From positions 44,232 to 108,231 of the forward strand of contig JACPJR010000026.1 of NCBI GenBank assembly GCA_016187565.1: a stretch of 64,000 nt of DNA. Reading direction: 5' to 3'. The position numbers and the translations under genes are program-made. The stretch is from Candidatus Woesearchaeota archaeon (GTDB lineage Archaea > Nanobdellota > Nanobdellia > Woesearchaeales > JACPJR01). A model generated the notes under the pieces. That model had not been told where the DNA came from. It ran no database searches and saw only the letters and a program-made list of their open reading frames with translations. Positions 1 to 64,000 of the stretch are shown in pieces; within the stretch, counting starts at the first letter, position 1, and the number at the start of each line of letters is the position of its first letter.

Positions 1-1
1 T

Positions 2-148
2 ATTGTTCCTTTGGTGGGAAAGGCATATCGTGAAGGTAAGGCCCTTGCTATTGCCCAGGATATACTTACTGATGCAACGGTTGGCAATGTCCTTGCCAAG
101 GCACAGGCTCAAGCACATGCATTACAATCTCTGGTAGGTGCTCAATAA
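2..148 (+). CDS. Partial CDS (3' end); probable ribosomal protein L10/P0 C-terminal region
   Basis: Frame-2 translation ...KAYREGKALAIAQDILTDATVGNVLAKAQAQAHALQSLVGAQ* resembles the helical region preceding the tail of archaeal P0. It lies directly upstream of P1 as in the conserved L10-L12 operon. It stops at 146-148 without the usual acidic C-terminal tail. Confidence 0.4.
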   Translation: MVPLVGKAYREGKALAIAQDILTDATVGNVLAKAQAQAHALQSLVGAQ

Positions 149-197
149 ACAATAAGCTATCGTAGAAAAAGAAAAGCGGAATAAGATAATAGATAAT

Positions 198-204
198 GAG
201 GAGG
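198..204 (+). promoter_or_regulatory. Shine-Dalgarno-like GAGGAGG 8 nt upstream of P1 start codon
   Basis: Sequence tgaGGAGGttataaccATGG read directly. Confidence 0.5.
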
Positions 205-212
205 TTATAACC

Positions 213-521
213 ATGGAATATATCTACGCTGCAATGTTGATTCACAAAGCTGGACAGAAAGTAAACGACGCGAATGTGACTCAAGTGTTGGAAGCTGCAG
301 GCGTAAAACCAGATCCTGCACGGATAAAAGCGCTTGTTGCTGCTCTTGATGGTGTCAATATTGATGAAGCGATCCAAAAAGCAGCAGTGGTCCAAGCAGC
401 AGCTCCTGCAGCGGCAGCGCCAGCAGGCAATGACGAGAAAAAAGAAGCAAAGAAGAAAGAAGAAGAAGAGAAGAAATCTGAGGAACAAGCAGCAGCAGGA
501 CTAGGTGCATTATTTGGTTAA
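213..521 (+). CDS. rpl12: 50S ribosomal stalk protein P1 (L12e)
   Basis: 102-aa protein with N-terminal [11 protein letters not shown]...EAAGV domain, Ala/Pro hinge and KKEEEEEKK...GLGALFG acidic tail typical of archaeal P1. Confidence 0.9.
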
Positions 522-526
522 ATGCA

Positions 527-546
527 TTCTTTTTATTTTTTTATGA
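527..546 (+). terminator. Oligo-T tract after rpl12 (archaeal intrinsic terminator-like)
   Basis: ttctttttatttttttatg immediately after the stop codon. Confidence 0.4.
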
Positions 547-569
547 TTCTTTAGGTTGTACTGATATAA

Positions 570-1514
570 GTGAATTGGAGTGACAGCATGCTCACTGGAA
601 TAGAACCGAAAAAGTTATATGATGATATAGCCCAACAGCGAAAGGAAATAACGCAATTGAAGGAGACGCTCGATCATCTCAATGAACAAAAGGAAGTGTG
701 GTTTGCAAAGAAAGCAAGCCTTCAAGAAACGGTTTCTCAGCACCTTCAGGAATTAAGAGAACAAAAGCACCAGCGGAACGTCTTAACTACCGAAGTACGT
801 CAGCTCAAAGAAGAACGAAAAAAAATTCATGAGGAGATTAAAGCAAAGATTCCTTTACTCCAAGAACAGAAGAAGAGTAAGCAAGAACTCATGAAAAAAT
901 ATCCCTTTAAAGAAGATCCTTCTACAGTAACCAGCAGAATTGCTGCCTTAGAGACAAAGATTGAAACTGAACCAATGTCTTTTGATCGCGAAAAAGAAAT
1001 CATGAAGAAGATCAAAGACTTAAAAAGAAGATTCGCTGAGGTTAAAGATATCAATGAGGTCAGTACTCGCATCCATGCAATTGCTGGTGAGCTTAGGGAA
1101 TTTCGGAAAGAGGCTGACAGGGTTCATCAAAAGATCCAGGAAAAGGCTTTGGAGAGCCAGAAGCATCATGAGGCTTATCTTCAGAGTGCTGAAAAAATAA
1201 AAGAGCTGCGCAGCCAAGAAGAGGAAGCGTATAAACAATTTGTCAGTTTTAAGCAGCAATTTAGCGATGTTAATCATCAATTGAAGACTAAACTTGATGA
1301 GGTCAGGGCACTTCAGGAGAAAGTTTCTGAGCAGAAACTTCATGCAAGAGAAGAGAAGGAAGAAAAAACAAAACAGCGTATTGAAGATAAAGAAAAGATT
1401 GTTCAAGAGAAAATTAAGAAAAGACAAAAGCTCACCACTGAAGATCTCCTCGTCTTTCAAAAAGCAGAAGAGAATAAGGAACAAGAAACGCCCGGTAAGA
1501 AAGAATTTAAATAG
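570..1514 (+). CDS. Archaeal coiled-coil protein (COG1340-like), function unknown
   Basis: 314 aa, almost entirely heptad-like charged K/E/Q-rich sequence. Such proteins are often found near ribosomal operons in archaea. Confidence 0.55.
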   Translation: MNWSDSMLTGIEPKKLYDDIAQQRKEITQLKETLDHLNEQKEVWFAKKASLQETVSQHLQELREQKHQRNVLTTEVRQLKEERKKIHEEIKAKIPLLQEQKKSKQELMKKYPFKEDPSTVTSRIAALETKIETEPMSFDREKEIMKKIKDLKRRFAEVKDINEVSTRIHAIAGELREFRKEADRVHQKIQEKALESQKHHEAYLQSAEKIKELRSQEEEAYKQFVSFKQQFSDVNHQLKTKLDEVRALQEKVSEQKLHAREEKEEKTKQRIEDKEKIVQEKIKKRQKLTTEDLLVFQKAEENKEQETPGKKEFK

Positions 1515-1572
1515 GTTTATATAGTAACGTTTTCTTAATGTAGCATATAGTACGTTTAAAAGAGGTGATTAT

Positions 1573-3012
1573 ATGCAATCTCGTACCAAGGTACTCTTCG
1601 TGCTTATCATTCTTATAATTTCTTTTTTTGCAGTTCGTGTTTCTGCAGTTGGCTGTGATGTTTCGGTGACACCCACGGTTGTCGAGGTTGTAGATGGTAC
1701 GGATCCAACAGTCAATACAGCCAAGGTTACTGTCTCTGGACAGGGGTCTGCGAGTGGATTCTCAGAAGCCACGAGGGTTGAAGTAAATTGTAATATTTAT
1801 GGAACAAAACCTGGTGCTGAGGAAGATGTCGTGCGTGCAACGATTTCAACATACACGCCAACTGAGTTATCATATACTGATGCGATTTGTGTGTACAAGT
1901 CGTCAGAGAGAGATGTCGACTATAAGGTCAGTGCTACCATTAAACTGGACGACATCGTCTGCACGGGTGGTTTTTGCTTCAGTACTATCTCTTGTAGCAA
2001 TAAAGAAACTGATAGTTATGCTGTGGTAACTGTCAAAGCATCCACTCAAGAATCTAAACAACAGGATGAGATAGTCCCTATGTCAAACGAGCAGTGTGGC
2101 AGCTTGAACCAAGCACCCTGTACTGCTTGTCCATCAGGAAGCATCTGCTCAAGTGGTTGTCTAGAACCCTATGTCAAGAAGAATGGGTTATGCCTTGCCT
2201 GTGATCCTGGCTATGTTTACAGTGGTGGAGCCGGAAGAGTTGCCCTTTGTCTAAAATGCGGCGGTGAATTACTTTTTGCCTGTGGTGCACCAGCTCCAAA
2301 TGGCAAAACGTGTGATCCAGGTCTAACCGTTGACTCAAGCGGAAGATGTTTTAAGCAGACGAATACCGACCAAACAAACACTGGACAAACAACTGTAGAA
2401 CAGACGAGCAGTGAGAGGGAGATGAGGTTTGGGTTGGATTGGAAGTGGAGTTTGATTGGCGTACCCTATGGCGAGATCTCAAGCGAAGATCATGCATGCC
2501 TTTCAAAGATATATTATTACGACAAAACTCAAAGAAAGTATCAGAAAGTTACTGATTTAAAAGACAAGAACTTAATTGGAAAAGGATTATGGGCGATGAG
2601 ACCAGCAAAAGGTGTTGGAGGGTGTACTATAAAATACACGGGTAAGTTCTTAGCCTCGCAAACAATAGAATTGAAGAAAGGATGGAATCTGATAAGCGTT
2701 CAAACAGAGAGGGGCATAGACACGTCAAAGGCAACAAGTTGCACGATTACCGGAGGGCCATATATGTACAGTGGTTTTATTGAAAATGGGAAAGCACAAG
2801 GATATGTGAAGCGAGACAATTTGAACTTTGGGAGTGGTTATTGGGTTAAAGTGGCTGACGATTGCAGATTGATCAGCGAAGAGGAGGAAGAGGCACCTCC
2901 GGCTGCTCCAGGGGAATCAGAGAGTGAGACCCCCTCTGCCTCATCTGGGAGTGGCAGTACCATTGAACCTTCTGGAACACGAGGGAGGAGGTTTATAGCA
3001 GATGCAGGATAA
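1573..3012 (+). CDS. Secreted Cys-rich protein with EGF-like cysteine spacing; hypothetical
   Basis: N-terminal signal peptide MQSRTKVLFVLIILIISFFAVRVSA. Central Cys-dense block (CTACPSGSICSSGCLEPY...CLACDPGY...CLKCGGELLFACG). Acidic Ser/Glu-rich C-terminus. Confidence 0.55.
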   Translation: MQSRTKVLFVLIILIISFFAVRVSAVGCDVSVTPTVVEVVDGTDPTVNTAKVTVSGQGSASGFSEATRVEVNCNIYGTKPGAEEDVVRATISTYTPTELSYTDAICVYKSSERDVDYKVSATIKLDDIVCTGGFCFSTISCSNKETDSYAVVTVKASTQESKQQDEIVPMSNEQCGSLNQAPCTACPSGSICSSGCLEPYVKKNGLCLACDPGYVYSGGAGRVALCLKCGGELLFACGAPAPNGKTCDPGLTVDSSGRCFKQTNTDQTNTGQTTVEQTSSEREMRFGLDWKWSLIGVPYGEISSEDHACLSKIYYYDKTQRKYQKVTDLKDKNLIGKGLWAMRPAKGVGGCTIKYTGKFLASQTIELKKGWNLISVQTERGIDTSKATSCTITGGPYMYSGFIENGKAQGYVKRDNLNFGSGYWVKVADDCRLISEEEEEAPPAAPGESESETPSASSGSGSTIEPSGTRGRRFIADAG

Positions 3013-3025
3013 AAGTGGTGATAAC

Positions 3026-3241
3026 ATGAAAAAAAAGAGCATGGGAAAAATACTGATGATTTCATTGTTCATGGTAGTTTTTGTTGCAATGCTCTTGGTA
3101 GCTGGTTGTGTTAATACAAATACCTCTGACGACCAAAGCAGCAATAATACAGGGCAACTCGATGATGAGACACCCCCAGCACCTCCAGCAGAGGATGACG
3201 ATCAATTACCTGCACTCCCTGAGGATGATGGGTCTAGTTGA
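3026..3241 (+). CDS. Small lipoprotein (lipobox LVAGC), acidic Pro-rich tail
   Basis: Internal ATG at 3026 gives MKKKSMGKILMISLFMVVFVAMLLVAGC... The longer ORF start at 3002 overlaps the upstream gene. Confidence 0.45.
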   Translation: MKKKSMGKILMISLFMVVFVAMLLVAGCVNTNTSDDQSSNNTGQLDDETPPAPPAEDDDQLPALPEDDGSS

Positions 3242-3337
3242 TTAAACCATTGAAGTCGAAATGTTCTAAGAACCGGTCACTTAACAGTAGTAAATGAAGG
3301 AACATTTATATACTAATCATTCTATTGTACCTATAAA

Positions 3338-4072
3338 ATGCTCAGAAGGGACCTCTTGCGATTGGTAGTAGGTAGTTTGCCAGTTCTCGCTACTGCTTCT
3401 CCGTTAGAAATTTTGGCTTCTGATGGTTCTTCAGAAGGCACAGGTATTAAAAACACAGGTATTAAAAACTTACGAGTACAAAATGGTCGTGATATTTACA
3501 TTACCTGTCCTGCGGTAGCCTTGCCAAGGGAGTTAGGGGATACCATAGCAAAACACATTAATGCAATTATGGAGAAGGGCTACGCCCGTCAATTGAGCAA
3601 TTATGATTTTTTTCATGGACATCTTTTGTTTGATAAGGATAATACATTTAAAGATCCATTCGATTGGGAAAACGGGGCAAAAGAGAGGTGTTTCACGTTA
3701 GATGATTATTTCTCATCGGTAAGAGCGTTTCTTTATCATACGAGAGAATATCTTAATGAATGGGTTCCTAGATCCGATAAAAATGTCCCACGAAGCATTG
3801 TTGGTTTGATGGATGGTTCAATAAAAATTCCTGAAATAGAGAGTGAAATGTATAGGCAATACGGCACCGTTTATGGATGTGACCAATTTACGGTTGATGG
3901 AATGATGAATCAGTGGCAAGAGGAAATACCTCTTTTGAGCATTAATGGTCATTTGTATCGGACATTTCCTAAATTTCATATCGAACCTGATAAGCACGGG
4001 AGATTTTCTCTCAATAATGGACAAAAATACGAACTTTATTTAGTTCTGAAAGAGGAAAGCAAAAATAAGTAA
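3338..4072 (+). CDS. Secreted hypothetical protein with twin-arginine-like signal (RRDLLRL)
   Basis: MLRRDLLRLVVGSLPVLATASP N-terminus; 244 aa; no recognised catalytic motif. Confidence 0.5.
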   Translation: MLRRDLLRLVVGSLPVLATASPLEILASDGSSEGTGIKNTGIKNLRVQNGRDIYITCPAVALPRELGDTIAKHINAIMEKGYARQLSNYDFFHGHLLFDKDNTFKDPFDWENGAKERCFTLDDYFSSVRAFLYHTREYLNEWVPRSDKNVPRSIVGLMDGSIKIPEIESEMYRQYGTVYGCDQFTVDGMMNQWQEEIPLLSINGHLYRTFPKFHIEPDKHGRFSLNNGQKYELYLVLKEESKNK

Positions 4073-4170
4073 TGGGCAACTTGTAATAGAGGACAATAGT
4101 TTTTAATAAATTTTTCTTCTATTATAGATGGAGATGTTTTCAGTACCCAGTAACCATTACCAAGATTATT

Positions 4171-4356
4171 TTACTTCTGCTGGAATTCGACATACGCACA
4201 TTTACCGCAGGTTAATCGGTTTTTGTGTGCAGCAAGGAATACGCCAGCACCACATTTTGGGCAAAATTTTCGTTTTCGTTCGATTTTATTTCCAGAAATC
4301 GTATAGGCTTTGTAAGCCTTCATACATCGTTTTGGTTTTCGTTGTTTTTTTGCCAT
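4171..4356 (-). CDS. rps27ae: 30S ribosomal protein S27ae
   Basis: 61 aa, C4 zinc ribbon CPKCGAG...CGKC, basic N-terminus [10 protein letters not shown]. Confidence 0.85.
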
Positions 4357-4409
4357 GGTTAGTCTTCGAGTATTTTTCAGTGGATAAATCGTTCAGTTTT
4401 CGTTAGTAA

Positions 4410-4748
4410 TTATTTCTTTTTCTTTTCTTCGGATTTTTCTTGAGGCTTTTTCTCAGCTTTCTGTTCTTGTTTGTCTTTTTGTTGTCTTCGGAGCGCATAG
4501 GGCTCTTCTATCTGTGCTAAGTCTTTTGCTGTTTGGTAACAGAAAACAGTTACCTTTGCTTTTCCAAATCCAAATACTGGTTCAATATGCTTGACAACAA
4601 CTTGCTCAGAGTTCCATTGCTGATGGGTACAAACTTCCTTTTTAATATCTACACGTGATGGTGTTGTTCCTGTGTACGTTAAATCATACTGTACTTCGGT
4701 TCGTGCAAGCAAAGGCACATCTTTTTTAGTTACGAGTTTGAGGTCCAT
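4410..4748 (-). CDS. rps24e: 30S ribosomal protein S24e
   Basis: MDLKLVTKKDVPLLARTEVQYDL... matches the S24e N-terminus. Start moved to the internal Met (4748) to avoid overlap with spt4. Lys/Glu-rich tail. Confidence 0.8.
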   Translation of the reverse strand: MDLKLVTKKDVPLLARTEVQYDLTYTGTTPSRVDIKKEVCTHQQWNSEQVVVKHIEPVFGFGKAKVTVFCYQTAKDLAQIEEPYALRRQQKDKQEQKAEKKPQEKSEEKKKK

Positions 4749-4752
4749 GGTA

Positions 4753-4941
4753 TTAGTTCGCCTTAATGGCATATTCTCCAGTCGTTGTTACTCCAATTTT
4801 TTTTGCAATCATTGATTTTTGAGCATCGATATAGGTAATTCTCCCATGCCAATTCGTGGTAAATTGGCTGGTTTTACAGTAAGGACATTCATCTCCATCA
4901 ACAAAATGTCGACAATTTTTGCATACTTTCTTTTTTGCCAT
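4753..4941 (-). CDS. spt4: Transcription elongation factor Spt4 / RNA polymerase subunit E''
   Basis: 62 aa, CKNC...CPYC zinc ribbon plus NWHGRI...AKKIGV...GEYAIK motif. Conserved position between rpoE and rps24e. Confidence 0.8.
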   Translation of the reverse strand: MAKKKVCKNCRHFVDGDECPYCKTSQFTTNWHGRITYIDAQKSMIAKKIGVTTTGEYAIKAN

Positions 4942-4975
4942 GGTTTCACGACACGTAGCTTATTTTCCTAAGGCT

Positions 4976-5563
4976 TTATTCTTTTCTACTTTTTTCTTCC
5001 TTTATTTCTCGAGAATCAGACTTTTTTTGTGAAAGATCTTCTTTGGTCCAGTCTAATTTTCCTAACCCTGGTTGGCGCATGGTTAATCCTAATTTAAGGT
5101 TAGTAATATCTTTGTAACTTATCGCAATAATACGTGCTCTGCATAAATCATTGGGTTTTAAACTTCTTTTTGAATCCTTTCCTAAGAGGACTTTATCTTT
5201 ACTGAAACTGACAAAATCATCCATGGTTTGACTGATGTGGATCATTCCTTCCATTGGTCCAATTTGGATAAAAGCACCAAAATCAACAATGTCTTTAATC
5301 CTTCCTAGAACTACTTCCTGGATCTCTGGTTTATAGGCGAGAAGTTCAAAGGTCGTTTCGTAATAAGAAGCACCATCTCCGGGAATGATAATTCCTTCCT
5401 TTATTTCTTTGATTGCACAGACGTCGATAACAATACCGAGGTCCTTAGAAACATATCCTTCATATTTCACTTTAATCTGTGTGGTTACTGCCTCGCTTAC
5501 CACTAACCCGAATAAACGTGGTGGCACTCTGATATGGTCCTTGACTTCGATTTTGTAAAACAT
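4976..5563 (-). CDS. rpoE: DNA-directed RNA polymerase subunit E' (Rpb7 homolog) with S1 domain
   Basis: MFYKIEVKDHIRVPP...GLVV...S1-like GRIKDIVDFGAFIQIGPMEGMIHISQ. Confidence 0.85.
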   Translation of the reverse strand: MFYKIEVKDHIRVPPRLFGLVVSEAVTTQIKVKYEGYVSKDLGIVIDVCAIKEIKEGIIIPGDGASYYETTFELLAYKPEIQEVVLGRIKDIVDFGAFIQIGPMEGMIHISQTMDDFVSFSKDKVLLGKDSKRSLKPNDLCRARIIAISYKDITNLKLGLTMRQPGLGKLDWTKEDLSQKKSDSREIKEEKSRKE

Positions 5564-5568
5564 GCTTC

Positions 5569-5967
5569 TTACTCCATTATTAAATATTTTTGTTGTCTCA
5601 TCACCATGCGCTTGGCATGTGCTTCTTGTAAACGTCGCTTCAATTCACGATCATTTGTTGCAATGATGTACTGGTCTTTATGCTCTTTAACAAGCGAGAC
5701 AATGGCATCATCAACCGTGCTCTGGGTCATGGGAATGACCATGAGTTCTTTTGCTTGGATAAGGCACAAAGCAAGCTTTGCAGCCCGTTTATCTCCTCCT
5801 TTTTGAGTTTCAAGGATTTTTTGAAGCTCTTCAAAGGTTTTTTCCATGATACAGAGCTTATAAGGAAAATGACATATCCTCTGTATCTCACTGAAGATAT
5901 CCAGGTTAAATTGGCCTGGAATCATCAAAAAGTTTGTGTCTAAGATTATTTTTAAAGGTTTCTGCAT
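5569..5967 (-). CDS. PIN-domain nuclease (conserved RpoE-operon PIN protein)
   Basis: ILDTNFLM N-terminal PIN motif and IIATNDRELKRR C-terminal motif. The same operon position is seen across archaea. Confidence 0.7.
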   Translation of the reverse strand: MQKPLKIILDTNFLMIPGQFNLDIFSEIQRICHFPYKLCIMEKTFEELQKILETQKGGDKRAAKLALCLIQAKELMVIPMTQSTVDDAIVSLVKEHKDQYIIATNDRELKRRLQEAHAKRMVMRQQKYLIME

Positions 5968-5980
5968 TATTTATAAATCT

Positions 5981-6784
5981 TTATCTTTTTTTGCTTTTCG
6001 TTCTTGCTTCTTTTGCATCAGCGATGATGCGTGCCATGGTTAATGAATCTTTCCATGTAATTGGCGACTCGCTGATAATCGTAATATCCACGTTACGTTG
6101 GATAATCTCCTGAGCAATAGGCTTGAAAAAGGATTCCTCTAACTCCAGATGATGACTCTCTCCTTTTTCCGTATACGCAATACCGGAACAATGTGCATGA
6201 AGATGAGAAAATTCATGCAGACTATTAAAAAGTTGCGTAAAATTGATTTTTCCCATGCTCCTTGCATACAGATGGGCAAAGTCTACGCACAAACCACACT
6301 TCAGCTCGTGATGGAGCTTGAGTAGCTCTTCCATATCACCAAATTGACTGTGTTTTCCACTGGTCTCTGGTGCTAGTATTGTTTTCCATCCTTTTTGAGT
6401 AACTATCTCTTGGACAGAGCGTATGGCATGCTTTACCAATGCATAGACCTCTTTTTTATCTTGTCCTTGATAATATCCTGCATGAAAAACAATGTGATCA
6501 GCCCCTAAGTCATGGCCTCGTTCACAGGAGTCAAGGATGCGCTGCTGCGATGCCTTTACTTTTTCAGGGTCTGAGGAAGCAAGATTGATGTAATAGGGAG
6601 CATGAATACTTAATCTGATTCCTAATTCTTTTGCAAGAGCACCTGCTTCACTTGCTGTTTTCTTGCTCATATGAACACCACGGACAAACTGCACTTCTTG
6701 CGTTGTCAGACCTAATTTCTTTAAACGAGGTAGTGATTCCATAATGCTCTTTCCACAATTTCCTGCTGGGCCTAACCAGATCAT
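5981..6784 (-). CDS. nfo: Endonuclease IV family AP endonuclease (xylose isomerase-like TIM barrel)
   Basis: Motifs HAPYYINLA, VFHAGYY, APETSGK, CVDFAHLYA, HLHAHCSG align with Endo IV metal-binding blocks. The start is uncertain. The ORF extends to 6886, but that leaves only 5 bp to the divergent gene, so an internal Met is preferred. Confidence 0.7.
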   Translation of the reverse strand: MIWLGPAGNCGKSIMESLPRLKKLGLTTQEVQFVRGVHMSKKTASEAGALAKELGIRLSIHAPYYINLASSDPEKVKASQQRILDSCERGHDLGADHIVFHAGYYQGQDKKEVYALVKHAIRSVQEIVTQKGWKTILAPETSGKHSQFGDMEELLKLHHELKCGLCVDFAHLYARSMGKINFTQLFNSLHEFSHLHAHCSGIAYTEKGESHHLELEESFFKPIAQEIIQRNVDITIISESPITWKDSLTMARIIADAKEARTKSKKR

Positions 6785-6891
6785 GACGTGTTCAAGAAAA
6801 GCAAAGTATATATGCGTTTCTATTTGGTGAGGTAAGCGTTTTGCAATACAAAAGCTTATATAGCTGCATGACGTGACTTTTTCCACAAAAA

Positions 6892-7770
6892 GTGGTGTTG
6901 AGCGTGGAACAAAAGCAGAACATTGTTGATTTTTTTGAACAAGTAAAAAACTACCGCATCACTCTGTGGTTTGAACAGCTTACTTTTTTACGTATTCTGC
7001 TTGCATGGATCATTATCGTTGTCTCTTTTGGTGTGATGTATCATGTTTTTAGCGGTGAACAAGGGTATCTTTTTTCGGTCCACGGCGCCACAAAAGTAAC
7101 AAGCGTTTTTGACGCTGTTTATTTCAGTTTTGTTACTGCCACCACCACGGGTTTTGGAGATATTGTTCCGGTTGCCTCTTTTAAAATCATTGCCATTGCT
7201 GAAGTGATCTTTGGGCTCTTGCTCCTTGCAGTTGTTACCTCAAAACTCGTTTCTCTCAAACAGGATGTTATTTTAAGCGAGCTCTATGAGTTTTCCTTTA
7301 GTGAAAAAATTACCCGGCTGCGTTCTTCATTACTCCTGTTTCGTCAAAGTCTTGACCGAATGATGAGTAAGATTGAGGATGGAGTGATGAGGAGCAGAGA
7401 TACCAATGACATTACCGTTAATCTTGCTTTGCTTGAGAGCACATTAAGCGAAACCGCAAGATTATTGGGAAAAAGAAAACAACATCAATTTGTCAAAAAG
7501 CTTGATGCGGTAAACACCGAGCTTATCTTTAACAGCATCCTGAGCTCCTTTGAGAAATGGTATGAGCTCATGGTCTTGCTTGATCAAAAAACCCTCAGTT
7601 GGAGAACAGAACAACAGGTCTCACAGTTGTATCATTGTTTGGATATAGCGAACGATCTCTTTAATCAACTCGATACATCTGCGGGAATCAACGAGGATCT
7701 TCGTGAGGACCTTATCAACAGAAAAAACATCTTAACCAGCATTATCAAGCAGAAGATTACTGAAAACTAA
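6892..7770 (+). CDS. Two-TM potassium channel family protein with cytoplasmic helical C-terminal domain
   Basis: Pore helix plus selectivity-filter-like TTTGFGDIVP between two TM helices. The C-terminal ~170 aa is predicted helical rather than RCK. Confidence 0.65.
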   Translation: MVLSVEQKQNIVDFFEQVKNYRITLWFEQLTFLRILLAWIIIVVSFGVMYHVFSGEQGYLFSVHGATKVTSVFDAVYFSFVTATTTGFGDIVPVASFKIIAIAEVIFGLLLLAVVTSKLVSLKQDVILSELYEFSFSEKITRLRSSLLLFRQSLDRMMSKIEDGVMRSRDTNDITVNLALLESTLSETARLLGKRKQHQFVKKLDAVNTELIFNSILSSFEKWYELMVLLDQKTLSWRTEQQVSQLYHCLDIANDLFNQLDTSAGINEDLREDLINRKNILTSIIKQKITEN

Positions 7771-7908
7771 GCAATTTTAAGTATGAGTTTATTCAGAACG
7801 TGTTAACCTTAATTCTGGGAAAATTGTTTTCTGAGATCCACAAATTTGAGCATCTAGAAGTAGTGACAGAATAGCAATATTTAAATAACAACATACAATA
7901 CTAAGGCA

Positions 7909-8595
7909 ATGAATCTATACAAACGTATGGAATGGCAGTCATTGAAAAAAATTGAGAGAGCACAACTCCTACTCGTCATTGAAGGACTAAAGAGAGGTGC
8001 TATTATTGAGGGGAATTGGACATATTTTATGGATATTCTTGCCCAAACAGGTCTCAGTTACGTGCTAGATACCAGCGAGTATAGTTTGTATCCAGTCGTT
8101 AAGGTAACACAGCCAGAAACTTTGGAAGAATTCAATAGGGGGTGTTTGACTCTTTCTGCAAAGACAACCGTGGCTGAATATAATCGAATTTTAGGATGGC
8201 TGCTGAATTATCCTGAATGTTGTACTCAAGAATTTGTGAAAGAAAAAACTCATGAACAAAAAGAGGCTAAAAGAAAAGGGCAGTGTCATTTGAGTTATAA
8301 ATTCGGTCAAGAGCTTGACGCCAAGATTAAAGCTGAAGGAAATTATCCAGATATTTTTGATTATCGACCAGCAACCTTTACACCGTGCGGAATAGAATGT
8401 CCTGAAGCGACAAAAGTTTTAACTTCATGGAAAGAAGCAATTGATGCTCTTGATCCTGAAGCTGGCAGAGAATTAGTTTATTATAATAGACTTAGTCTTC
8501 CTCAACGATTAGCACACAAAGAGTATTTACACCAAGAAAGACAGCGAAGAGGTTTGGAGTGTCGATTACAATTACTAAGAGAAAGTGTCCTTTAA
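7909..8595 (+). CDS. Hypothetical Cys-containing protein
   Basis: 228 aa; motifs YPECC and FTPCGIECPE; no confident family assignment. Confidence 0.45.
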   Translation: MNLYKRMEWQSLKKIERAQLLLVIEGLKRGAIIEGNWTYFMDILAQTGLSYVLDTSEYSLYPVVKVTQPETLEEFNRGCLTLSAKTTVAEYNRILGWLLNYPECCTQEFVKEKTHEQKEAKRKGQCHLSYKFGQELDAKIKAEGNYPDIFDYRPATFTPCGIECPEATKVLTSWKEAIDALDPEAGRELVYYNRLSLPQRLAHKEYLHQERQRRGLECRLQLLRESVL

Positions 8596-8768
8596 ACTAA
8601 TCCCTGGGCTTTTCTCTCTGCTTCTTTTGCTTTTCTTCGATAGCTTGCATAGGAATCGTCAGGACTGTATTTCATGGGTTTTGGATTCTTTGTTTCCTCA
8701 CCACATGCACAACGTTCTCTCAAAGAATACGTTCCGCATTGAAAACACTTTCGAATAACATTAACCAT
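8592..8768 (-). CDS. nop10: H/ACA ribonucleoprotein subunit Nop10
   Basis: MVNVIRKCFQCGTYSLRERCACGEETKNPKPMKYSPDDSYASYR: zinc ribbon plus conserved P-x-K(F/Y)SP-D-Y motif. Downstream of aIF2alpha as in most archaea. Start placed at an internal Met. Confidence 0.8.
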   Translation of the reverse strand: MVNVIRKCFQCGTYSLRERCACGEETKNPKPMKYSPDDSYASYRRKAKEAERKAQGLV

Positions 8769-8769
8769 C

Positions 8770-9549
8770 TTAATCAGCACGAACAAATTCGCCGAATCCA
8801 CCCTCTTTTTTGAGATAGCCTAATGAAGCATCAACTGCTTTTTTGAGCATTGTTTCTGCAGCTTTATAATCTGCTGCAATGATCATCATTTCATAAGCAC
8901 CGGCACCAAGATAACGAAGCGTGATGTGTTTGGGATTAACTGCTTCTGCTTTGAGAAGCACCTCTTGTACGGTACTTACTCCATTTGCTGCGTACGAGCC
9001 GATCTTGAACACACCTTTGATGGTAACTTGCGGGAGCTTTATACGCTGTTGAATTAAGGTCAAAAGATCATGTGATATATCTTTACCGAGATCAAGTTTA
9101 GTAAGTAAGGATGGAGTATGAAGAACTGCCTCAAAATAAGGATAAAGTCCAAGGTACTCTGCCTTCAGTCCTGTTGTTATCTTCCTATAGAGAGCTGGAA
9201 GATCTTGACGATGTTTCTTAGCAACCTGTTCAAGGATCTTTTCTGCAAGCTGTTCTTGTTTGATCTCATTGACCTTTGCTCTGCGTTGAATCTCAGTTAC
9301 TCGACGCAACGAGAGATCAATATGACCTCGCTCTCGATTAATACGGAGAACTTTGCAGATGATTACTTTGCCTTCTTTGACAAAATCACGGATGTTTCGA
9401 ATCCTTCCCGGACTTACCTCAGAAATATGGATCATACCTTGAAGTTCATATTCATCGAGGTTGACAAACACGCTATGGTGCTGGACAGAAGTAACCGTAC
9501 ACATGATCAGTTCAGATTCCTCAGGAAAACCAGTTTTACGTAACAGCAT
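8770..9549 (-). CDS. eif2a: Translation initiation factor 2 alpha subunit (aIF2-alpha)
   Basis: N-terminal S1 domain (GMIHISEVSPGRIRNIRDFVKEGKVIICKVLRIN), helical domain and alpha-beta C-terminal domain; 259 aa. Confidence 0.85.
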   Translation of the reverse strand: MLLRKTGFPEESELIMCTVTSVQHHSVFVNLDEYELQGMIHISEVSPGRIRNIRDFVKEGKVIICKVLRINRERGHIDLSLRRVTEIQRRAKVNEIKQEQLAEKILEQVAKKHRQDLPALYRKITTGLKAEYLGLYPYFEAVLHTPSLLTKLDLGKDISHDLLTLIQQRIKLPQVTIKGVFKIGSYAANGVSTVQEVLLKAEAVNPKHITLRYLGAGAYEMMIIAADYKAAETMLKKAVDASLGYLKKEGGFGEFVRAD

Positions 9550-9559
9550 TGTTAAGAAA

Positions 9560-9754
9560 TTAATCTAAAATCTCTAAAATTCTTGCTTTAATTTTTGACT
9601 TTCCACCAGTTGAATCGACTAATCCCTTGCCACAGACAAGACATGCTACCTTTGTGCTTACCTTTCCAAAGGTGATCTGTTCATTCTTGCATTTAGGACA
9701 ACGAACTTTGATGAACTTTGAGACGGGTTCTTTTACTGTTGCCATAGTGATCAC
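9560..9754 (-). CDS. rps27e: 30S ribosomal protein S27e
   Basis: FIKVRCPKCKNEQITFGKVSTKVACLVCGKGL C4 zinc finger typical of S27e. Confidence 0.85.
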   Translation of the reverse strand: MITMATVKEPVSKFIKVRCPKCKNEQITFGKVSTKVACLVCGKGLVDSTGGKSKIKARILEILD

Positions 9755-9790
9755 GTGTTTTTTCTTTCTGATATACTTCTCATGTACTTA

Positions 9791-10099
9791 TTAAATCAGT
9801 TCTACCCTTTTTGCTCGTAGACCCATACGCTGGACATGAATTTTTTTACAAACAGCGCATTGATAACGAAGATCAGTCTTTTTCGTAACTTTTTTTCCTG
9901 TACGCTTGAATTTCGTGACTGCGGGTTTAGAATATCTTCCTAGATTTCCAAATCCACGAGCTTTTCCTCTTTTTCGTGCACGAAATTTTGAACCATAGGT
10001 TAAGGAACTTGCTGCTCTTTTTTTGTTCTGAAATACCTTGTGTTCAGTATGTTTCTTACAATAAGGACATAATCGTTGTATTGTTTTTGGAATCTTCAT
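9791..10099 (-). CDS. rpl44e: 50S ribosomal protein L44e (eL42)
   Basis: MKIPKTIQRLCPYCKKHTEHKV...CAVCKK zinc ribbon and Lys/Arg-rich segment KRGKARGFG. Start set to the internal ATG at 10097-10099; the longer ORF adds an unlikely 20-aa leader. Confidence 0.8.
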   Translation of the reverse strand: MKIPKTIQRLCPYCKKHTEHKVFQNKKRAASSLTYGSKFRARKRGKARGFGNLGRYSKPAVTKFKRTGKKVTKKTDLRYQCAVCKKIHVQRMGLRAKRVELI

Positions 10100-10165
10100 T
10101 GTAGAGTACTCTTTTTGTGGTGCATATCTCCACAAAGGAACAGATGAGGGGTTATTCACTTATAT

Positions 10166-10921
10166 TTAAAGGTTTGGCTTATTTTCCTCTGGTTCTAGCT
10201 CCTTTTCTTCTGGCTCATATTTTCCCTTCTCTCCTTCTTCGTGTATCTCTTCTGCACGTCCTTTCTTCACTAAAAGGTCTGCTATCCTCGTTGGAAGATT
10301 GGCAATGTCTTCCTGCAAGAATGGTCCAAAAATTTCTAACTCAGGACCGACAAATTGAGGAACGCCATGTAAAAAGCGTACCATTTTTGTTGAGGATGGT
10401 ACCGGCAAGGCTTCTTGTCTCTCAGCGTCTTTTTTTTCAGGAAAAAATGTTTGATGGAGCGAAGGAAATGAAGGAAAAATGCTTGCTTCTGGCATTTGAA
10501 CCCCTTGAAGGAGGGGGAGTAGCATCTGGTAGCGCGATGCTTTAAGCAGAGCAATTAACTGATCACAAAGTCTTTTTTCTTGAGGTAATAGCGCTGCCAT
10601 TTCCTGGGGAACATAATCAATTCGGGAAGCATCAATCGCAAGCTGGACAATTTTTTTCTCTCGACGATCATAAAGGTCTTTTAAAATCTGTTTAATATTT
10701 TCAAGTTGTCCCTCGGTCTTTCTGGCTTCCTCTTGCGAAAACGGGTTATTAGGATCTACTGTAGAAGAAATAGATTTCTTTTGGGCAATGTAGTTAGCAA
10801 CATCCTCAGAAAAATTGCTCTCGAGCTTTTGAAGCTCAAGACGATTTTTTTCTCGACGTGACAGCTCAAATAATGTCTCATAGGTAATTCTCACTTCTAT
10901 TTCTTTATGCTGCTGTTCCAT
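10166..10921 (-). CDS. Hypothetical protein, possible GINS (Gins51/Sld5-like) subunit
   Basis: N-terminal ITYETLFELSRREKNRLELQKLESNF resembles the GINS A-domain. Acidic C-terminal tail. Weak assignment from motif recall only. Confidence 0.4.
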   Translation of the reverse strand: MEQQHKEIEVRITYETLFELSRREKNRLELQKLESNFSEDVANYIAQKKSISSTVDPNNPFSQEEARKTEGQLENIKQILKDLYDRREKKIVQLAIDASRIDYVPQEMAALLPQEKRLCDQLIALLKASRYQMLLPLLQGVQMPEASIFPSFPSLHQTFFPEKKDAERQEALPVPSSTKMVRFLHGVPQFVGPELEIFGPFLQEDIANLPTRIADLLVKKGRAEEIHEEGEKGKYEPEEKELEPEENKPNL

Positions 10922-11055
10922 TTTCCCCTAACTTCATCCCCTCACCTCATAAATCGATACGCCTATATAAATATTGTTAAGCACGGCTATAGAGAATGAG
11001 TTATCAACCAATGCAAACAACAAAATTTAAATAGATCACTGCTTGGATCCTTCGT

Positions 11056-12285
11056 ATGGCCCTTACTCTTGATCTTACTCCCTCAATTCTTAAACGCGTA
11101 CCCTCTTCCCTCCAAAAAAAGCTCAACGAAATACAAACCAAACCACTTCCTGCATTTGTTACCCATGAGCCAGACATTTATGGGATACGTGCTTTTGTCC
11201 AGCCATACCATGATTACCAAACACTTCTCTTACTTGGAAATGGTGGTTCTATTAACAATTTCATCGCACTCTATGAGGCATTAACTGCATGGCATAATAA
11301 TGGTAAACAAGTCATTATTGTCAATACCAATGAACCAGAATTTATTACGAAGATAAAAAAGCGATTCTCAAACAAAGATTCTTTAGTGATGATGATCAGT
11401 AAATCTGGCGAAAACCTTGTACCGTTAGAAGCCTTATTCGCATTCCAGGACTATCATTGGGTTGGAGTCACTCAAGAAAAGAGTACGGTTGCGCAACTTG
11501 CAAAGCATTCTGGAGTACCGGTCTATATCCATCCTGATGTTGGTGGCCGTTATGCAGGGAGAACATCATGTAGTTTTGTGCCTTTAGCTTTTTTCAATCT
11601 TGATATTGAGCAAATTAATGAAGGTGCCCTTGCACTGTACAAAAAAAGTCATCCTTCAGTGCCTCTTACAGAGAATAAGGCCCTCCAGTTAAGCCTTTAC
11701 CTTCTCATGCTTGAGGAACAGGGATATGGTGAGGTCTTTATGTCTTTCTACACGACTGCACTCACCGGGTTTCTCCCGTTAATTGTGCAGCTGATGCATG
11801 AAAGTGTCGCTAAACAGGAAAAGGGTCAAACTTTTTTTGGAGGCCTAGCTCCGGAAACGCATCATCATACGAATCAACGTTTTTTTGGAGGACCAAAGAA
11901 TGTTGTTGGTTTGTTTGTGCGAGTTGCACGTCATCAGCATCTTACTCTCACAGTACCACAACATCTCCGAAAACTTCCCTTTCGCAAAGGCACGCTTGGT
12001 GACCTCCATCATTTAGAACTTGGAGCTGCCCTTCTCTATGAGTATGAAGGGACACGACAACATGCCCTTAAGAAGAAAATCCCGCATGCAGTACTAACAC
12101 TTGATGCTGTTACTCCCTACACCGTTGGAGAACTTCTTGCGTTTTTCCAGTATGTTGCTGTCTATAGTTCTTGGTTGCGAGATGTTAATCCCTTTGACCA
12201 ACCTGAGGTTGAATTTGCAAAATCAGTAAGCTTTCGCTTGATTCAACATGCTGCACAGGAGAAATCACTTCCTCAGAAGCAGTAG
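11056..12285 (+). CDS. pgi: Glucose-6-phosphate isomerase (SIS-domain PGI family)
   Basis: SIS motif MMISKSGENLVPLE and overall ~400-aa PGI-like layout. Confidence 0.6.
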   Translation: MALTLDLTPSILKRVPSSLQKKLNEIQTKPLPAFVTHEPDIYGIRAFVQPYHDYQTLLLLGNGGSINNFIALYEALTAWHNNGKQVIIVNTNEPEFITKIKKRFSNKDSLVMMISKSGENLVPLEALFAFQDYHWVGVTQEKSTVAQLAKHSGVPVYIHPDVGGRYAGRTSCSFVPLAFFNLDIEQINEGALALYKKSHPSVPLTENKALQLSLYLLMLEEQGYGEVFMSFYTTALTGFLPLIVQLMHESVAKQEKGQTFFGGLAPETHHHTNQRFFGGPKNVVGLFVRVARHQHLTLTVPQHLRKLPFRKGTLGDLHHLELGAALLYEYEGTRQHALKKKIPHAVLTLDAVTPYTVGELLAFFQYVAVYSSWLRDVNPFDQPEVEFAKSVSFRLIQHAAQEKSLPQKQ

Positions 12286-12341
12286 TCGTTGAAAAAACAT
12301 AAAATCTAAAAATAAGAAAAGATATTCGAGAAAATAGAACT

Positions 12342-13538
12342 ATGCCTCCTGAGATACTTATCCTTGAACCCCGATTGGTTAAAAAGATATGGGGAATTAC
12401 GCAGAGCGAGCAATTTACCCATATTAAGGCACCGGCATATACTTCTATTGGCGAGGTCTATCTTGCCTCGGCCCAAACAACCCTTCCAGAAAAAGGGCAA
12501 GAAGGGACAATAGGAAATCGAGTTATGAATGTCGCTGATGGAACAAGGACATTACACGACATTTTTGGAACAAATCCGCAACAATTTCTCGGTAGAAGTT
12601 TCTCTTCATTTGGTACCTTACGCGGAAAAACAGAGGCATGGTACATCCGAGCGGTGCGTGGAGAAGTAAGAGCTATTACTGGTTTACAGAAGCAGGTAAC
12701 GAAAGAGATGTTTGCAAAGATCATTGCTTCTGGTGTTCTTGAAGATAAAAACACCATGGAATCATTAGTACCAAGAATATTTACTACCTCAAAACTTGAG
12801 CCGGGACAAGTCTATATTAACAAAGCGAGAGGTCTCCATACACTTTGGCCCGTGACTCCTAATGCATTTGTTGTCATTGATGAAATTCAACAAGGATTTG
12901 GTACTAATCTCTTACCAACCCTTTCTAAAATTCTGCTGGTTCATGATATTTTATCATTACAGGTTCATCCTGATGACCTGTTAGTGCAACAAGAACAAGA
13001 TCCCTTTATGAAGCAGCAGTACCTTGCTGAGCCGACCTTGCGTATTGCTGACTTTGGAAGAGGAAGGTCTTGTCATACGACAAAAGCATTGGAAGTTCTT
13101 CTCTTTGGAAAAATAACATGCTCACTCACGAAGCCCTTACGAAGAAAAATTATCAGCGGTGTGGAAAGGGTTCATCTTGTTGCCAATCGATATTTTGCAA
13201 AAGATCTCCTAACCATAACCAAGCAAGCTATGATTCGTCTGAGCACTGAGCAACGGTACATTATCTACCATGTACTTACAGGGAAAGTAAGTTTTCATTA
13301 TAATCAAAAACATTGTAATCTTGAAGCAGGTCAAACGGTTTTTGTCCCTCCGCATATTCATTCCTATGCCATCAATGCCCATGAAGATACAACACTTCTT
13401 GGGGATTATGTGCCAGATCTTTTACAGCTTAAAGAGACATTACAACAGGAACGATTTGCTCTAGAAGATATCCGTCAGTTAGATGGCACTTGTTATCAAA
13501 ACGATTTTGACAATCTCAATTATAGCAAAGGACACTAA
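12342..13538 (+). CDS. manA: Mannose-6-phosphate isomerase, class I (cupin)
   Basis: Signature LSLQVHPDD (type I PMI zinc-binding block) and downstream HxH cupin region. Confidence 0.6.
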   Translation: MPPEILILEPRLVKKIWGITQSEQFTHIKAPAYTSIGEVYLASAQTTLPEKGQEGTIGNRVMNVADGTRTLHDIFGTNPQQFLGRSFSSFGTLRGKTEAWYIRAVRGEVRAITGLQKQVTKEMFAKIIASGVLEDKNTMESLVPRIFTTSKLEPGQVYINKARGLHTLWPVTPNAFVVIDEIQQGFGTNLLPTLSKILLVHDILSLQVHPDDLLVQQEQDPFMKQQYLAEPTLRIADFGRGRSCHTTKALEVLLFGKITCSLTKPLRRKIISGVERVHLVANRYFAKDLLTITKQAMIRLSTEQRYIIYHVLTGKVSFHYNQKHCNLEAGQTVFVPPHIHSYAINAHEDTTLLGDYVPDLLQLKETLQQERFALEDIRQLDGTCYQNDFDNLNYSKGH

Positions 13539-13654
13539 TAACCGTAACTTTATGTCCTTTGCTTATTAGGAAAAGACATACAAATTATTACGAAATTTAA
13601 TGTTTTTTCCTATAATTCGCTCTCAACTCCTTTTTGGAGACGTTGTTCTCAAAC

Positions 13655-15442
13655 CTATTCTTTCAAAAGCTTTGATTTTGCGATCTTTAATTTTTTCACG
13701 AATCCAGATTGATATTTCTTACTTAACTGTGTGAGGTTGGATTCGTGTTTTTTGGTAAACCCATAAATGAGGCGCGAAGATCGGAAAGCATAGATAAGGA
13801 TAAGGGTGAGGATAAATACCTCTATAAGATAGGCAAATTCTGGTGTTATAAAAGCAAAGGTGCTTGGGGACACAATCAATATAAAAAACAATAAGAGAAG
13901 TATGATAACATGGTTGAATATTTTCTTCTCGCTCGATGCTTCTTGGGGATAAAGCTTGGTACAGCATTGTAATGTACGCCTTAATACATTTTTGGTACTT
14001 CGCACGACACGCAGTGTGGGAAATGAAGAGAGAAATAAGAAGAAAAGAAGCACCACTGCAAGCACGTACTGGCTTCCGATGATGGATGCGATAACCTCTC
14101 GGAAATATCGCCAAACAAAAACCCCTACAGCAGCAATGATGGTAATGGCAGTGATGTTATTAATTATTGCCTTTAAGTCCAGATCTATTTGTTTCATACT
14201 TATGGTATCCCTTATCATGGTTAGGGAGATACTACTAATAAACTTTGAAATAAGGGTCATGTTCTCCTGTACTGCTCGAGGGATTGACCGAGTAGTGAGG
14301 GTATGTATTTTTTCAACATGATTTATCAAGAGCGACATACTTATTGAAGAGAGAAAAATAATTGCAGCAGTTATGCTCACTAAATCTATACCTGACACTA
14401 CGGATGTAGACTCTTTTGCAATTAACAGCGAAAATTCTCCAACAGATATCATAGCTAATCCGCTGAATACTGCTTGCCTACCGCTAACGTTTGCAAATAA
14501 ATAGCTCCCCAGTCCGACACCGATATATTTTGCGACTATATTAATTATTAGAAGAACAAGGACAAGCAATAAGCTGGTCAATATCACTGAAAAGTTTACT
14601 ATCGTCCCTATCGAAAAGAAAAAAAGCGAGGTAAAAGTAAGAATAAAGGGGTGTATTGTTCTCTCAAACTGTTTCGCATTAGGAAGTGAAGAAACAATGT
14701 TTCCGGCTAAAAATGCACCAACTGACGGAGAGAGATGAAAGAGGAGCGCCAGGTAGCTCATTCCTCCACACAAACCGAGAGAAATAAAGGTCGATGTTTC
14801 TTCAGTACTATACTTGCTCAGCCAATGGATAACCCGTCGTAGTATTCGTTGGAGGATAACATACGTTATCGCCATTAATGTGAGTGAAACAAGCAATCGA
14901 GTGGCAATGATGGGAATGGTTAAGTCTTCTCCATTGAGACTTGAAAAAAAGGTCAATGCAAAGACACCAAAGATATCTTCAATGATTAAGACGGTTATAA
15001 GCAATGGTACTTCTTCTCTTTTCGCCATCCCTTTTTGTTCAAGAACTTTCATGAAAACAACGGTGCTTGTTATCGATAGAATAACGCCAACAAAAAGTGA
15101 CGTCATAAGGTCAAGCCCCATAACTTGGGCTGCTGAGTAAGAGAGAAAGAAAACCATCCCGAGTTTCATGATGGCAACGATTACTGCTCTTGTGCCGAGA
15201 TTAAACAGATGTGCAAGACTAAATTCTATACCTAAGGTAAAAAGAAGCAAGATAGCACCGATCTGAATCGAAGCCTCAATCAAGAAATCATCTTGTACGA
15301 GGCCGAGCATATGTTGTCCTGTAATTGCACCGATTAAGAGCAAACCTAAAACCGTCGGTTGCTTAAACCTCACGGCAAGAACTCCCCCTATAATGGAAAA
15401 GAGAAAGATCAATCCTAGTTCTGTCAGGAAGGCCATAGTCAT
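13655..15442 (-). CDS. Cation:proton antiporter (CPA2 / Na+-H+ exchanger family)
   Basis: 595 aa, ~12 TM helices, Na_H exchanger-like glycine-rich TM segments. Confidence 0.7.
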   Translation of the reverse strand: MTMAFLTELGLIFLFSIIGGVLAVRFKQPTVLGLLLIGAITGQHMLGLVQDDFLIEASIQIGAILLLFTLGIEFSLAHLFNLGTRAVIVAIMKLGMVFFLSYSAAQVMGLDLMTSLFVGVILSITSTVVFMKVLEQKGMAKREEVPLLITVLIIEDIFGVFALTFFSSLNGEDLTIPIIATRLLVSLTLMAITYVILQRILRRVIHWLSKYSTEETSTFISLGLCGGMSYLALLFHLSPSVGAFLAGNIVSSLPNAKQFERTIHPFILTFTSLFFFSIGTIVNFSVILTSLLLVLVLLIINIVAKYIGVGLGSYLFANVSGRQAVFSGLAMISVGEFSLLIAKESTSVVSGIDLVSITAAIIFLSSISMSLLINHVEKIHTLTTRSIPRAVQENMTLISKFISSISLTMIRDTISMKQIDLDLKAIINNITAITIIAAVGVFVWRYFREVIASIIGSQYVLAVVLLFFLFLSSFPTLRVVRSTKNVLRRTLQCCTKLYPQEASSEKKIFNHVIILLLLFFILIVSPSTFAFITPEFAYLIEVFILTLILIYAFRSSRLIYGFTKKHESNLTQLSKKYQSGFVKKLKIAKSKLLKE

Positions 15443-15555
15443 CCCTCAGAAATGAGAAGTATAAAAATCTGTTGCTTCAATCTCAGATGTTTCTAGGAAA
15501 CAAGAACTTACCTTGATGCTAAAGTATTAAATACTCCATTGTTTTGCGTGTTCTG

Positions 15556-16632
15556 ATGAACTTCCAAACGCTCATAACCATAGCGTCCTATCAGACCTAT
15601 TTGGATGTTGCATTTCGTGATGGCCGAGAGGCAGCAACACGGGAACGTGCACGTACGAGACATCTCCAAAAGAGCAGAAAATACAAAGAGATTGGTTCGC
15701 TAGCAATCAAACTTATTAAAGAAAAAAAACGTGAGACTGCACGATTAAAGGCGATGCACAAGACCTTACGAAGCCAATTAGGAGCTATCCTTCGTGCCTA
15801 CCCTTCGATCGATAATTTACCTCCGTTTTACCATGAACTTGTTAAAATTACGCTGAACTATACCCAGCTTAAGAAATCCTTAGCAAACATTCAATGGGTA
15901 ATAGCGAAGCTGGACGAGCTTGCAAAATATTATCTTGATGTCATGAAAAATGCGCGAAACAAAGAACGAGTAGAGCGCTATCAGCGAGCTTTTTATGGCA
16001 GGGTTTCTTCACTTCTCCAACAGATAGACGCTTCGTTGCAGTGTCTCGAGACTGCGCGTAAAACTATGAGGAAATTTCCCACACTAAAGACCGAAAAATA
16101 CACGGTTACTCTCTGCGGTTTTCCAAACGTGGGTAAAACAACCATTCTCACTTTGTTGACCAAAGCGGATCCAGATATCCAAAGCTATCCCTTTACCACA
16201 AAATCCTTAAACATTGGATATAGAAACATCAACAATCATTCTGTTCAGGTTATTGATACACCTGGAGCGTTGGATAGGCCCTTCACGATTATGAACGCTA
16301 TTGAAAAACAGGCTGTTCTTGCCCTTACCTATGCAACCCATGATGCTCTTTTTGTTATTGATCCTACGGAAACCTGCGGCTATGCTTTGGAAAAACAGTT
16401 AAGTCTTTACACGAACTTTCGAGCACAATTCTCTCATTTGAATTTTCTTTTAGTCGTTAATAAGAGCGATTTGATCACTCCGCAACTCACGCACCAATTG
16501 CAGCAGGACTTACCAAAGGATGTTCATGTATTATCGATGAGCGGAAAAACCGGTGAGGGCATACCAGCAATCATTGCTTATCTTACTGAACGAGTTAATG
16601 ATTTTCATCAAACAAACGTTACTAACGTTTGA
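15556..16632 (+). CDS. Nog1-family GTP-binding protein
   Basis: N-terminal Nog1 domain followed by G1 GFPNVGKTT, G3 DTPG, G4 NKSD. Start set to the internal Met (MNFQTL) typical of archaeal Nog1. Confidence 0.75.
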   Translation: MNFQTLITIASYQTYLDVAFRDGREAATRERARTRHLQKSRKYKEIGSLAIKLIKEKKRETARLKAMHKTLRSQLGAILRAYPSIDNLPPFYHELVKITLNYTQLKKSLANIQWVIAKLDELAKYYLDVMKNARNKERVERYQRAFYGRVSSLLQQIDASLQCLETARKTMRKFPTLKTEKYTVTLCGFPNVGKTTILTLLTKADPDIQSYPFTTKSLNIGYRNINNHSVQVIDTPGALDRPFTIMNAIEKQAVLALTYATHDALFVIDPTETCGYALEKQLSLYTNFRAQFSHLNFLLVVNKSDLITPQLTHQLQQDLPKDVHVLSMSGKTGEGIPAIIAYLTERVNDFHQTNVTNV

Positions 16633-16649
16633 TCAAAAGGTGTAACAAA

Positions 16650-16835
16650 TGTTGCACGTCGCGGCCTGCCTGTTGGTAGGATAGCCGCGTCAATAGCAGT
16701 GTGCTTCCTTGCGTGTGAACTGAGCGTATATACTTGTGGCGCTGACGAAGTGGGGGTTGGCCCCTCCGGGGTGCTTCGTAGGGTTGTGAACAACGTGAAC
16801 AATCCGTCAGCCGCCATCGACGTGGCGTGTCTTTT
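16650..16835. ncRNA. GC-rich putative structured ncRNA of unknown class
   Basis: ~185-nt GC-rich island in an AT-rich intergenic region between nog1 and gatE. The ends can pair (CACGTCGCGGC with GCCGC...GACGTG) and internal GGGG/CCCC hairpins are present. It lacks RNase P P4 motifs. There is a weak resemblance on the minus strand to SRP RNA helix 8 (AAGGAAGCAC). Confidence 0.3.
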
Positions 16836-16911
16836 AGGATTCGGATGTTCAGTTAAACACTTGACTTAAAAAAGAAAGATTTTTTAAAGAAGTGTGTTAC
16901 CCTTCTCTGGT

Positions 16912-18765
16912 ATGGAGATTGACTACGAAAAAATGGGTTTACGATGCGGTCTTGAAATTCATCAGCAGTTAAACACGCACAAGTTATTCTGTACCTGTCC
17001 TTCTCAACTCCGTGATGATCCTCCTGATGTTATTGTCAAACGAAAACTCAGAGCATCTGCAGGAGAAACCGGAAGCATTGATATTGCAGCCCAGCATGAA
17101 ATGGCAAAGCAGAAAACCATTGTCTATGAAGGATATACCGATACGACTTGTCTTGTTGAGTTTGATGAAGAGCCCCCTCAACCGATGAATACTGAGGCAT
17201 TGGCTATTGCACTTCAGGTTGCTTCTCTTCTCCATGCTATGGTTGTTGATCAAATACAAGTGATGCGGAAGATTGTTGTTGATGGCAGTAACACTACTGG
17301 ATTTCAACGTACAGCACTTATTGCGCTTAATGGCACGCTTCAGGCTCCTCATGGCAAGGTTGCTATTCCTACTATTTGCATCGAAGAGGAATCAGCCAAG
17401 ATTATTCAGCAGGATGCAAGTACGGTTATCTATCGTCTTGATCGTTTAGGGATTCCGCTTATCGAGATTGCAACTGATCCCAGTATTACTTCACCCCTCC
17501 AGGCACGAGAAGTTGCTGAAGAACTGGGCATGATCTTGAGAAGCACTGGAAAGGTACGGCGTGGCTTAGGAACCATACGGCAAGATCTCAACATCTCTAT
17601 TCGTGATGGTGCTCGTGTTGAGATTAAAGGAGCACAGAACTTGAAGCTATTGCCTATGCTTGTGGAATATGAATGCATTCGTCAACGTAATCTTCTTGAG
17701 CTCAAGCAGGCGTTGCATGCCACCAAGATAATGAGAGAAGCACAAAAAACAATAGCCTCCGCTACTATCTATGACCTTACCCCTCTCTTGCAGCATTCAT
17801 CAAGTAACGTCATTCAGTCAGCACTCCACTCAAAGGGTGGTGTTTATGGATTACCGCTTAGAGGATTTAAAGGAAACCTGGGAAAGGAGCTGCAACCAGG
17901 ACGGAGATTAGGAACAGAGCTTGCTGATTATGCTCGAGTTCACAGCGGTGTTAAGGGATTGTTCCATGCCGATGAACTTCCTGGCTATGGTATTACACCA
18001 GAAGAAGTTACTCTGCTCCGCAAAAAACTTTCCTGTGCAGCTAATGATGGCTTCATTCTCATTGCAGATCAGCATGACCGTGCACAAGGTGCACTTGACA
18101 TTGTCCGTAATCGTATTATCAAATGTTTTGAGGGCATTCCCCAAGAAGTCAGGCGAGCAAATGAGGATGGAACCTCTACCTATCTGAGACCTATGCCAGG
18201 TTCTGCTCGACTATATCCAGAGACTGATGTTCAACCCTTTATACCACAAGTAACTTCTCTTGAGCTTCCTGAACTGATTCGAGACAAAATCCAGCGTTAT
18301 GTCATTACGTATAAGATTAGTAATGATAGTGCCGACCAGATGGCAAAGCGGGGTATTCAGTTTGATGCGTATGTCTCCCGATTTTCCCATATCAAACCAC
18401 AACTCATTGCTGAGGTCTTTACCAGTTATCCCAAAGAGATAAAAACACGGTATGCAGTTACCTTTAATCCCTTTGACCAGTTATCATTAGTAGAAGATTT
18501 GTTTGTTCGTCTTGATAAGGGTGAGCTTGAGAAAGAAGCACTCTTTGAGATTCTCGTCCAGATTGCACAGGGAAAGCAGGTAGTGTATGAACAGTACAAG
18601 CCACTTTCGCGTAAGGAGCTAGAACAGGAAATAGGTAAGATTATTACAGCACATCCTCAAGGCCAGTTTAATGTTTTGATGGGAAAGATTATGGCTAAAT
18701 ATCGTGGCAAGGTCGATGGCAAGGAAGTGGCGGCATTCCTCAAGCAAAAGGGAATAGTGCCATAG
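16912..18765 (+). CDS. gatE: Glutamyl-tRNA(Gln) amidotransferase subunit E
   Basis: MEIDYEKMGLRCGLEIHQQL...KLFCTC N-terminus is diagnostic of archaeal GatE, with a GatB/YqeY-like C-terminal domain; ~618 aa. Confidence 0.85.
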   Translation: MEIDYEKMGLRCGLEIHQQLNTHKLFCTCPSQLRDDPPDVIVKRKLRASAGETGSIDIAAQHEMAKQKTIVYEGYTDTTCLVEFDEEPPQPMNTEALAIALQVASLLHAMVVDQIQVMRKIVVDGSNTTGFQRTALIALNGTLQAPHGKVAIPTICIEEESAKIIQQDASTVIYRLDRLGIPLIEIATDPSITSPLQAREVAEELGMILRSTGKVRRGLGTIRQDLNISIRDGARVEIKGAQNLKLLPMLVEYECIRQRNLLELKQALHATKIMREAQKTIASATIYDLTPLLQHSSSNVIQSALHSKGGVYGLPLRGFKGNLGKELQPGRRLGTELADYARVHSGVKGLFHADELPGYGITPEEVTLLRKKLSCAANDGFILIADQHDRAQGALDIVRNRIIKCFEGIPQEVRRANEDGTSTYLRPMPGSARLYPETDVQPFIPQVTSLELPELIRDKIQRYVITYKISNDSADQMAKRGIQFDAYVSRFSHIKPQLIAEVFTSYPKEIKTRYAVTFNPFDQLSLVEDLFVRLDKGELEKEALFEILVQIAQGKQVVYEQYKPLSRKELEQEIGKIITAHPQGQFNVLMGKIMAKYRGKVDGKEVAAFLKQKGIVP

Positions 18766-18895
18766 GTTTACTGTTTAAGTTTTACTGATTGTATTGACTA
18801 TTTCTGAGAAACTCGACTATTACAAAACATTTATATACTATTGACATTCTCCAGACAATACTAATAATATCACTATACGAGGGGTGACTTGTTAT

Positions 18896-19120
18896 ATGGA
18901 AATGTCGCGACCATTGGATGCATTAAATCATGCACGGAATAAGCGTGTCATGGTTGAGCTCAAAAACGGTAAACAATTCATAGGAAATCTCTATGCCTTT
19001 GATATTCACATCAACATTGTGCTGGAAGAGGGTGAAGAGCATATTGATGGGCAGCTGAAACGAAAACTAGGAAAAGTGTTTATTCGTGGAGATACCATCA
19101 TCTTGATCTCACCGGCGTAA
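18896..19120 (+). CDS. Sm-like archaeal protein (SmAP/LSm)
   Basis: Sm1/Sm2 motifs: VMVELKNGKQFIGNLYAFDIHINIVLEE ... KVFIRGDTIILI. Upstream TATA-like ttatatac and GAGGGGTGA before the ATG. Confidence 0.8.
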   Translation: MEMSRPLDALNHARNKRVMVELKNGKQFIGNLYAFDIHINIVLEEGEEHIDGQLKRKLGKVFIRGDTIILISPA

Positions 19121-19151
19121 TTCTACAGTAATGCTGCTATGAGGGATCGTC

Positions 19152-19316
19152 ATGGGAAAAGGAACACCTGCACGGGGAAAACATAACAAAACTGCGCCAC
19201 ACATGATGTGTCGACGCTGTGGAAAGCATTCGTATCATCGGACGAAAAAGGTATGCGCATCCTGTGGCTATGGACTTTCTAGCAAACGAAGATCGTATGT
19301 CTGGCAAACACGGTAA
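19152..19316 (+). CDS. rpl37e: 50S ribosomal protein L37e
   Basis: Not in the ORF track (54 aa). Manual translation gives [54 protein letters not shown], a C4 zinc ribbon. Classic Sm-L37e gene pair. Confidence 0.85.
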
Positions 19317-19367
19317 GTCATTTTCTCGTCTGTATCTTCTGTCCTATTCTCTCTTTTCAATGCGATA

Positions 19368-20135
19368 ATGGCAAAAAGTATTTATACTGCGAGAATTTCC
19401 AGTAACTGGGGGGTGAGTGACGCTGTTCTTTTGTGTCGGGATATGGATAATCAACCAGCACAACGGCTTGTTGCAAAAAAAGTAACCATTGCAGATATTC
19501 TTTCAGGACAATATGTTAAGGAAGAGGGATGGACGCCCAGTTATGTACTTACCTCTGCAGGAGAGAAAATTTCTCGAGTGAATATTATCGCTGTTATCGT
19601 TACAGGGCCGTTGCAAGAACTAAGCTATCGCATGGTTGTTGTTGATGATGGCTCTGGCAAGATAAGCGTCAGGAGTTTTGAAGAGAACAATTTGTTTGCC
19701 AATGTTAACCTCGGACAACCATTACTTATTATTGGAAGAGTACGTGAATTTGGAGGTCAATATTATATTGCTCCCGAGATTCTCAAGGTTATTGTCAATG
19801 CACGATGGGTTGCGCTTCGTAGTCTTGAGTTACAAAAACGAGGGATCCTTCACCATCATCACCAAACAGAAGATGATGTAAAAACATCACTACACCATGA
19901 AGTCGTTTCTTCTATTATCGAGCAAAAGGAGGAACGACAAAGCCCTGACGTTTCGTTAGTCAGTCCCAGTGAAAAAATCCTGAACATCATTCGACAGCTC
20001 GATAAAGGCGATGGTGTAGATATTGAAGATGTTGTTGTCCAAAGCAATATACCGAATGCTGAGGAAATTATCGACCACCTCTTAAAAGAGGGTGAAATCT
20101 TCCAAAATAAGCCAGGTCGTGTTAAGACTCTTTGA
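19368..20135 (+). CDS. OB-fold ssDNA-binding protein with C-terminal winged helix (RPA32-like)
   Basis: Central OB fold (ISRVNIIAVIVTGPLQ...GSGKISVRSF...PLLIIGRVREFGGQYYIAPE). C-terminal wH-like segment (ILNIIRQLDKGDGVDIEDVV...HLLKEGEI). Confidence 0.5.
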   Translation: MAKSIYTARISSNWGVSDAVLLCRDMDNQPAQRLVAKKVTIADILSGQYVKEEGWTPSYVLTSAGEKISRVNIIAVIVTGPLQELSYRMVVVDDGSGKISVRSFEENNLFANVNLGQPLLIIGRVREFGGQYYIAPEILKVIVNARWVALRSLELQKRGILHHHHQTEDDVKTSLHHEVVSSIIEQKEERQSPDVSLVSPSEKILNIIRQLDKGDGVDIEDVVVQSNIPNAEEIIDHLLKEGEIFQNKPGRVKTL

Positions 20136-21990
20136 TGGTTGTTGGTGGCTGCTTTTTCATAAATCGTGCGAAAAATGAATCAATATCATAAAAGTTGTGC
20201 TTACGGTTCGGGTCTTTTTTATCTTTCTGTTTCTTGACTTTTTTGATTCTTCCCAAAAAGGAATCAATATCAGAGAATGTTGGTTTGGTAATTAATTCGT
20301 TCTTGGTTTGTAATTCTTTAAACTGATTAACTTCATTTATTTTTTTCGTAATAATCTTACCTATATCCTTGGTATAATCTTCCAGAATAAGTGAAATATG
20401 GTTGTCATTGATATAGGTCGGATAGATGACATAATCTGCTCCAGCTTCATAGAGCTCAATACTCTCTCGTAATGTTTTTGAAGTAACCATGACAATACAC
20501 TTCGGATTTGCATTTTTACCATACTTGATTATAGCCTTTGTTGCATCGATATCCACTACTTCAGACAAGATGAGCTCAACGTTCTTCATATGAAGATGCT
20601 CAAAAAAATATGGATTATAGATTGAACCATAGATATAGTCAATTTTTTCACTTTTCATCAACTCTATCTTTGCAGGATCATTTTCAATAACACAAATGCT
20701 CTTTCCCATAGCTCTGAGATTGGCGTTAATCCTTTCCATATATTCAGGATACCCAAAGAAAAGCACATCGAAATGCTTGTCTGTTTGAAAGCTAGGAATC
20801 TCTCGTGTTCGGATTTTATCATATTTGTTGAGGAATGGAAGGATAAATGCTAGGAGTTGCCTATCATATTTAATGACATAGGAGGAGAGAATCATGGATA
20901 TGACTAGTCCTAAAAGAACAATGGAATTTAATGAAGGATTATTCAGGAAGGAAACTGAGCTTACAATGATAATACCAAATTCGCTAAATTGGCAAAGATA
21001 TATTCCTGATTGTAGTGATGTTTTTGTATCATAACCACGTATTCTAATCGAGAGATAAATAACCAGTGGTTTGATGATGAAATTCGCTACAAGGAAGAGA
21101 AACAACAGCAAAATAAAACTCATGGAAAGATCAAATTTCATCTGAAAGCCGAGGCTGAAGAAAAAAAGCATATTGAAGAAAATAATTAGCGGTTTTAATC
21201 TGGAAACAATGTCTGTTTTATATTGCGTATTCGCAAGGGTTAATCCGGCAATAAACGCTCCTACGGTTGTCGAATACCCCAATGTTGGTGCAATGATAAT
21301 GAAGAAAAAACAGACACCTAATGAACATAAGAACAGAAGTTCTGGATAGCGGCTAGAAAACTGTAGGGGTTTGTTGAGAGCGTATTTTGCTAGGACAATG
21401 GAGATGATAACCAGTAAAATACCCTTGAAAGGGATGAGGATCATACTGAAAAAACCTTCTTGGCTCGAAAAATTCATAACCGTCAGGATAAGTATAGCAA
21501 GTATGTCTTGGAGGATGAGGGTGGTGAGGATAACCTTTCCACTCAGTGTTTGAATCTCTTTTTTGTCTTCGAGCCACTTTGCTACGAGTAATGTACTACT
21601 AAAGAGAAAGGTAACTGCCAGTAAAGCCCTTTCCATGAAACTGAGAGGAAAGGCAAGGGTAATCAAGAACGCAATAGCGAAAAAAGCAATGGTCTGAATA
21701 AGCGAAGAGATCAAGAGATCCTTCCCTGTATATTTTAAACTCTTTAAATCAAATTCAAGTCCCATTAAAAAGAGCAAAAAGGCAATACCTAATTCAGAGA
21801 AAATGATAAAATTGCTTTTATCAACACTTTTGAACTGGTAATAGGCAAAGAACAGTCCTGCCAGGACATAGCCAACAATGATCGGTTGTTTCATCAATTT
21901 CACAAGAAATGAAAGTACAAGCATGACCAGAATGACAACACCGAAGGATAAAAGGTAGTTCATAGTTATCACTGTTTTTGATGGGTACAC
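20122..21990 (-). CDS. CPA2 cation:proton antiporter with C-terminal RCK/TrkA-like domain
   Basis: 622 aa; N-terminal ~390 aa polytopic membrane domain; C-terminal soluble Rossmann-like domain. Confidence 0.6.
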   Translation of the reverse strand: MYPSKTVITMNYLLSFGVVILVMLVLSFLVKLMKQPIIVGYVLAGLFFAYYQFKSVDKSNFIIFSELGIAFLLFLMGLEFDLKSLKYTGKDLLISSLIQTIAFFAIAFLITLAFPLSFMERALLAVTFLFSSTLLVAKWLEDKKEIQTLSGKVILTTLILQDILAILILTVMNFSSQEGFFSMILIPFKGILLVIISIVLAKYALNKPLQFSSRYPELLFLCSLGVCFFFIIIAPTLGYSTTVGAFIAGLTLANTQYKTDIVSRLKPLIIFFNMLFFFSLGFQMKFDLSMSFILLLFLFLVANFIIKPLVIYLSIRIRGYDTKTSLQSGIYLCQFSEFGIIIVSSVSFLNNPSLNSIVLLGLVISMILSSYVIKYDRQLLAFILPFLNKYDKIRTREIPSFQTDKHFDVLFFGYPEYMERINANLRAMGKSICVIENDPAKIELMKSEKIDYIYGSIYNPYFFEHLHMKNVELILSEVVDIDATKAIIKYGKNANPKCIVMVTSKTLRESIELYEAGADYVIYPTYINDNHISLILEDYTKDIGKIITKKINEVNQFKELQTKNELITKPTFSDIDSFLGRIKKVKKQKDKKDPNRKHNFYDIDSFFARFMKKQPPTTIKES

Positions 21991-22080
21991 CTATTTTTCT
22001 TTGATGTTCACACGTCCCAATCCAACACCTAATTTTAGTAACTAGTATACTAATTGCCATATTTATATACTTTTCGTTTT

Positions 22081-22929
22081 TCAAAAGAAAATAGGGGTAA
22101 CAAAGACCTCGAGAAGTGCAGCAACAAACAAGAGAGCAACCGAAAGCAGAATAAGATCTGATGAATCAATAAGCACTCGCTCAAACTCCTTGTGATCATT
22201 ATGATGCCGAATAACAGCAAGTGAGATAATGCCACCTGCCAATCCAACGGTAAAGTACGCGAGTATCTCAGGGATGCCATGAATAACATATTGCAAAAAA
22301 CCATAGGACAGGACCTTAAAATAGTGCGCCAGTTGTTCTAATCCCATCGTTGCAGCCACATTGCTTATGTTCAGACGAATATAATTACCAATAGCTACGC
22401 CAATGACGGTTGCATTCCAGCTAAGGATAAACATTGCACCAAGCCCGTACACAAAGGCAAAAAGCAAACAGAAAATGATCACATTGAAATTGTTAAAAAA
22501 AATCCTGAAAAACAGCTGGAAGGTTTGTCCACCTTGGGTTACCCTACTGTTAATCGTGAGAATCGTATCGCTTTGTGAGCCAAAGAGGTTGATTAATGTT
22601 CCTTCAGGAAGTAACACATACCATAATGCAGTTGACAATGTAATCCCGAGAAATAAGAGCATGAGAAAGGTAAGTGCTTTTCCATGTTCTTTGAGGAGAA
22701 ATATTTCCTTGGTTATAACCTCTGCTTTACTCTCTTCTCGTTTTAGGGAATTATAGACCAAGGGCATCGATGCCATAACCGTAAGAAAGACCATGATTAA
22801 TGAGGCTTGCTCGCCAAAAATCCATAGACTTAAGATGATTGCAACAGTATTAAACAGAAAGCCATAACCAATCATTCTCCAAGGATGCTGTTCTGCCTGC
22901 AACGGACCAATAAGGGCTTCAAGTACCAT
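22081..22929 (-). CDS. Polytopic membrane protein (SpoIIM/DUF95-like)
   Basis: 282 aa, ~6 TM helices; no catalytic motif recognised. Confidence 0.45.
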   Translation of the reverse strand: MVLEALIGPLQAEQHPWRMIGYGFLFNTVAIILSLWIFGEQASLIMVFLTVMASMPLVYNSLKREESKAEVITKEIFLLKEHGKALTFLMLLFLGITLSTALWYVLLPEGTLINLFGSQSDTILTINSRVTQGGQTFQLFFRIFFNNFNVIIFCLLFAFVYGLGAMFILSWNATVIGVAIGNYIRLNISNVAATMGLEQLAHYFKVLSYGFLQYVIHGIPEILAYFTVGLAGGIISLAVIRHHNDHKEFERVLIDSSDLILLSVALLFVAALLEVFVTPIFF

Positions 22930-23050
22930 TCCTACCTCTTATTCATACTGTTCCATATGAGAGTCAACAACAAAGTCCTTTAACTACTTTTCGCTTTCAA
23001 AACAAAAGGTATATAAACGTAGACCTTGCTATCTTCACCGAGGTGATGTT

Positions 23051-23758
23051 ATGACGCTTCGGCTAACGAAGAAGCTCAAAAATCCAGTTATTATCCAAGG
23101 ATTTCCTGGTTTTGGTTTAGTAGGAACAATAACCACTGAATTTCTTGTCGATCACTTGAAGACTGAATCTATCGGGAGTATGTACTTTGAAAAGATGCCT
23201 GCAATTGTCGCTATCCATGATCAGCAGGTTGTCCAACCCATTGGTATTCATTACAGTAAAGAGCACAATCTTGTCATTCTCCATGCTATTACTGCATCAA
23301 CAGGCCAGGAATGGAATATTGTCGATACTATCCTTACCTTAGCTCGTGATACAGGAGCATCTGAGATCATTAGCGTGGAGGGTGTGGGAAGCCAAGAAAC
23401 CGTCGAAAAACCACAATCCTTTGGTTATAGTTCTAGTCCAGTGTACATGAAGAAGCTCCAAAACATAGGATTGAAACCATTGAAAGAAGGAATTATTATG
23501 GGAGTAACCTCTGCTTTGCTGGTTAAGGCAAGCATTCCCGTAACCTGTATTTTTGCAGAAACCCATTCCCAGCTTCCTGACAGCAAAGCTGCTGCAAAGG
23601 TTGTTGAAGCGCTTGACAAGTATCTTAGTCTAAAGGTTGATACCAAGCCTCTCTTAAAAACAGCAGAGAAGTTTGAGCAAAAGATCAAATCATTGCTCGA
23701 GCAAGGGCAGCTTGCCCAAAAGCAACGTGACCTGAAACAGATGAGTTATATCCAGTGA
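23051..23758 (+). CDS. PAC2-family proteasome assembly chaperone-like protein
   Basis: N-terminal VIIQGFPGFGLVGTITTEFLV motif characteristic of the PAC2/PbaA family. Confidence 0.55.
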   Translation: MTLRLTKKLKNPVIIQGFPGFGLVGTITTEFLVDHLKTESIGSMYFEKMPAIVAIHDQQVVQPIGIHYSKEHNLVILHAITASTGQEWNIVDTILTLARDTGASEIISVEGVGSQETVEKPQSFGYSSSPVYMKKLQNIGLKPLKEGIIMGVTSALLVKASIPVTCIFAETHSQLPDSKAAAKVVEALDKYLSLKVDTKPLLKTAEKFEQKIKSLLEQGQLAQKQRDLKQMSYIQ

Positions 23759-23891
23759 AATCTCCAGCAAACTCATTTTTTATCTATCTTCTTCTTGCAT
23801 CTTTTTTCCATCATCTCTTCTGAGGGACTTTATTAGCGAATGAAGAGGAGATGATCAAAAGATTTAAATATAATCACTCACTAGTAGAATC

Positions 23892-24503
23892 ATGATGGGC
23901 GTTACGCTAACAGAACAAGAAATTGATAAACTAAGAATTGCAAGTCATAGTTTCGAAAACATTAGCTATGAAAGAATAACAGATGATTTAGGACGACCAG
24001 ACATTGTTGCAAGATTACAAGGACAAAAAGTAATTGATTTAGGTTCTGGAACTGGATGGTACTTGCCTCGTTTCTTTAATGCTGGATGTAGAGAAGTTGT
24101 TGTTGTTGAACCAAAACCAAAGCAAAAATTACTAGATCAATTGAGAGAAATGAATGCACAAGGAATGAGATCTTCTTTAGAAGAAGATACTTATGGATTT
24201 TGGGATAAACATCCAAACGAATCGGCTATTGTGACAAGTTACGGTGTGTTTGATCAAAATATTATTGGAGGATGTAGGTCAATTTTGATTGATGATTCAG
24301 ATTTAGACGCAATTATGGATAACTATTATAGGAGAATTGCAAGAGAAATAGAAAGAATTACACCTACTGGTCAAATAACGATTCATCGTGGTCCAATGGC
24401 TCATCTCATCAGAGAGTATTCTCAACGATTACAACCATATTCGGGTGACAGAATTCATGCTGATTGGGTAGAAAGTAGTGGTGGAATTTTAGTGAAGCAG
24501 TAA
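23892..24503 (+). CDS. SAM-dependent methyltransferase
   Basis: Motif I VIDLGSGTGWY. The gene is more AT-rich than its neighbours, with different codon usage. Confidence 0.55.
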   Translation: MMGVTLTEQEIDKLRIASHSFENISYERITDDLGRPDIVARLQGQKVIDLGSGTGWYLPRFFNAGCREVVVVEPKPKQKLLDQLREMNAQGMRSSLEEDTYGFWDKHPNESAIVTSYGVFDQNIIGGCRSILIDDSDLDAIMDNYYRRIAREIERITPTGQITIHRGPMAHLIREYSQRLQPYSGDRIHADWVESSGGILVKQ

Positions 24504-24545
24504 TTATCTTTCCCTTATTTATTTTTTTAGCCTGTCTGGCTGAAA

Positions 24546-26531
24546 CTATCCGAACAACGCGCTAAAGAATGAGGCTATGCCTTGCAACAGGCGGGTGAAG
24601 AATCCTGGTTCTGCTTCTGTTTCCCCATCGTTACTTTTTTCTTCAGTTACTGGCTCCTGGATGTTTGTTGATTCGTTGTTTTCTGACTCCTGCGATGTAT
24701 TTTCCTCGACGGGTGTTATCTGCTCTTCAGGAAGCTTAGTAATGGTAATAACCTTCTCAGCAACAGTACCATAGGGAAGGCCTTCTTCTTCATACTCTAC
24801 CCTTGTTTGGATGGTTGTTTCCGTCAGGTTAGTTCCTAAAGGAGCCAGAAGTTTGTACTGATAAATCTCTTTAGTCTCTCCTCCCTTGAGGCGATCAAAC
24901 ACGGTAGAAGAGGCTCCACTAATGAATGTTAATCCAGGAAAGGTATCAGTTACTTTTAGGTTTTCAAGAGCGTACTCTTTTACATTCGTAAGACTTACTT
25001 TGACAATTGCCGTGCTGTTTTCCTCAATGGTTGCGGATAGAGTTTGCGTTACTTGGACGCTTGCATTAGCAGCCTTAGCATTGACCTGAAATGTTTCGGT
25101 TTTGCTATAGTCAAAGAGCTCATTGTTCGTTGTCTGATAAGACCCTTGAACCATTATGTTGTAATGTTGCTCTTGCTCAACCCACGGAGCCTTAAAGTTT
25201 TGCGTATAAATCACTTTTTTTTCTTTTGGATAGAGCACCTCAACGAAACTTGATAGATTCTCAAAATAGGGATAATCAGTAGTTACTCTTGCAGTAATGT
25301 TATGAAATGATCGCTTTTCATCAGTGTTTTCCAGCGAAATTTCTACAAGAGATTCTTGGCCGCTGATTAAGGAGAGATCATTAAGAAGAAAGTGGATCAG
25401 AGGGCGTATTTCACCAAGCTTTATCGTTATTGTTTTATTGTCGGTGTGACGCTCGGAGAGAGTTCTTAGTTCCAGTTTCCAATACGATGTTGCATTGAGT
25501 GATAACCCAAGGTCATAATCTCCGGTAAAAAGTCCAACTACACCTAACGTGAATGTTTTTGTCTCTCCTGGCTGGAGAACCATGTTGTACCTGAAATCAG
25601 ACGTTGTTTTCTTTTGCAGAGGTTCATAACTGCTGACAATGAAACCATCATCAACATGGATAAGCATTTCAGTAATAGTTACCATTTCAGAAGGATCAGT
25701 ATTGGTTAATGAAACCGTATAGATTACGAGTTCATTAATAACTGCTGGATTTTTGTCAATCGTTGTTGTGATTGTTAGGGGAATTTTTGCTGTATTTGTC
25801 GTGATGCTGATGTCTTTATTTGTTAAGGAATACGGATTTCCGTTATAGGTGTAGTTCAATGAAGCATTTACTGTTCCAGCAAATGGCTTGGTAAATCTAA
25901 GTTCGTAAGAAAGTGTAACATTAGAGCCATAGACTACAGAGCCAGTCCATTCAAGAATATTACCTTCTCTTCTCAATGAGGGATGCTCAAGAATAACTGC
26001 TTCTTGCGGGATGGTTTCACGATAGGTAACGGTTTCAGCAGTCTTCAGTCCGTTATTAACCATACTTATTTTAACCGTAACAGTATCTTGAAGATAGGGT
26101 GTTGTGTTGCTTACTGTTCTTGTAACAACAACCTGTGGACGAAGATCTGAAACGGTGAGATGGATTGATGGAAGGATCTTGTTTCGTTTGTAGTCCTTTT
26201 TCCCGTACCCTTCTGCAGGATCAAAGATGGCAGTGATGTAACAGAACTCTTTGTAATTTAAGATTTCACAGTACCCTTGGTCAACAATCACACTTTCTTC
26301 CTCTCCTTGAATGTATAATCTATCCCATGTTGGTGTGAGGCTTAGTACAAACAGTTCATCATCAATATTGAGGACGTCTTCATCATACACCCAATCATCA
26401 AGGAGCTGTTCTTTTCCTTCTGCGCCGAGAACAGATGAACTATGAGCCAAGAGAGTGAGCACTCCTATGAACAACATAAGGCTCCAAAGAATATTACGGT
26501 TCACCATCTTTTGTAATCTTGAGAGCAACAA
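24546..26531 (-). CDS. Secreted cell-surface protein, many Asn-X-Ser/Thr sequons, PGF-like C-terminal hydrophobic tail
   Basis: Signal peptide MLLSRLQKMVNRNILWSLMLFIGVLTLLAHSSSVLGA. Repeated beta-rich domains. Acidic linker then EPGFFTRLLQGIASFFSALFG at the C-terminus. Confidence 0.65.
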   Translation of the reverse strand: MLLSRLQKMVNRNILWSLMLFIGVLTLLAHSSSVLGAEGKEQLLDDWVYDEDVLNIDDELFVLSLTPTWDRLYIQGEEESVIVDQGYCEILNYKEFCYITAIFDPAEGYGKKDYKRNKILPSIHLTVSDLRPQVVVTRTVSNTTPYLQDTVTVKISMVNNGLKTAETVTYRETIPQEAVILEHPSLRREGNILEWTGSVVYGSNVTLSYELRFTKPFAGTVNASLNYTYNGNPYSLTNKDISITTNTAKIPLTITTTIDKNPAVINELVIYTVSLTNTDPSEMVTITEMLIHVDDGFIVSSYEPLQKKTTSDFRYNMVLQPGETKTFTLGVVGLFTGDYDLGLSLNATSYWKLELRTLSERHTDNKTITIKLGEIRPLIHFLLNDLSLISGQESLVEISLENTDEKRSFHNITARVTTDYPYFENLSSFVEVLYPKEKKVIYTQNFKAPWVEQEQHYNIMVQGSYQTTNNELFDYSKTETFQVNAKAANASVQVTQTLSATIEENSTAIVKVSLTNVKEYALENLKVTDTFPGLTFISGASSTVFDRLKGGETKEIYQYKLLAPLGTNLTETTIQTRVEYEEEGLPYGTVAEKVITITKLPEEQITPVEENTSQESENNESTNIQEPVTEEKSNDGETEAEPGFFTRLLQGIASFFSALFG

Positions 26532-26622
26532 TGCTATTTAAAACTTTTCTTTGTGGTTTTGTTATTGTTTTGGAGGTACATTTAAAAAGTATCTTCTCTT
26601 CCTAAATCAAGGAGACTAAACT

Positions 26623-27486
26623 ATGACACTTATGAATAGTAATCCAGATGATCCAGACAATGGATTGAGTGAAGGCGATGGAGAAGAATGGAGAGATCCT
26701 GATCCAGCTTCTCGAGAATGGAAACAGTCAAGAGAGCAATTAAAAAGGAGTTTTGGACCTGAGGACTCTTGGGCGGCACTTCGACAACAAATTTTGAAAG
26801 ACTATGCTCATTCTCCTCGATATACTGGGCTTACTTTTTCTTCAGTCCAGAGATTAATGAAAGCGATGACTGGATCTCAGCCACAAACATGGGAAGATCT
26901 TTCTACTCCTCTCTATGCTGCTTTAGGAGTAAGAACCATATTGCTTGACGATATGCGATTACAAATAAAGAACTATGGTGTTGGTAAACATTATCTAACT
27001 GGGCATGGATGGCATAACTTTGATGCTATTGAATGTTATCTAAACGATCATCAGGGATTTAATCCTGACTTTCCCTCGAGAATACCGAGCTTTTTCCGTG
27101 TTTATAGGAAAGATGAACATCTTATTGAACTTGGCGTTTCTTATGAATTGCCTGACCTTAATGAAAAAGGATATCAAGAACAGGTGGGCGTTACGTTGAG
27201 GAGAAGCAGTGATGAAGATCCAGGTATTCATCGGTTGGTTTCATGTTCTGTCTCAGAATATCGTCCCTATTCTGATGGAAGTTTAATCCTTACTCATGGT
27301 GGTCAGGATTGTGTCGGCTTTGATCGTGATACCTACAGATGGAGAGAGCCACGCTATGCCCAAGCTTTGGAGGAAGTATTTACACTTTTACAGGTTCAGC
27401 GAGATCAGGTGCAGCCAAGACATCCAGACTCTGGTAAACTCCTCGGCCTTCTTGGACTTCTAGGGATGATCAACGAAGAAAAGTAA
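26623..27486 (+). CDS. Hypothetical protein
   Basis: 287 aa, acidic N-terminus, no recognisable motif; clean non-overlapping ORF. Confidence 0.45.
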   Translation: MTLMNSNPDDPDNGLSEGDGEEWRDPDPASREWKQSREQLKRSFGPEDSWAALRQQILKDYAHSPRYTGLTFSSVQRLMKAMTGSQPQTWEDLSTPLYAALGVRTILLDDMRLQIKNYGVGKHYLTGHGWHNFDAIECYLNDHQGFNPDFPSRIPSFFRVYRKDEHLIELGVSYELPDLNEKGYQEQVGVTLRRSSDEDPGIHRLVSCSVSEYRPYSDGSLILTHGGQDCVGFDRDTYRWREPRYAQALEEVFTLLQVQRDQVQPRHPDSGKLLGLLGLLGMINEEK

Positions 27487-27491
27487 TGGTC

Positions 27492-28115
27492 TCAGGCAAT
27501 AATAGTGGCACGATGGTCATGAATCTCAAGTACTTTTCCTTCTGGGCCAGGATTCATGGTTAGTGTTTTCTTGATGTAATCGTATTTTCCGGCATTTTCA
27601 TGGATATGACCACAGATGTGGAGTACAGGTTCGAGAAGTTCAATAGTTTTCCTGATTGTTTTATTGCCACAGTATTGATTACGACCAAGTTTATCAAGTT
27701 TAGTGTGATAGCCAGGGGCATGGGTTATAAAAATAACCGGTTTTTTTGTCGCTATTTTTTGGAAACGCTGAATATTTTTTTCTAACCGCGGGGAAGTCCT
27801 GCCGAAGCCACCACCACCATAACCGAGAAAGAGGTAGTTGTTACAGGTGGTGAAAGAGTTGTGGACAAAGTACAACAACGGATATTTGTTGCACAACCTG
27901 AGTACCTTTTCTGGAGTCTCATGGTTTCCATGCGTCATGATAACCGGAATATGGAGCTGTCCAAGCATCGTAATCATGGGTGAGAGACCACGTTCAAAGG
28001 TTGATAAATCTCCTGCACAGACCACAACCTCAACCTTGTACTTTTTGACTTTCTTAACAATCTTCTCCATGAAAATCTTTCTTCGATGGACATCCACAAA
28101 GGCTAACAGCTTCAT
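27492..28115 (-). CDS. Calcineurin-like metallophosphoesterase
   Basis: Motifs D-x-H (FVDVHRR), GDL, GNHE, GHIHE in canonical order. Confidence 0.75.
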   Translation of the reverse strand: MKLLAFVDVHRRKIFMEKIVKKVKKYKVEVVVCAGDLSTFERGLSPMITMLGQLHIPVIMTHGNHETPEKVLRLCNKYPLLYFVHNSFTTCNNYLFLGYGGGGFGRTSPRLEKNIQRFQKIATKKPVIFITHAPGYHTKLDKLGRNQYCGNKTIRKTIELLEPVLHICGHIHENAGKYDYIKKTLTMNPGPEGKVLEIHDHRATIIA

Positions 28116-28214
28116 TTCAGTTTTTCAGTGCTCACTCCTATTTAAAGTTTTATCCTCATCAGGCTTCATTATAGACAAACTATTAAAAATAAAATTCCCT
28201 TTCTTAGTGTTACA

Positions 28215-28631
28215 ATGATAGTATCCCTCTGTAGTCGAGCTGATTTAGAACTGCTTGTTTGTCGAGAAGCATCGTGTGCTGCTGTTGCTGATGATTTCGC
28301 AAGTGGACGATATAAACCTGAAAAACTGCTCCATTACTTTCAGGTTAATGGAATTCTTAACGCAATGTTTCCTACTCCATTTTCAACTCCTTGTTACCCT
28401 CTTCATAATGGTCTTTCAGGTTCACAGTCCCTCGACAAATGGTTTGCTCAGCGTGAAGCTGCCCTTCCGCATGCTGCACAGATTGCAGCAGGATTCTATG
28501 AGCAGGATCCTCAAATGTTACTTCACGATTATCAAACAGTGAGCGCAGTGCGAAAGACGCATGCAGTAACCATACCGGTAGCTAGGCAACCTGAGCATAA
28601 TCCTGAAGGACAATCATATCAAGCTCACTGA
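28215..28631 (+). CDS. Hypothetical ORF (weak)
   Basis: 138-aa ORF filling the gap between the phosphoesterase and vWA genes; its 3' end overlaps the vWA gene; no motif. Confidence 0.2.
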   Translation: MIVSLCSRADLELLVCREASCAAVADDFASGRYKPEKLLHYFQVNGILNAMFPTPFSTPCYPLHNGLSGSQSLDKWFAQREAALPHAAQIAAGFYEQDPQMLLHDYQTVSAVRKTHAVTIPVARQPEHNPEGQSYQAH

Positions 28632-29814
28632 GATTGGTAAGGACATAGAACCTTCCTTCGCCTATCTCGACCATTTTTTGTGCCATACGCTTGCCTTTTT
28701 CATCAATATCAATACCAATAACCGAGATGGTTATTCCTGCTTGGCGTGCAAGCGCCACTGTCTCAAGAGTTTTTTCTTCGGGATTTTTTCCGACAGTTGG
28801 TTTTGCATCAGTCAGCAGAATTAAATGTTTTGTCTGGTCTACAGAGGGAAAAAGTTGGATAGCATGGCTAATGGTTTTTGCGAGGTCTGTCTGTTGTGAG
28901 GCACGGATGCCCGCAATTTTCTCGAGCAACAAGGCAAAGTCCTGGGTTGGTTTTACCTCTGCAACAATATCACTTCCAAAGACGAGTAATCCTATCTGAT
29001 CTTTGGCCTCAATTGCTTTGTATGCCAATGCAATTCCTGCTCGTTTACAAGTTTCAATTTTTTTTCCGCGCATACTTCCCGAAGCGTCTAAGGCATAAAT
29101 AATAGAGATTTTTCCTTTCTGCTGTCGTTCATGAGCAACAAGATCCTCTTTCATTAACGCATGGTGCTGCCTTCGTACTGCACGCTGGACAGATTTCTTT
29201 ATCGCAATATCACGATAGCGATGGCCTTTTTTAAACGGTTTTAGATTTTCTTTGTCGCCATAAATTGCGTGTTTTTTGTGGATTTTCTCGCCCAGAAATC
29301 CTTTTGCAAGTAGGTGATTAAGTTCTTCCATAGAAAGCGCAACGGCACCAAAGCGTAATGCTTTGTCAGTGAGCATTCCATCTCGATTAAGCAATTTCCT
29401 CTGCTTGAGTTTGGTGATATGTTCTTCAATTTGTTGTTTGAGTTCTCGACGAAACTCTGGAAGGTTTATATTCTTCTGTAAATAGCGTTCATCATAGCCC
29501 GTCAAGAGTCGGATGAGGCGATCACCGTAACAGGTACGAGCATTTCGGTAATCCTTAACAATCTGCTCAAAAAGAAGATTTGGGGTAAAGCTTCCTAATC
29601 CCTGGTTAATGGCATCATTGATGAGTTGTGCATCTTCAATGCTTTTGGTATCATTTTCGAGAAGTGAGTGCATCAGCTTATCTTCATCAGGATCACGAGC
29701 AAGGCTTCCTGCTGCCTCCTGGATGATGGCTGCTTTTTCGTAGCTAACGTGTTCAACTTTTTTAGGGACCATCACCACTTTCATGGATTGGATGATGCTC
29801 TGCGAAATGTGCAA
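28582..29814 (-). CDS. vWA-domain protein (ChlD/BchD C-terminal-like)
   Basis: MIDAS motif DASGSM...GLLVFGSD...TD in the C-terminal half and a helical N-terminal half. Partner of the upstream ChlI-like ATPase. Confidence 0.75.
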   Translation of the reverse strand: MHISQSIIQSMKVVMVPKKVEHVSYEKAAIIQEAAGSLARDPDEDKLMHSLLENDTKSIEDAQLINDAINQGLGSFTPNLLFEQIVKDYRNARTCYGDRLIRLLTGYDERYLQKNINLPEFRRELKQQIEEHITKLKQRKLLNRDGMLTDKALRFGAVALSMEELNHLLAKGFLGEKIHKKHAIYGDKENLKPFKKGHRYRDIAIKKSVQRAVRRQHHALMKEDLVAHERQQKGKISIIYALDASGSMRGKKIETCKRAGIALAYKAIEAKDQIGLLVFGSDIVAEVKPTQDFALLLEKIAGIRASQQTDLAKTISHAIQLFPSVDQTKHLILLTDAKPTVGKNPEEKTLETVALARQAGITISVIGIDIDEKGKRMAQKMVEIGEGRFYVLTNLSELDMIVLQDYAQVA

Positions 29815-30814
29815 ACTGCTCTTTAATAAAATCCGGGGGTTGTTGCAGGTACTTGACTGAAGGTTTTAGCCGAATTCTGTGACTGAGCACAGACAGTAAC
29901 GAGGCTTCAATGTCCTCCTTGGTAACTACCTTTCTCTCATGCAACAGTGCATATGCCTGAGCGCGTTCGTAAAGGCTTAGTGAAGCCCTTACGCTTGGTT
30001 TTTTTTCAACGTGGGCATGATCTCGCAAGTAGCGGACAAAAGAAAGCATAAAGCTCAAAAGCTCTGGAGGAAAAACGATGGCCTTTCCCTGATGTGTCAG
30101 TACCTTTGCTTTTTGCTTGACGATTGTTGTCTCTGTAGCAAGCTTCTCAGGATAGGTCATGTACATCAGATCAAACCGGTCGATGAACACGTCAGACAGT
30201 TTCTCGGTGCTGGTATCTTCAGGATTCATCGTGCCAATAAAAATAAATTCTGTGGGAAAGTCCACCTGATAACTTCCTATGGTTACCTTTTTTTCCTCGA
30301 GCACTTGGAGGAGGGCATTCTGTAGTTTTTCAGGACAACGATTCACTTCGTCAAAGAATAAGATGCCGTTGTTTGCCTGAAAGATTTTTCCTGGCGTAAA
30401 TGCTTGGAGTGAGAGAGGCCCAAATTGCAATGCTTTAAGAGGGTCAATATCTCCCAGAAGATCTTCAGCAGTTAAATCCGGACTCCCTTGAACACGAACA
30501 AAACGTTCTTTTCCCGTAAGCTCTTGTGTTGGTATTGTCATCCCACGTTCTTGTTTATGGAGGCATTCTGGACAGACAGGTAGTTCAGGAAGACAATGAT
30601 AAAGACAGGTATTCACGTGAACAGAGGGTAATAGCGCAGCAATATTTTTTGCCAGCGTTGTTTTTCCGATCCCTGGTGGACCAACAATGATGACATGATG
30701 CCCCATCAGGAGGGCCGACTTTAGTTGTAGCTTTGTTTCTTCCTGACCAACGATATCGTGTAAGCGATCCTGTTTTGTCAGAAGAGCAGTCCTTAATTCA
30801 TCATAGATAGACAT
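29762..30814 (-). CDS. ChlI/BchI-like AAA+ ATPase (MoxR-related)
   Basis: Walker A GPPGIGKTT, Walker B/sensor ILFFDEVNRC, Arg finger region, and a Cys-rich insertion CLYHCLPELPVCPEC after Walker A. Architecture parallels the Mg-chelatase I subunit. Confidence 0.8.
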   Translation of the reverse strand: MSIYDELRTALLTKQDRLHDIVGQEETKLQLKSALLMGHHVIIVGPPGIGKTTLAKNIAALLPSVHVNTCLYHCLPELPVCPECLHKQERGMTIPTQELTGKERFVRVQGSPDLTAEDLLGDIDPLKALQFGPLSLQAFTPGKIFQANNGILFFDEVNRCPEKLQNALLQVLEEKKVTIGSYQVDFPTEFIFIGTMNPEDTSTEKLSDVFIDRFDLMYMTYPEKLATETTIVKQKAKVLTHQGKAIVFPPELLSFMLSFVRYLRDHAHVEKKPSVRASLSLYERAQAYALLHERKVVTKEDIEASLLSVLSHRIRLKPSVKYLQQPPDFIKEQFAHFAEHHPIHESGDGP

Positions 30815-30875
30815 GAAAGAGCTAATATGGTTTTCTTATTTAAACTTTTGCTAACTCTTTTTTTGGATAAAGCTT

Positions 30876-33800
30876 TTACTCTTTTTCCTCTTCCTCTTTA
30901 TCCTTGCTTTCTGCTTCCAATCGCTTTGCTGTTTTATGTAAATTTTGTTGTCGATAGAAATAAATACCAATAGCGAGAATGACAATAATCGCAGTGAGAA
31001 TTACCCACAGAATCCAGTTGACTCGTGGCAGTGCTTTCTCATCCTCTGTTGTTTCAGGAGTGAGCAGAATCTCCTCCTGTGAATTATTTTCTCCTTGGTC
31101 TCCTTGTTGTTCTTGTTGGAGTTCTGACTCATTCTTTGGCTGTTCCTTTCCACTAATTGCGAAATAACTAAACCCTGGAGTTTCTGCCTCATAATACACA
31201 TAACTCGTATCTGAACCTGTTTTGTTTGTTGGCAGTTCGTTCCATACATCATTTGCGTATCGAAGAAGCAAGACGTCATTTTCAAGAATGTTTTTTTCAC
31301 TCAGCCATGAAAGGTTTACTTTAAAGCGAATCTTTGCATTGGTAAGCTGTCCTTCTTCTATATTCGAGGGAGTCACTTCGACGTATTGGTAGACCACCCT
31401 TTCAGAAGGAAGTAAGGTAGTTGGTGCAGAGCTGAGCTTTGCGATCTTAACGCTCACATTTGTTTTGTTTTCAAGCAAGGTAAACTCGAGCTGAGTTACT
31501 TCAATATCAACATCTTTTATCGTCCATATTGCGAGCTGTTCAGCAGTAACACTATCCCATTTTTTTTCTCCAGAAGTATTCAGTGTTGTTGTTCCTGAGG
31601 TTGTAGTATTTTGTTGGGTATTTCCTCCTCCTCCACCACCACCGCCTGTATCTTGGTTGCCTGAACCACAATCAGCACTACAGCTACTGCTTGATTCACC
31701 TGACTGACACGTACCATCGCCACAATAGGTAGCAATGCTCACACTTCCATTATTGGTTGGGCCAATACTGAGATTTTTATTTCCAGCATCGTCAACAGCA
31801 GTGACAATGTAGTAGTAGGTTGTATTGACCGATACACTATTGTCATTGTAGGATCTTGCAGTGGTATTTGTCAGATATGCTAATGTTTCATTGGCAAGAG
31901 CCTTGCTGAAGTTTGCCGTGGTATTCCTCCAGATTTGGTAGATTATGCCTGTTGCATCGGTGTTATTATTAACATCTCTTGTTACTGCTGTCCAGGCGAG
32001 TTCTGCAACGCCACTTCCTGAATCTACAATGCTTAGTCCGGTAGGAGACATTGGTTTAAAGGTATCATCGGTGGTTGCATTGAGGCTGTTGCTTACCACC
32101 GAGAGATTGTAATTTCCTGCAGTATCTTTCGTTACTAAAGCGTACCAGTAATTTGTTGCATGCACGCTGGTATTGTCTTCATAACTCGTGGTAGTTTCAT
32201 TGGTAATGGTTTTTACGAGTGTTGCTGATGCTGCGGTACTTGCATTAATAGTCGTTGTGTACCGTAAAATAAGGTACTGTTCATTACTTTCGTTGGTGTC
32301 ATTCTGCCAGGTAAGTTCAATATTGCCGTCAGCATCAGAATCATTTACGCTCAGTAAGGCTGGAGCGGTTGTTGGTGGGGTATTATCTGCATTACCATTG
32401 ATAGATGCACCAGGACCTGAGAAGTGCGGTAATTTTAACCAAACATAATCTCCACTAAAATTGTTGCTTGTTAATGCAACACAACACGTGAAGTCGCTTG
32501 TTGTTGCTGTACAGCTCAACGAGCAACTCATCCCGCCTCTGCTTGCATTGAACCAAGAGGTATTGTAATCGGCATATTCTGTAGGAATATTGCTCAGGTT
32601 TGGATCAGCACTTGCATTCCAGATGATATTCCAGTTACTGTCATAAAGGTACGTAAGGGTGGCGTTTATTCCTGATGACGGTATAACCAGACTTGTGTTT
32701 AAGGGAATGCCAATAAGAATAGCGTCATAAATATCAGGAGCAAAACTCGCAACCTTCCAGATCTGTTGGAAACTTCCGCCTGACTGATTGGTGAGATCAC
32801 TCTCTGCCTGGTCGTTCAGTGCAGCATCGGGGGGGCCTGAGGCAAGTAAATCCATCCCGACAAACATGACCATTGGTCCATCGGTAATTTGTAGTCTTCC
32901 ATTGACCTTTCCGCCCATCATGGCTTTGAAAGGATTAAACTCAGTACCGAACGAAGCAACATCACAACTAGCGTTCGGCTGGATACCATTACAGTTTGCC
33001 TCGTTTTTGATAAGCTTGAAGGTAAAATTACTGAACTTTCCTTCAGAACTTCCGCTACTATTTACTCCCTCTGGGTTGAACTGCTTGAGTTGTATGGTGA
33101 TGGGATTTTGGGTGAGGTTGATTACTTTCTTTAGTGGTGCAAAATTACTGCTGTAAATCTCGAGGGTCACATTGCTCTCGTTGAGGAATGGCACGGTAAG
33201 ATTACCTTGGGTTACTGACTCGTACATATAGGTAAAGGTACCACTACTCATGGCAACCTGTGCTTCAAGATGGATATCAGTTACTGAACTATTTTCTTCA
33301 TCAATAAGACGGATAGTTGTTTGTGTGGCGTTGAGATCCGAGGTCTGGGTATAGGTTCCTGCCAGCGGTTTCAATGTAAGATTAAATTGAGTGTCTTGCG
33401 TTATGGTTATGTTCTGGAATGCTGCATAATATGTTGCACTTGATCCTGTCCCATTGCTTCCAAAGAATTCAAGCATATACGTAATGCCGGTTGTTGGGTT
33501 TCCCATAAGTTGCAGGCTGTAGTTTGTGGTAAAGTTCGAGATGTTTATGCCATTCGTGATGTTTGGTGTACCAAGACTTACCTCAGCGTTTGGTGGAACC
33601 ATGCCGGAAACAGATAGCTTTGCAGTAATACTCGTTACATTAATGTCATTCCTGCCTCCTTGCACGGTAATAAAACCAGTAAGATAATTTGAAGCATAGG
33701 TCATATTCTGGGTAATGGGAAGAGTATAATTTGTTCCCTCATAACTAGAAATATTCGTTAATGAATACGTCAGAGGAGGAATACAAGCGGTTGGATCAAT

Positions 33801-34427
33801 ATCACAATTACCAACAGCATCTGGGCTGCGGAAAAAAACAACCGTATAATTTCGATTTCTTGGCACGAGGATGTTTGTTGCATTCGTCAAGGTTGTAATT
33901 TTTTCACTGACAAACATGCCAAAGGTTTTTTCGAGGATAAAATAATTAAAGCTGAGATTATTCCCCGAATTGTTGATGGCATTGAGCTGTAATGTTGCCG
34001 CAGGCTGGAGATAGATTGTTCCATTCTCCATCTCTTGTTGGATAGCTTCTTTCGGCAGTATCGGTAAGGTAGGTCCTACTTCGAGACCTGTTCTATTATC
34101 AGGGTGATAGAGACGAGCGCTGACCTGAAATAAAAGACTACAGCTGCCATTAATACTTGTAATGTTGAACCTTCCTGTTGCATCGGTTAATGCCCATTTT
34201 GGGTTCTCGGGGATCGGTGTTCCTTGACTTGCTTGAATCACACTCACATTAACTCCTTGAGCAGTTTGATAAGTACTGTTCATTACTGCTCCAGAAAACC
34301 AGAAGGTGTCAGTGTCCGTACACACGGCATCGGTTACGGGTAAAAGAACAAACAGCGTGATTGCACAACAGAACAACAGAAGAAGATGTTTAGGAAAATT
34401 CTTCACAACAAGTTGTAGAGATTTCAT
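30876..34427 (-). CDS. Giant cell-surface protein (FN3-like repeats, C-terminal TM anchor)
   Basis: 1183 aa. Signal peptide. Dozens of Asn-X-Ser/Thr sequons. Cys-rich cluster CGDGTCQSGESSSSCSADCG followed by a Gly8 tract. C-terminal TM helix ILWVILTAIIVILAIGIYF plus charged KE tail. Confidence 0.7.
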   Translation of the reverse strand: MKSLQLVVKNFPKHLLLLFCCAITLFVLLPVTDAVCTDTDTFWFSGAVMNSTYQTAQGVNVSVIQASQGTPIPENPKWALTDATGRFNITSINGSCSLLFQVSARLYHPDNRTGLEVGPTLPILPKEAIQQEMENGTIYLQPAATLQLNAINNSGNNLSFNYFILEKTFGMFVSEKITTLTNATNILVPRNRNYTVVFFRSPDAVGNCDIDPTACIPPLTYSLTNISSYEGTNYTLPITQNMTYASNYLTGFITVQGGRNDINVTSITAKLSVSGMVPPNAEVSLGTPNITNGINISNFTTNYSLQLMGNPTTGITYMLEFFGSNGTGSSATYYAAFQNITITQDTQFNLTLKPLAGTYTQTSDLNATQTTIRLIDEENSSVTDIHLEAQVAMSSGTFTYMYESVTQGNLTVPFLNESNVTLEIYSSNFAPLKKVINLTQNPITIQLKQFNPEGVNSSGSSEGKFSNFTFKLIKNEANCNGIQPNASCDVASFGTEFNPFKAMMGGKVNGRLQITDGPMVMFVGMDLLASGPPDAALNDQAESDLTNQSGGSFQQIWKVASFAPDIYDAILIGIPLNTSLVIPSSGINATLTYLYDSNWNIIWNASADPNLSNIPTEYADYNTSWFNASRGGMSCSLSCTATTSDFTCCVALTSNNFSGDYVWLKLPHFSGPGASINGNADNTPPTTAPALLSVNDSDADGNIELTWQNDTNESNEQYLILRYTTTINASTAASATLVKTITNETTTSYEDNTSVHATNYWYALVTKDTAGNYNLSVVSNSLNATTDDTFKPMSPTGLSIVDSGSGVAELAWTAVTRDVNNNTDATGIIYQIWRNTTANFSKALANETLAYLTNTTARSYNDNSVSVNTTYYYIVTAVDDAGNKNLSIGPTNNGSVSIATYCGDGTCQSGESSSSCSADCGSGNQDTGGGGGGGGNTQQNTTTSGTTTLNTSGEKKWDSVTAEQLAIWTIKDVDIEVTQLEFTLLENKTNVSVKIAKLSSAPTTLLPSERVVYQYVEVTPSNIEEGQLTNAKIRFKVNLSWLSEKNILENDVLLLRYANDVWNELPTNKTGSDTSYVYYEAETPGFSYFAISGKEQPKNESELQQEQQGDQGENNSQEEILLTPETTEDEKALPRVNWILWVILTAIIVILAIGIYFYRQQNLHKTAKRLEAESKDKEEEEKE

Positions 34428-34659
34428 GTGCCCGCCTCTTTTCTCGCCATACTTATAATGATTTTGCCATCAGTTAATATCCAATTTCTTTTCTTTCTTT
34501 TGATGGTGTTTAAAGGCTATGAATGGATAACTTGTATTTAAATCTTTTTTTCTCCAATGGTTGAAGTGATAAGGTAAACAAGAAGATTTCTGGTATGTAC
34601 GTAAAAAAAACGCTTTCTGGTCAGCAATTCATATAAACTCCCGTTATCAGCATTGTGGA

Positions 34660-35085
34660 ATGACAAAACGGTACTGGCTTGATACTTCGCTTTGGAGAGA
34701 TTTCTACGAGGACAGAACAAGTAAAGCGGGTAATCCACTTGGAAAATATGCAGCAAATCTTTTCATAAAGATACTCCAAAAGAGAGATATTATACTATTC
34801 TCAAAATCATTAATTTGGGAACTAAAAAAAGATTATCCTGAAAAGGATATTTATGATATGCTTGGGTTTCTTTTTATGAATAATGTCCTTCTAAAAATTG
34901 AAATCACAAAAGAAGAGTATCTTGAAGCAAAGAGGCTAGCTCAATTGAGGAATATACCTTTTGTCGACTGTCTTAATGCAATCCAAGCAAGGAATCATAG
35001 TGCTCTCCTTATTTCACAGGACAAACATTTTCATAAAAACCTATCAGATATAGTAAAGACAATGAAGCCACAGGATATTACTTAA
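34660..35085 (+). CDS. PIN-domain (VapC-like) protein
   Basis: N-terminal WLDTSLW and C-terminal FVDCLNAIQARNHSALLISQDKHF PIN motifs. Confidence 0.5.
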   Translation: MTKRYWLDTSLWRDFYEDRTSKAGNPLGKYAANLFIKILQKRDIILFSKSLIWELKKDYPEKDIYDMLGFLFMNNVLLKIEITKEEYLEAKRLAQLRNIPFVDCLNAIQARNHSALLISQDKHFHKNLSDIVKTMKPQDIT

Positions 35086-35344
35086 ACCTTTTCTCGAGTT
35101 CTACCATTAGTTCCTTACTTACTTCCTTTTTGGTTTTTAGGTTTTGTTCATACGTCGTCTTTTTATCAGCCTTGCCCTTAAATTTCAGAAATTCCTTCAC
35201 TAATACTTCCTTGTCAAGTTCAGCCAGTTTGTCTCTCACTGCTTCTCTGAAAAATTCTGTCCGAGAATTAAAATTATGTTCTCCTATCGTTTCGTCTATT
35301 TTTTTGAGTACTTCTTCCTGAAATTTTACAGTGACAACTTCCAT
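35078..35344 (-). CDS. Ribbon-helix-helix (CopG-like) DNA-binding protein
   Basis: VTVKFQEEVLKKIDETIGEHNFNSRTEFFREAVRDKL is a typical RHH fold sequence. It is convergent with the PIN gene and not co-transcribed with it. Confidence 0.5.
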   Translation of the reverse strand: MEVVTVKFQEEVLKKIDETIGEHNFNSRTEFFREAVRDKLAELDKEVLVKEFLKFKGKADKKTTYEQNLKTKKEVSKELMVELEKRFK

Positions 35345-35399
35345 CGTATGCCATTGTAATACATGGTAATATTTAAACCTTTCTCCTCATCCTTGAGAA

Positions 35400-36296
35400 C
35401 TATTGCGTTGTTATTTCTATTTTATCGGTTACGATAATCGTGTGTTCTGCTTGACTGACGATGCCTTTTGCCACTTCAGGAAGTGGAGGGTAGTCTCGCA
35501 GTATACCTGATAGCACAAGCTGGCGCAAGGCAAATTGAACCTGGAAAGGAGAGAAATCTTTTGTTAGCCAGCGAGAGGCAAAGGGAAGCATATGATACTC
35601 TTTTATTTTTGCAAGGATCTGTCGTGTCGTGTTATCACGGACTGGTCTGGTAGCAATTTGTGAAAATATCAGAGGATTACTACTATTTTGTATTTTTCCT
35701 GCACCAGTTGTGGCAAAGGGTTCAATAGCAAAAATCATTCCTTTTGTAATAGCTCGTTTTTCACCGGTATCATAATTCGGAATGCCTGGTTCGGTATGGA
35801 CGTCATAGACACTAATGCCATGGCCTGAGAGATTTCGCACGGGTGCAAAGCCACGAGCAGTAATGGTATCCTGAATGCTCTTTCCGATAGCGCCAATAGG
35901 TGTGCCAAGAGCAAGGGTTTTGATTGCAGCTGTTAAAGCTTCTTCTGCTGCTCTGACGAGATCAGTATACTTTCCTGAAAGATCAATGGTACAGGCCGTA
36001 TCTCCGATACATCCTTTAATATGGACTCCAACGTCAACCTTTACCACTTCATTGCGAAAGACTCTTGTATCTTGGGGAGCGGCCGTGTCATGCGCAGCAA
36101 CATGATTAAGACTGATGTTTACCGGAAACGCAGGTTCTCCTCCTAATTCCCTGATCTTTGCCTCAAGAATTTCGGCAACATCAAGAACCTTAACTCCGGG
36201 CTTGACTATAGTTTTGGCGTATTCTCTGACATCTGCTGCAATCTTCCCTGCCTGACGCCAGTGTTCGATGTTCTCAATGCTGTTTGATCCAATCAT
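35400..36296 (-). CDS. map: Methionine aminopeptidase, type 2 (archaeal)
   Basis: 298 aa; pita-bread fold motifs; metal ligands within DVGVHIKGCIGDTA, HGISVYDVHTEPGIPNY, IFAIEPF. Confidence 0.85.
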   Translation of the reverse strand: MIGSNSIENIEHWRQAGKIAADVREYAKTIVKPGVKVLDVAEILEAKIRELGGEPAFPVNISLNHVAAHDTAAPQDTRVFRNEVVKVDVGVHIKGCIGDTACTIDLSGKYTDLVRAAEEALTAAIKTLALGTPIGAIGKSIQDTITARGFAPVRNLSGHGISVYDVHTEPGIPNYDTGEKRAITKGMIFAIEPFATTGAGKIQNSSNPLIFSQIATRPVRDNTTRQILAKIKEYHMLPFASRWLTKDFSPFQVQFALRQLVLSGILRDYPPLPEVAKGIVSQAEHTIIVTDKIEITTQ

Positions 36297-36317
36297 AGTA
36301 GAGTGAAAAAGAACCGT

Positions 36318-37139
36318 TTATTTAAAGGTTTGGACGTGTTTAATAATCTCCGTTGAAACCTCTCGGAAATCTGGTACTCTTTGAAGATAGTTTTTCAATT
36401 CTTTATCCCATCCAGCTTCTTTCTCTTTGACCTTTTTGATAAACCTCTGTTCTTCGAAAGTCTCTTGATAGTAGGCAAGTTTTATGTTCGTTGATTGCAC
36501 GTCAAAAGTTGCTCCTTTTTTTATGAGAAAGAAGAAATCAAAAACATCTCTGGACTTATTTCTTGTCATAATAGCTCTTACTTTCTCAGCTAAAATCTCA
36601 TGTTCATGCATAACAAGGAGCGTGTAAGGGGTGAGATCCCTATACAGGGGGATTATTTGTTTGAGATTTGGTTTCAAAAGAACGTCTTCACGGGTACTGA
36701 TTTCGACTCTGAGATGATAGATACTTGATGGGTTGGTCGTATAAAGCGGACCTTGTATGTTTATCTTAAAGGTCTTTCCAATGGTTTTTATCTCTTGCAC
36801 CGTATTTTTATATCCGAATTCAGTAATGTTCTTACTTACTTTCTCCATTATCTGATGAGTGTTGGTTTCATGGGCTTGGGTAAAATCGAGATCGACACTG
36901 AACCGGTTTAGACTATACACTTTCTGTAACGCAGTACCCCCCTTAAAAATAAGGCTGTTGGCAGTATTCCTTGATAAGAAGAGAAGAAATACGTGTTGAA
37001 GATAATCCATCTCTGCTTGGCCAAGATTGTATCCGAGCATCCTCGCATATTCCTGTAGCTCACCTTTGAGTATCATTTGCAAACACCTCGTTTGTGAGAA
37101 GTCTCCATTTTGATGAGCGTTTCGCAGTTTTAGGAGCAA
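36318..37139 (-). CDS. abiEii: AbiEii-family nucleotidyltransferase toxin (DUF1814)
   Basis: Motifs FKGGTAL and RFSVDLDF, plus N-terminal EMDYLQHVFLLFL. Overlaps the 3' end of the upstream AbiEi gene; the start may be the downstream Met. Confidence 0.7.
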   Translation of the reverse strand: MLLKLRNAHQNGDFSQTRCLQMILKGELQEYARMLGYNLGQAEMDYLQHVFLLFLSRNTANSLIFKGGTALQKVYSLNRFSVDLDFTQAHETNTHQIMEKVSKNITEFGYKNTVQEIKTIGKTFKINIQGPLYTTNPSSIYHLRVEISTREDVLLKPNLKQIIPLYRDLTPYTLLVMHEHEILAEKVRAIMTRNKSRDVFDFFFLIKKGATFDVQSTNIKLAYYQETFEEQRFIKKVKEKEAGWDKELKNYLQRVPDFREVSTEIIKHVQTFK

Positions 37140-37803
37140 AGGGATTCAGCAGATCATATCTACTGTTTAATCTCCCTTTGAGTTGGTCGTACACATCAAT
37201 TCCTTGTAATTCTAGGAGATATCCAAGTCTTTTAATGGTTACTTTTGAATCCATAAGGAGTGCATATCTGATAAGCTTGTCAATAGCTAACTCGTTGTTT
37301 TTCAGCGCCTCAAAACTTTCGCTTATCGGGCAATGTCGTGGCAAATACAGGGAATCGATGATTGCTTTTTCAGGTTCCGCGATAAAAAGATAATGATTGC
37401 TCTGTTGCTCTCTTCGATATCCAAAAAGATGGCGTTTTTTAAATTTGATAAAGGTAATGTCCATATTGTCGAGCCGGAGCGTTTTTTTCGAAGTTAGGCA
37501 AACTACCTTTACGACAATGGGGATTTGGGTGGTGAAGCCATAGAAAGAATAGGCACTGATGAATGAGAGATAGGAAGGAAAAATAAGGTTGGTGGCAATC
37601 GCAAGGGTATCATTTACCTTTGTGTATTTTCCCTTTTCAACCTCCTGAATAAGATTTCTTTTGATGAGCCTATGAACATAGATGCGTGCATATTCTCTGC
37701 TTTTCCCGGTGATCCTAATAATCTCATTAAGCGTGATGACGGGATTAGATATCTTTTCAAGCTCCTGAAGAAACGGTATTGCCTGCATGTACCTTTGAAG
37801 CAA
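37060..37803 (-). CDS. abiEi: AbiEi-family antitoxin / transcriptional regulator
   Basis: N-terminal winged HTH (ITLNEIIRITGKSREYARIYVHRLIKRNLIQEVEKGKY), C-terminal AbiEi_3-like domain, paired with AbiEii. Confidence 0.6.
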   Translation of the reverse strand: MLQRYMQAIPFLQELEKISNPVITLNEIIRITGKSREYARIYVHRLIKRNLIQEVEKGKYTKVNDTLAIATNLIFPSYLSFISAYSFYGFTTQIPIVVKVVCLTSKKTLRLDNMDITFIKFKKRHLFGYRREQQSNHYLFIAEPEKAIIDSLYLPRHCPISESFEALKNNELAIDKLIRYALLMDSKVTIKRLGYLLELQGIDVYDQLKGRLNSRYDLLNPFAPKTAKRSSKWRLLTNEVFANDTQR

Positions 37804-38013
37804 AAAGAAGTATTTAAGCTTTTCGTTAATCTAAAATTAGCAAAATTAGATATTATGTGATAATGAAAAGTAGGGTTCTATCTTTTTATTAAACCATTAT
37901 TATCATAAATGATTATTTTGACAAAATAAAAAGATACCACCTACCGAGAAAAGAATCTATTTTTTCCTCACAACCCCTAATCTTGCCTCAATAAGTATTC
38001 CAACCGTCCTTCC

Positions 38014-38664
38014 TTAGAAATGTTTCCACCCACTAAGGTTATAATCTTTTGGATCTCTTTTTGGCCGTAGAGACTGTAGTTGATTATTGTACGCATCGTA
38101 TTCTTGATCTCCAGGTCTAATTACCTTGTGATGACGGGGTGGTTCATAACGTCCGAATCCCTTGGTAATATATAGAGCATAGCCCAAAGAGTCAGAGAGA
38201 GTACTGCACGCAAAAACAGTTATGGTATCTGGGATACTTGCTGTAGAATCACCTTCTTGAATGCGTATTATCCGTTCTTCTAGTCCAGCTACCAACCAAT
38301 CGTTTCGTTGGTTTTTTTCTCTGTATGCTTTAAATTGTTGATTATGGTGTTCGTATGCTTGATCACCGGGTCTAATGAGGTGGTTATGTCTAAAAAAGGG
38401 TTCATTTATGTTCCAAGTAAGTACTGCAATGTATGATGCATCATCTGATGATCCTCCGCCCTCACCACCGTAAATAAAGAGAGTATCTGGATTATAACCG
38501 CTTTTTAAAACAAACGCTCTTTGTTCAAAATCTTCGCGTTGCTGATTCATAATAGTCGTCTTTTTCTCTTCGCTCTTTTCACTATTTGTTTCACTTTTGC
38601 TTGCACAGCCAGCAATACTCATACCGATAACGCCTATGCCCATTAACATCCTTCGATAGTTCAT
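38014..38664 (-). CDS. Lipoprotein with internal duplicated H-x-H-L/V-IRPGDQ-x-Y motif
   Basis: Lipobox SIAGC. Two copies of the motif: FFRHNHLIRPGDQAYEHHNQQFKAYR and RHHKVIRPGDQEYDAYNNQLQSLR. Confidence 0.5.
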   Translation of the reverse strand: MNYRRMLMGIGVIGMSIAGCASKSETNSEKSEEKKTTIMNQQREDFEQRAFVLKSGYNPDTLFIYGGEGGGSSDDASYIAVLTWNINEPFFRHNHLIRPGDQAYEHHNQQFKAYREKNQRNDWLVAGLEERIIRIQEGDSTASIPDTITVFACSTLSDSLGYALYITKGFGRYEPPRHHKVIRPGDQEYDAYNNQLQSLRPKRDPKDYNLSGWKHF

Positions 38665-38816
38665 GTTTCATCACATCCAAAACGTTTCTTCTCTCATTTT
38701 TTCCAACGGTTATTTTACTACTTCTCTGGGAGATCACGTCTACTATTTTAACCTTTGTAGTAAAAGTTTTTACGAAAATAAGAAAATTTAAATACTCCCA
38801 GAGGTTTATCCGGTAG

Positions 38817-39551
38817 ATGAACACCGAGATTCTCAAGGAACTTGGGTTGACCAACAATGAGATAACCGTCTACCTCACTTTGTTGCAAACAGGTTCTGTT
38901 TCTGTGAATACTATTGCCGAGCGATCAGGGTTACATCGCCAAGCCGTGTATGATGCGCTTGACCGATTACTTGAGAAAGGGTTTGTTAGTTTTGTGGTGC
39001 AGCAGAATAAAAAGCACTTTCAAGGGATCCACCCTGAGAAGATTATGGATATGTTTCACCAAAAAGAACAGAAGATTCAATCCTTTCTTCCTGAATTAAT
39101 TGCCTTAACTCATCTCCCTCGTGAGGATACCTTTGTCGAGCTTATTAAGGGAAGAGAGGTCATTAGAACAGTTTATCGTGACATCATTAAGACCTTAACG
39201 AAGAAACCAGGCGAAATCCTTATTTCGGGTGTTGATGAACGCAAATTCTTTAACGAAGATCCTATTGCTCTTGACCAGCACATCAACCGATTACGAAAAC
39301 TCAACTGTACTGAACGAGTACTCGTGAAGGAAGGAGACAGAACCTTTGTTACCGGTAGACAAACAACCTACCGTTGGGTTCCTGCAGCGTACTTCCATGC
39401 CACTCCCATGATGGTTTACCAACATAAGCTTACTATTATTATAATGGGTACACCAAATTACGCTATTATGATTGAGAACAAGGATTTGGCTGATGCTTAC
39501 CGAAAACAGTTCAATCTTCTCTGGAGGGTTGCAAAGCCATTGGATCGCTAG
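38817..39551 (+). CDS. TrmB-family transcriptional regulator
   Basis: N-terminal LGLTNNEITVYLTLLQTGSVSVNTIAERSGLHRQAVYDALDRLLEKGFV is a TrmB winged HTH; C-terminal effector-like domain. Confidence 0.7.
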   Translation: MNTEILKELGLTNNEITVYLTLLQTGSVSVNTIAERSGLHRQAVYDALDRLLEKGFVSFVVQQNKKHFQGIHPEKIMDMFHQKEQKIQSFLPELIALTHLPREDTFVELIKGREVIRTVYRDIIKTLTKKPGEILISGVDERKFFNEDPIALDQHINRLRKLNCTERVLVKEGDRTFVTGRQTTYRWVPAAYFHATPMMVYQHKLTIIIMGTPNYAIMIENKDLADAYRKQFNLLWRVAKPLDR

Positions 39552-40525
39552 GTTGTTATTTGTACTTGGGGAGAACGAGTTGCCTGATTGACTAATGTTG
39601 TTCCAATGCCCTGACCTATATAAAATGACTGTTGCGAAAAGACCTCACCAAGGACATCAAAGAGCGTACGCTTTTTCTCATAGCGGACGAGTTGGGGAGT
39701 TTCCTCGATCGATTCTTCGAGAATAGCGAAGACTTCATCCTGGCCACCCAAGACATCGACTAACCCAAGGTCTTTGGCCTCAACACCTAAAAAGAACTCT
39801 CCAGTAGCTATCTCCTTTACGGTGGCTTTATCAAGATTACGGTTGTCTGCTACTTCCTGAATAAAATACGCATGGATACGGTCAATTTTTTGTTGGAGCA
39901 ATGCACGTTCTGAATCACTAAGGCTTTTCATGGGTGAACCCAGTTCTTTGTATGTCCCGCCAGTCATCTCTTGATAGGTGATGTTATAACGTCTCAAGAA
40001 TCCCGAGAATTCAAGATACGAAGCAACAACGCCTATACTTCCGGTAATGGACATGCGATTTGCCACAATAACATCGGTTGTTGAGGCAACCCAGTATCCA
40101 CCAGATGCACCTACCTCACGAATCCAGGCAACGGTTGGCTTGGTTGTTTTTTTTATTGCTGTGCCAATCTCATCACTCGCAACTGCCGAACCTCCAGGAG
40201 AGTTGATTTCGAAAAGAATTGCCTTAATCGTAGGATCGTTTTCAGCTTGTTCAATAAAAGCCACGATGTCTGTTGAGGAAGTAACATCATCGCTAAAGAA
40301 CCCGGAGCTACGTTCAGTTAGAATGATTCCTGTAATCGGAATGACGGCAACATTGCCGCTTCCTCCATAACTCGAGGAGTCTCCTGCAAAAAGAAACGCA
40401 ATGACTCCAGCGATGAGCATGCTCACGATAAGGACAGCACCGATAATCAGAAGGACAAACAGCCAGCGAAGCCAGCTCTTTTTCTGGGTGCCTTTTTCCT
40501 GATCTTTTTTTGTTTGGAGTGCCAT
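39548..40525 (-). CDS. sppA: Signal peptide peptidase SppA (S49 family)
   Basis: N-terminal TM anchor; AILFEINSPGGSAVASDEI and GGYWVAST blocks of the S49 peptidase family. Confidence 0.75.
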   Translation of the reverse strand: MALQTKKDQEKGTQKKSWLRWLFVLLIIGAVLIVSMLIAGVIAFLFAGDSSSYGGSGNVAVIPITGIILTERSSGFFSDDVTSSTDIVAFIEQAENDPTIKAILFEINSPGGSAVASDEIGTAIKKTTKPTVAWIREVGASGGYWVASTTDVIVANRMSITGSIGVVASYLEFSGFLRRYNITYQEMTGGTYKELGSPMKSLSDSERALLQQKIDRIHAYFIQEVADNRNLDKATVKEIATGEFFLGVEAKDLGLVDVLGGQDEVFAILEESIEETPQLVRYEKKRTLFDVLGEVFSQQSFYIGQGIGTTLVNQATRSPQVQITT

Positions 40526-40606
40526 AATGCTTGTCAGAGGAAAGACTGCCTTAATAAAACTTGCGATAAATAATCCGAAAACTGATGATATCTGGTACGG
40601 TTAATC

Positions 40607-42058
40607 CTAGCTCTTGTGGTTTTCTCTATCCTTTTGTGGGAGATCTTTTGGCAGATTTGGCCGGGTTAAGCTCTCTGGATCAAGGATGGCTGCTACTTTC
40701 TCTTTGTTCAAGAGGTTTTTCTCAACAACCAAGTCTTTCAGTGGGATTCCTGTACGACGAGCTTCTTTGACCAATGCAGCAACAAGGTCATACCCAAGGT
40801 AGGGATTAAAGGCCGTACCTACTGCGAGAGAATGCTCGAAGTACCATGCACACTGTTCTTTATTAACGGTAATTCCGATAATGCATTTGTTCGTAAATAT
40901 GCGAACTGCATTGGTAAGGATTTCAAGTGATTCAAGAAGGGTATTGCCGATTAAGGGCATATGGGTGTTAAGCTCAAGGTTTCCTGCAGTTGCTGCCATG
41001 GTTATGGTTACATTATTTCCCATCACTCTGTAGCAGACCATATTCATCGCTTCAGGGATGCTTGGGTTGATCTTTCCCGGCATTATTGAGGATCCTGGTT
41101 CAACCGCAGGAAGGGTGATTTCATTAAATCCAGTTGTCGGACCAGAAGCCATTAAGCGTAAATCATTGGCTATTTTGTTGAGATCAATGGCAAGGTTATT
41201 CAGTAAGCCAGAGAGCGCAGCAAGATCAGTTAAGAACTGCGTGCTTTCAATACCATCACTGGTTACTTTATATTCTTCGGTTACCTTCTGTTTACTCTGT
41301 TCTGGTGATGCATTGAGATAGCGAATAATCGTAGCGCGAAATTCAGGATAGGTGTTAATCCCTGTACCAACGGCATTTCCTCCAATTCCTAATTCGCAGA
41401 GAAAGGTTTTGGTCTGTTTCAGTCGTTCGATGTGTTTTTGTATGGCAGTAGCATAGGCGGTAAATTCCTGACCTAAGGTAATGGGAACAGCATCCTGGAG
41501 GTGGGTTCGTCCTGCCTTACCTACCCGTACAAAAGCAGATGCTTTTTTCTCCAGTTCTTTTTTGAGTTGTGTTAAGCCATCGAGTAAGTCATTAACCAAA
41601 TCAAGGGCGGTTATTCGTATAGCTGAAGGAATAACATTATTCGTCGATTGGCCTTTATTGACATCATCATGAGGATGCACGGGACTTTTCAGGCCTTTGT
41701 TACTTCCCCTGAGTTCATTGGCACGATTAGCAATAACTTCATTGACATTCATATTCGTGCTTGTCCCTGAACCTGCCTGAAAAATATCTACAGGGAATTG
41801 GTCGGCAAATTTTCCTTCGTTGATCTCATGGCATGCCTGCACCATGGCTGTTGTTTTCTCAGCACTCAAGAGACCAAGCTCATGGTTTGCCTGGGCGCAT
41901 GCTAACTTCAGTTGGACAATAGCCGAGATCAGCTTTGGATGCCACGGTTTGCCACTAATGGGAAAATTCTGGAGAGAACGTTGCGTGTGGATACCAAAGT
42001 AAGCATCAGCTGGAACAGAAAGTTCTCCAAGAGAATCCTTTTCAGTGCGAAAAGTCAT
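40607..42058 (-). CDS. Fumarate hydratase class II / aspartate ammonia-lyase family enzyme
   Basis: Signature GSSIMPGKINP and N-terminal KDSLGELSVPADAYFGIHTQRS; 483 aa. The sequence alone does not firmly discriminate FumC from AspA. Confidence 0.8.
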   Translation of the reverse strand: MTFRTEKDSLGELSVPADAYFGIHTQRSLQNFPISGKPWHPKLISAIVQLKLACAQANHELGLLSAEKTTAMVQACHEINEGKFADQFPVDIFQAGSGTSTNMNVNEVIANRANELRGSNKGLKSPVHPHDDVNKGQSTNNVIPSAIRITALDLVNDLLDGLTQLKKELEKKASAFVRVGKAGRTHLQDAVPITLGQEFTAYATAIQKHIERLKQTKTFLCELGIGGNAVGTGINTYPEFRATIIRYLNASPEQSKQKVTEEYKVTSDGIESTQFLTDLAALSGLLNNLAIDLNKIANDLRLMASGPTTGFNEITLPAVEPGSSIMPGKINPSIPEAMNMVCYRVMGNNVTITMAATAGNLELNTHMPLIGNTLLESLEILTNAVRIFTNKCIIGITVNKEQCAWYFEHSLAVGTAFNPYLGYDLVAALVKEARRTGIPLKDLVVEKNLLNKEKVAAILDPESLTRPNLPKDLPQKDRENHKS

Positions 42059-42086
42059 GTTTATACCGGAGAGATCTCATGTATTA

Positions 42087-42776
42087 TTAAGGTTTTGGTT
42101 GGTTTTCGTGGATTAAGGTTCGTAAGAGATCGGGCATGACTTTCTTTTCTGCTCTCCGCAGATGTTCACGGAAGGTTGAAAGCGAGCATTTAGCCTCACC
42201 CGCGAGCTGTCTGAGTTCAACCTTTCGCGGATAATTATAATAGCCCCGTACAATAGCAAGATTTAATGCCCGCTTTTGTGGATCAGTCAGCTTGGGCAAA
42301 AACACCGGAAAGTAGATGTCCTTGCACTTTACCTGCTCGATTTTCAGGATCTTAAAGATCTCTAGGTCATGAATTTCGGTTTTTACCTCTTGAATCCACG
42401 TCATGAGATGGTTTTTGACGGTTGATCCCACTTCATAATATTCATAGCCTTCTGGATCATGATACACCGGTTTGGTAAGAAAAACATTCCTTCCTAATAG
42501 GGATGAAGGTATCCGTTCCCTGACTGGCTTTTTGCTCGTCAGCACTAAGGTATTTCCCTGCTGATCGAACTTCACGACATCAGGGTCATGTTTGAGAGCT
42601 TCCATGAAATTCTTGATCTGCTGGTCATTACCAAAGAGGGTTGCCATTCGTGAATACAGGACGTTGTTCCCTTCGGTATAATAATCAAGGGGAACAGCGA
42701 GCAGTTCAACGTGAAACGCCCTGCATTTGTTCCCCATCATACAGTTATGCCGGAGCTTGATCTTCATGATCCACAT
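42087..42776 (-). CDS. HTH_10 (bacterio-opsin activator-type) DNA-binding protein
   Basis: C-terminal LTDPQKRALNLAIVRGYYNYPRKVELRQLAGEAKCSLSTFREHLRRAEKKV. Confidence 0.55.
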   Translation of the reverse strand: MWIMKIKLRHNCMMGNKCRAFHVELLAVPLDYYTEGNNVLYSRMATLFGNDQQIKNFMEALKHDPDVVKFDQQGNTLVLTSKKPVRERIPSSLLGRNVFLTKPVYHDPEGYEYYEVGSTVKNHLMTWIQEVKTEIHDLEIFKILKIEQVKCKDIYFPVFLPKLTDPQKRALNLAIVRGYYNYPRKVELRQLAGEAKCSLSTFREHLRRAEKKVMPDLLRTLIHENQPKP

Positions 42777-42810
42777 AGTTGTACCTCATTCTCTGCACTG
42801 ATGTAGTGAC

Positions 42811-43416
42811 CTAATGTTTTGCTTTATTCCTTCCCCGTTGTTGAACGTGTGCTAATCGTTGTAAGATCGCCTTGTGGTCAGGCGATGAGCTATAGCCTTT
42901 ACAAAATGCAGACCAGCATGCATCTGCAATAGTATAATGTTTACTTGCCAATGCCTGTTGTAAGAGATGGAGGTCTACAGCTTTATCCTCTCTTTTGGTT
43001 GAAAAAAAGCTTAATCCAAAATCAACAAACACAATCTCCTTTTCTGGGGTAAGCATAATATTTGAGGTGGTAAGATCTCCATGGATGATATGGTTGGCAT
43101 GCATGAGTCCAACGTACTTTCCGATGGTTGTGAAGAGCTGCATATACGGAGCGGACTCAAGGACATCGCTTAAGGTACTTCCCTTAATATTTTCCATGGT
43201 GACACACCTCCCTTTATCATCGATGGCCAGTAAACGAGGACAGGGGATCTTGAGCAGTGTTAATGTTTCCATGACCTTTGCCTCTCTCCGTGTCCGTTGT
43301 TTTCTTAAGACATCATCCAGTTCAGGAAGACGGTATTGCTTGGGTCTTCGCTCCTTGACAATGGCATCCTTTTCTTGTAAGAGAACTGCCTCAGCCCCTT
43401 GAGAGATGATTTTCAT
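42811..43416 (-). CDS. bud32: KEOPS complex kinase Bud32
   Basis: Small RIO-like kinase: catalytic loop HGDLTTSNIM, DFGLS motif; 201 aa, not fused to Kae1. Confidence 0.75.
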   Translation of the reverse strand: MKIISQGAEAVLLQEKDAIVKERRPKQYRLPELDDVLRKQRTRREAKVMETLTLLKIPCPRLLAIDDKGRCVTMENIKGSTLSDVLESAPYMQLFTTIGKYVGLMHANHIIHGDLTTSNIMLTPEKEIVFVDFGLSFFSTKREDKAVDLHLLQQALASKHYTIADACWSAFCKGYSSSPDHKAILQRLAHVQQRGRNKAKH

Positions 43417-43460
43417 AAACTATTATTAATGGGGGAACTATTTAAACATTATGGCAAAGG

Positions 43461-43468
43461 TATAAATA
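43461..43468 (+). promoter_or_regulatory. TATA box (tataaata) ~26-33 nt upstream of tRNA start
   Basis: Read directly; spacing typical of archaeal tRNA promoters. Confidence 0.45.
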
Positions 43469-43493
43469 TAACTACGCCTGCACTGAGCGTAAC

Positions 43494-43646
43494 GCGGGGA
43501 TGCCGGAGTGGCCAAACACGGTAAGCAACTTACCTGGGTCAGACGGGACAGGCTTAGGCATTTCAAGGTGTGATGAGCCTTAGGGCAATGAAATGAAGAC
43601 ACCTGTTGGCTTAGTGCCTTCGCAGGTTCGAATCCTGCTCCCCGCA
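43494..43646 (+). tRNA. Intron-containing class II tRNA, most likely tRNA-Leu(TAG)
   Basis: Acceptor GCGGGGA/TCCCCGC with discriminator A. T-arm GCAGG-TTCGAAT-CCTGC. Variable-arm hairpin GGC-TTAGT-GCC. Anticodon stem ACAGG (43548-52)/CCTGT (43602-06) with loop CT-TAG-G interrupted after position 37 by a 42-nt intron (43559-43600) that itself forms a CATTTCA/TGAAATG helix. An extra ~25 nt (43523-43547) between the D-arm and anticodon stem suggests a second non-canonical intron. No encoded CCA. Confidence 0.7.
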
Positions 43647-43965
43647 TTCTTTTGCTTTCTCTTGCCAGCTCTTCTTCTCGATAAGCAAGGTTAGGGAAAG
43701 AATAGAGAAAACGAAAAATAACTGTTTCTATCGGGGAGGTACAAAAGGTTGGAAAGCCAAAATTCTTATCTTACAGGATTTGAAACCCCATCTACCCTTA
43801 CCAGGGAAACAATCCATTGCGAAAACTTTATAAAGGAGGATGGATATACTTTACCAAAACAGTTCAACAATAGGCGCTTCGGCGAGGTAGAGTGCTGTCT
43901 TGCCGAGGAAGACCGTACTGAAAACGATTAAAGTACCCAAAAAAATACACATGGAGGTGTAGCGA

Positions 43966-46434
43966 ATGAGGGTAAAAAAGGCGATTAGGAAAATTGCAGC
44001 CTTAGGAGCAGGAGCAACCATGCTAGGTGCAACGGTGCTCGGAGCAATGGCTGCTGATTTAAGCAACTATCCGAACCCACTATTCATCAAGGATGGTGTG
44101 TTTGATGCTGTTTTAGTTGTTGGTGATAATGCAGCAGCAGAAGACGTGGTTGGTGTGACCAACATTGCCATTGCAATGCAGGCTGCATCAGTCAAGAAGA
44201 CTCCGGTCGATACTGGAGCTGGCAGTACTACGGTTGTACAAGGTGATGCTGCCCAGATTAAAGAAAGTACTGATTATGTTGAATTTAACGAAACGTTAAG
44301 TTCGGTAAAAACCTCAGTGACCAAAACAGATATCAAGGCTTTGGCTGATGCCAATACCGGTTCTGCACTGAACACCGCAAGCGTTTCCCAGGTTATTAAC
44401 CTGCCGAATTCTACCAGAGTCATGTGGGAGCTATGGACAGATGTTAGTGATAAACCACAGGCCTATCTCAAGGTTGATGGAAGCAGTCTTGGTTACGAGT
44501 ACAAGGCAACCTTTACTCCTGCCTGGAAATCTGATCACACCACTGCCAATAGTGGAGAACTCAAGAACTTTGAGAACAAGAAGATAACCCTTTTGGGGAA
44601 GGAATACACGATAACTGATACCGACCACAGCACTACTAACAATGTAGCACTTACCTTGATGGGCGGTGCAGGAACCTTTACCCAAAAAGAAGGAACGAGC
44701 AAGACCATTACCGTAAATGGCGTTGAATATGCCGTAACAGTTGATGCAGTTGCTTCAGGACCAAAGGCCTACTTCACGGTTAATGGAGAATCAACCGGAG
44801 ACCTTGAAGAAGGAGAAACCTACCTCTTAAAAGATGGTAGTGAGTTGGGTGTAACCAATATGATTTACTATGGTTATGCATCCGAGATTGGTAATCAGGT
44901 TACCTTTACGGTTGGAGCTAAGAAAGTAAAGCTCACTGATGCCAACACCTCTAATAACAACTATGGTGGGTCCCTTGAAGTTGGTACCAACACGGTTGAT
45001 GCTGTTGGTGTTGATATCATCACCGGAACTGATGCAGGAACAACTGAAGGTGCAGACGTTACTATTAGTGAAATCCGTGTCAAATACACGCCTTCAACGA
45101 CACTCTATATTACACCAGGAACGACCATGGATGCAGCTGCTACAAAGGAAGAGGGTGAATCCGGAAATTTCTTCCTCAGTGCTTTTGATATTGACTACAA
45201 AGGCATGGACTATGGCAAGACCGAGGAAATCTCCTTAAGTGGTTCAGACAACTACTACAAGTTGAAATGGACCAACAAGTTGGGAGGAACTGCCAATGCG
45301 GAAATCTTTTCCATCAACGGAACTGGTGTCGTACTTGGATATTATTCCTCTCCGGTCAGAGACTTGGTTCTCAACGAAACAGAACCCATTGCTGATGAGG
45401 AATACCTTGTTGTTTCCAAGAACGAGTACAGCCACATCCTCCAGTATAGGGGAATAGACATCAGTAACACCCAGGCAAAGTTTGACGATGAGAACAATGC
45501 AGGCGTTACCTATGTGGGAACCTACACGGGAACAACCGGTACGGTAACTATTGATGGTAATTCCTACACTTTTGTCGTACCAAGTTCTCCGACAGCAACC
45601 TCATCGCTTACCTCGTTTGATATGAACGGTGATGGTGACTATGGTGATGTTGCAGGAGACAGTTGTTATGGTGCAACTGACGACTTGGCAGATGGTCTTT
45701 ACACCCAGTATGGGGCCTGTATTGCGTTTAACACAACTGCGGAAAACAAGTTTTCCGTAACCAGCAACCAGATGGACGATGGTTCAACCAGAGTTACCTG
45801 GAGATCTGGTAATGTCTATGTTTCCAGTAACGAACTGCAGTACAACACAACCTCACCAACCCAGGGCTCAGAGATTTACAGCTATGCCCAACTTGGTGAC
45901 TCAACGTTGTATGAGGCAGCAGACAAGTACGGAACAATCTACCAAGAGAACAGGCCAACCAGTGGTCAGAACTCTTTGAAGATTACCTTCCCGAAGCAAC
46001 AGGCAATGGGTTTGGTCTATGTCACTGCAGGAGATACGACAACCTCAACAGGAACCAGCGGCGTCAATACTGATGACGTCCAAGAGATTGGTCTTGGTGC
46101 TGTTAAATTAGCATCTGAGATAGCCAATGTCAAGGCACAGAATGCAATTGTTGTTGGTGGACCATGTGTCAACCCAGCAGCTGCTACCTTGCTCGACAAT
46201 CCAGCTGATTGTGCATCTGGATTTACTGAAGGAAAAGCGAAGATTAAGCTCTTCCAGAACGGTGACTATGTCGCTATGCTTGTTGCAGGATATAGCGCAG
46301 CAGACACCAGACGAGCAACCAATGTAGCCTCTGACTATGCAAGCTATAAGGACCAACTTACTGGTGACGAAGTTGAAGTTACCGGTACCAGCTTGACGGA
46401 CATAACCGTTGGCAAGCCAACAGTAACTGGATAA
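43966..46434 (+). CDS. S-layer protein (Methanococcus-type S_layer_N / S_layer_C architecture)
   Basis: Signal peptide KIAALGAGATMLGATVLGAMA. N-terminal block DLSNYPNPLFIKDGVFDAVLVVGDNAAAEDVVGVTNIAIAM. C-terminal block VKAQNAIVVGGPCVNPAAATLL...YVAMLVAGYSAADTRRAT. Thr/Gly-rich central region with sequons. Confidence 0.75.
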   Translation: MRVKKAIRKIAALGAGATMLGATVLGAMAADLSNYPNPLFIKDGVFDAVLVVGDNAAAEDVVGVTNIAIAMQAASVKKTPVDTGAGSTTVVQGDAAQIKESTDYVEFNETLSSVKTSVTKTDIKALADANTGSALNTASVSQVINLPNSTRVMWELWTDVSDKPQAYLKVDGSSLGYEYKATFTPAWKSDHTTANSGELKNFENKKITLLGKEYTITDTDHSTTNNVALTLMGGAGTFTQKEGTSKTITVNGVEYAVTVDAVASGPKAYFTVNGESTGDLEEGETYLLKDGSELGVTNMIYYGYASEIGNQVTFTVGAKKVKLTDANTSNNNYGGSLEVGTNTVDAVGVDIITGTDAGTTEGADVTISEIRVKYTPSTTLYITPGTTMDAAATKEEGESGNFFLSAFDIDYKGMDYGKTEEISLSGSDNYYKLKWTNKLGGTANAEIFSINGTGVVLGYYSSPVRDLVLNETEPIADEEYLVVSKNEYSHILQYRGIDISNTQAKFDDENNAGVTYVGTYTGTTGTVTIDGNSYTFVVPSSPTATSSLTSFDMNGDGDYGDVAGDSCYGATDDLADGLYTQYGACIAFNTTAENKFSVTSNQMDDGSTRVTWRSGNVYVSSNELQYNTTSPTQGSEIYSYAQLGDSTLYEAADKYGTIYQENRPTSGQNSLKITFPKQQAMGLVYVTAGDTTTSTGTSGVNTDDVQEIGLGAVKLASEIANVKAQNAIVVGGPCVNPAAATLLDNPADCASGFTEGKAKIKLFQNGDYVAMLVAGYSAADTRRATNVASDYASYKDQLTGDEVEVTGTSLTDITVGKPTVTG

Positions 46435-46540
46435 GAGCGCAACGCTCTTTTTTCTCTTTTTTTCTTTTCCTTCTTGTTGTTGTTTATCTTCATGTTCCTG
46501 ACATTCCTCTTATATGTAGGGATGAATAGTTTACGTTTAA

Positions 46541-47110
46541 TTGTCGTTGATCACCATGAAACTTCGCTCGCTGTATAGTCTGTTATCAATGGTTCTTGCA
46601 CTCTTTTTCTCTAGTTTCCTCATGCCTCAGGTAGATGGGGCTGATCTTCATGATTATCCAGATCTTTTCTTTGCTGATGGTCATTTCAATGGGCTTTTGG
46701 TGGTTGGTGATTATGCCAATGCAGCAGATGTGGTAGGTGTTACCTATGTTGCGTTGAGCTTACAGGCATACAGCAACACTGCCATTAATGTAGAGGCTGT
46801 TCGTTTGGCCTCTGAAATAACCAATGTCAGTGCCCAAAATCTGATTGTGGTTGGCGGACCTTGTATTAATACCGTTGCAGCAGAACTAATGGATTATCCA
46901 GTTCCCTGTACCAAGGGCTTCAGTCAGGGAATGGGATCTATTCAGCTTTATGAGCATCCTAATGGAAATATTGCTATTCTTGTTGCAGGATTAGAAGCCA
47001 TTGACACCAAGCGAGCAGCGCTTGTTCTGGCAAAGTACGATCAATACCAGATTTCTGGAACGAATGTTGAGGTCACGACAAGCACTGAACCACAGATTCT
47101 TATTCGGTAA
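46541..47110 (+). CDS. Minimal S-layer paralog (N- and C-terminal S-layer domains only)
   Basis: Signal peptide, then DLHDYPDLFFADGHFNGLLVVGDYANAADVVGVTYVALSLQA fused directly to AQNLIVVGGPCINTVAAEL...IAILVAGLEAIDTKRAAL; 189 aa. Confidence 0.6.
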   Translation: MSLITMKLRSLYSLLSMVLALFFSSFLMPQVDGADLHDYPDLFFADGHFNGLLVVGDYANAADVVGVTYVALSLQAYSNTAINVEAVRLASEITNVSAQNLIVVGGPCINTVAAELMDYPVPCTKGFSQGMGSIQLYEHPNGNIAILVAGLEAIDTKRAALVLAKYDQYQISGTNVEVTTSTEPQILIR

Positions 47111-47116
47111 CCTCTT

Positions 47117-47443
47117 TTACCGCAACCCATGCAGTCGCTGAACTAACTCATCAAAAATGTTCTTTTTCTTTTCACTCGATAGAGAAAATAATACTTTTTC
47201 AATCATAGCAGTCGAAACAGTAAAGATGTAGTTTAATTTAATGACACTATCCTTGAGAGCTCCATCCTTTTTTGTCAACAGTATGCCTTTCATTTCAAGA
47301 TTGCTGGTGATACCAGCGACCACTACATTATCAAATTCGCTGAACAGCACTACGGCAGGTCTTTTTTTAATCTCAAACGTATCAGTAAACTGGACATGAG
47401 CGAGAACAATATCGCCTGGCTTAGGCATTTTCCCATGCCTCAT
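47117..47443 (-). CDS. MazF/PemK-family toxin
   Basis: PKPGDIVLAHVQF...KKRPAVVL matches the PemK/MazF N-terminal consensus; 108 aa. Overlaps the upstream antitoxin by 23 nt. Confidence 0.65.
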   Translation of the reverse strand: MRHGKMPKPGDIVLAHVQFTDTFEIKKRPAVVLFSEFDNVVVAGITSNLEMKGILLTKKDGALKDSVIKLNYIFTVSTAMIEKVLFSLSSEKKKNIFDELVQRLHGLR

Positions 47444-47645
47444 CTTCTTTGTTGTCCCACAGTTCTTTCATCTTAACTTGCTGAGTTTTATGGAGAAACT
47501 CATCATATTGGTTTCTTTTCTTTATATTCTTACATGTATGAATCATCTGCTTAATCAATTCATTATAGGTCTGTCGAGGATATTCTTTCACTTCCTTTAA
47601 TGATGCTACAACGGATTTCTCAAGTTGTATAGTTGTTGCGCTCAT
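47421..47645 (-). CDS. Putative antitoxin (RHH/MazE-like) of the MazF-like toxin
   Basis: 74 aa with N-terminal beta strand TTIQLEKSVVASL followed by helices; immediately upstream of, and overlapping, the toxin. Confidence 0.5.
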   Translation of the reverse strand: MSATTIQLEKSVVASLKEVKEYPRQTYNELIKQMIHTCKNIKKRNQYDEFLHKTQQVKMKELWDNKEDEAWENA

Positions 47646-47795
47646 TATACATCACCAATAGTAGGTATATAATCAGTTATATATAAACTTTGCTTTTCTG
47701 ATGAGTGGTTGTTTTTAAATGTGTAAACAGAATAGCAAATGGAACACCAGAATTGCCTGTCCGAAACGTTTATATAGAGAAGTAACATCAACTTC

Positions 47796-47996
47796 TTGGT
47801 GAAAGATATGACAAGGACAATAACGATAAATGAAGATATTTTTCAGGAAATGATACGGAAGAAAGAAGAATTCGATGTTATTGTGGAATCAATAGAACTT
47901 ATGAATGCTCCTGAGGTGCGAGAATCAATAAGAAGGAGCAAAGAAGATATCAACGCTGGAAGAATACACAAGCTAAAGGATGTTCTCAAAAAATGA
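47796..47996 (+). CDS. Phd/RelB-like antitoxin
   Basis: 66 aa, acidic; overlaps the downstream RelE-like gene by 4 nt (ATGA). Confidence 0.5.
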   Translation: MVKDMTRTITINEDIFQEMIRKKEEFDVIVESIELMNAPEVRESIRRSKEDINAGRIHKLKDVLKK

Positions 47997-48247
47997 GTTA
48001 TGAAGTTATATTAACCGACTCTTTCTTAAAGGATGTGAAAAAATTAAAGAATAAACCACTTGAAGAGCAGGTTCTCTACAAATTACAGGAACTTGAGGAG
48101 AGTCCAGAAAGAAACAAGAAACTACAATACGAATTGAAGGATTATTATAGAATAAGAGTAGGAAAACTTCGAATTCTTTACACCATTCAAGGCAATAGAG
48201 TTTATGTTGAAGTTCTCGTCAGAGGACATAAGTACGAAGAGGTATAG
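47993..48247 (+). CDS. RelE/ParE-family toxin
   Basis: C-terminal LKDYYRIRVGKLRILYTIQGNRVYVEVLVRGHKYEEV matches the RelE/ParE consensus. Confidence 0.7.
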   Translation: MSYEVILTDSFLKDVKKLKNKPLEEQVLYKLQELEESPERNKKLQYELKDYYRIRVGKLRILYTIQGNRVYVEVLVRGHKYEEV

Positions 48248-48300
48248 GGCGGGCAATAAACCTCACATGTGTTTTTAACTGCGTCTTTCGATCGTATAGC

Positions 48301-48588
48301 TCATTTGAAGATGTCAGAAACAGACTCTATTTTAATAGTCTTTTCTTTTTTAATCTTCGCAAGTTTCTTGATAAACGCTTCCTTGAGCGGTAATTCGTCA
48401 ACAGGATGCCAGTCTATGCTCTCACAAAACGTCCAGTCGTCATCAGAAACTTCTCCGGTTTGAAGGTACTTTTCAAAAATCAGCTTCTTTCTGGTTTCTT
48501 CTTTAGCGATCTCGCTCCAATTAACCCATTCGAAATGCTTTAGCTTTTCCTTAAATTCACTGCTTATTGATAATGTTACCGATGCCAC
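48301..48588 (-). CDS. Orphan VapB-like (SpoVT/AbrB or RHH-type) small protein, GTG start
   Basis: VTLSISSEFKEKLKHFEWVNWSEIAKEETRKKL is homologous to the VapB-like antitoxin at 62306-62533 (ITLAIPEDLHTRMREHSEIRWSEVVRKTITQKI); 95 aa. Confidence 0.4.
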   Translation of the reverse strand: MASVTLSISSEFKEKLKHFEWVNWSEIAKEETRKKLIFEKYLQTGEVSDDDWTFCESIDWHPVDELPLKEAFIKKLAKIKKEKTIKIESVSDIFK

Positions 48589-48589
48589 G

Positions 48590-48745
48590 TTAGAGCGCTC
48601 CTTTATTCTTCAATTCTTCAAACTTTAGCAATTCATGTATTCTAAGCTGGAATCTCTTTTTTAGATATTCAGCTAAGTTAATTTCAGGGAATTTATCAAT
48701 TTCTTCTTTCAATTCCTTAGGTATTGATACCGTAAAGGTAGCCAT
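48590..48745 (-). CDS. Small VapB-like paralog (51 aa)
   Basis: Manual translation MATFTVSIPKELKEEIDKFPEINLAEYLKKRFQLRIHELLKFEELKNKGAL; tandem paralog of the downstream gene; not in the ORF track. Confidence 0.35.
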   Translation of the reverse strand: MATFTVSIPKELKEEIDKFPEINLAEYLKKRFQLRIHELLKFEELKNKGAL

Positions 48746-48864
48746 AGTACGAGCACCCAACTTAGTTAATACACGAGAATTCGTTTGTCTATTTAAACTT
48801 TGCTTCTTTTGAGACGTTTATCTCTCACAAAACGTCCAGTCTTCATGAGAAATTTATTTTGTGG

Positions 48865-49758
48865 TCACTTGGCATATCTATAATACATTTTCAAATATCT
48901 CTTTACTAAAGATTGTACAAAAATATAGTCTTTGTTCTTCGTCTGGCTTCTCTCGAGAGCGTTATAATAACTGTTTCGGTTTGTATACTCAATGTTTAAC
49001 ATCGGATAGCTGTGCTTATGCAATACAAAATTCATCATTAATCTTGAAATTCTTCCATTACCATCGCTAAATGGATGGATAGTTACAAATTTCAAATGAA
49101 CCAACGAAGCCAAGACTACGGGGTTTAGTTTACTTTTATTTTTATGGTACCAGCTACAAAAATCATGGAGCAAAATATCAAGCTCTGCTGGGAATGGTAG
49201 TTCTACTTTGCTTCGAGCAATAGCTACTTGATGCTTTCTTATTACCCCTGCAATATCAGGCTTGGTGTCTTGTAAAAGTAGCTTGTGCCAATAAAGTACC
49301 GTAGACAGACTTAAATCTTTCTTAGAGTCTAGCATTTCATAGAAAACTTTCCTATGAGCTTCTGCTTCTTTCACATCCTCTAGAGGCTTATTTCTGGGCG
49401 TTATGTGTTGCTGTAACAAATCAGCCGTTTCTTTCAACGACAGTGTACTACCCTCTATTCTGTTGGTGTTATACGTAAATCTAATCATAAATGATTCAAT
49501 GTGCTGTTCTCTCGCAGAAGGGGGATAGGTAGAGAAATCCTCGCTAAATTTCTTCTGAATACTCTCAAGATTTTCGTTAAATTTCTCTAAGAATAGCTCG
49601 TGCATGAATTTTTCTTTAATTAATGCTGTATTCTTAGGCTCTTCAGAACCAAGATACTTTCTTTTGTTCCTAAATCTCTTACCTTCTCTGATGGTGTGTT
49701 CGAGATAATAATAAGTCTTACCTTTAACTGTTCTTATCCTCAGGTTCACCATAAACAC
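48865..49758 (-). CDS. Fic/DOC-family protein (putative AMPylase)
   Basis: Fic motif HPFSDGNGRISR; 297 aa. Confidence 0.8.
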   Translation of the reverse strand: MFMVNLRIRTVKGKTYYYLEHTIREGKRFRNKRKYLGSEEPKNTALIKEKFMHELFLEKFNENLESIQKKFSEDFSTYPPSAREQHIESFMIRFTYNTNRIEGSTLSLKETADLLQQHITPRNKPLEDVKEAEAHRKVFYEMLDSKKDLSLSTVLYWHKLLLQDTKPDIAGVIRKHQVAIARSKVELPFPAELDILLHDFCSWYHKNKSKLNPVVLASLVHLKFVTIHPFSDGNGRISRLMMNFVLHKHSYPMLNIEYTNRNSYYNALERSQTKNKDYIFVQSLVKRYLKMYYRYAK

Positions 49759-49855
49759 AGGTATGCGTCACAAATATATAAATCTTGCTATTTTCATCAA
49801 AAAGTGACGTATAAGCATATTCCTGCTTCAAGATTTGTCCTGGAGAAGCATCATT

Positions 49856-52153
49856 TTAATCACAAGGTGGTCCTGGATGTGCACAATGTGTAGCAGGATC
49901 AGTAGCACTTACCGCAGCTGCTGTTGCAGTAGGATCAGGAGGTGGATCTACAGCAGTATGATCTAATGCAGCCCTCTCTTGAGCTTGTCGTTTCCAGTCA
50001 TCTCTTTCCTCTTGGGTTGGTGGATCTTTTGGTACCTCATTATAGTCCACAGGAAGTTTATCAAAGCTATAGATTTCTTCTCCACCCCATATAGCTGCAT
50101 AGGGACCTGTAGGGTAACTATCACTATCTGTGTAATAATATTTACCTTCTTTAACTCTTACCTCGTAATACTTTCCATCTGGCTGCTTGATGTACAGAGA
50201 ATTAAACTCCAAATCGCCAAACAGATCATCAAGACCAACAGCATCGGGAAGTCCAGAGTTGATGGTAATTATGTCATTCTCTGTCCTTGTCCATTCTTTT
50301 CTTGCTTCTCCTGGAGAGTTGCGGGTTTCAGCGCCAGTCTCTCCATCTGGAGCTGGTTCAGCACTTTCTTCTGCTTCGTCCTTTGTTGCATCAGCACTTA
50401 CTGCTGCTGCCTCAGGAGCACCACTCGTACCTGCAGCAGTGTCAATCGCATACCATCCATCTGGTTTCAGGGTACCTAAATCAATTGGAAATGTAACTAA
50501 CTTATTTTTATCGTTGTCCCATGCGGTTACGTCGTTGAACAGAGTTGTGGAAGTGGGATCAACACTCACTCTCATTTGATTTAGGTCATTGATGCTGGCT
50601 ATTTGACCGCCTCCTTTATTCTTACCAAGAGCGTCAAGAGGTTCTGTGGAGAAGGAGACCTGTGTTGTTGATGTTGGTTGTTTTTTTTCAGGATCTTGCG
50701 TTGTCCCTACCCATAAAGGTTGCTTATCAGGTATTCTGTTGTCATACTCGTAGAATAGCTCCTGGTTGTCAACATTGACTCTAGCTAGATCCTCTACATG
50801 ATTCTCTTCAAAGTCAAACTCTTCTGTTGTTGCCAATTGTACCTTTTGTCCTTCAATGCTGGTGTAGAGGTCTTTATACATTCCCTCTACTGCGATATCG
50901 CTCTCACCCTTCTTTTGCGTTACCTTTCCTTGTCCCAGAAGCACAGTTTCAGTGCCGGTGAAAATTGCGACTGGAGTATTTTCATCCGTTCTGAGAGTCT
51001 CTATTGCAGTTACATCTCCGTTCAAAGCCTTCTCTCCGTCAGAACCTTCTTCAACGCCAAAGAGAACCCGGAGCCCATGGTCGGGGGCATTCTCAAACCG
51101 CGTAGCCGTACCTGAAAGAGCATCGGTAGCATATGCATCACCATCTTTAATGGTTGTTTCAGTCAACGCTTGAAGTCCTTGTCGGTCACTAAATCGAATT
51201 CCAAAGTAGTTTCCTTTTCCTTTCACATCGTATTTTTTTCCATTAACCTCTGTCAGAAAGGTGAATTCAACATCCAGTGTAGAGACAATAAGATTCGCGT
51301 CAGGATTAAACGTGACCGTGGCATCATTCTTCCCGGGCTGTGCCATAATATAATCACTTTCCCGGTTAGTAAACAATTTACCTTGGATTTTCCAGTTGCT
51401 CCCTTGAGCTAATGAAAAATGTCCTTCCACGAATTCAAATCTGACTGCAGGGTGGTCAGATTCTCCTTCTACTCTACGATACGTCACCCCATCTCGGGTA
51501 ACTGTTCCAACTCCATTAATAATAAACTGATCACCTTCTAAGGTCATTGATGCTCCAGGTTCACCTCTAAATACACTATCCGTGCCTGCTACAGGAACCG
51601 TGACTTTTCCTCCTTTATCAGCGAATGTTACCTTAATTGAGTCCCCCTGCTCAGGATATCCCTCGTTAACGACAGTAATCATTGCTGCACTGTCAAACTC
51701 ACAGGTCTTTCCTTGATAGATACTCTGACAATATTTCTCGGCAATGGTTTTATCTTTCTCAGCAGTCATACCATCTGGGAATAAGGTTGATGAGGTTAGG
51801 TAGTTGTGTGCATTATTGAGGGTGTTGTCTGTGTAGGTCTCACCACTATCACTGCTTTCCAAATATCGTTGAAAGAGATCCTTATTGCTCTCACTGACCT
51901 CGGGTTTATTTTCAAAATAGGTCTTTGCATAGTCTCCTTTATAGTTGGCTGTTAACCATTTCGGACAACTCTCTGGGTTAGTTTCACACCAGGTACTAAA
52001 ATCTTCAACATTTTCACCAGTAAATTGTTGGTTTCCATCGTCAGAGTCACCCCCCCCGACATCTGTTTCTGCAGAGATGAGGGGTGAGAACACCACTAAC
52101 ACTACAAGTAACGTTATCCATAATGGTATCATCATTTGTTTCATCGTTATCAA
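49856..52153 (-). CDS. Large secreted protein (operon member H), Cys-containing C-terminus
   Basis: Signal peptide MITMKQMMIPLWITLLVVLVVFSPLISA. 765 aa. Pro/Ala/Thr-rich C-terminal tail ending CAHPGPPCD. G8 homopolymer near the 5' end. Confidence 0.6.
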   Translation of the reverse strand: MITMKQMMIPLWITLLVVLVVFSPLISAETDVGGGDSDDGNQQFTGENVEDFSTWCETNPESCPKWLTANYKGDYAKTYFENKPEVSESNKDLFQRYLESSDSGETYTDNTLNNAHNYLTSSTLFPDGMTAEKDKTIAEKYCQSIYQGKTCEFDSAAMITVVNEGYPEQGDSIKVTFADKGGKVTVPVAGTDSVFRGEPGASMTLEGDQFIINGVGTVTRDGVTYRRVEGESDHPAVRFEFVEGHFSLAQGSNWKIQGKLFTNRESDYIMAQPGKNDATVTFNPDANLIVSTLDVEFTFLTEVNGKKYDVKGKGNYFGIRFSDRQGLQALTETTIKDGDAYATDALSGTATRFENAPDHGLRVLFGVEEGSDGEKALNGDVTAIETLRTDENTPVAIFTGTETVLLGQGKVTQKKGESDIAVEGMYKDLYTSIEGQKVQLATTEEFDFEENHVEDLARVNVDNQELFYEYDNRIPDKQPLWVGTTQDPEKKQPTSTTQVSFSTEPLDALGKNKGGGQIASINDLNQMRVSVDPTSTTLFNDVTAWDNDKNKLVTFPIDLGTLKPDGWYAIDTAAGTSGAPEAAAVSADATKDEAEESAEPAPDGETGAETRNSPGEARKEWTRTENDIITINSGLPDAVGLDDLFGDLEFNSLYIKQPDGKYYEVRVKEGKYYYTDSDSYPTGPYAAIWGGEEIYSFDKLPVDYNEVPKDPPTQEERDDWKRQAQERAALDHTAVDPPPDPTATAAAVSATDPATHCAHPGPPCD

Positions 52154-53181
52154 CCGGTTACATTAATCATAAGCATGATAAAGTCTGAGGCATTCAAGGG
52201 ATCGGTAACCGTCACAATAGGTGTGTAAAGACCGGACTCAGTAGGGGTAAAGCTCACCATTCCCTCAGCATTAATCGTTGCTTGGTCATCGAGAATTGCA
52301 TAGGTTAAGGGATCATGGTCAGGATCAACCGCAGTGATGTTCAGAAGAATTAAGCCAAGCGGTGCTTCATGGTATGGTTCTATGGTAATGATAGGCGCTC
52401 TGTTTCCTAGGCCAGGCTGCATCTGGACGGCAAAACTAAATTGTAACGGATAACCATTCAGTTGCGTGGTGTCCTCTCGTATGGTGACTACCTTCTCATA
52501 GGTGTCAAGATGATACACCGCTACATCTACGGGTTGTGCGGCAATACCGCTTAAGTCTATCATAGTGGGATCTGCAGCAAAGAGATCAACAACAGCATGC
52601 CCGACCGTAAGGACCTTGCCAAGAGGAACTGGAACAAGAACATTAAATGCATCTATCTGCTGCTCATTTCCTGGCGTAGCAATGGTGAGGGGGAATTGTG
52701 TCTGTACAAGGACATCTTCTTCACGGATTTGTACCGTGCTCTGCAAGGTTCCATAATTTGTAATGTTGTATCCCGGCAGGTTGTCTTCTAAGGCAAGAAT
52801 ACAGGAAAGGGCGAATTGATCAACATAGTCGGCAATCTGCTGGGCGATGAGCGTCGTAGAGGGTGAAATATCATTTCCCTGGTAAAACCAGTAAGAGGTG
52901 TTGGCGTAGAAGGTTGCAAGGGTTGGGATAGAAGGAGGAATCCAGATATAGCCTCCTTGAAATCCTGAGAAAAAAAGAGCATTCTTCGCTTCATTGCTCA
53001 GACAAGATTCCACATAGACCTGGGCAGTTGGCGCAACAACCAGTGATTCTTGCGCCTGTTCTTGTTGCTTTTTGGTTTCAGTGGTTGTTTTTCCTTTCGT
53101 GAGCGTAAATAAGGTACCAACCACAATAACGAGAACAATACCCACTATCAAGAACAAGGTTATTTGACCCTTTGTACTCAT
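52150..53181 (-). CDS. Type IV pilin-like protein with class III signal peptide and cadherin/Big-like C-terminal domain
   Basis: MSTKGQITLFLIVGIVLVIVVGTLF matches the archaeal prepilin motif (K-G-Q then hydrophobic helix). C-terminal DPDHDPLTYAILDDQATINAEG resembles cadherin-like repeats. Confidence 0.6.
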   Translation of the reverse strand: MSTKGQITLFLIVGIVLVIVVGTLFTLTKGKTTTETKKQQEQAQESLVVAPTAQVYVESCLSNEAKNALFFSGFQGGYIWIPPSIPTLATFYANTSYWFYQGNDISPSTTLIAQQIADYVDQFALSCILALEDNLPGYNITNYGTLQSTVQIREEDVLVQTQFPLTIATPGNEQQIDAFNVLVPVPLGKVLTVGHAVVDLFAADPTMIDLSGIAAQPVDVAVYHLDTYEKVVTIREDTTQLNGYPLQFSFAVQMQPGLGNRAPIITIEPYHEAPLGLILLNITAVDPDHDPLTYAILDDQATINAEGMVSFTPTESGLYTPIVTVTDPLNASDFIMLMINVTG

Positions 53182-54032
53182 GCGTTAGCCTCTTTTGTGG
53201 TTATTTTTTGAGATATAGAGCCAGAGCTTCCTTTTATACCTTTTGGTTTTATGGACTTTGTTTTGATTGTTATTCTGCTCGATGCCACTGTGGTGATGAC
53301 TTGGATGAAAAACAGCCGTGCCCAATCCAGATAGGCAAGGAACAGAAGAGCAATACAACCATACCATACGCCTGCTGGCAGTCCTTGCAAGGCAAAGATG
53401 AGAATGAAGAGCAGTACACCACCAACGCTTATAATTATAAGAGGGATAATAAATCGATGGATCTTGAAGAGCACGTGCATACTCTGAGCGAGTGATTTTT
53501 TGATCTGTTGTGGATCAAGAAGTGTGGAGAGAATGACCGTACCATAAACGTAAAGCGGGAGAAGGATGTACACCATGGTCCAGAAGAAGGCTTGTTCCTG
53601 TTGGATGGTGAGTAAGAGCAACAGAAACATTGCCCATAAAAGAAACCAGCCGGTCTTCATAAGAAAGAGCACACTGAAAAAACGTGCAGTATAGCGTTGT
53701 TGCATACAGTAGCGATAGATCCATCCCTTGATAATGGAGGAGAGCAAGAGAGTAGCAAGGATTGTCAAGAGCGTGATAAAGACAAATCGATAGGCTATCC
53801 CTTGCACAAAGGTAAGTAAGAGAGCAGGATCGTCAAACTGTCCAGGTTCTGTATTGAGAATGCCTGCACTATACGTGAGATAGCCATACCAAAGCAAGGC
53901 AATGAGGATGACATACACCAGATCAAGAGCAAGACCAACAAGTAACTGCTTTCCATCAAAACTCTTCTTGAGTTCTTTGAGGGCAAGAAGATCTCCAAGG
54001 CGAGAGGTGTTAAGGAATGGTGCGCTCATCAT
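53178..54032 (-). CDS. Polytopic membrane protein (operon member)
   Basis: ~8 TM helices. Start placed at an internal Met to avoid a 77-nt overlap. Confidence 0.5.
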   Translation of the reverse strand: MMSAPFLNTSRLGDLLALKELKKSFDGKQLLVGLALDLVYVILIALLWYGYLTYSAGILNTEPGQFDDPALLLTFVQGIAYRFVFITLLTILATLLLSSIIKGWIYRYCMQQRYTARFFSVLFLMKTGWFLLWAMFLLLLLTIQQEQAFFWTMVYILLPLYVYGTVILSTLLDPQQIKKSLAQSMHVLFKIHRFIIPLIIISVGGVLLFILIFALQGLPAGVWYGCIALLFLAYLDWARLFFIQVITTVASSRITIKTKSIKPKGIKGSSGSISQKITTKEANA

Positions 54033-54951
54033 CACTACCTCCACCGTCACCCGGCCCAATATCTGGCGCTTCCCCTTGTGGAGCACTATAACTTAACATT
54101 CCTTCAACAAACTCATCCTGGTTAAGCAGAGGAACACAGACAGGATCTTCAATATCTTCCGCAGTATAACTTGCAGCCAAGTCTGGATTGTAATCTTCAA
54201 TATACCGGACACAGAGATCAGTCCAGTATGGCTGGTCTTGAGCAACATTTTTGTCACTATAACTACTCGAGGTTTCATTCAGATAAAACTGGAAGAATCC
54301 ACTTGCAGCTCCCTGCTGATTTCTGAGAAGGGTTCCACTCTTATTGATGACTGCATAGGTATTGGGGATGTTTCTGTTTTTCAAGTAAAGAGTAAAGTAG
54401 ATGCTATCTCCGAGAGACCAGTCGAGTTTGTAGGAAAAGGTATCATCTCCTGTTTGGTAGTACCATTCTCCTGCAAGATAAACTGCATAGCGTCCAAATC
54501 CCTGGGAATCAACACGAAGCATTGCATCTTCAGGCACTCCTAAACCAAAATCAGACTTCTGGCACATCCACAATTCCCAGACAAAAGGATCTGCAAAATC
54601 ATAAGGAAGTCGCCGTTCTTTTTCATAGTCAGTCCATCCGAGTTTTTCAGCAAGGTAGATTGAACTTGGATCTGGGGTTCGGAAAAATTGTTGTCCAGAA
54701 GGAACGCCAACCCCACCAAAGATGAAATTACACCATCCAGACCAACCTCTGTCTGAACCCTCAGTTGGAGCTGAACACGCTTTATCAGAGTGTACTACTG
54801 GACTTACGGTTGTTCCTATCCCTGCGTCTCCTCTTGTCTCCCCTTCATCCGGCCTATCACCTGTCCCTTCCACCCCTTGTGGTAGCACCAAGAGTATGCT
54901 TGTTGCTACTACTATCATCACCACTATGTTGAGGTATGCTCTGGAGTTCAT
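54010..54951 (-). CDS. Secreted protein with C-terminal PDIGPG-Gly-rich motif
   Basis: Signal peptide IVVMIVVATSILLVLPQGVEG; Trp/Tyr-rich beta domain; ends ...APDIGPGDGGGSDDERTIP. Confidence 0.55.
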   Translation of the reverse strand: MNSRAYLNIVVMIVVATSILLVLPQGVEGTGDRPDEGETRGDAGIGTTVSPVVHSDKACSAPTEGSDRGWSGWCNFIFGGVGVPSGQQFFRTPDPSSIYLAEKLGWTDYEKERRLPYDFADPFVWELWMCQKSDFGLGVPEDAMLRVDSQGFGRYAVYLAGEWYYQTGDDTFSYKLDWSLGDSIYFTLYLKNRNIPNTYAVINKSGTLLRNQQGAASGFFQFYLNETSSSYSDKNVAQDQPYWTDLCVRYIEDYNPDLAASYTAEDIEDPVCVPLLNQDEFVEGMLSYSAPQGEAPDIGPGDGGGSDDERTIP

Positions 54952-54957
54952 GTTGTC

Positions 54958-57900
54958 TCACCCTGAAGGCCCAATGTCTGGCCCTCCACCTTCTTCTCCT
55001 CCTTCTTGATCTTCTTCACGCTTTTCAAGGGCATCAAGGACTTCCTTGACATCTTCTTGGCCACAGATATCATCTTCTCCTTTGAACATGTTCTTGAAAC
55101 TATCTGCTTTAAAGATTGATGCAATATTGTTGGTGTAGCTTTCATGATCGGCAAAGGTCATATAGGAATCAAAAAGAGCACAGCCCATGTTGGTGATGGT
55201 CATGGGATTCTCTAAGGTAGATGCCTTACAGACCGGCGTACTTAGTTGCGTATTATAGTCAGCACAGACAAATCCTCGAGCCTGTTGGATTGCAAACGCC
55301 GTAGGATGGTTAAGAATGGTTTGCACCCACTCAGCCATTCGTTCAAGGACAAGAAAGGCACCAAAGCTGCGGGCAATACTTCCCCAGGTATAGACACATT
55401 GCGCAATCGCTAATCCTTCTTCACAACTGGCAAATCGCTGTAATCCGCTCTTGCTCTGCTCAGCCATACAATCAACATAGGCACATTCAAGTTGCTGTAG
55501 TCTATTGAGATGGTAGATAATGCCAGGCACACAAAAACAGCCAATACTTACAATAATACTGTCCTCTGGCCGTGGATATGCAGAAAAGGCATTTCGTAGA
55601 TCTTCGGTAGTAGGAATGGGTCGTACATTCTTTTCTGTCCCTGTTTTTTCCTGAGCGGAGTCTGTTATTTGTTTATCAAATGGTAAGAATGTTTCAGGGT
55701 CAAAGAGATAATCACTTCCAGGAAATCTGTTCCATGTATACCCCTCACTGTCAACTTCCCCACCCCAGAGATTCGTTTGTGGATTAGGATCACATTGCGC
55801 ACAACTCACCGCAGCACAGGCCTGTTTGAGAAACTTACCTCCACCTGTTGGTTCACCAGATGACTCTTTTCCAAATAATTTTCCAATGCTCGTCAGTTTC
55901 GTACTCTGAATATTACACATAATCTCATTATACTTGTCCCAAAGGTTTTGTGCAGCCGGAGGATCAAAGGCATAAATAACCCCGCTGATGGCATAGACAA
56001 CTGCTCTGGTCTGGGCCATGAGTTTGTACAGTGCAGACAGTACACCTTCCAACTCGCAGATATTATTGAGAATGGTAAAGAGTTTATTGAGCCCATTGAC
56101 CCATTCTTGCCCTGCACGAACCCAATGCCTATGTTCATTAATCTTGTCCAAAAACGCATCATCAACACTATCTAAAGGAACATTATAGATCTGGACCGCA
56201 AAACTCACGTTCTCAAGCTCTGGATTTCTCAGAGCCTGTTCTTGATAGATATAGTCGAGGTAGAAGATACAATCAAAGGGAACCTCTGGGCCGATCTCAG
56301 AGAAATCCGTTGTTTTGAAATCAATCCGCAATACTGCAGTCCATTCGTCTAAGGAAGGATCATATACCGGATCAGCATAGAGATAGGGCTCGTCAGAAAA
56401 TTCAGAGGCGTAATTACATTGTTCTCTGACGACTGCCTTGAGATCATCTCCGTTAATGCTTGCTCCTGCTTTCTCCCTAAGATGCACGACGGCAAATGCC
56501 TTCAGCGGAAAGCGTTGCGCAGTTAATGCATCTAATTTGTAGTTGTCCGGAATAAAGGAAACCGTGTTGGTAAAATGGTCAGGAAATTCCTCAGTAGAAA
56601 CACCATAGATCCTGAGCGTTGTTTCTTGGGTTGCCGTGTTGCCCACCATATCACTGATAGAAAATTTCACACTCACCTCTCCGCTTGTTGCTCGTACATC
56701 AGTAATCGTCCAGGTACAGGTTTGCGTATTGTTAATGGTCTTAGGACTGCATTGATCTGCAGGGATCTTAATCGCTCCTGGTTTAATCCGTGAAAAATCT
56801 CCAGAGGTAGTACTGCCATCTTCAGCTACCTGACTGTGGATTTCTTCAATCTCGGCAGTAAAGAGTAGGGTATCACCATCCTTAAAATAGTCCTTTCCTT
56901 CATCGGTTGCTACGGTAATGCTGAGAATTTCTGGTGGCGTTTCATCATACACGAAGCTTCCTCGAATTTCGCCTTCAATAGGATTACCAGCATCATCCTG
57001 CGAAGGGGTGGTGAGAAAGATATCAACCGTTCTTCCACTCACTAAGGAAACTCCCTTTCGCAGATTATACCAACGGCAGCTCCAGAGTTCGCCTGCTGCC
57101 GTGCAATCATTACTTCCAACCCGTTGCCAGGCGCTTCCCATAAAGCCACTTAAATCTACGGTTACATAATGCACCTCTTGATTATTGATGCTCATGGTCT
57201 TGGTAAATCCTGCGCCAGGAGATTGCAGGACTATGGTAAGATTATTGCTATCAGGTCCTAAGAAACATGCCTCGTTAATGCACATGCCGCTTTGAATTCC
57301 CAAACCTTCAGGTCCGCTATCATCAATGGTAAAGGTGACGGTCTGTTCTGCAGCGACGTTATTCCCTCCAACATCAGTCAGATTAAAACGCAAGACAGCA
57401 CTCTCGCTGTTCATCTTCAAATGGATGCGCTCAAAGGTACAGGTGTAGGTTTCTTCACTGGTCTCACAATCAACCTGGATTCCTGCGCCACTATTGGGAA
57501 AGGGAATTGCTTTATAGCTCTCGGCAAAGCTTCGGTCATCATTAAGATAAGAGAGATCAGCAATACTTTCGACAAGATTTTCTTCCCTAAAGACGACTTC
57601 AACATCAACGACTTGTTCTCGGTTCCCTTCTAAGGAGATGTATCGTACTTCTTCGCCAGACTGATCATCCAGTATGCTAACGCTTTCCAATGCAGGGTCC
57701 TCAAGATCAATAGTATAGCGTATATGATCGCTCTCGGTTGCTTGACTAAAGAGATCATAAACTCTAACGTACAGATCAGTTTCTCCTGAGGTAACACCGT
57801 CAAGAACAAGCCCGGTTGCATAGCTGCAATTTTGGGTATTGGGACGATCAAGACCAACAACATCACCATTCGCATAGATCTCAAGATACGAAATGCCTGT

Positions 57901-58482
57901 ACATTTTCCTTCACATTCAGGATCTTGGCATGCAGTATCAGCAACAGAGATATTTGCTGTTACTTTTTTGTTTCCCTGGGTGATATTAAAGAGGGTTATG
58001 GTTGGAGGAAGCTCTTCAGGATAGACCATAACAGGACCAAAGACATCAAGCGGATCACTGACACCGGGAGTAAAATAATAAAAGGTAAATCCATAGGGAT
58101 CCTCAGGAATAAAACTGGAGTCCGTACACGTACATTCTTGGCCAACAACAGTTGGGCTGGAATAAGCTGCACAGGAAGTACCTCCATTACAAAAGTTGCG
58201 ACCAAAAACAACATTGTTTACCTTAATCTGGTCTGGCTCAACAGTATCATTGGTTTCAACAATGACCTTGTAGGTTAAGATATCATCTTGGCGATGATAT
58301 TGAGCAGTGCCATCAATACCGGTTACTGTTGCATTAAAAATAGTGTTTGGTTGAGCAAAAATCGGCGTAATCAAGGATAAACTGATGACTAAGCTTGCCA
58401 TCAACAAAGCTATACTTTTTTTGAGATCTACGGTTCTTGTGAAATCCATGATCCTTAGGGGCATAAATAAGTTTCTCCTCAA
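54958..58482 (-). CDS. Giant secreted Cys-rich protein with C-terminal GGGPDIGPSG motif
   Basis: 1174 aa. N-terminal signal/TM KSIALLMASLVISLSLITPIFA. Ig-like beta-rich N-terminal two-thirds. Cys-rich ~400-aa C-terminal domain ending EEGGGPDIGPSG. Confidence 0.65.
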   Translation of the reverse strand: MRRNLFMPLRIMDFTRTVDLKKSIALLMASLVISLSLITPIFAQPNTIFNATVTGIDGTAQYHRQDDILTYKVIVETNDTVEPDQIKVNNVVFGRNFCNGGTSCAAYSSPTVVGQECTCTDSSFIPEDPYGFTFYYFTPGVSDPLDVFGPVMVYPEELPPTITLFNITQGNKKVTANISVADTACQDPECEGKCTGISYLEIYANGDVVGLDRPNTQNCSYATGLVLDGVTSGETDLYVRVYDLFSQATESDHIRYTIDLEDPALESVSILDDQSGEEVRYISLEGNREQVVDVEVVFREENLVESIADLSYLNDDRSFAESYKAIPFPNSGAGIQVDCETSEETYTCTFERIHLKMNSESAVLRFNLTDVGGNNVAAEQTVTFTIDDSGPEGLGIQSGMCINEACFLGPDSNNLTIVLQSPGAGFTKTMSINNQEVHYVTVDLSGFMGSAWQRVGSNDCTAAGELWSCRWYNLRKGVSLVSGRTVDIFLTTPSQDDAGNPIEGEIRGSFVYDETPPEILSITVATDEGKDYFKDGDTLLFTAEIEEIHSQVAEDGSTTSGDFSRIKPGAIKIPADQCSPKTINNTQTCTWTITDVRATSGEVSVKFSISDMVGNTATQETTLRIYGVSTEEFPDHFTNTVSFIPDNYKLDALTAQRFPLKAFAVVHLREKAGASINGDDLKAVVREQCNYASEFSDEPYLYADPVYDPSLDEWTAVLRIDFKTTDFSEIGPEVPFDCIFYLDYIYQEQALRNPELENVSFAVQIYNVPLDSVDDAFLDKINEHRHWVRAGQEWVNGLNKLFTILNNICELEGVLSALYKLMAQTRAVVYAISGVIYAFDPPAAQNLWDKYNEIMCNIQSTKLTSIGKLFGKESSGEPTGGGKFLKQACAAVSCAQCDPNPQTNLWGGEVDSEGYTWNRFPGSDYLFDPETFLPFDKQITDSAQEKTGTEKNVRPIPTTEDLRNAFSAYPRPEDSIIVSIGCFCVPGIIYHLNRLQQLECAYVDCMAEQSKSGLQRFASCEEGLAIAQCVYTWGSIARSFGAFLVLERMAEWVQTILNHPTAFAIQQARGFVCADYNTQLSTPVCKASTLENPMTITNMGCALFDSYMTFADHESYTNNIASIFKADSFKNMFKGEDDICGQEDVKEVLDALEKREEDQEGGEEGGGPDIGPSG

Positions 58483-58501
58483 AAATCTTTGGTATCTTTG
58501 G

Positions 58502-59380
58502 TTATGATGGTTTCATCATGTAGGGGTAGGCTTGTGAAAAATCCTCAACAGCCATCATGATATTCATCTCCTCAATGCGGATGGGTAAGGGTAACTTAAA
58601 GACATAAAAGGTTATCTCTTCCTGAGCCAGCATCTCCTTGGTAATGGTAATGTTCCCGACAGCACCTCCAATAAGTGCAGGGTTTAAGGTTATGGAAGGA
58701 ACCGTTACCTTTTCCTCGTCTCCAAGACAACCAAATATATTGGCGAGGATCTGCAGAGCAAAAATAACGCTTACAATGGCTATGCCAATAGGACCTGCTG
58801 CAGCCAAAGGCGCTGCAATACTTGAAAGTACCGGGATAGAGGCAGCGGCAAGATAGCTTGCTCCGACACTAATGCCTGCTGCAATAGCTGCATCTTTTGC
58901 CGTATCACCGGTCTGTTTCCATCCCCCACCAGTCAGACCTTTACAGTAGGAAATCTGATATTCAGGAATGGTCACATTTTCATACAACAACAACTGTGCT
59001 TCCATGCGATAAGTCCCAGGAATGAGCGGAACAACAACCGTCTTATTTTTTTCATCGCCTTTTTTAATCACATACTGTTGAAAAGGAGCATCGCCAGGGT
59101 CAGTGCTTATGCGTTCCAGTATCAATAACACTTGCTCTGCTCTTTCGACAGGGCTTGTTTCTGTTGCCAATAATTGCCGTCGTTGTTCTAAGGTAGGGGC
59201 TTGCTGCAGCGCGTAGATATTATCAAAGTCTCTTTCCTTTAAAACAACATTCTGGTAATCAAGCGGCTCAAGGTCTACGGTAATTGGCTTCGTACTCAGA
59301 AGGGATGCCGTGGTCACGGGCAAAAAAAACAGAAGGAGACAGCAACAGAGAACACTTATACGCATCAGTAACGGTTTCAT
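58502..59380 (-). CDS. Secreted protein with C-terminal Ala/Gly-rich hydrophobic anchor
   Basis: Signal peptide MKPLLMRISVLCCCLLLFFLPVTTA. C-terminal AAIAAGISVGASYLAAASIPVLSSIAAPLAAAGPIGIAIVSVIFAL. Confidence 0.55.
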   Translation of the reverse strand: MKPLLMRISVLCCCLLLFFLPVTTASLLSTKPITVDLEPLDYQNVVLKERDFDNIYALQQAPTLEQRRQLLATETSPVERAEQVLLILERISTDPGDAPFQQYVIKKGDEKNKTVVVPLIPGTYRMEAQLLLYENVTIPEYQISYCKGLTGGGWKQTGDTAKDAAIAAGISVGASYLAAASIPVLSSIAAPLAAAGPIGIAIVSVIFALQILANIFGCLGDEEKVTVPSITLNPALIGGAVGNITITKEMLAQEEITFYVFKLPLPIRIEEMNIMMAVEDFSQAYPYMMKPS

Positions 59381-61011
59381 TGTTCAACCACCACCGAAAG
59401 CTCCTCACCTATCTTCGTATCAACGACCACTGAATAGTCAAGATAATCCTGCTTGCTCATGGTGAGGACACCATTTAAGCAGACAGGTAATTGTTTGGTT
59501 ATTCGTGCTTTTTCTTCATCGTCAAGAGAGGTCACTCCAACAAAGAGGCTGCGTGCGCCACAGGCATACATGACCTGAACACCGGGCAATGCCTGTTTTG
59601 TTTGCTTATCCCGTGTTTCAATGGTCACATTGCCACTCAATCGTTGATTCCGCTGGTCAAAGAGGGATTGTTCTCCTAACAAAGGCTCTCCTAGTTGATA
59701 GTCTGTAGTAAGTGCCCAGTTATCACGAATGTTTGTTTCTATGGCAAACTGGAAATGATATCCCTGTCCAGCAAATGCATCATCATCACGTAAGGTTACT
59801 AATACCGGGAAGCTCACATCATATGAAAACTCATACCGCTGGATAAATACTTGGAGAAGACCTTGTAAACTCTGCTGTGAGATCGTGCTTGCCGTGATAA
59901 GCTCACCTTCACGTGGCGTAATGTCAAAATAAACAGGCCACCCTAAATAAAAGAAATCAACGCTATAGGGATAGGGCTTTTCAAGAATCGTGATGACGAA
60001 CATATCGAGAACACCCTGTTGTTCATTCGTCAAGACCGCGTTATTTTCAACACGGTATCTTCGATAACCAGTCGTGTTCGGAATCTGGATGGCCTGGATA
60101 TAGTTGGGCAAAATGAGCTCTTCGATGACCTCTTGAACTTCAGTCTTTATCCAAGGTGCTCGTATGCCGCCAGGGCCAAAGGTTGTGGCAGCAAAGGGTG
60201 GCAGAGGTTTTTCCACACCAGAATACAATGCAATAAGGTTTAAGGTAACGTCCTCAATATATGCCCAGGCAATCTCCTCATTCACGATTTTTGTGGAAAG
60301 CTCGTACATTGCAAAGAGAGGAACATCGATAATACTAATGAATGCATCAAGATCATAGATTTTTTCTCCACGCTGTACGGTTAAGGGGTAGGAGATCTCG
60401 ACAACCACATCCTTCTGCGTCACTATGGTTAAGGGTTGGATATCTCCTGTTTCGGTAATCACCATGCCTTGTTGGGCAAATGGTTTAAAGTCATCAAGGC
60501 AAGCAGGTAGCTCTCGTTGTATCCACCGATCCAATTGTGCTTCCATGGACTTATCGTTTGACGTTCTCATTCCTTCTTGTTGCGTGCTTTTAAGCAAAGG
60601 TCTTCCGCGATCAGAAAACTGACAATCCTTGGTACAGTCATTCCTGCTTTTCAGGTACCACCAGTATGGTACACGTAAGGGACCAAAATCAATAAGCTCT
60701 GACTCTGTTGGTACAGAAGAATAGTGAAAGCTGCTGCCGCTTAAGGTTTCATCAGTAAGACTAATCCACCCTCCCTGCATACCCATAATCTTCAAGCCCT
60801 TCACCGTAACATCAGTAACACAGTTCTCCACATAATCCTGTATTGGTTGCACTTCGGGAGGAACCTTTACTTCTTCTCGTACGGGTGGTTTATATTCGCT
60901 GACTCTGGACTTAATAAAAAAGATAAGGAATGAGGAAAAAATCAAGAGGAGTCCAATAAGCAAAAAAACCGTTACCTGTGCTTTTCTTCCTCTTTTTTTA
61001 TTTGATGGCAT
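59377..61011 (-). CDS. Large pilin-like protein with class III-type signal peptide
   Basis: From the internal Met: MPSNKKRGRKAQ|VTVFLLIGLLLIFSSFLIFFI (charged, then A-Q, then hydrophobic helix). The ORF-track start at 61074 would overlap the upstream gene by 77 nt. ~544 aa extracellular domain. Confidence 0.5.
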   Translation of the reverse strand: MPSNKKRGRKAQVTVFLLIGLLLIFSSFLIFFIKSRVSEYKPPVREEVKVPPEVQPIQDYVENCVTDVTVKGLKIMGMQGGWISLTDETLSGSSFHYSSVPTESELIDFGPLRVPYWWYLKSRNDCTKDCQFSDRGRPLLKSTQQEGMRTSNDKSMEAQLDRWIQRELPACLDDFKPFAQQGMVITETGDIQPLTIVTQKDVVVEISYPLTVQRGEKIYDLDAFISIIDVPLFAMYELSTKIVNEEIAWAYIEDVTLNLIALYSGVEKPLPPFAATTFGPGGIRAPWIKTEVQEVIEELILPNYIQAIQIPNTTGYRRYRVENNAVLTNEQQGVLDMFVITILEKPYPYSVDFFYLGWPVYFDITPREGELITASTISQQSLQGLLQVFIQRYEFSYDVSFPVLVTLRDDDAFAGQGYHFQFAIETNIRDNWALTTDYQLGEPLLGEQSLFDQRNQRLSGNVTIETRDKQTKQALPGVQVMYACGARSLFVGVTSLDDEEKARITKQLPVCLNGVLTMSKQDYLDYSVVVDTKIGEELSVVVEQ

Positions 61012-61765
61012 TGTAGCAGGTAAATTTGTAAAACTCTGATTGAATTTCATTACAGGCTGTTTGTACGTTTTCATTATGACGGTGGATTAAGGCAACGGTT
61101 ACCAGGCATAGATCGTTCTGTTTTTCTCGTGTTAAGCATACTACCTTTGCTTCGGTAAAGTCAAAGCCTTCAAGTTCCTGAACGATTTGATCGATGTTTT
61201 TGGTGAGCGAGAGATAAAGGCCAATGGCTGAGCTCAGAAGGATTAACAACATGATACATCCTATGACAATGATACTGTGGGCAAAGAAAACATCCTTGCG
61301 TTCAGGAGAAAAATATGTTTTCTTAAGGAAATAGCTTCTCCTGTTGTGGACATACCAGAGCGTAAGTCCATTGAGAATGACGGTAACAAGCAATGCTCCA
61401 AGAATCAGTTGTTCCATAAAGCCAAAGATACTGAACTTTAAGAATGCTACTGAGATGAGTGAATTCAGGACGCTGAGGGAATAGAGAACAAAAGCCAAAT
61501 AATAGGACCATGATTTTTGTTCAGCAATACCATACACCAGCACGGCAATAATGACGGTCGTAAGAATATTGACGTCTCGTGCTGCATTGCCAATCAGCAT
61601 TTTGCCTGCAAGCATGGTGCTGGGCACGTAGATCGCTAAGAAGAGATAAAATACTCCAAGAATAAGAGAATAAATGATCAGCACTCGGACTGCATACGGC
61701 CTCTCTTTTTTAAAAGGCTGAGCTACTTTTTCAATCTGCCCCTTCCTCTCTTTTTTCATTCGCAA
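60998..61765 (-). CDS. Polytopic membrane protein (first gene of surface operon)
   Basis: 255 aa, ~7 TM helices, basic N-terminus. Confidence 0.55.
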   Translation of the reverse strand: MRMKKERKGQIEKVAQPFKKERPYAVRVLIIYSLILGVFYLFLAIYVPSTMLAGKMLIGNAARDVNILTTVIIAVLVYGIAEQKSWSYYLAFVLYSLSVLNSLISVAFLKFSIFGFMEQLILGALLVTVILNGLTLWYVHNRRSYFLKKTYFSPERKDVFFAHSIIVIGCIMLLILLSSAIGLYLSLTKNIDQIVQELEGFDFTEAKVVCLTREKQNDLCLVTVALIHRHNENVQTACNEIQSEFYKFTCYNAIK

Positions 61766-61807
61766 GGATTAAAAGAGAACTTCTTTATAAAGTTTTTCTT
61801 ATTTTTT

Positions 61808-61850
61808 CTCGTTGTTTTTGTTGAAAAATCAATTTTTTGGATCTCAAAAC
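61808..61850. repeat. Direct repeat copy A (promoter-like, upstream of surface operon)
   Basis: ctcgttgtttttgttgaaaaatcaattttttggatctcaaaac; near-identical to copy B at 62632-62675. Confidence 0.6.
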
Positions 61851-61871
61851 ATTAATGTGCCGCGTAGGTAA

Positions 61872-62309
61872 CTATTTGGTTTTTTCTTTTTCTTCAGGAA
61901 AAAACAGTTTTACAATATGCTTTGTCTTAAAAACTCTAACTTTATTCTGTTTTTCAAGATGAGGGTCATCTGACCACATCTTAGAATTTTCAATGCCAAA
62001 AGCAGTTGCCAAGAAAACAACATCATCAGGATCAATTTTTCCAAGAAGTTTATCAACTTCTTCTATTTTAAGCTTAATCTGCTCTTCTGGGACTAAAGTA
62101 ATATGCTTTAGTAAATGATTTAACAATTCTGTATATTCTTCTTCATTCATTCCAGATTTTTCTAGAACTAAATCTTTATACTTCCTTATCTCGTGGAAAG
62201 AAGATTCTGGATAGAAAAAGTCCCAGCCAGACTCAACAATAATCTTTCTTACAGTAGAATCCCTAATAAGACTAGCAAGAAGGATATTAGAGTCAATGAC
62301 AAGAATCAT
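61872..62309 (-). CDS. vapC: PIN-domain toxin VapC
   Basis: MILVIDSNILLA N-terminal PIN motif and DDVVFLATAF C-terminal motif; 145 aa; overlaps vapB by 4 nt. Confidence 0.65.
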   Translation of the reverse strand: MILVIDSNILLASLIRDSTVRKIIVESGWDFFYPESSFHEIRKYKDLVLEKSGMNEEEYTELLNHLLKHITLVPEEQIKLKIEEVDKLLGKIDPDDVVFLATAFGIENSKMWSDDPHLEKQNKVRVFKTKHIVKLFFPEEKEKTK

Positions 62310-62533
62310 CTTCTTAGACCGAGTTTTCTTGCAACTGCACTATCTACTTTATTAGCAATTTCATCTACATCTTTTTGTGTTAATTTACTCTTAGCAGTTA
62401 GTTTGTCCATAACATCTAAATCTTCTATCTTCTGGGTTATAGTTTTTCTAACTACTTCACTCCACCTAATCTCAGAGTGTTCTCTCATTCTTGTGTGTAA
62501 ATCTTCCGGTATTGCTAATGTTATATTTGGCAT
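62306..62533 (-). CDS. vapB: VapB-like antitoxin
   Basis: 75 aa, ITLAIPEDLHTRMREH beta-strand/helix N-terminus; upstream of, and overlapping, vapC. Confidence 0.55.
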   Translation of the reverse strand: MPNITLAIPEDLHTRMREHSEIRWSEVVRKTITQKIEDLDVMDKLTAKSKLTQKDVDEIANKVDSAVARKLGLRR

Positions 62534-62631
62534 GTTTTATCACCTTATGTGGATAGATGTGATTACACATATATAAACCTTTCGCTAAGTTTTCGTAAAA
62601 ACGTCCTTTCGTCAGTTAGGAAACCCCCGTT

Positions 62632-62675
62632 CTCGTTGTTTTTGTTTAAAAATCAATTTTTGGGATCTCAAAAAA
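62632..62675. repeat. Direct repeat copy B (promoter-like, upstream of vapBC)
   Basis: ctcgttgtttttgtttaaaaatcaatttttgggatctcaaaaaac. Confidence 0.6.
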
Positions 62676-62759
62676 CGTATGCGGATCGCGGTTATGCTCC
62701 TCCGTTAGGGCAGAGTTCGAGTTTTGGCGTATCGAGGACGAAGAGTCATTCCTTGCTGC

Positions 62760-63020
62760 CTATTTAGACCTAAAATAATAAAGATACAACATAAATACAG
62801 AAGTTAATATATTTAGTGTAAATAGAATATTATTATAGAAATCTCTAACCTCAATGATATTATATATCAACATGAATCCATTTCCAATTACCCAACACCA
62901 AATCATTAAAGCACTTAAACCTTTTCGGGTTTTTGTCTTAACCTGAGTGTAGATTTGTGGTAATACAGAAAAAATTATAAGAATATTTCCCAAAATTGCT
63001 ACAACAGAGAGCATTGTCAT
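62760..63020 (-). CDS. Small hydrophobic membrane protein (weak)
   Basis: 86 aa, three predicted TM helices, very AT-rich. Confidence 0.3.
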   Translation of the reverse strand: MTMLSVVAILGNILIIFSVLPQIYTQVKTKTRKGLSALMIWCWVIGNGFMLIYNIIEVRDFYNNILFTLNILTSVFMLYLYYFRSK

Positions 63021-63358
63021 AATACCTAACTTACTGAATAGTTAATAAATTTTTCGTTAAGCGGGCAAGGAATTATTGAACATAACACATACGCCCGGTG
63101 TTATGCTCTCCGTCGGTTACGAAGTCCCAACGGATTTCGACCGAAAAGTAATTTTGAGAGGCGTTCTATCAACGGAGCGAACAGCGACTTTCAAGAACAA
63201 GAAGTAACGGGGACAATTTTAATTCATCCAAGGCAAAGCCTCTTCAAGTTAATCTATTTTAGGGGAGAGTTCTGTTTCTACAAAATTTCATCGGAATATT
63301 TATATAGGAATTATGCCTTGGCTTATGATATATCACAGTTTACGGGGGAGTTTCGCTA

Positions 63359-63586
63359 ATGATTAATACAAAACAAAAGATACTAGAATTTCTAAAAAAG
63401 GCAGATTGGCCTTCAACAACAGAAGACATAGCAGCAGAAGTTAAAGTATCTTGGAATACAGCACAAGTGCATCTTCTAAAAATGGTTCACGAAGGAATTC
63501 TAAAATATAAGAAAGTCGGAAGACAAAATCAGTTCTGGCTTAATGAAAGTTATGAGAAATACTTTAAGATAGTGGATAAAAAATGA
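63359..63586 (+). CDS. Small winged-helix DNA-binding protein
   Basis: 75 aa; ILEFLKKADWPSTTEDIAAEVKVSWNTAQVHLLKMVHEGILKYKKVGR is a wHTH fold. Confidence 0.5.
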   Translation: MINTKQKILEFLKKADWPSTTEDIAAEVKVSWNTAQVHLLKMVHEGILKYKKVGRQNQFWLNESYEKYFKIVDKK

Positions 63587-63912
63587 TAAAGGAATACAAA
63601 CAATTAAGTTTAGTCAAACCACGAACTGGAATTATAGCAAAAATTTGTGGAATATTCTTAATTTTATTAGGTTTTATAATATTTCTAACAGGAGTAATAG
63701 CCATAATAACTATTATAGGTATATTTTACACATTTGGCGCAGCACTAATAGCTTATGCCTTAGGGTTACTTGGTCTTAGTCTTTTTTTTGGATTAGTTAA
63801 GGCAGAATGTCCTTATTGTGGAGCAAAATTAAAAATTTTGCCATTTCGCCATTCGCTTAGATGTATTAGGTGCTTTAATTTAATATTGCTTAAATGGAAA
63901 GATGAAAAATGA
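63583..63912 (+). CDS. Small membrane protein with C-terminal zinc ribbon
   Basis: Two TM helices then CPYCGAKL...CIRCFNL; overlaps the upstream gene by 4 nt. Confidence 0.4.
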   Translation: MIKEYKQLSLVKPRTGIIAKICGIFLILLGFIIFLTGVIAIITIIGIFYTFGAALIAYALGLLGLSLFFGLVKAECPYCGAKLKILPFRHSLRCIRCFNLILLKWKDEK

Positions 63913-64000
63913 TTGAATCAAAGAAATTTAAACAGATTGATATAGAATTTTCTGAATTTTGTAAAGGCGTTAATAATAAAAATGAGTATCAGCAAGAAAT

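Follow-up and report, generated by a model that had tools for sequence, protein, structure and literature searches.

Archaeal tRNA genes with several introns, among them introns in the D-loop, are already documented, also within the DPANN, and the locus described here adds no new mechanism to them. The best comparison is the Methanopyrus kandleri pre-tRNA-Glu(UUC), in which a relaxed HBh' intron at position 20b/21 is combined with a canonical bulge-helix-bulge (BHB) intron at 37/38 (Kaneta et al. 2018, PMC5829648); its splicing is backed by RNA-seq and in vitro cleavage (PMC5829648). Multi-intron tRNAs are also found in the Thermoproteales and in other archaea whose endonucleases have a broad specificity (Sugahara et al. 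2007/2008 and Fujishima et al. 2010, cited in PMC4033280). Disrupted tRNAs from DPANN include the hBH/BHL introns of ARMAN-2 (e.g. tRNA-Cys 59/60) and the split tRNAs of N. equitans, and predicted tRNA sets have been presented for Pacearchaeota and Woesearchaeota MAGs (PMC5829648, Fig. 7). The incomplete tRNA sets of DPANN MAGs were ascribed by those authors to disrupted genes that had gone undetected (Kaneta et al. 2018, PMC5829648). The splicing endonucleases of DPANN do not have the L1 loop of the crenarchaeal enzymes; many of them have an ‘L3’ insert instead (PMC5829648). Alpha4-type enzymes with this insert are common in the superphylum and are associated with a larger number of disrupted tRNA genes (Kaneta et al. 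2018, PMC5829648). Enzymes of broad specificity are efficient at cutting relaxed D-loop introns, which strict enzymes cut poorly (PMC5829648).

The window analyzed here, a 64-kb stretch of DNA with a G+C content of 41%, can be assigned to a DPANN archaeon because of a Bud32 match and a set of archaeal housekeeping ORFs. The Bud32/RIO-type kinase, encoded at 42811-43416 on the minus strand and thus a divergently transcribed neighbor of the tRNA gene, shows 100% identity to a protein of ‘Candidatus Woesearchaeota archaeon’ at NCBI, and the best-matching homologues all belong to Woesearchaeota/Nanoarchaeia. The housekeeping ORFs of the window include Rpo7-like, S24e, aIF2-alpha, GINS51, PAC2, GatE, and NOG1. 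An exact look-up of the S-layer-like neighbor at 43966-46434 returned no record, and neither tRNA_int_endo (EndA) nor RtcB was detected among the 47 of 50 window ORFs that were scanned.

On the plus strand of this Candidatus Woesearchaeota (DPANN) sequence, positions 43494-43646 read as a genuine class II tRNA-Leu(UAG) gene with two introns. We put at roughly 0.86 the probability that the gene is functional and that two BHB-type introns, at 21/22 and 37/38, would be spliced by proteins from its precursor of ~153 nt. Transcription of the gene as well as endonuclease cleavage, ligation, and aminoacylation of its product are presumed, with the conservation of the exons as indirect support. In its full order from 5' to 3', the gene (43494-43646) reads GCGGGGA-UG-CCG-GAGU-GGCC-AAA-CAC-GGUAAG-CAA-CUUACC-UG-GGUC-AGA-CGG-G-ACAGG-CUUAGG-[42 nt]-A-CCUGU-[15-nt variable region]-GCAGG-UUCGAAU-CCUGC-UCCCCGC-A. 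The earlier note had recognized most of these parts, and its description of the acceptor stem, T-arm, class II variable arm, and anticodon arm holds at the coordinates given here. The acceptor stem GCGGGGA/TCCCCGC together with the discriminator A occupies 43494-43500 and 43639-43646, the T-arm is GCAGG-TTCGAAT-CCTGC, and the anticodon stem ACAGG/CCTGT encloses CT-TAG-G, with the anticodon TAG at 43555-43557.

Exon 1 (43494-43515, plus strand) covers tRNA positions 1-21 and comprises the 5' strand of the acceptor stem, U8, G9, the D-stem strand CCG, and the residues G13 A14 G15 U16 G18 G19 C20 C20a A20b A21. It is followed by intron 1, ACACGGUAAGCAACUUACCUGGGUCAG, a non-canonical D-loop intron at 21/22 (27 nt, 43516-43542, plus strand). 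Exon 2 (43543-43558, plus strand) supplies positions 22-37, namely A22 C23 G24 G25, G26, ACAGG, C32 U33, UAG, and G37, and is separated by intron 2 (42 nt, 43559-43600, plus strand; canonical 37/38 position) from exon 3 (43601-43646, plus strand), which holds positions 38-73: A38, CCUGU, the variable region, the T-arm GCAGG-UUCGAAU-CCUGC, the 3' strand of the acceptor stem, and A73. Unlike the split tRNAs of N. equitans, the window gene is contiguous; its three exons are collinear within 153 nt, and it is therefore neither split nor permuted. By direct reading, a TATA-box-like element, TATAAATAT (43461-43469, plus strand), lies 25-33 nt 5' of tRNA position 1 and probably serves as the archaeal promoter, and a T-rich trailer, TTCTTTTGCTTTCTCTT (43647-43663, plus strand), is a probable transcription stop.

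When both introns are removed in silico, ARAGORN calls an 84-nt tRNA-Leu(tag). The spliced cloverleaf has stems of 7 bp (acceptor), 3 bp plus G13:A22 (D), 5 bp (anticodon), and 5 bp (T), and U8, A14, G18, G19, A21, U33, T54-T55-C56, and C61 can all be read directly in the spliced sequence. With a 15-nt variable region that contains a GGC/GCC stem, A73 at 43646, and a leucine anticodon, the spliced sequence displays the features of a class II tRNA-Leu. A73 and the variable arm are identity elements for archaeal LeuRS. CCA is not encoded at the 3' end of 43494-43646.

Gene structure and exon boundaries were established at the sequence level by comparison with nine orthologues from other Woesearchaeota/DPANN assemblies. 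One of them, L003, was located by synteny around a Bud32 homologue with 75% identity, and the other eight (L004-L011) by a pattern scan for exon 3 that covered species-representative genomes and JGI metagenomes. The L003 contig, which has the same S-layer/Bud32 synteny as the window, contains S-layer genes, Bud32, HTH_10, and a fumarase-class lyase. Between the two tRNA genes, 84 of 84 exon nucleotides are identical. Their D-loop introns differ in length (44 nt in L003 vs 27 nt in the window) and form different hairpins, and the 37/38 intron of L003 departs from the 42-nt window intron by three substitutions and one indel. Outside the gene, the block at 43453-43493 that includes the TATA-box-like element is almost invariant in L003, and the 3' flank diverges within ~8 nt. 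Around three distant Bud32 homologues with ~55% identity (P0003, P0010, and P0016), the neighborhood is not conserved, and ARAGORN called no tRNA at these loci in either default or intron mode.

Spliced in silico, each of the ten genes (window and nine orthologues) is 84 nt long and is called tRNA-Leu(tag) by ARAGORN, which bears out the isotype and anticodon proposed in the earlier note. U8, A14, G15, G18, G19, A21, U33, G53-T54-T55-C56, C61, and A73 are present across the ten-gene alignment. The acceptor stem changes on both strands, for example from G5-C to A5-U, and the D-stem pair G12:C23 is replaced by A12:U23.

The orthologues also locate the second intron. Seven of the nine (L004, L005, L007, L008, L009, L010, and L011) are without a D-loop intron, and their D-arm, ...[C/G]C[G/A][G/A]AG[C/U]GG[C/U]CAAA[C/U]G[G/U]GACAG..., matches the predicted splice product. 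Since these intron-less genes give the spliced D-arm, the 27 nt at 43516-43542 are best read as an intron of the D-loop that separates positions 21 and 22. Their deletion from the window gene leaves CCGGAGUGGCCAAACGGGACAGG, which is collinear with the seven intron-less D-arms, and the mature D-arm of the window gene would be CCGGAGUGGCCAA|ACGGG. Placements at 21/22, 22/23, and 23/24 are equivalent in sequence, and the BHB register, in which a central helix of 4 bp is followed on each strand by a 3-nt bulge that is cut behind its second nucleotide, fits 21/22 only. The earlier note had seen ~25 nt of additional sequence 5' of the anticodon stem and had suspected a non-canonical intron at 25-27; the insertion is real, with an actual length of 27 nt, and so is the second intron, which belongs in the D-loop. 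The second D-arm-like motif that the note saw in this segment, CCTGGGTCAGACGGG, is present as a sequence and is composed of the 3' end of the intron, CCUGGGUCAG, which pairs with exon (U)GGCC, and the true 3' strand of the D-stem with G26 (ACGGG).

In the predicted structure of intron 1, exon GGCC (43510-43513; G18 G19 C20 C20a) pairs with intron GGUC (43537-43540) to form a central helix of 4 bp, flanked by the bulges AA|A (43514-43516) on the 5' side and AG|A (43541-43543) on the 3' side and capped by the intron hairpin, CA/UG plus GGUAAG-CAA-CUUACC (43517-43536). The minimum free energy (MFE) fold of 43503-43546 contains, in order, the D-stem CCG/CGG, an internal loop GAG/GA, UGGCC/GGUCA, a bulge AAA, CA/UG, a bulged C, and the hairpin; it has a free energy of -15.3 kcal/mol (z = -2.4) and makes up 68% of the ensemble. 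In the full precursor, the pairs of the central helix have probabilities of 0.98-0.99. A second D-loop intron besides that of L003 occurs in the more distant orthologue L006, where 20 nt are inserted at the same site in a textbook layout, GGCC-AAA-UUCA-AAUGA-UGAA-GGUC-AGA-CGG. For each of the three genes with a D-loop intron (window, L003, and L006), whose hairpins are unrelated in both sequence and length, the BHB fold has the minimum free energy, and GGCC/GGUC with the bulges AA|A and AG|A, the register of a non-canonical BHB, recurs in each of them. Among these tRNA-Leu(UAG) genes, the modeled folds keep the same geometry. The central helix GGCC/GGUC is invariant among these only three D-loop-intron genes and shows no covariation. 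The motif departs from a strict BHB in its outer exon-side helix, the D-stem, since residues 13-16 are unpaired and set it apart from the core. As a result, the 3' splice site lies within a 3x2/4x3 internal loop instead of a clean bulge and should be regarded as relaxed, not strict. Strict alpha4/alpha'2 endonucleases may cut sites of this kind poorly (PMC5829648). The link that the earlier note drew to broadened endonuclease specificity would fit with a DPANN host (PMC5829648).

How much weight the BHB geometry can bear depends on how the boundaries were chosen. An unconstrained scan for strict BHB cores is non-specific, finding 30 in the real gene against ~26 per shuffled 153-nt sequence. 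We therefore used a fixed-register test, in which the boundaries were set by the orthologues and the core was then checked against shuffles. Under these terms, the geometry at the D-loop site would arise by chance in 0.3% of cases in the exact register and in 0.9% in any of the three equivalent registers, and that at the canonical 37/38 site in 0.04%. The geometry is usable as evidence because the boundaries had been fixed independently.

The 42-nt insertion at 43559-43600, which the earlier note had placed correctly at 37/38, is confirmed by sequence comparison as an ordinary intron at the canonical position, and all ten genes carry an intron there, with lengths of 28-52 nt. Once it is removed, the anticodon loop is again the 7-nt CU-UAG-GA. 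Three Watson-Crick pairs and an A35xG mismatch make up the central helix (C32 U33 U34/AAG), and the mismatch is present in nine of the ten genes. The bulges are GG|C on the 5' side (G36 G37|C) and AC|A on the 3' side (A38), and the outer helices are the 5-bp anticodon stem and a 6-7-bp intron stem, (C)AUUUCA/UGAAAU(G), which corresponds to inverted repeat I1. The 37/38 layout is kept in 10/10 genes, with a 3' context of [A/G]AG-A[C/G/A]| and variable intron stems. Folded as isolated anticodon arms, eight of the ten form both outer helices, and the arm of the window gene is one that does so, with a 6x6 loop. For the complete 153-nt precursor, the cloverleaf/BHB fold (-54.0 kcal/mol) differs from the MFE structure (-62.1 kcal/mol), in which intronic AGGUGU (43567-43572) is paired to ACACCU (43599-43604), a segment that straddles the 3' splice junction of intron 2. 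GGUGU is kept in six of the ten 37/38 introns, perhaps as part of a functional alternative fold or through shared descent. RNAalifold applied to six 37/38 introns recovered no BHB and returned the invariant AGGUGU/ACACCU helix instead; covariation is impossible in this helix since one partner is exon sequence.

We propose that the precursor is processed as follows. The GGUC end of intron 1 would pair with G18 G19 C20 C20a to give the 4-bp central helix, and the intron hairpin and the 3-bp D-stem would serve as outer helices of this BHB. An archaeal splicing endonuclease could then cut both bulge pairs, and the three exons might be joined by an RtcB-type ligase. Addition of CCA would yield a tRNA of 84+3 nt, which would be expected to read CUA/CUG (CUN) codons.

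Some of the features that weaken this proposal could be taken as signs of decay. A pseudogene, in which a tRNA-Leu was inactivated by a 27-nt D-loop insert that is neither removed nor tolerated, would account for the relaxed 3' splice site of intron 1 and for a full-length MFE structure that is not the splicing-competent fold. We consider it improbable. The exons are identical in L003 at every position although the adjacent Bud32 proteins share only 75% identity and although introns and 3' flank diverge, and the promoter-like block is conserved along with the exons. BHB geometry has been kept in three genes despite complete replacement of the hairpin, and no second tRNA-Leu(UAG) was seen in the 64-kb window or at the L003 locus. 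Alternatively, splicing could take place at 37/38 only, and the 27 nt could persist as an enlarged D-arm of the mature tRNA. The insert does form a stable stem-loop, but in a retained state it would sequester G18 and G19, which are needed for the contact with the T-loop. Seven orthologues do entirely without the insert; in the close relatives that have one, its length varies (20, 27, and 44 nt) next to invariant exons, and its conserved parts are exactly those that build the BHB, GGUCAG|A. Taken with these observations, retention is quite improbable, and removal of the D-loop segment as an intron is the reading we follow.

The position proposed in the earlier note fares worse. In that model, the D-arm is CCGGAGUGGCCAAACACGG, and an intron of ~25 nt is located between D-arm and anticodon stem, at 25-27. 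CCG...CGG (43503-43505 / 43519-43521) can indeed be drawn as a D-stem around a loop with A14 and GG, and the intron-mode drawing of ARAGORN uses the same D-arm. The resulting mature sequence, CAAACACGG(G), would however contain two extra nucleotides, CAAACACGGG, that occur in no orthologue, so that it is two nt longer than the D-arm of the seven intron-less genes, and it would have C instead of A at position 21. The CGG at 43519-43521 is intronic in the orthologue-based structure, where the real D-stem strand is the CGG at 43544-43546. Consistent with this, CACGG is changed to CAUGG in L003, in which every exon base is invariant, and the CAC/CGG stretch is absent from L006. No BHB register exists at 25-27, with 0/4 and 2/4 central pairs in shifted registers. 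An intron at 25-27 is therefore very improbable, and the D-loop position at 21/22 is retained.

One might suppose that the 37/38 intron harbors a guide RNA of the box C/D type, like the intron of euryarchaeal tRNA-Trp. The box C consensus is matched by GUGAUGA (43570-43576), and Rfam gives a weak sR40 match to 43537-43593 (14.6 bits, E = 1.6), which lies far under the 50 bits required for gathering and includes all of exon 2. There is no CUGA box D in intron 2, and 42 nt are too short for a C/D'/C'/D arrangement. GUGAUGA is found in the window and L003 only; L006, L005, L011, and L009 differ (GUUAUGG, GUUACGA, GUUGAAA), and the would-be guide is not the same in the window and in L003. With no box D, a motif that is not conserved, and a sub-threshold sR40 match, an intron-encoded box C/D sRNA was rejected as highly implausible.

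Standard software reports the gene poorly. Across the whole 64-kb window, no tRNA is found by ARAGORN in default mode and no RNA gene by Rfam when its gathering thresholds are applied. With E-value cutoffs and the segment 43400-43750, the output of Rfam is limited to noise matches and 18 nt of the T-arm assigned to RF00005 (14.5 bits). ARAGORN in intron mode gives one gene with the exact ends 43494-43646, labeled tRNA-Arg(tct), with a 71-nt intron. The single-intron orthologues L004 and L008 are called Leu(tag) unedited in intron mode (-i), with anticodon-loop introns of 37 and 34 nt, and every two-intron gene receives a wrong isotype (Val, Thr, or Arg). That the window gene is an 82-nt tRNA-Arg(TCT) with one intron at 43533-43603 in the anticodon loop can be dismissed as next to impossible even though it is the sole intron-mode call, since its anticodon stem has an A.G mismatch. 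What serves as anticodon stem/loop in this reading, AAGCAACUU, belongs to intron 1 and forms its divergent hairpin, for which L003 and L006 have other sequences and seven orthologues have no counterpart. The isotypes called for the other two-intron orthologues are mutually inconsistent, those for the single-intron ones are Leu(tag), and both A73 and a long variable arm point to class II/Leu.

As a tRNA-Leu(UAG) gene with introns at 21/22 and 37/38, the locus resembles the M. kandleri tRNA-Glu gene in combining a relaxed D-loop intron, one nucleotide apart (20b/21 vs 21/22), with an intron at 37/38, in the window gene a probably near-canonical one, and in both cases the two introns are presumed substrates of EndA. 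The genes differ in that one encodes a class II tRNA-Leu and the other a tRNA-Glu, in that they come from DPANN and Euryarchaeota, respectively, and in their unrelated introns. With Thermoproteales-type genes, of which some have up to three introns, it shares short non-canonical introns of the BHB or relaxed-BHB kind and the variation of intron presence and position between orthologues of related genomes; unlike them, its host belongs to the Woesearchaeota (DPANN). The disrupted tRNAs already described from DPANN belong to the same superphylum and represent the same general phenomenon. In contrast to the BHL introns of ARMAN, the introns reported here keep both bulges and a central helix of 4 bp (or 3+1) and are thus nearer to a strict BHB.

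The practical value of these observations lies in the fact that standard tRNA finders overlook or mislabel such genes. The window gene provides a concrete, resolved case, for tRNA-Leu(UAG), of the undetected disrupted genes suspected by Kaneta et al. 2018 (PMC5829648), and the orthologue series offers defined substrates with which the specificity of DPANN splicing endonucleases could be tested.

The orthologue series itself constitutes a small, clean data set on the turnover of tRNA introns outside the Thermoproteales. No sign emerged here of similar intron sequences in different tRNA species, the signature of transposition. An additional mini-intron at 30/31 is found in four orthologues (L005, L007, L009, and L011), with the pattern GGAC-(AG|A)...G[U/A][U/C]C-(AA|G) and unrelated outer helices of 3-9 bp; these introns share the register in which the cut follows the second bulge nucleotide. 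The Woesearchaeota orthologues accordingly occur in three configurations, with introns at 37/38 only, at 21/22 and 37/38, or at 30/31 and 37/38, and the mini-introns span 17 to 44 nt. A speculative and on balance doubtful interpretation is that the series is a snapshot of recent, position-variable gain or loss of BHB mini-introns in DPANN. A further part of this speculation is that the D-loop intron may have originated when the palindromic segment GGCC-AAA-C..GG was duplicated locally in tandem. If this were true, duplication of the GGCC segment would automatically create a bulge-helix-bulge, because GGCC is self-complementary. Two candidate duplicate copies can be seen in the window gene, UGGCCAAACACGG at 43509-43521 and GGGUCAGAC-GGG at 43536-43547.

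In four of the orthologous tRNA-Leu(UAG) genes (L005:395-547; L011:150-302; L007, gene end at 607; and L009, minus strand, T-arm match 1583-1619), the D-loop intron is absent and the anticodon stem instead carries a mini-intron at position 30/31. These mini-introns are 17 or 30 nt long and form a neat bulge-helix-bulge core, GGAC-AG|A...GUCC-AA|G. All four genes also possess the 37/38 intron.

A local origin of the D-loop intron in the window gene might be reflected in its boundaries. The segment comprising the end of exon 1 and the start of the intron, UGGCCAAACACGG (43509-43521), is similar to GGGUCAGAC-GGG (43536-43547), which comprises the end of the intron and the start of exon 2. Since GGCC is palindromic, a local tandem duplication of this part of the D-loop would by itself yield a bulge-helix-bulge. 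Equally, the similarity may be imposed by the structure. The 20-nt D-loop intron that occupies the same site in the orthologue L006 has no ACGG-like start.

Within the 37/38 intron, AGGUGU (43567-43572) is the complement of ACACCU (43599-43604), which straddles the 3' splice junction. GGUGU is constant in six of the ten orthologous 37/38 introns, the rest of these introns being divergent (alignment A2). The predicted minimum-energy fold of the full-length precursor includes the AGGUGU/ACACCU helix and is calculated to be 8 kcal/mol more stable than the cloverleaf/bulge-helix-bulge fold. The helix could represent a conformer that inhibits or orders splicing, or could merely be inherited sequence. 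The same intron contains a near duplicate, AGCCTTAGG (43576-43584), of the anticodon-loop sequence AGGCTTAGG (43550-43558); this likeness is probably coincidental, because the near copy is not conserved in the close syntenic orthologue L003.

ARAGORN in its default mode found none of the two-intron tRNA-Leu genes (window and loci L005-L011), and its intron mode assigned every one of them a wrong isotype (Arg, Val or Thr). The whole window (1-64000) yields a single detectable tRNA gene.

Directly downstream of the tRNA gene lie two adjacent S-layer-like (PF05124) genes (43966-47110, plus strand) encoding 822 and 189 aa, a pair that is syntenic in L003 (L003:629-3719). A histidine phosphatase gene is inserted in L003, with the tRNA on one side and the kinase gene Bud32 on the other. 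Elsewhere, the window carries several genes of toxin-antitoxin or defence type, which comprise an AbiEii/AbiEi pair together with genes for three PIN-domain proteins and one Fic/DOC protein (36318-37788, minus; 5569-5967, minus; 34660-35085, plus; 61872-62309, minus; 48865-49758, minus).

What the first reader, a model, noticed from the sequence alone, without database searches (positions are those of the whole stretch)
43966..47110. Methanococcus-type S-layer gene followed by a 189-aa paralog made only of the conserved N- and C-terminal S-layer domains
The 822-aa protein has the characteristic conserved S-layer N-terminal block (VLVVGDNAAAEDVVGV) and C-terminal block (IVVGGPCVN...LVAGYSAADTRRAT) around a variable Thr/Gly-rich core. 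The downstream gene (46541-47110) has a signal peptide, then the N-block fused directly to the C-block with no core. Such a minimal paralog could act as a lattice cap or nucleator, an S-layer anchoring module, or a remnant of recombination and cassette switching of the variable core.
Basis: partly seen in the sequence, partly recalled or inferred. Interest (0 to 1): 0.55.

Follow-up and report, generated by a model that had tools for sequence, protein, structure and literature searches.

The report
Standalone S-layer base domain gene
Next to the main cell-surface (S-layer) protein gene of a tiny DPANN archaeon sits a small, well-conserved gene that encodes only the S-layer protein's base domain, a natural copy of a construct that crystallographers engineered in 2024; it is probably an accessory piece of the cell coat.

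Summary
Both genes are real, and the short protein matches the two ends of the long one (59% and 49% identity). The two "terminal blocks" are not two domains. They are halves of one flavodoxin-like α/β domain (Pfam PF05124), split in the long protein by an all-β insertion of about 615-625 residues. The short gene encodes that domain uninterrupted, behind a signal peptide.

Its closest solved structure is PDB 9FSA, an engineered Methanococcus voltae construct (aa 24-75 fused to 484-576), described as the dimerising "anchor" on the lattice two-fold axis.

The organism is a Woesearchaeota (DPANN) archaeon, not a Methanococcus. The short gene is not a remnant: dN/dS is 0.11, an ortholog sits in the same place in a diverged genome, at least 76 non-redundant standalone relatives exist, and trees reject a recent origin from the neighbouring gene. 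The core is conserved across the family, not hypervariable. A terminator-like site and a TATA-like box separate the two genes.

The pairing is lineage-restricted: only 3 of 63 assessable long-gene loci from other species have a short gene within 5 kb.

Best reading: a secreted, probably sub-stoichiometric accessory that engages the S-layer base. That role is inferred, not shown.

The parts
43827..43834 (+). TATA-like box (tttataaa) about 130 nt upstream of the long gene's ATG; inferred promoter of the S-layer gene
   Evidence: Read directly from the sequence. The stretch is identical in the diverged ortholog locus L001. Function is inferred.
43877..43908 (+). 14-bp hairpin in the inferred long 5' leader of the S-layer mRNA
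   Evidence: strand folding of 43850-43968: -28.9 kcal/mol, z = -2.1. The leader is 91% identical to L001 in 100-nt windows, against 45-70% in the other non-coding windows.
43953..43959 (+). Shine-Dalgarno-like ggaggtg, 6 nt before the ATG of the long gene
   Evidence: Sequence. The same acacatggaggtg motif precedes the long gene in L001, L008 and L011.
43966..46434 (+). Long S-layer protein gene (822 aa; NCBI HYW21_07165, 'hypothetical protein', Ca. Woesearchaeota)
   Evidence: dS against L001 is 0.445, compared with 0.71-1.40 for neighbouring genes.
43966..44052 (+). Signal peptide of the long protein (aa 1-29, ...GAMA|ADL)
   Evidence: Sequence. pLDDT is below 50 for aa 1-28. Cleavage is inferred from the AXA-type site.
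44053..44205 (+). N-terminal half of the split base domain (aa 30-80)
   Evidence: BLASTP against the short protein: 59% identity. Matches A1 profile positions 13-73. Model elements E49-52 and H58-74 mirror E47-50 and H56-72 of the short protein.
44206..46077 (+). All-beta core inserted into the base domain (aa 81-704); presumed lattice-forming canopy; carries all 7 N-x-S/T sequons
   Evidence: Secondary structure of the model. Insert length is 568-708 aa in homologues. Sequon count. Conserved across the family.
46078..46431 (+). C-terminal half of the split base domain (aa 705-822)
46435..46473 (+). Terminator-like element directly after the long gene's stop: hairpin gagcg-caa-cgctc followed by T-rich runs
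   Evidence: Sequence. A hairpin plus T-runs is present at the same place in all six long->short loci, with different stem sequences. Function is inferred.
46510..46517 (+). TATA-like box (ttatatgt) about 40 nt upstream of the short gene's ATG; inferred separate promoter
   Evidence: Sequence. Similar tttatat(t/a) boxes lie 30-45 nt upstream of the short gene in L008-L011; the L001 box is weaker.
46556..47110 (+). Short gene: standalone, uninterrupted base domain (184 aa from the ATG; alternative TTG starts at 46541 and 46547). Signal peptide aa 1-28 (46556-46639); mature domain aa 29-184 (46640-47107)
   Evidence: AF2 model pLDDT 91.2. Top PDB match is 9FSA. dN/dS 0.11.

Best explanation
The 822-aa gene encodes the main S-layer protein of a Woesearchaeota (DPANN) archaeon. 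It has a Sec-type signal peptide and a flavodoxin-like alpha/beta 'base' domain built from residues ~30-80 and ~705-816. An all-beta region of ~625 residues is inserted into a loop of that domain and presumably forms the lattice canopy. The downstream gene encodes a secreted standalone copy of the same base domain, ~156 aa when mature, with no insertion. It is an old paralog kept by purifying selection and apparently transcribed on its own. In Methanococcus voltae the homologous domain is described as the dimerising contact on the lattice two-fold axis. The short form keeps every family-wide conserved position of the base domain. The most likely mechanism is therefore that the free domain docks onto the base domain of the main S-layer protein, or onto whatever partner that base domain binds. 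It would then act as a probably sub-stoichiometric, lineage-specific accessory subunit that caps or modulates base contacts. Shown: homology, the split-domain architecture, the fold, selection, synteny and family distribution. Inferred: secretion and signal-peptide cleavage, separate transcription, lower expression than the long gene, and all of the binding and capping.
For: [quoted passage not shown] Functional gene: dN/dS 0.11, like the housekeeping neighbours at 0.06-0.14; 33 positions are identically conserved in 76 shorts and 262 long N+C domains, including DLxxYPxxF, GGPCxN and a Cys pair. Coupling to the long gene: the short gene lies directly downstream on the same strand in the window, L001, L008, L009, L010 and L011, and within 5 kb in L012. 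Old paralogy: 1.4-5% bootstrap support for a short+neighbour clade; matching sub-clades among shorts and longs. Separate expression: a hairpin plus T-runs, then a TATA-like box, in all six intergenic regions; dS 0.445 for the long gene, 0.79 for the short, 0.71-1.40 for neighbours.
Against: There is no direct evidence of any interaction, and heterodimer prediction was not possible with these tools. In an unbiased census from the long gene, only 3 of 63 assessable loci in other species had a short gene within 5 kb, so the short protein cannot be a general requirement of this S-layer type. Two standalone genes have no long gene immediately adjacent: L012 has one ~5 kb upstream, and L013 has none within 6 kb. 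The orientation of the domain is unsettled: Pfam names PF05124 'outer domain', while the PDB entry calls it 'cell wall anchoring domain'. The two-fold dimer role comes from a SymProFold model; the 9FSA entry holds a single chain. The split of all shorts from all longs has only 62% bootstrap support, and the large tree is poorly resolved.
Confidence: 0.5

Rival explanations
1. The short protein is an independent secreted protein that uses the flavodoxin-like fold for something other than the lattice, for example binding a glycan or another surface or host ligand. Its position next to the S-layer gene would then only reflect its origin by duplication.
For: After 9FSA, the next structural neighbours are the flavodoxin-like domains of the cellulose-synthase subunit BcsB and the N-terminal domains of GH115/GH67/GH84/GH20 glycosidases. 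The Micrarchaeum S-layer paper also noted weak glycoside-hydrolase homology at the N and C termini and suggested glycan binding (bioRxiv 10.1101/2021.04.28.441871). Some standalone genes are not adjacent to a long gene (L012, L013). Contiguous copies also occur inside unrelated giant proteins (P0007 1779 aa, P0023 2624 aa).
Against: Where the short gene exists, it follows a long gene in 6 of 8 loci and lies within 5 kb in a seventh. All positions conserved in the long proteins' base domain are also kept in the shorts, which argues for a shared function. The fold similarity to the glycosidase domains comes with 7-20% identity and no known shared site.
Confidence: 0.25
2. The short protein is the membrane- or envelope-side anchor of a two-component S-layer (SlaB-like), tethering the long protein to the cell.
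For: The homologous M. voltae domain is labelled an anchoring domain. How this S-layer class is anchored in DPANN is an open question, and a second protein has been proposed. Related two-domain proteins of ~400 aa carry a charged linker and a hydrophobic or amphipathic C-terminal tail (P0008-P0010).
Against: The short protein has no transmembrane segment, lipobox or sorting signal after its signal peptide. Across the family the signal peptide ends in AXA-type cleavage sites. It is missing from the neighbourhood of the long gene in 60 of 63 assessable species, which does not fit an obligatory anchor.
Confidence: 0.1
3. The short protein is an assembly chaperone or anti-polymerisation factor that transiently occupies the base-domain interface of newly exported S-layer protein and is not part of the finished lattice.
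For: The same homotypic-interface logic as the main explanation. Separate transcription and an ordinary dS suggest lower abundance than the lattice protein.
Against: No evidence distinguishes this from a stable accessory subunit. Most related species lack a short gene nearby.
Confidence: 0.1
4. The short ORF is a decaying remnant of a deletion or recombination event that removed the core, or a silent cassette end used for switching the core.
For: Superficially, N block + C block with no core is what an internal deletion would leave.
Against: dN/dS is 0.11 at dS 0.79, and the frame is intact in a genome ~15% diverged at protein level. There are at least 76 non-redundant standalone homologues of 172-219 aa. 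The short is 48% identical to its neighbour, no closer than to long proteins of other genomes, with 2% bootstrap support for a short+neighbour clade. It has its own signal peptide, unlike that of the long gene, and its own promoter-like box. The core is conserved, not switched.
Confidence: 0.03

Closest known systems
Mvol_anchor, PDB 9FSA: engineered base domain of the Methanococcus voltae S-layer protein (aa 24-75 + GGS + 484-576; Buhlheller et al. 2024, PMC11410804)
   Different: 9FSA is a laboratory construct cut out of a full-length S-layer protein; the gene here is a natural, separately encoded, secreted protein. Sequence identity is only ~27%. The DPANN versions have a conserved Cys pair (GGPC...C) where the aligned M. 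voltae motif reads GGPV.
Pfam PF05124 (S_layer_C, 'S-layer like family, outer domain') / TIGR01564 (S_layer_MJ): S-layer proteins of Methanococcales and Thermococcales, and the DPANN S-layer proteins of the MSTP-like beta-sandwich class (Johnston et al. 2024, bioRxiv 10.1101/2024.05.28.596244)
   Same: The long protein has the family's architecture (signal peptide, split base domain, beta-rich core) and passes the PF05124 cut-off. DPANN and class I methanogen S-layer proteins are reported as orthologous.
   Different: TIGR01564 is below its cut-off for the long protein, and PF05123 is not detected. The short protein lacks the whole lattice-forming core that defines an S-layer protein.
SlaA/SlaB two-component S-layer of Sulfolobales
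   Same: Two adjacent genes encoding a large canopy protein and a smaller partner, with assembly and anchoring roles divided between them (review PMC12175726).
   Different: SlaB is a membrane-anchored stalk and not a paralog of part of SlaA. The short protein here has no membrane anchor and is a copy of a domain of its partner.
SlpX, the accessory S-layer protein of Lactobacillus acidophilus, which integrates into the SlpA lattice (PMC11181022)
   Same: A minor paralogous S-layer component that enters the lattice of the dominant protein through shared, homologous interaction domains. This is an analogy for the proposed mechanism.
   Different: It is bacterial, unrelated in fold, and a full-size S-layer protein, not a single isolated domain.

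Membership tests
Pfam PF05124 (S_layer_C / 'outer domain') | HMM score at or above the gathering threshold (23.9 bits) | tested here: met
   Long 32.2 bits (aa 32-786, profile 2-171 of 177); short 52.9 bits (aa 84-165, profile 94-175).
Pfam PF05123 (S_layer_N) | HMM match to the N-terminal region model | tested here: not met
   No hit at E <= 0.01 for either protein.
NCBIfam TIGR01564 (S_layer_MJ, MJ0822 family) | Whole-protein score at or above the cut-off (25 bits), ideally covering the 571-position model | tested here: not met
   Long 23.1 bits, below the cut-off, and only profile positions 1-139. Short 34 bits, above the cut-off, but only profile positions 501-570. Only the base domain is shared.
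9FSA-type S-layer base ('anchor') domain | Sequence homology across both the N and C segments | tested here: met
   Profile of 18 standalone proteins against 9fsa_A: E 8.8e-12 over chain residues 13-145.
9FSA-type S-layer base ('anchor') domain | The same three-dimensional fold, with the N and C halves packed as one domain | tested here: met
9FSA-type S-layer base ('anchor') domain | Dimerises about the lattice two-fold axis, on the membrane-facing side | not testable with these tools
   No multimer prediction and no coordinates were available. In the literature the role rests on a SymProFold model plus a single-chain crystal entry. Pfam's label 'outer domain' conflicts on orientation.
S-layer protein proper (lattice-forming subunit) | Has the lattice-forming core domains | tested here: not met
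   For the short protein, nothing aligns to aa 81-704 of the long protein; its 156 mature residues are one domain. The long protein has an all-beta core.
MSTP-like beta-sandwich S-layer class (DPANN / class I methanogens) | Core built of MSTP/DUF1608-like beta-sandwich domains | tested here: inconclusive
SlaB-like membrane anchor of a two-component S-layer | Transmembrane helix or another membrane anchor, plus a stalk | tested here: not met
   The only hydrophobic segment is the N-terminal signal peptide, which ends in an AXA-type site. The protein ends right after the last strand of the domain.

The most novel reading that the evidence does not exclude
The free base domain is a dedicated 'lattice editor'. 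By occupying the two-fold base contact of the main S-layer protein, it would terminate or loosen the lattice locally. That could create the defects, curvature or openings that ultrasmall, host-attached DPANN cells need for growth, division or contact with a host. This would be a natural dominant-negative subunit used as a regulator of a 2D protein crystal.
Probability: 0.15. Interest if true: 0.7.

Novelty: new variant of a known kind. Interest (0 to 1): 0.42.

Why it matters
How the Methanococcus/DPANN class of S-layers is held together at its base and attached to the cell is unresolved. In 2024 it was stated that no DPANN S-layer structure had been determined (PMC11329633), and a second, unknown protein has been invoked for anchoring. 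A natural, soluble, one-domain version of the base module gives an easy experimental handle: it can be expressed, crystallised, and used as a probe or competitor. It also shows that the N and C termini of these proteins form one autonomous, evolutionarily mobile module, found standalone, in tandem, and embedded in giant surface proteins. If it does cap lattice contacts, it would be an example of a cell regulating a 2D protein crystal with a truncated paralog. The limits are that it occurs in a minority of lineages, that both proteins are already in the databases with automatic names, and that nothing about its role has been tested.

Tried and rejected
1. My first context sample, drawn from short-protein homologues, suggested a near-universal long->short operon. 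The unbiased census from the long gene showed this was sampling bias: 3 of 63 assessable loci. I dropped the idea of a general two-component S-layer.
2. The search for related loci with the standalone alignment A1 failed because it had no conserved stretch. I used the long-protein alignment A2 instead.
3. The large NJ tree of 388 domain units rooted on 9FSA is too poorly resolved to say whether the contiguous or the split form is ancestral. The basal position of contiguous forms may be long-branch attraction, so I make no claim.
4. Viral or mobile origin: one IMG/VR contig carries a full-length long gene and the phage collection gives no match. Rejected.
6. Group-specific residues between shorts and longs lie mainly in the signal peptide and at the insertion junction. 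I found no clear altered interface.
7. pI and charge are similar: short 4.35, long base domain 4.43. This gives no sign of electrostatic complementarity.
8. Literature searches for PF05124 and for descriptions of the standalone architecture found nothing, and neither did a term search of Johnston et al. 2024. The searchable library is incomplete, so this is weak evidence of novelty.
Full report
**1. What is in the sequence**

The window has two same-strand ORFs at the stated coordinates: 43966-46434 (822 aa) and 46541-47110 (189 aa from a TTG). The short one is deposited at NCBI as a 184-aa 'S-layer protein [Candidatus Woesearchaeota archaeon]' starting at the ATG at 46556. The long one is deposited as 'hypothetical protein HYW21_07165' of the same taxon, on a 129.5-kb contig.

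BLASTP of long against short aligns aa 30-75 with 34-78 (59% identity, E 4e-12) and aa 708-815 with 82-188 (49% identity, E 6e-29). Nothing from the core aligns. A profile built from standalone homologues finds only these two copies of the domain in the 64-kb window.

**2. One split domain, not two domains**

Pfam PF05124 passes its gathering score for both proteins. In the long protein a single envelope runs from aa 32 to 786 and covers profile positions 2-171 of 177. PF05123 (S_layer_N) does not match. TIGR01564 matches only the ends and is below its cut-off for the long protein.

The AlphaFold2 model of the short protein is confident (pLDDT 91.2, pTM 0.81). It is an alternating beta/alpha fold behind an N-terminal helix that corresponds to the signal peptide. 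The model of the long protein (pLDDT 83) repeats the same ordered elements in aa 49-74 and aa 713-816, separated by an all-beta region of ~630 residues.

**3. The closest known object**

PDB 9FSA is 'Cell wall anchoring domain of the surface layer protein of Methanococcus voltae (aa 24-75; 484-576)'. Its authors joined the two segments with a GGS linker after their SymProFold model indicated that this domain forms the two-fold axis, the 'dimeric anchor', of the p6 lattice (PMC11410804).

The profile of 18 standalone proteins hits 9fsa_A at E 8.8e-12 over nearly the whole chain. Foldseek with the short model ranks it first (E 4e-7, TM 0.78 normalised to the target). The short gene is therefore a natural counterpart of that engineered construct.

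The next structural neighbours are flavodoxin-like domains of BcsB and N-terminal domains of several glycosidase families. This echoes an earlier remark about weak glycoside-hydrolase homology at the termini of the Micrarchaeum S-layer protein.

**4. The short gene is functional and old**

A diverged ortholog locus (L001, Logan SRR22387810) keeps the same gene order: fumarase-like, HTH_10, Bud32-type kinase, long 821 aa, short 187 aa, PemK.

| Gene (window vs L001) | dN/dS | dS |
|---|---|---|
| Short | 0.11 | 0.79 |
| Long | 0.20 | 0.445 |
| Five neighbouring genes | 0.06-0.14 | 0.71-1.40 |

The short gene evolves like an ordinary constrained gene. The long gene shows the depressed synonymous rate expected of a very highly expressed gene; that last link is an inference.

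The exhaustive HMMER search found 2,107 clusters at 50% identity with this domain. They include many 173-220-aa proteins matched end to end, ~400-aa proteins with two contiguous copies, and giant proteins with embedded copies. The profile search returned dozens of full-length standalone proteins. Wherever a source names the organism, it is Woesearchaeota, Nanoarchaeota or Micrarchaeia.

After removing near-duplicates I held 76 standalone and 262 split-domain units. Thirty-three positions are identically conserved in both groups. They include the mature N-terminal D-L-x-x-Y-P-x-x-F, G-G-P-C-x-N, and a second Cys 15 residues later.

In a paired data set, a clade uniting a short protein with its own neighbouring long protein has 1.4-5% bootstrap support. 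The sub-clades (window+L001; L009+L010+L011) recur among both shorts and longs. The split of all shorts from all longs has 62% support. A recent deletion or recombination origin is rejected.

**5. The core is not a variable cassette**

Full-length homologues of the long protein share 33-46% identity over 98-100% of its length. Conserved positions occur throughout the alignment. Against L001, core segments are 79-89% identical, with dN/dS of 0.15-0.26.

**6. Transcription signals (inferred from sequence)**

Directly after the long gene's stop there is a short hairpin followed by long T-runs. An equivalent element, with a different stem sequence, is present in all six long->short loci examined. 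A TATA-like box lies 30-45 nt upstream of the short gene's start in five of them and is weaker in L001.

The long gene has a TATA-like box ~130 nt upstream, a leader with a 14-bp hairpin and a ggaggtg ribosome-binding motif. The two genes look like separate transcription units. Together with the dS contrast, this suggests the short protein is made in smaller amounts.

**7. How general is the pair?**

| Starting point | Short directly after a long gene | Short within 5 kb of a long gene | No long gene / no short gene nearby |
|---|---|---|---|
| From short-protein homologues (biased), 8 loci | 6 (window, L001, L008, L009, L010, L011) | 1 (L012) | 1 (L013, after a DsbA-like gene; no long gene within 6 kb) |
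| From the long gene, 63 assessable loci | 1 (L029) | 2 (L028, L039) | 60 (no short gene) |

For the second row, a scan of GTDB species-representative genomes found 393 relatives, and the best 80 loci were analysed. Sixty-three had at least 700 nt of sequence after a recognised long gene.

So the short gene usually accompanies a long gene, but most species with this S-layer protein have no short gene nearby. It is a lineage-restricted accessory and not a general second lattice component. Whether those species carry one elsewhere in the genome could not be tested.

**8. Mechanism**

Shown: homology, fold, split architecture, selection, synteny and distribution.

Inferred from sequence: the short protein is secreted and its signal peptide is cleaved. 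Family members end their hydrophobic segment with AXA-type sites, and no membrane anchor, lipobox or sorting signal follows.

Inferred from the role assigned to 9FSA and the complete retention of conserved positions: the free domain engages the base of the S-layer, most simply by pairing with the base domain of the long protein through the homotypic two-fold surface. It would act as a cap or modulator of base contacts. I put about 0.5 on this.

Rivals are an unrelated ligand-binding role (0.25), a SlaB-like anchor (0.1; no anchor present, and absent from most species), a transient assembly chaperone (0.1), and a remnant or cassette (0.03).

One caveat applies throughout. Pfam calls the domain 'outer' while the PDB entry calls it 'cell wall anchoring', and the dimer role is model-derived. 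Even the side of the lattice on which this happens is not established.

**9. Comparison with the literature**

DPANN and class I methanogen S-layer proteins have been grouped as one orthologous, MSTP-like beta-sandwich class (bioRxiv 10.1101/2024.05.28.596244). The long gene is therefore an ordinary member of a known class, apart from failing TIGR01564 and PF05123.

I found no paper describing the standalone base-domain family: searches for PF05124 and related terms and a term search of the Johnston preprint gave nothing. A 2024 study states that no DPANN S-layer structure had been determined (PMC11329633). The searchable library is incomplete, so this absence is only weak evidence of novelty.

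Functional analogies are SlaA/SlaB and, more closely, Lactobacillus SlpX integrating into the SlpA lattice.

**10. Verdict**

The most interesting reading, a natural standalone S-layer base module acting on the lattice, is plausible but untested. It applies to a minority of lineages. I class it as a new variant of a known kind, of moderate interest.

Noticed in passing
window 43494-43646 (+): Probable intron-containing tRNA-Arg(TCT) with a 71-nt intron at position 39 and a canonical T-arm (GCAGG-TTCGAAT-CCTGC). It is found only when ARAGORN is run with intron search. The default scan and Rfam both miss it. The L001 counterpart is called only at a lowered threshold and with a different anticodon, so the intron boundaries are uncertain.
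   Followed up: partly
window 43799-44198: The 5' leader, signal-peptide codons and first part of the long gene are 91-96% identical to L001 at DNA level, against 45-70% in the other non-coding windows. Synonymous divergence in codons 1-29 is 0.046, against ~0.5 further in. A 14-bp leader hairpin lies at 43877-43908. This suggests nucleotide-level constraint on the mRNA 5' end, or a recent recombination tract.
   Followed up: partly
window 44865 (and 44932): Logan contigs from six different sequencing runs (L002-L007), five of them identical to the window over their whole length (up to 12 kb), begin inside the long gene. Five start at exactly 44865 and one at 44932. No repeated 21-mer in the window explains the break. 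Strain-level variation in the N-terminal third of the S-layer gene in that population is a possible cause.
   Followed up: partly
window 43417-43450 vs L001 3328-3921: L001 has a His_Phos_1 (histidine phosphatase) gene between the kinase gene and the S-layer gene. The window lacks it, and tblastn finds no remnant.
   Followed up: yes
window 47117-49758: Immediately downstream of the short gene is a cluster of addiction or defence-type genes: a PemK/MazF toxin with a 74-aa partner, a ParE/RelE-type toxin with a small upstream partner, further small ORFs, and a Fic/DOC protein.
   Followed up: no
window 49856-52153 (-) and beyond: A 765-aa secreted protein with no Pfam or NCBIfam match. In the identical Logan contigs it is followed by further large ORFs with no or weak domain hits (343 aa with weak Big_9, 284, 313 and >900 aa). 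This may be a surface-protein cluster.
   Followed up: no
proteins P0008-P0015, P0007, P0023 (other organisms): The contiguous base domain also occurs as tandem pairs in ~400-aa proteins; the three inspected (P0008-P0010) also have a Lys/Glu-rich linker and a short hydrophobic or amphipathic C-terminal tail. It is also embedded in giant proteins of 1779 and 2624 aa. The tailed tandem form looks like a candidate membrane-tethered partner of this S-layer class.
   Followed up: no
L013 5254-6660: In one genome the standalone gene (219 aa) directly follows a DsbA/Thioredoxin_4 gene. The base domain has a family-wide conserved Cys pair (Cys103/Cys118 in the short protein), where the aligned M. voltae motif reads GGPV instead of GGPC. 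This hints at a disulfide in the DPANN versions.
   Followed up: no
loci L014, L015, L018, L022 and others: Many GTDB species-representative contigs that carry this DPANN-type S-layer gene are titled 'uncultured Methanosarcinales archaeon' (TPA assemblies), while their closest relatives are all Woesearchaeota or Nanoarchaeota. These are probably taxonomic mislabels. Similarly, the one IMG/VR hit is a 'GVMAG' contig (L094).
   Followed up: no

Follow-up and report, generated by a model that had tools for sequence, protein, structure and literature searches.

A toxin-antitoxin island with a toxin-less RelE/ParE-type cassette on a Woesearchaeota chromosome

Introduction

What do two small, antitoxin-like genes represent when they stand side by side without a toxin, in a patch of chromosome where complete toxin-antitoxin pairs lie next to them? 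The question is raised by a locus on the chromosome of a Woesearchaeota (DPANN) archaeon, of which a stretch of 64 kb, referred to here as the window, was analysed. The original prediction for this locus was of a compact toxin-antitoxin island made up of a MazE/MazF-like pair, a Phd/RelE-like pair, two tandem orphan VapB-like genes, a duplicated gene fragment and a motif shared by upstream regions, shaped by repeated duplication and degeneration; all five of these sequence features are present at the locus, with small corrections to their coordinates. Toxin-antitoxin islands being commonplace, this one would add little on its own account: it is an addiction-module island of the ordinary sort, set apart by one informative feature, a cassette without its toxin. 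The orphan genes lead to a three-gene RelE/ParE cassette that is tightly conserved and combines two paralogous ribbon-helix-helix (RHH) proteins with a clear two-palindrome operator, and the window holds a natural deletion of the toxin with the rest intact, a reference for cassette decay. Taken as a whole, the explanation developed below (an accretion island, a three-gene cassette, the mechanism proposed for that cassette, and loss of the toxin here) is one that we consider probable.

The island and its setting

The island is a low-GC patch of 2.7 kb, at about 47.1-49.8 kb of the window, which contains two intact toxin-antitoxin pairs (modules 1 and 2), the first two genes of the cassette without the toxin, and a Fic gene. 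Its GC content is 0.32-0.39 as against 0.42-0.48 in the flanks, and this GC profile marks the patch as probably acquired DNA. Modules 1-3, the limits of which were placed by nucleotide homology with relatives, are promoter-to-stop units of about 0.5 kb each, spaced 20-55 nt apart. In relatives each module is found alone, in differing neighbourhoods, and the block is not kept as a unit. Both proposed toxins exceed the thresholds of their families, and with toxins that match known families and modules that occur singly, the prediction of a compact toxin-antitoxin island is borne out. The region is not an assembly artefact, because eight contigs from different sequencing runs that carry the exact 95-aa protein encoded here are 100 % identical to the window across it.

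No integrase or tRNA lies near the island, no Rfam family or tRNA was found in or near it, and synteny with the window is absent in locus L017 of a relative. The search for an island-free close relative found none, since the flanking 822-aa S-layer protein retrieved only relatives of 25-27 % identity in a metagenome scan. A scan for bacterial promoters and terminators, which does not cover archaeal promoters, gave no more than the shuffled controls. The patch may best be viewed as an island built up by accretion from small addiction-type cassettes, each of them self-contained.

Two intact toxin-antitoxin pairs

Judged from its sequence, module 1 is an intact pair of an antitoxin and a PemK/MazF toxin, with an endoribonuclease activity that is predicted from the family. 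The toxin gene (47117-47443, minus strand) encodes 108 aa, or 103 aa from an alternative start at 47428, and the 108-aa protein matches Pfam PemK_toxin (PF02452) with E = 8.4e-9 and a score of 36.1 bits (cut-off 23.1); its match to solved MazF proteins is weak (E = 0.18). Upstream, and overlapping it by 23 nt, is the gene of a 74-aa antitoxin (47421-47645, minus strand) with weak DUF7557 and RHH_4 matches and 2611 homologues, mostly annotated PF24434. A PemK gene stands directly downstream of both of the distinct antitoxin homologues that were checked, and full-length MazF/PemK orthologues with the same antitoxin partner occur in unrelated contexts elsewhere among DPANN genomes, in loci L106 and L108, the latter sharing 81 % nucleotide homology over 47123-47697. 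The arrangement is like that of MazEF and PemIK in that the PemK_toxin threshold is passed and the overlapping upstream antitoxin has weak RHH-like matches, and unlike them in that the antitoxin is of the DUF7557 family rather than MazE/AbrB or PemI. The MazE/MazF-like pair first proposed for 47117-47645 is therefore retained for its toxin and amended for its antitoxin.

Module 2 lies on the plus strand and consists of a 62-aa antitoxin (47808-47996) and an intact 84-aa toxin of the RelE/ParE superfamily (47993-48247), the two genes overlapping by 4 nt (ATGA). The antitoxin probably starts at the ATG at 47808, because its 26 homologues are almost all 62 aa long. The toxin is above the cut-offs of both Pfam ParE_toxin (PF05016; 2.4e-9, 38.1 bits, cut-off 23) and TIGR02385 RelE_StbE (28.4 bits, cut-off 27.9), and among solved structures its best matches are RelE proteins, all of them sub-threshold. 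Intact copies of the pair, with the same 4-nt overlap between the antitoxin gene and an 84-aa ParE_toxin gene, stand in unrelated neighbourhoods in loci L100 and L105 of further DPANN genomes, where the partner toxins show a strong, full-length likeness to that of the window, as judged by eye from the sequences. In locus L103 the antitoxin is found next to a transposase and beside a truncated 70-aa toxin derivative with no Pfam match. Nucleotide homology with the orthologous module covers 47751-48260, from the module's own promoter to 13 nt past its stop codon.

The small antitoxin overlapping a toxin of RelE/ParE fold by 4 nt recalls RelBE and YefM-YoeB, and the toxin and the antitoxin profile find their closest solved structures in different chains of one complex, 3g5o (Rv2865-Rv2866), with sub-threshold scores in both cases (E = 0.04 and 0.27), the antitoxin profile matching the C-terminal part of Rv2865. 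In contrast to those systems, the 62-aa antitoxin matches neither a Phd/YefM nor a RelB family. Thus, of the Phd/RelE-like pair predicted at 47796-48247, the RelE/ParE toxin was upheld and the Phd assignment was not, the antitoxin having no match in Pfam or NCBIfam. One source labels a homologue of this antitoxin PHD/YefM. The module 2 toxin would most probably be a ribosome-dependent mRNA nuclease. Relatives of the window organism encode gyrase B, an observation that bears on the choice between a RelE and a ParE activity.

The orphan pair and the three-gene cassette of relatives

The two genes without a toxin lie on the minus strand and are here called F and E. F (48590-48745) encodes a 51-aa RHH protein, presumed to be an operator-binding regulator, that scores 112 bits on a profile built from relatives, to which it is 61-78 % identical; it has weak matches to the VapB_Sulfo and RHH_12 profiles, and F alone of the two gives a sub-threshold match to the NCBIfam VapB model NF050799, at 22.7 bits where the cut-off is 60. 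E (48301-48588) encodes the 95-aa protein presumed to be the antitoxin proper, in which an RHH-like N-terminus is followed by a DWxFCExIDWHPVDELP motif and then by a basic C-terminal tail. It belongs to no Pfam family and has 639 homologues (clusters at 90 % identity) that are 67-82 % identical to it, and it keeps all of their invariant and nearly invariant residues. The middle motif is unusually conserved, with no known counterpart. F and E share homology over their N-terminal 35 residues (hhalign probability 96.4 %, E = 1.2e-9), and identity between the two proteins is about 32 %. The homology that had been proposed between these genes and the vapB-like gene at 62306 holds weakly (hhalign probability 65 %, E = 6e-5); that gene (62306-62533) encodes 75 aa and adjoins a PIN_2 gene (7.7e-23).

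The RHH fold of F and E is presumed from weak profile matches. Sequence searches of solved structures with the E and F profiles gave no credible match, the low-confidence AlphaFold model of the E monomer (pLDDT 66) found nothing below E = 1 in a Foldseek search of the PDB, PADLOC and PHROGs returned no match for E, F or the other small island proteins, and no viral contig encoding E was found.

The identity of the pair emerges from its surroundings in other genomes. Five independent loci, in unrelated neighbourhoods, carry on one strand a gene for 51 aa, a gene for 95-99 aa and a ParE_toxin gene for 87-89 aa, which gives the cassette order of a 51-aa RHH protein F, an RHH-plus-tail protein E of about 95 aa and a RelE/ParE toxin of about 88 aa. 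When one genome per GTDB species was scanned, 200 stretches encoding a relative turned up, and a census was drawn up of 84 loci with 88 cassettes, comprising 80 loci from that scan and four of the five context loci. F lies directly upstream of E in 88/88 cassettes, of the 83 with enough downstream sequence 81 include the toxin, and E and the toxin overlap by ATGA in 29. The cassette toxin matches ParE_toxin (3e-7) and a PHROG family of RelE-like toxins (1.8e-8). The cassette is widespread in the reduced genomes of DPANN archaea, often adjoining housekeeping genes. Because the order is fixed throughout the cassettes of other species, the F-E pair is not the product of a local event, and, as far as comparison of these sequences goes, its order is an old, fixed arrangement rather than a local duplication. 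The repeated local duplication originally proposed as the origin of the two small genes is accordingly not sustained.

In the window a deletion removes the cassette toxin from about 20 nt past its start codon onwards. What is left is a stub on the minus strand, MSYTIERRS* (48275-48304), the ATG of which overlaps the stop codon of E, just as the relatives' toxin starts, with M(R/K/I)Y(G/Q)IEIKPSC, at the same ATGA overlap. Nucleotide homology with the relatives' cassettes ends at about 48286, inside the stub. Of the nine codons of the stub about the first six are homologous to the cassette toxin, and it is the exact position of the stub, rather than its length, that makes it convincing. Downstream of E there is no toxin gene, only 53 nt between its stop codon and that of the convergent RelE gene of module 2, and no homologue of the cassette toxin was found elsewhere in the 64-kb window. 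The rest of the cassette, with F, E, the promoter and the palindromic operator, has remained intact. The start codon of E is GTG here and ATG in 65/65 relatives, a change unique to the window copy.

Promoters and operator

Each module is preceded by its own promoter element. Module 1 has a BRE/TATA element, AAAGTTTATATA, at 47680-47691 on the minus strand, and module 2 a TATA box, TTTATATA, at 47769-47776 on the plus strand, read from the sequence; the element CGAAAnnTTTATATAG also precedes the orthologous module 2 in locus L105. The F-E operon has a BRE/TATA element, AAAGTTTAAATA, at 48790-48801 on the minus strand, and homology with the relatives' cassettes ends at 48801. A motif placed at 47686 and 48795 had been taken as a sign of duplicated TATA and leader regions. 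An exact 12-mer, TAAACTTTGCTT, does occur in exactly two copies in the window, one at 47684 and one at 48794, where 0.06 would be expected, and most of each copy falls within the BRE/TATA element of module 1 or of the F-E operon. It is the generic BRE/TATA promoter of the clade rather than a duplicated leader, since the general consensus, (A/C)GAAAG(N)TTTAWATA, also precedes the Fic gene, the vapB gene at 62533, other genes of the window and orthologous modules elsewhere.

Just downstream of the TATA box of the F-E operon lies a putative operator (48755-48784, minus strand) of two units 18 bp apart, of which the first is the palindrome ACGAATTCTCGT (48773-48784) and the second the degenerate ACTAAGTTGGGT (48755-48766). 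At least one AC.A-N4-T.G(T/C) unit is found in 55/67 cassettes, where shuffling gives a mean of 2.5; among the 26 cassettes with two units, 25 have them 18 bp apart, and the first unit begins 5 nt past the TATA box in 36 cassettes. These statistics support a putative binding site at 48755-48784. No further copy of the palindrome was found in the 64-kb window, where the one at the F-E promoter is the single copy.

Alternative origins of the orphan pair

The two small genes might instead have arisen by tandem duplication from a VapB antitoxin deprived of its PIN toxin, with repeated local duplication having extended to their promoters and leaders. Such an origin would suit the N-terminal domain that is common to F and E and, weakly, to the vapB-like gene paired with PIN_2, the sub-threshold VapB match of F, and the presence of a 34-nt duplicated fragment nearby. 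It is nevertheless very improbable, given that the partner toxin is RelE/ParE-like in 81/83 cassettes and never PIN, that F and E have diverged to about 32 % identity, and that the 12-mer belongs to a clade-wide BRE/TATA element orthologous to the promoter of each module in relatives. What stood of the orphan VapB-like tandem is the absence of a toxin and the homology of the N-termini; what did not is the PIN partner, the lost toxin being RelE/ParE-like. An equally improbable account is that F-E was never orphaned, the convergent RelE/ParE gene at 47993-48247 being the cassette toxin, inverted and re-partnered. The gene does end 53 nt from the end of E, belongs to the same superfamily and weakly matches the cassette-toxin profile, but that match is of 26 bits, as against 83-182 for intact cassette toxins, to which it is 28-32 % identical. 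It has, moreover, its full-length likeness in the toxins paired with the 62-aa antitoxin in other genomes, the homology of its unit takes in its own promoter and 13 nt past its stop codon, and the true cassette toxin has left a stub of its own.

Domestication of F and E as a pair of transcription factors acting elsewhere, on targets such as the Fic gene or the neighbouring surface-protein operon, is somewhat less remote, and still unlikely. As domestication would have it, neither reading frame is disrupted, promoter and operator are preserved and no conserved residue has been lost, and a paper on Sulfolobales (PMC10127717) describes VapB antitoxins that moonlight as regulators of other genes. 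Against this stand the operator palindrome, which occurs once in the 64-kb window and at the F-E promoter itself, the change of start codon from ATG to GTG, and the toxin pseudogenes that lie beside an intact F-E pair in loci L092, L068 and L049, which fit ordinary decay in which the toxin goes first.

Proposed mechanism and relation to known systems

For the three-gene cassette that has lost its toxin here, we infer the DNA-binding protein and the toxin-neutralising protein, the toxin activities, and any present role of the orphan pair. The RHH domains of F, of E, or of both would bind the two palindromes past the TATA box and so auto-repress the operon, and the C-terminal tail of E would wrap around the toxin and neutralise it. 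The role of E as neutraliser is indirectly supported by its tail, which resembles a 79-aa DUF2683-like antitoxin in locus L106, where that antitoxin and a toxin of the cassette clade (64 bits) form a plain two-gene module. F would be an extra, dedicated regulator, by analogy with PaaR-PaaA-ParE and omega-epsilon-zeta.

PaaR-PaaA-ParE of E. coli O157:H7 and omega-epsilon-zeta of pSM19035 are three-component systems; omega is an RHH protein, and the toxin of PaaR-PaaA-ParE is of the RelE/ParE superfamily. The F-E-toxin cassette resembles both in the co-directional order of a small DNA-binding regulator, an antitoxin and a toxin, but is not detectably similar in sequence to PaaR, PaaA, omega or epsilon, and differs from the three-component ParE systems in that regulator and antitoxin are paralogues, both RHH-like, in that its hosts are DPANN archaea, and in that the window copy is missing the toxin. 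With VapBC it has in common a short N-terminal RHH-type domain of the type MxxITLxIPxxL...INWSE, as in the gene at 62306, but neither here nor in the cassettes of relatives is there the PIN toxin that defines VapBC. Toxin-less small RHH genes should be annotated by family-wide gene context and not by their resemblance to VapB. The literature searched on archaeal three-component RelE systems, DUF2683, DUF7557 and RHH_12 yielded no description of the cassette. We suggest tentatively, and at slightly short of even chances, that F-E-RelE/ParE is an undescribed three-component family, largely confined to DPANN, in which paralogous RHH proteins share regulation and neutralisation, possibly as a heterodimer, and of which the window copy was disarmed and kept as immunity. 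If so, the window copy would be a naturally disarmed version that confers immunity against re-invasion by the cassette.

Orphan antitoxins can act as anti-addiction modules, as does the chromosomal ccd of Erwinia chrysanthemi. F-E is like these in that antitoxin, promoter and operator have been kept after loss of the toxin, and in that the cognate cassette is widespread in the lineage, but the comparison is one drawn from sequence, and retention here may simply be recent. After deletion of the toxin, F, E, promoter and operator stayed intact, and the surviving pair would be harmless. The orphan pair would then either auto-regulate and be able to neutralise an incoming cognate toxin, as an anti-addiction device, or be a recent, decaying remnant. 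The GTG start of E, through which lowered expression or relaxed selection is possible, favours the decaying remnant over retained function. The window copy helps to ask whether disarmed antitoxin pairs are kept as anti-addiction devices.

A remnant of a second E gene and the Fic gene

Degeneration at the locus, as originally proposed, is real, for besides the deleted toxin there is a pseudogene fragment. The duplicated fragment expected at about 48820-48852 is a remnant of a second copy of E, reading TK*ISHEDWTFCER* on the minus strand (48822-48863). The repeat is exact over 20 nt (CTCTCACAAAACGTCCAGTC) and 91 % identical over 34 nt (48419-48452 and 48822-48855), the 18-mer quoted in the original prediction occurs in exactly two copies against 0.01 expected, and the remnant aligns with the E gene of locus L012 over 38 nt at 84 %. 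No similar fragment of E was found in the loci of five relatives that were searched, and the remnant is thus a lineage-specific rearrangement rather than a feature of the cassette. These 42 nt next to the Fic gene record a further rearrangement.

The Fic gene (48865-49758, minus strand) encodes a 297-aa protein that matches Pfam Fic (PF02661; 3.3e-19) and, in PADLOC, PDC-S04 (3.4e-33) and SoFic (4.3e-29). Its translation carries HPFSDGNGRISR, which corresponds to the HxFx(D/E)GNGRxxR motif, and, N-terminal to this, TNRIEG, a motif of the inhibitory type (S/T)xxxE(G/N); by these motifs the protein would belong to the AMP-transferase class with an intramolecular inhibitory helix. The gene, which is abutted by the E remnant, had no place in the original prediction and lies inside the island by the GC profile.

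The toxin-antitoxin island

The original prediction of a compact toxin-antitoxin (TA) island is borne out by family searches, in which both proposed toxins matched above threshold. A 108-aa open reading frame (ORF; 47117-47443, minus strand) passes the Pfam threshold for PemK_toxin (E = 8.4e-9), an 84-aa ORF (47993-48247, plus strand) passes those for ParE_toxin (2.4e-9) and RelE_StbE, and in the ORF listing each gene is overlapped by a small upstream ORF. The island is bordered by an S-layer-type gene (stop 47110) on one side and a 765-aa surface protein gene (stop 49856) on the other, and its modules are spaced 20-55 nt apart, as judged from unit borders set by nucleotide homology. GC content is 0.32-0.39 over ~47.1-49.8 kb as compared to 0.42-0.48 in both flanks; because this drop spans a Fic gene, that gene is counted within the island. 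No tRNA, integrase or Rfam element was found at the borders. Over 46-50 kb, the window is matched at 100 % identity by eight contigs that come from different sequencing runs of one study, which excludes a one-off assembly artefact but offers no basis for comparison. The TA island as such is ordinary; the three-gene cassette exposed within it appears to be a hitherto undescribed form of a known kind of system.

Both two-gene units, modules 1 and 2, are of an ordinary kind, intact and mobile; by nucleotide homology to relatives they span 47123-47697 and 47751-48260, each with its own promoter. Upstream of the MazF gene of module 1 is a 74-aa DUF7557 protein with 2611 homologues, and both of the two distinct homologues looked up are immediately followed by a 103-108-aa PemK gene, one pair between eIF2-gamma and ribosomal protein S6e and the other between an amino-acid kinase and prolyl-tRNA synthetase. 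In module 2, the most likely start of the antitoxin that precedes RelE is the ATG at 47808, given that its 26 homologues are nearly all 62 aa; this antitoxin is also found beside an 84-aa ParE_toxin gene in two further neighbourhoods, and in a third (L103, below) its toxin partner is cut to 70 aa. The label "Phd-like" earlier given to the antitoxin is not established, as the protein is without a family match and its profile support is sub-threshold (E = 0.27 to the C-terminal part of Rv2865). The best solved match of the RelE toxin, also sub-threshold (E = 0.04), is Rv2866, the partner of Rv2865, and the two matches, though sub-threshold, appear coherent.

A three-gene cassette in archaeal relatives

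Two small tandem genes were predicted, and are present on the minus strand, at 48590-48745 (F, 51 aa) and 48301-48588 (E, 95 aa). They share an N-terminal domain; profile-profile comparison of F with that domain of E gives a probability of 96.4 % (E = 1.2e-9, 35 columns). E is the same protein as HYW21_07195 from a Candidatus Woesearchaeota metagenome-assembled genome. Its 639 homologous clusters, 67-82 % identical over the full length, are all without a Pfam family, and its relatives are annotated almost all as Woese-, Pace- or Nanoarchaeota, which makes the window DPANN archaeal DNA. Searched exhaustively with HMMER, 50 %-identity representatives yielded no more than 117 clusters, just 3 of them below 1e-30, and the family thus delimited is tight and highly conserved.

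Context look-ups at five loci found five different neighbourhoods, including Pelota, a proteasome subunit, gyrase B, ribosomal protein S3Ae and a reverse-transcriptase/integrase element, and in all five the order is a co-directional 51-aa protein, a 95-99-aa protein and then an 87-89-aa protein matching ParE_toxin. When one genome per GTDB species was scanned, 200 stretches proved to encode an E relative, and 80 loci were kept; profiles derived from the first loci then gave a count of 88 cassettes. In 88/88 of these, F immediately precedes E, contradicting the earlier suggestion of a local tandem duplication. Among the 83 cassettes followed by 300 nt or more of sequence, 81 have a toxin match downstream of E, the stop of E and the toxin start sharing an ATGA overlap in 29 cassettes, and the toxin matches both ParE_toxin (3e-7) and a PHROG RelE-like toxin family (1.8e-8). 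Exceptions are decay products, namely toxin pseudogenes at loci L092, L068 and L049 and a truncation at L078. In some DPANN genomes (L077, L086 and L093), two or three diverged cassettes are arranged in tandem, head to tail, each copy with its own TATA box and with differing palindrome sequences. No description of the three-gene cassette was found in the searchable literature.

F and E are therefore two-thirds of a cassette whose toxin is of RelE/ParE type, rather than the orphan VapB genes lacking a PIN partner that were originally proposed. The proposed homology to the vapB gene at 62306 stands, weakly (F/E domain, probability 65 %, E = 6e-5). That 75-aa RHH-like antitoxin (62306-62533) belongs to a complete VapBC-type pair (61872-62582, minus strand), in which it overlaps a 145-aa PIN_2 toxin gene by 4 nt.

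One of the cassettes, on metagenomic contig L012 (1-8900), has as neighbours a reverse transcriptase (RVT_1 + HTH_40), a PLD-like nuclease, the Holliday-junction resolvase Hjc and a phage-type integrase, evidently a mobile or defence region.

Loss of the cassette toxin

The stop of E (48301) lies only 53 nt from that of the convergent RelE gene (48247) in the window. A minus-strand ATG overlaps the E stop exactly as in relatives, the stub there reads MSYTIERRS* where relatives have M(R/K/I)YGIEIKPSC, and nucleotide homology to relatives stops at ~48286; the deletion of the cassette toxin thus begins ~20 nt into its gene. A displaced cassette toxin was considered for the neighbouring RelE gene and rejected: its score on the cassette-toxin profile is 26 bits (intact members, 83-182), it is 28-32 % identical to cassette toxins, and its sequence is, by eye, very similar over the full length to the partners of the 62-aa antitoxin at loci L100 and L105. 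No further cassette-toxin homologue exists elsewhere within the 64-kb window. With this deletion and a remnant of an E gene, the decay envisaged within the island is confirmed.

F and E themselves look healthy, E keeping all invariant and nearly invariant residues of a 33-sequence alignment and F being 61-78 % identical to relatives. The start of E is GTG (48586-48588, minus strand; TAACGTGGCA), as compared to ATG in 65/65 scorable relatives (TAAAATGGCA-like), and may reflect reduced translation or relaxed selection after toxin loss. This unique start is a hint of relaxation, but the intact state of residues and operator speaks for recent toxin loss or for maintenance of the F-E pair. The disarmed pair could serve in auto-regulation or anti-addiction, or be freshly orphaned.

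At L103 (3575-5021), a relative of the window's RelE toxin, cut to 70 aa and with an altered C-terminus, adjoins a Transposase_mut gene, and is another case of toxin-first decay.

Proposed roles of F and E

F consists of the RHH-like domain alone, and in E this domain is followed by a strikingly conserved DWxFCExIDWHPVDELP segment and a basic tail with weak DUF2683 matches. Five distant relatives (P0277, P0279, P0284, P0294 and P0296) match E positions ~30-95 alone, the DWxFC…HPVDELP motif plus the tail, behind differing N-termini, so this portion behaves as a separable module. A two-gene module at L106 (1100-1611) encodes a 79-aa DUF2683-like protein, whose tail resembles that of E (…ELRPEYLEKLQKIRKQKGIPF…) and which matches the E profile, and then an 89-aa toxin from the cassette-toxin clade (64 bits on the cassette-toxin profile). 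This arrangement points to E as the putative toxin-neutralising antitoxin and F as an added regulator, and suggests that the cassette may have evolved from a two-gene ancestor through exchange or gain of RHH domains. Regulator, antitoxin and toxin also make up the three-component PaaR-PaaA-ParE and omega-epsilon-zeta systems, which the F-E-toxin arrangement resembles, but in the cassette, unlike in either of these, regulator and antitoxin are paralogues. The predicted E monomer (pLDDT 66) has helices that fit a strand-helix-helix plus three more, is too weak for fold assignment, and gave no Foldseek match.

Promoters and a putative operator

The 12-mer TAAACTTTGCTT, noted as shared between upstream regions, has exactly two copies in the window (47684 and 48794; 0.06 expected). 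On the minus strand it reads AAGCAAAGTTTA, continuing as TATATA at the first site or as AATA at the second, and amounts to a BRE-plus-TATA element ~35-50 nt upstream of each start codon. The consensus (A/C)GAAAG(N)TTTAWATA also precedes the Fic gene, the vapB-like gene at 62533 and orthologous modules in other genomes; the VapBC-type pair carries the same element as the island modules (AAAGGTTTATATA, 62570-62582), and two 12-13-nt patterns give 8 matches in the window, including both module sites (0.03-0.04 expected each). The motif is thus the general promoter of the clade, contrary to its reading as duplicated leaders.

Downstream of the TATA box, F-E promoters are marked by a feature of their own, an AC.A-N4-T.G(T/C) unit. 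One or more such units occur in 55/67 cassettes (shuffle mean 2.5), and strict palindromes in 31/67 (shuffle 0.5), the symmetric variants being T/A (30), G/C (3) and A/T (3). The first unit starts 5 nt after the TATA box in 36 cassettes, and of 26 cases with two units, 25 have them spaced by exactly 18 bp. The window has ACGAATTCTCGT at 48773-48784 and, 18 bp downstream, a degenerate second unit. An RHH auto-repressor site over the transcription start would be expected to look like this, and the site is single-copy in the window.

A remnant of E beside a Fic gene

The reported repeat is real, comprising 20 nt exact and 34 nt at 91 % (48419-48452 and 48822-48855), with two occurrences of its 18-mer against 0.01 expected. 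In frame, 48822-48863 (minus strand) reads TK*ISHEDWTFCER*, corresponding to ~14 codons from an E-type gene, interrupted by a stop, and starts two bases after the Fic stop. The simplest reading, favoured because tandem cassettes occur elsewhere, is that a second cassette once stood here and was largely lost to deletions and/or the arrival of the Fic gene. A short ectopic duplication is also possible. The remnant matches the resident E gene over 34 nt at 91 % and, extending past the intra-window repeat, the E gene of L012 over 38 nt at 84 %. A search of five relatives' loci did not find it.

Beside the remnant, between the Fic stop and the F promoter, is a 7-bp inverted repeat with a 10-nt loop (GACGTTT … AAACGTC, 48812-48842), with no T-run following on the minus strand. 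The Fic gene itself (48865-49758, minus strand; 297 aa, Pfam Fic 3.3e-19), absent from the original prediction, lies inside the low-GC island and encodes a canonical HPFSDGNGRISR motif with a TNRIEG inhibitory-type motif upstream; its best PADLOC models are PDC-S04 and SoFic, candidate defence families.
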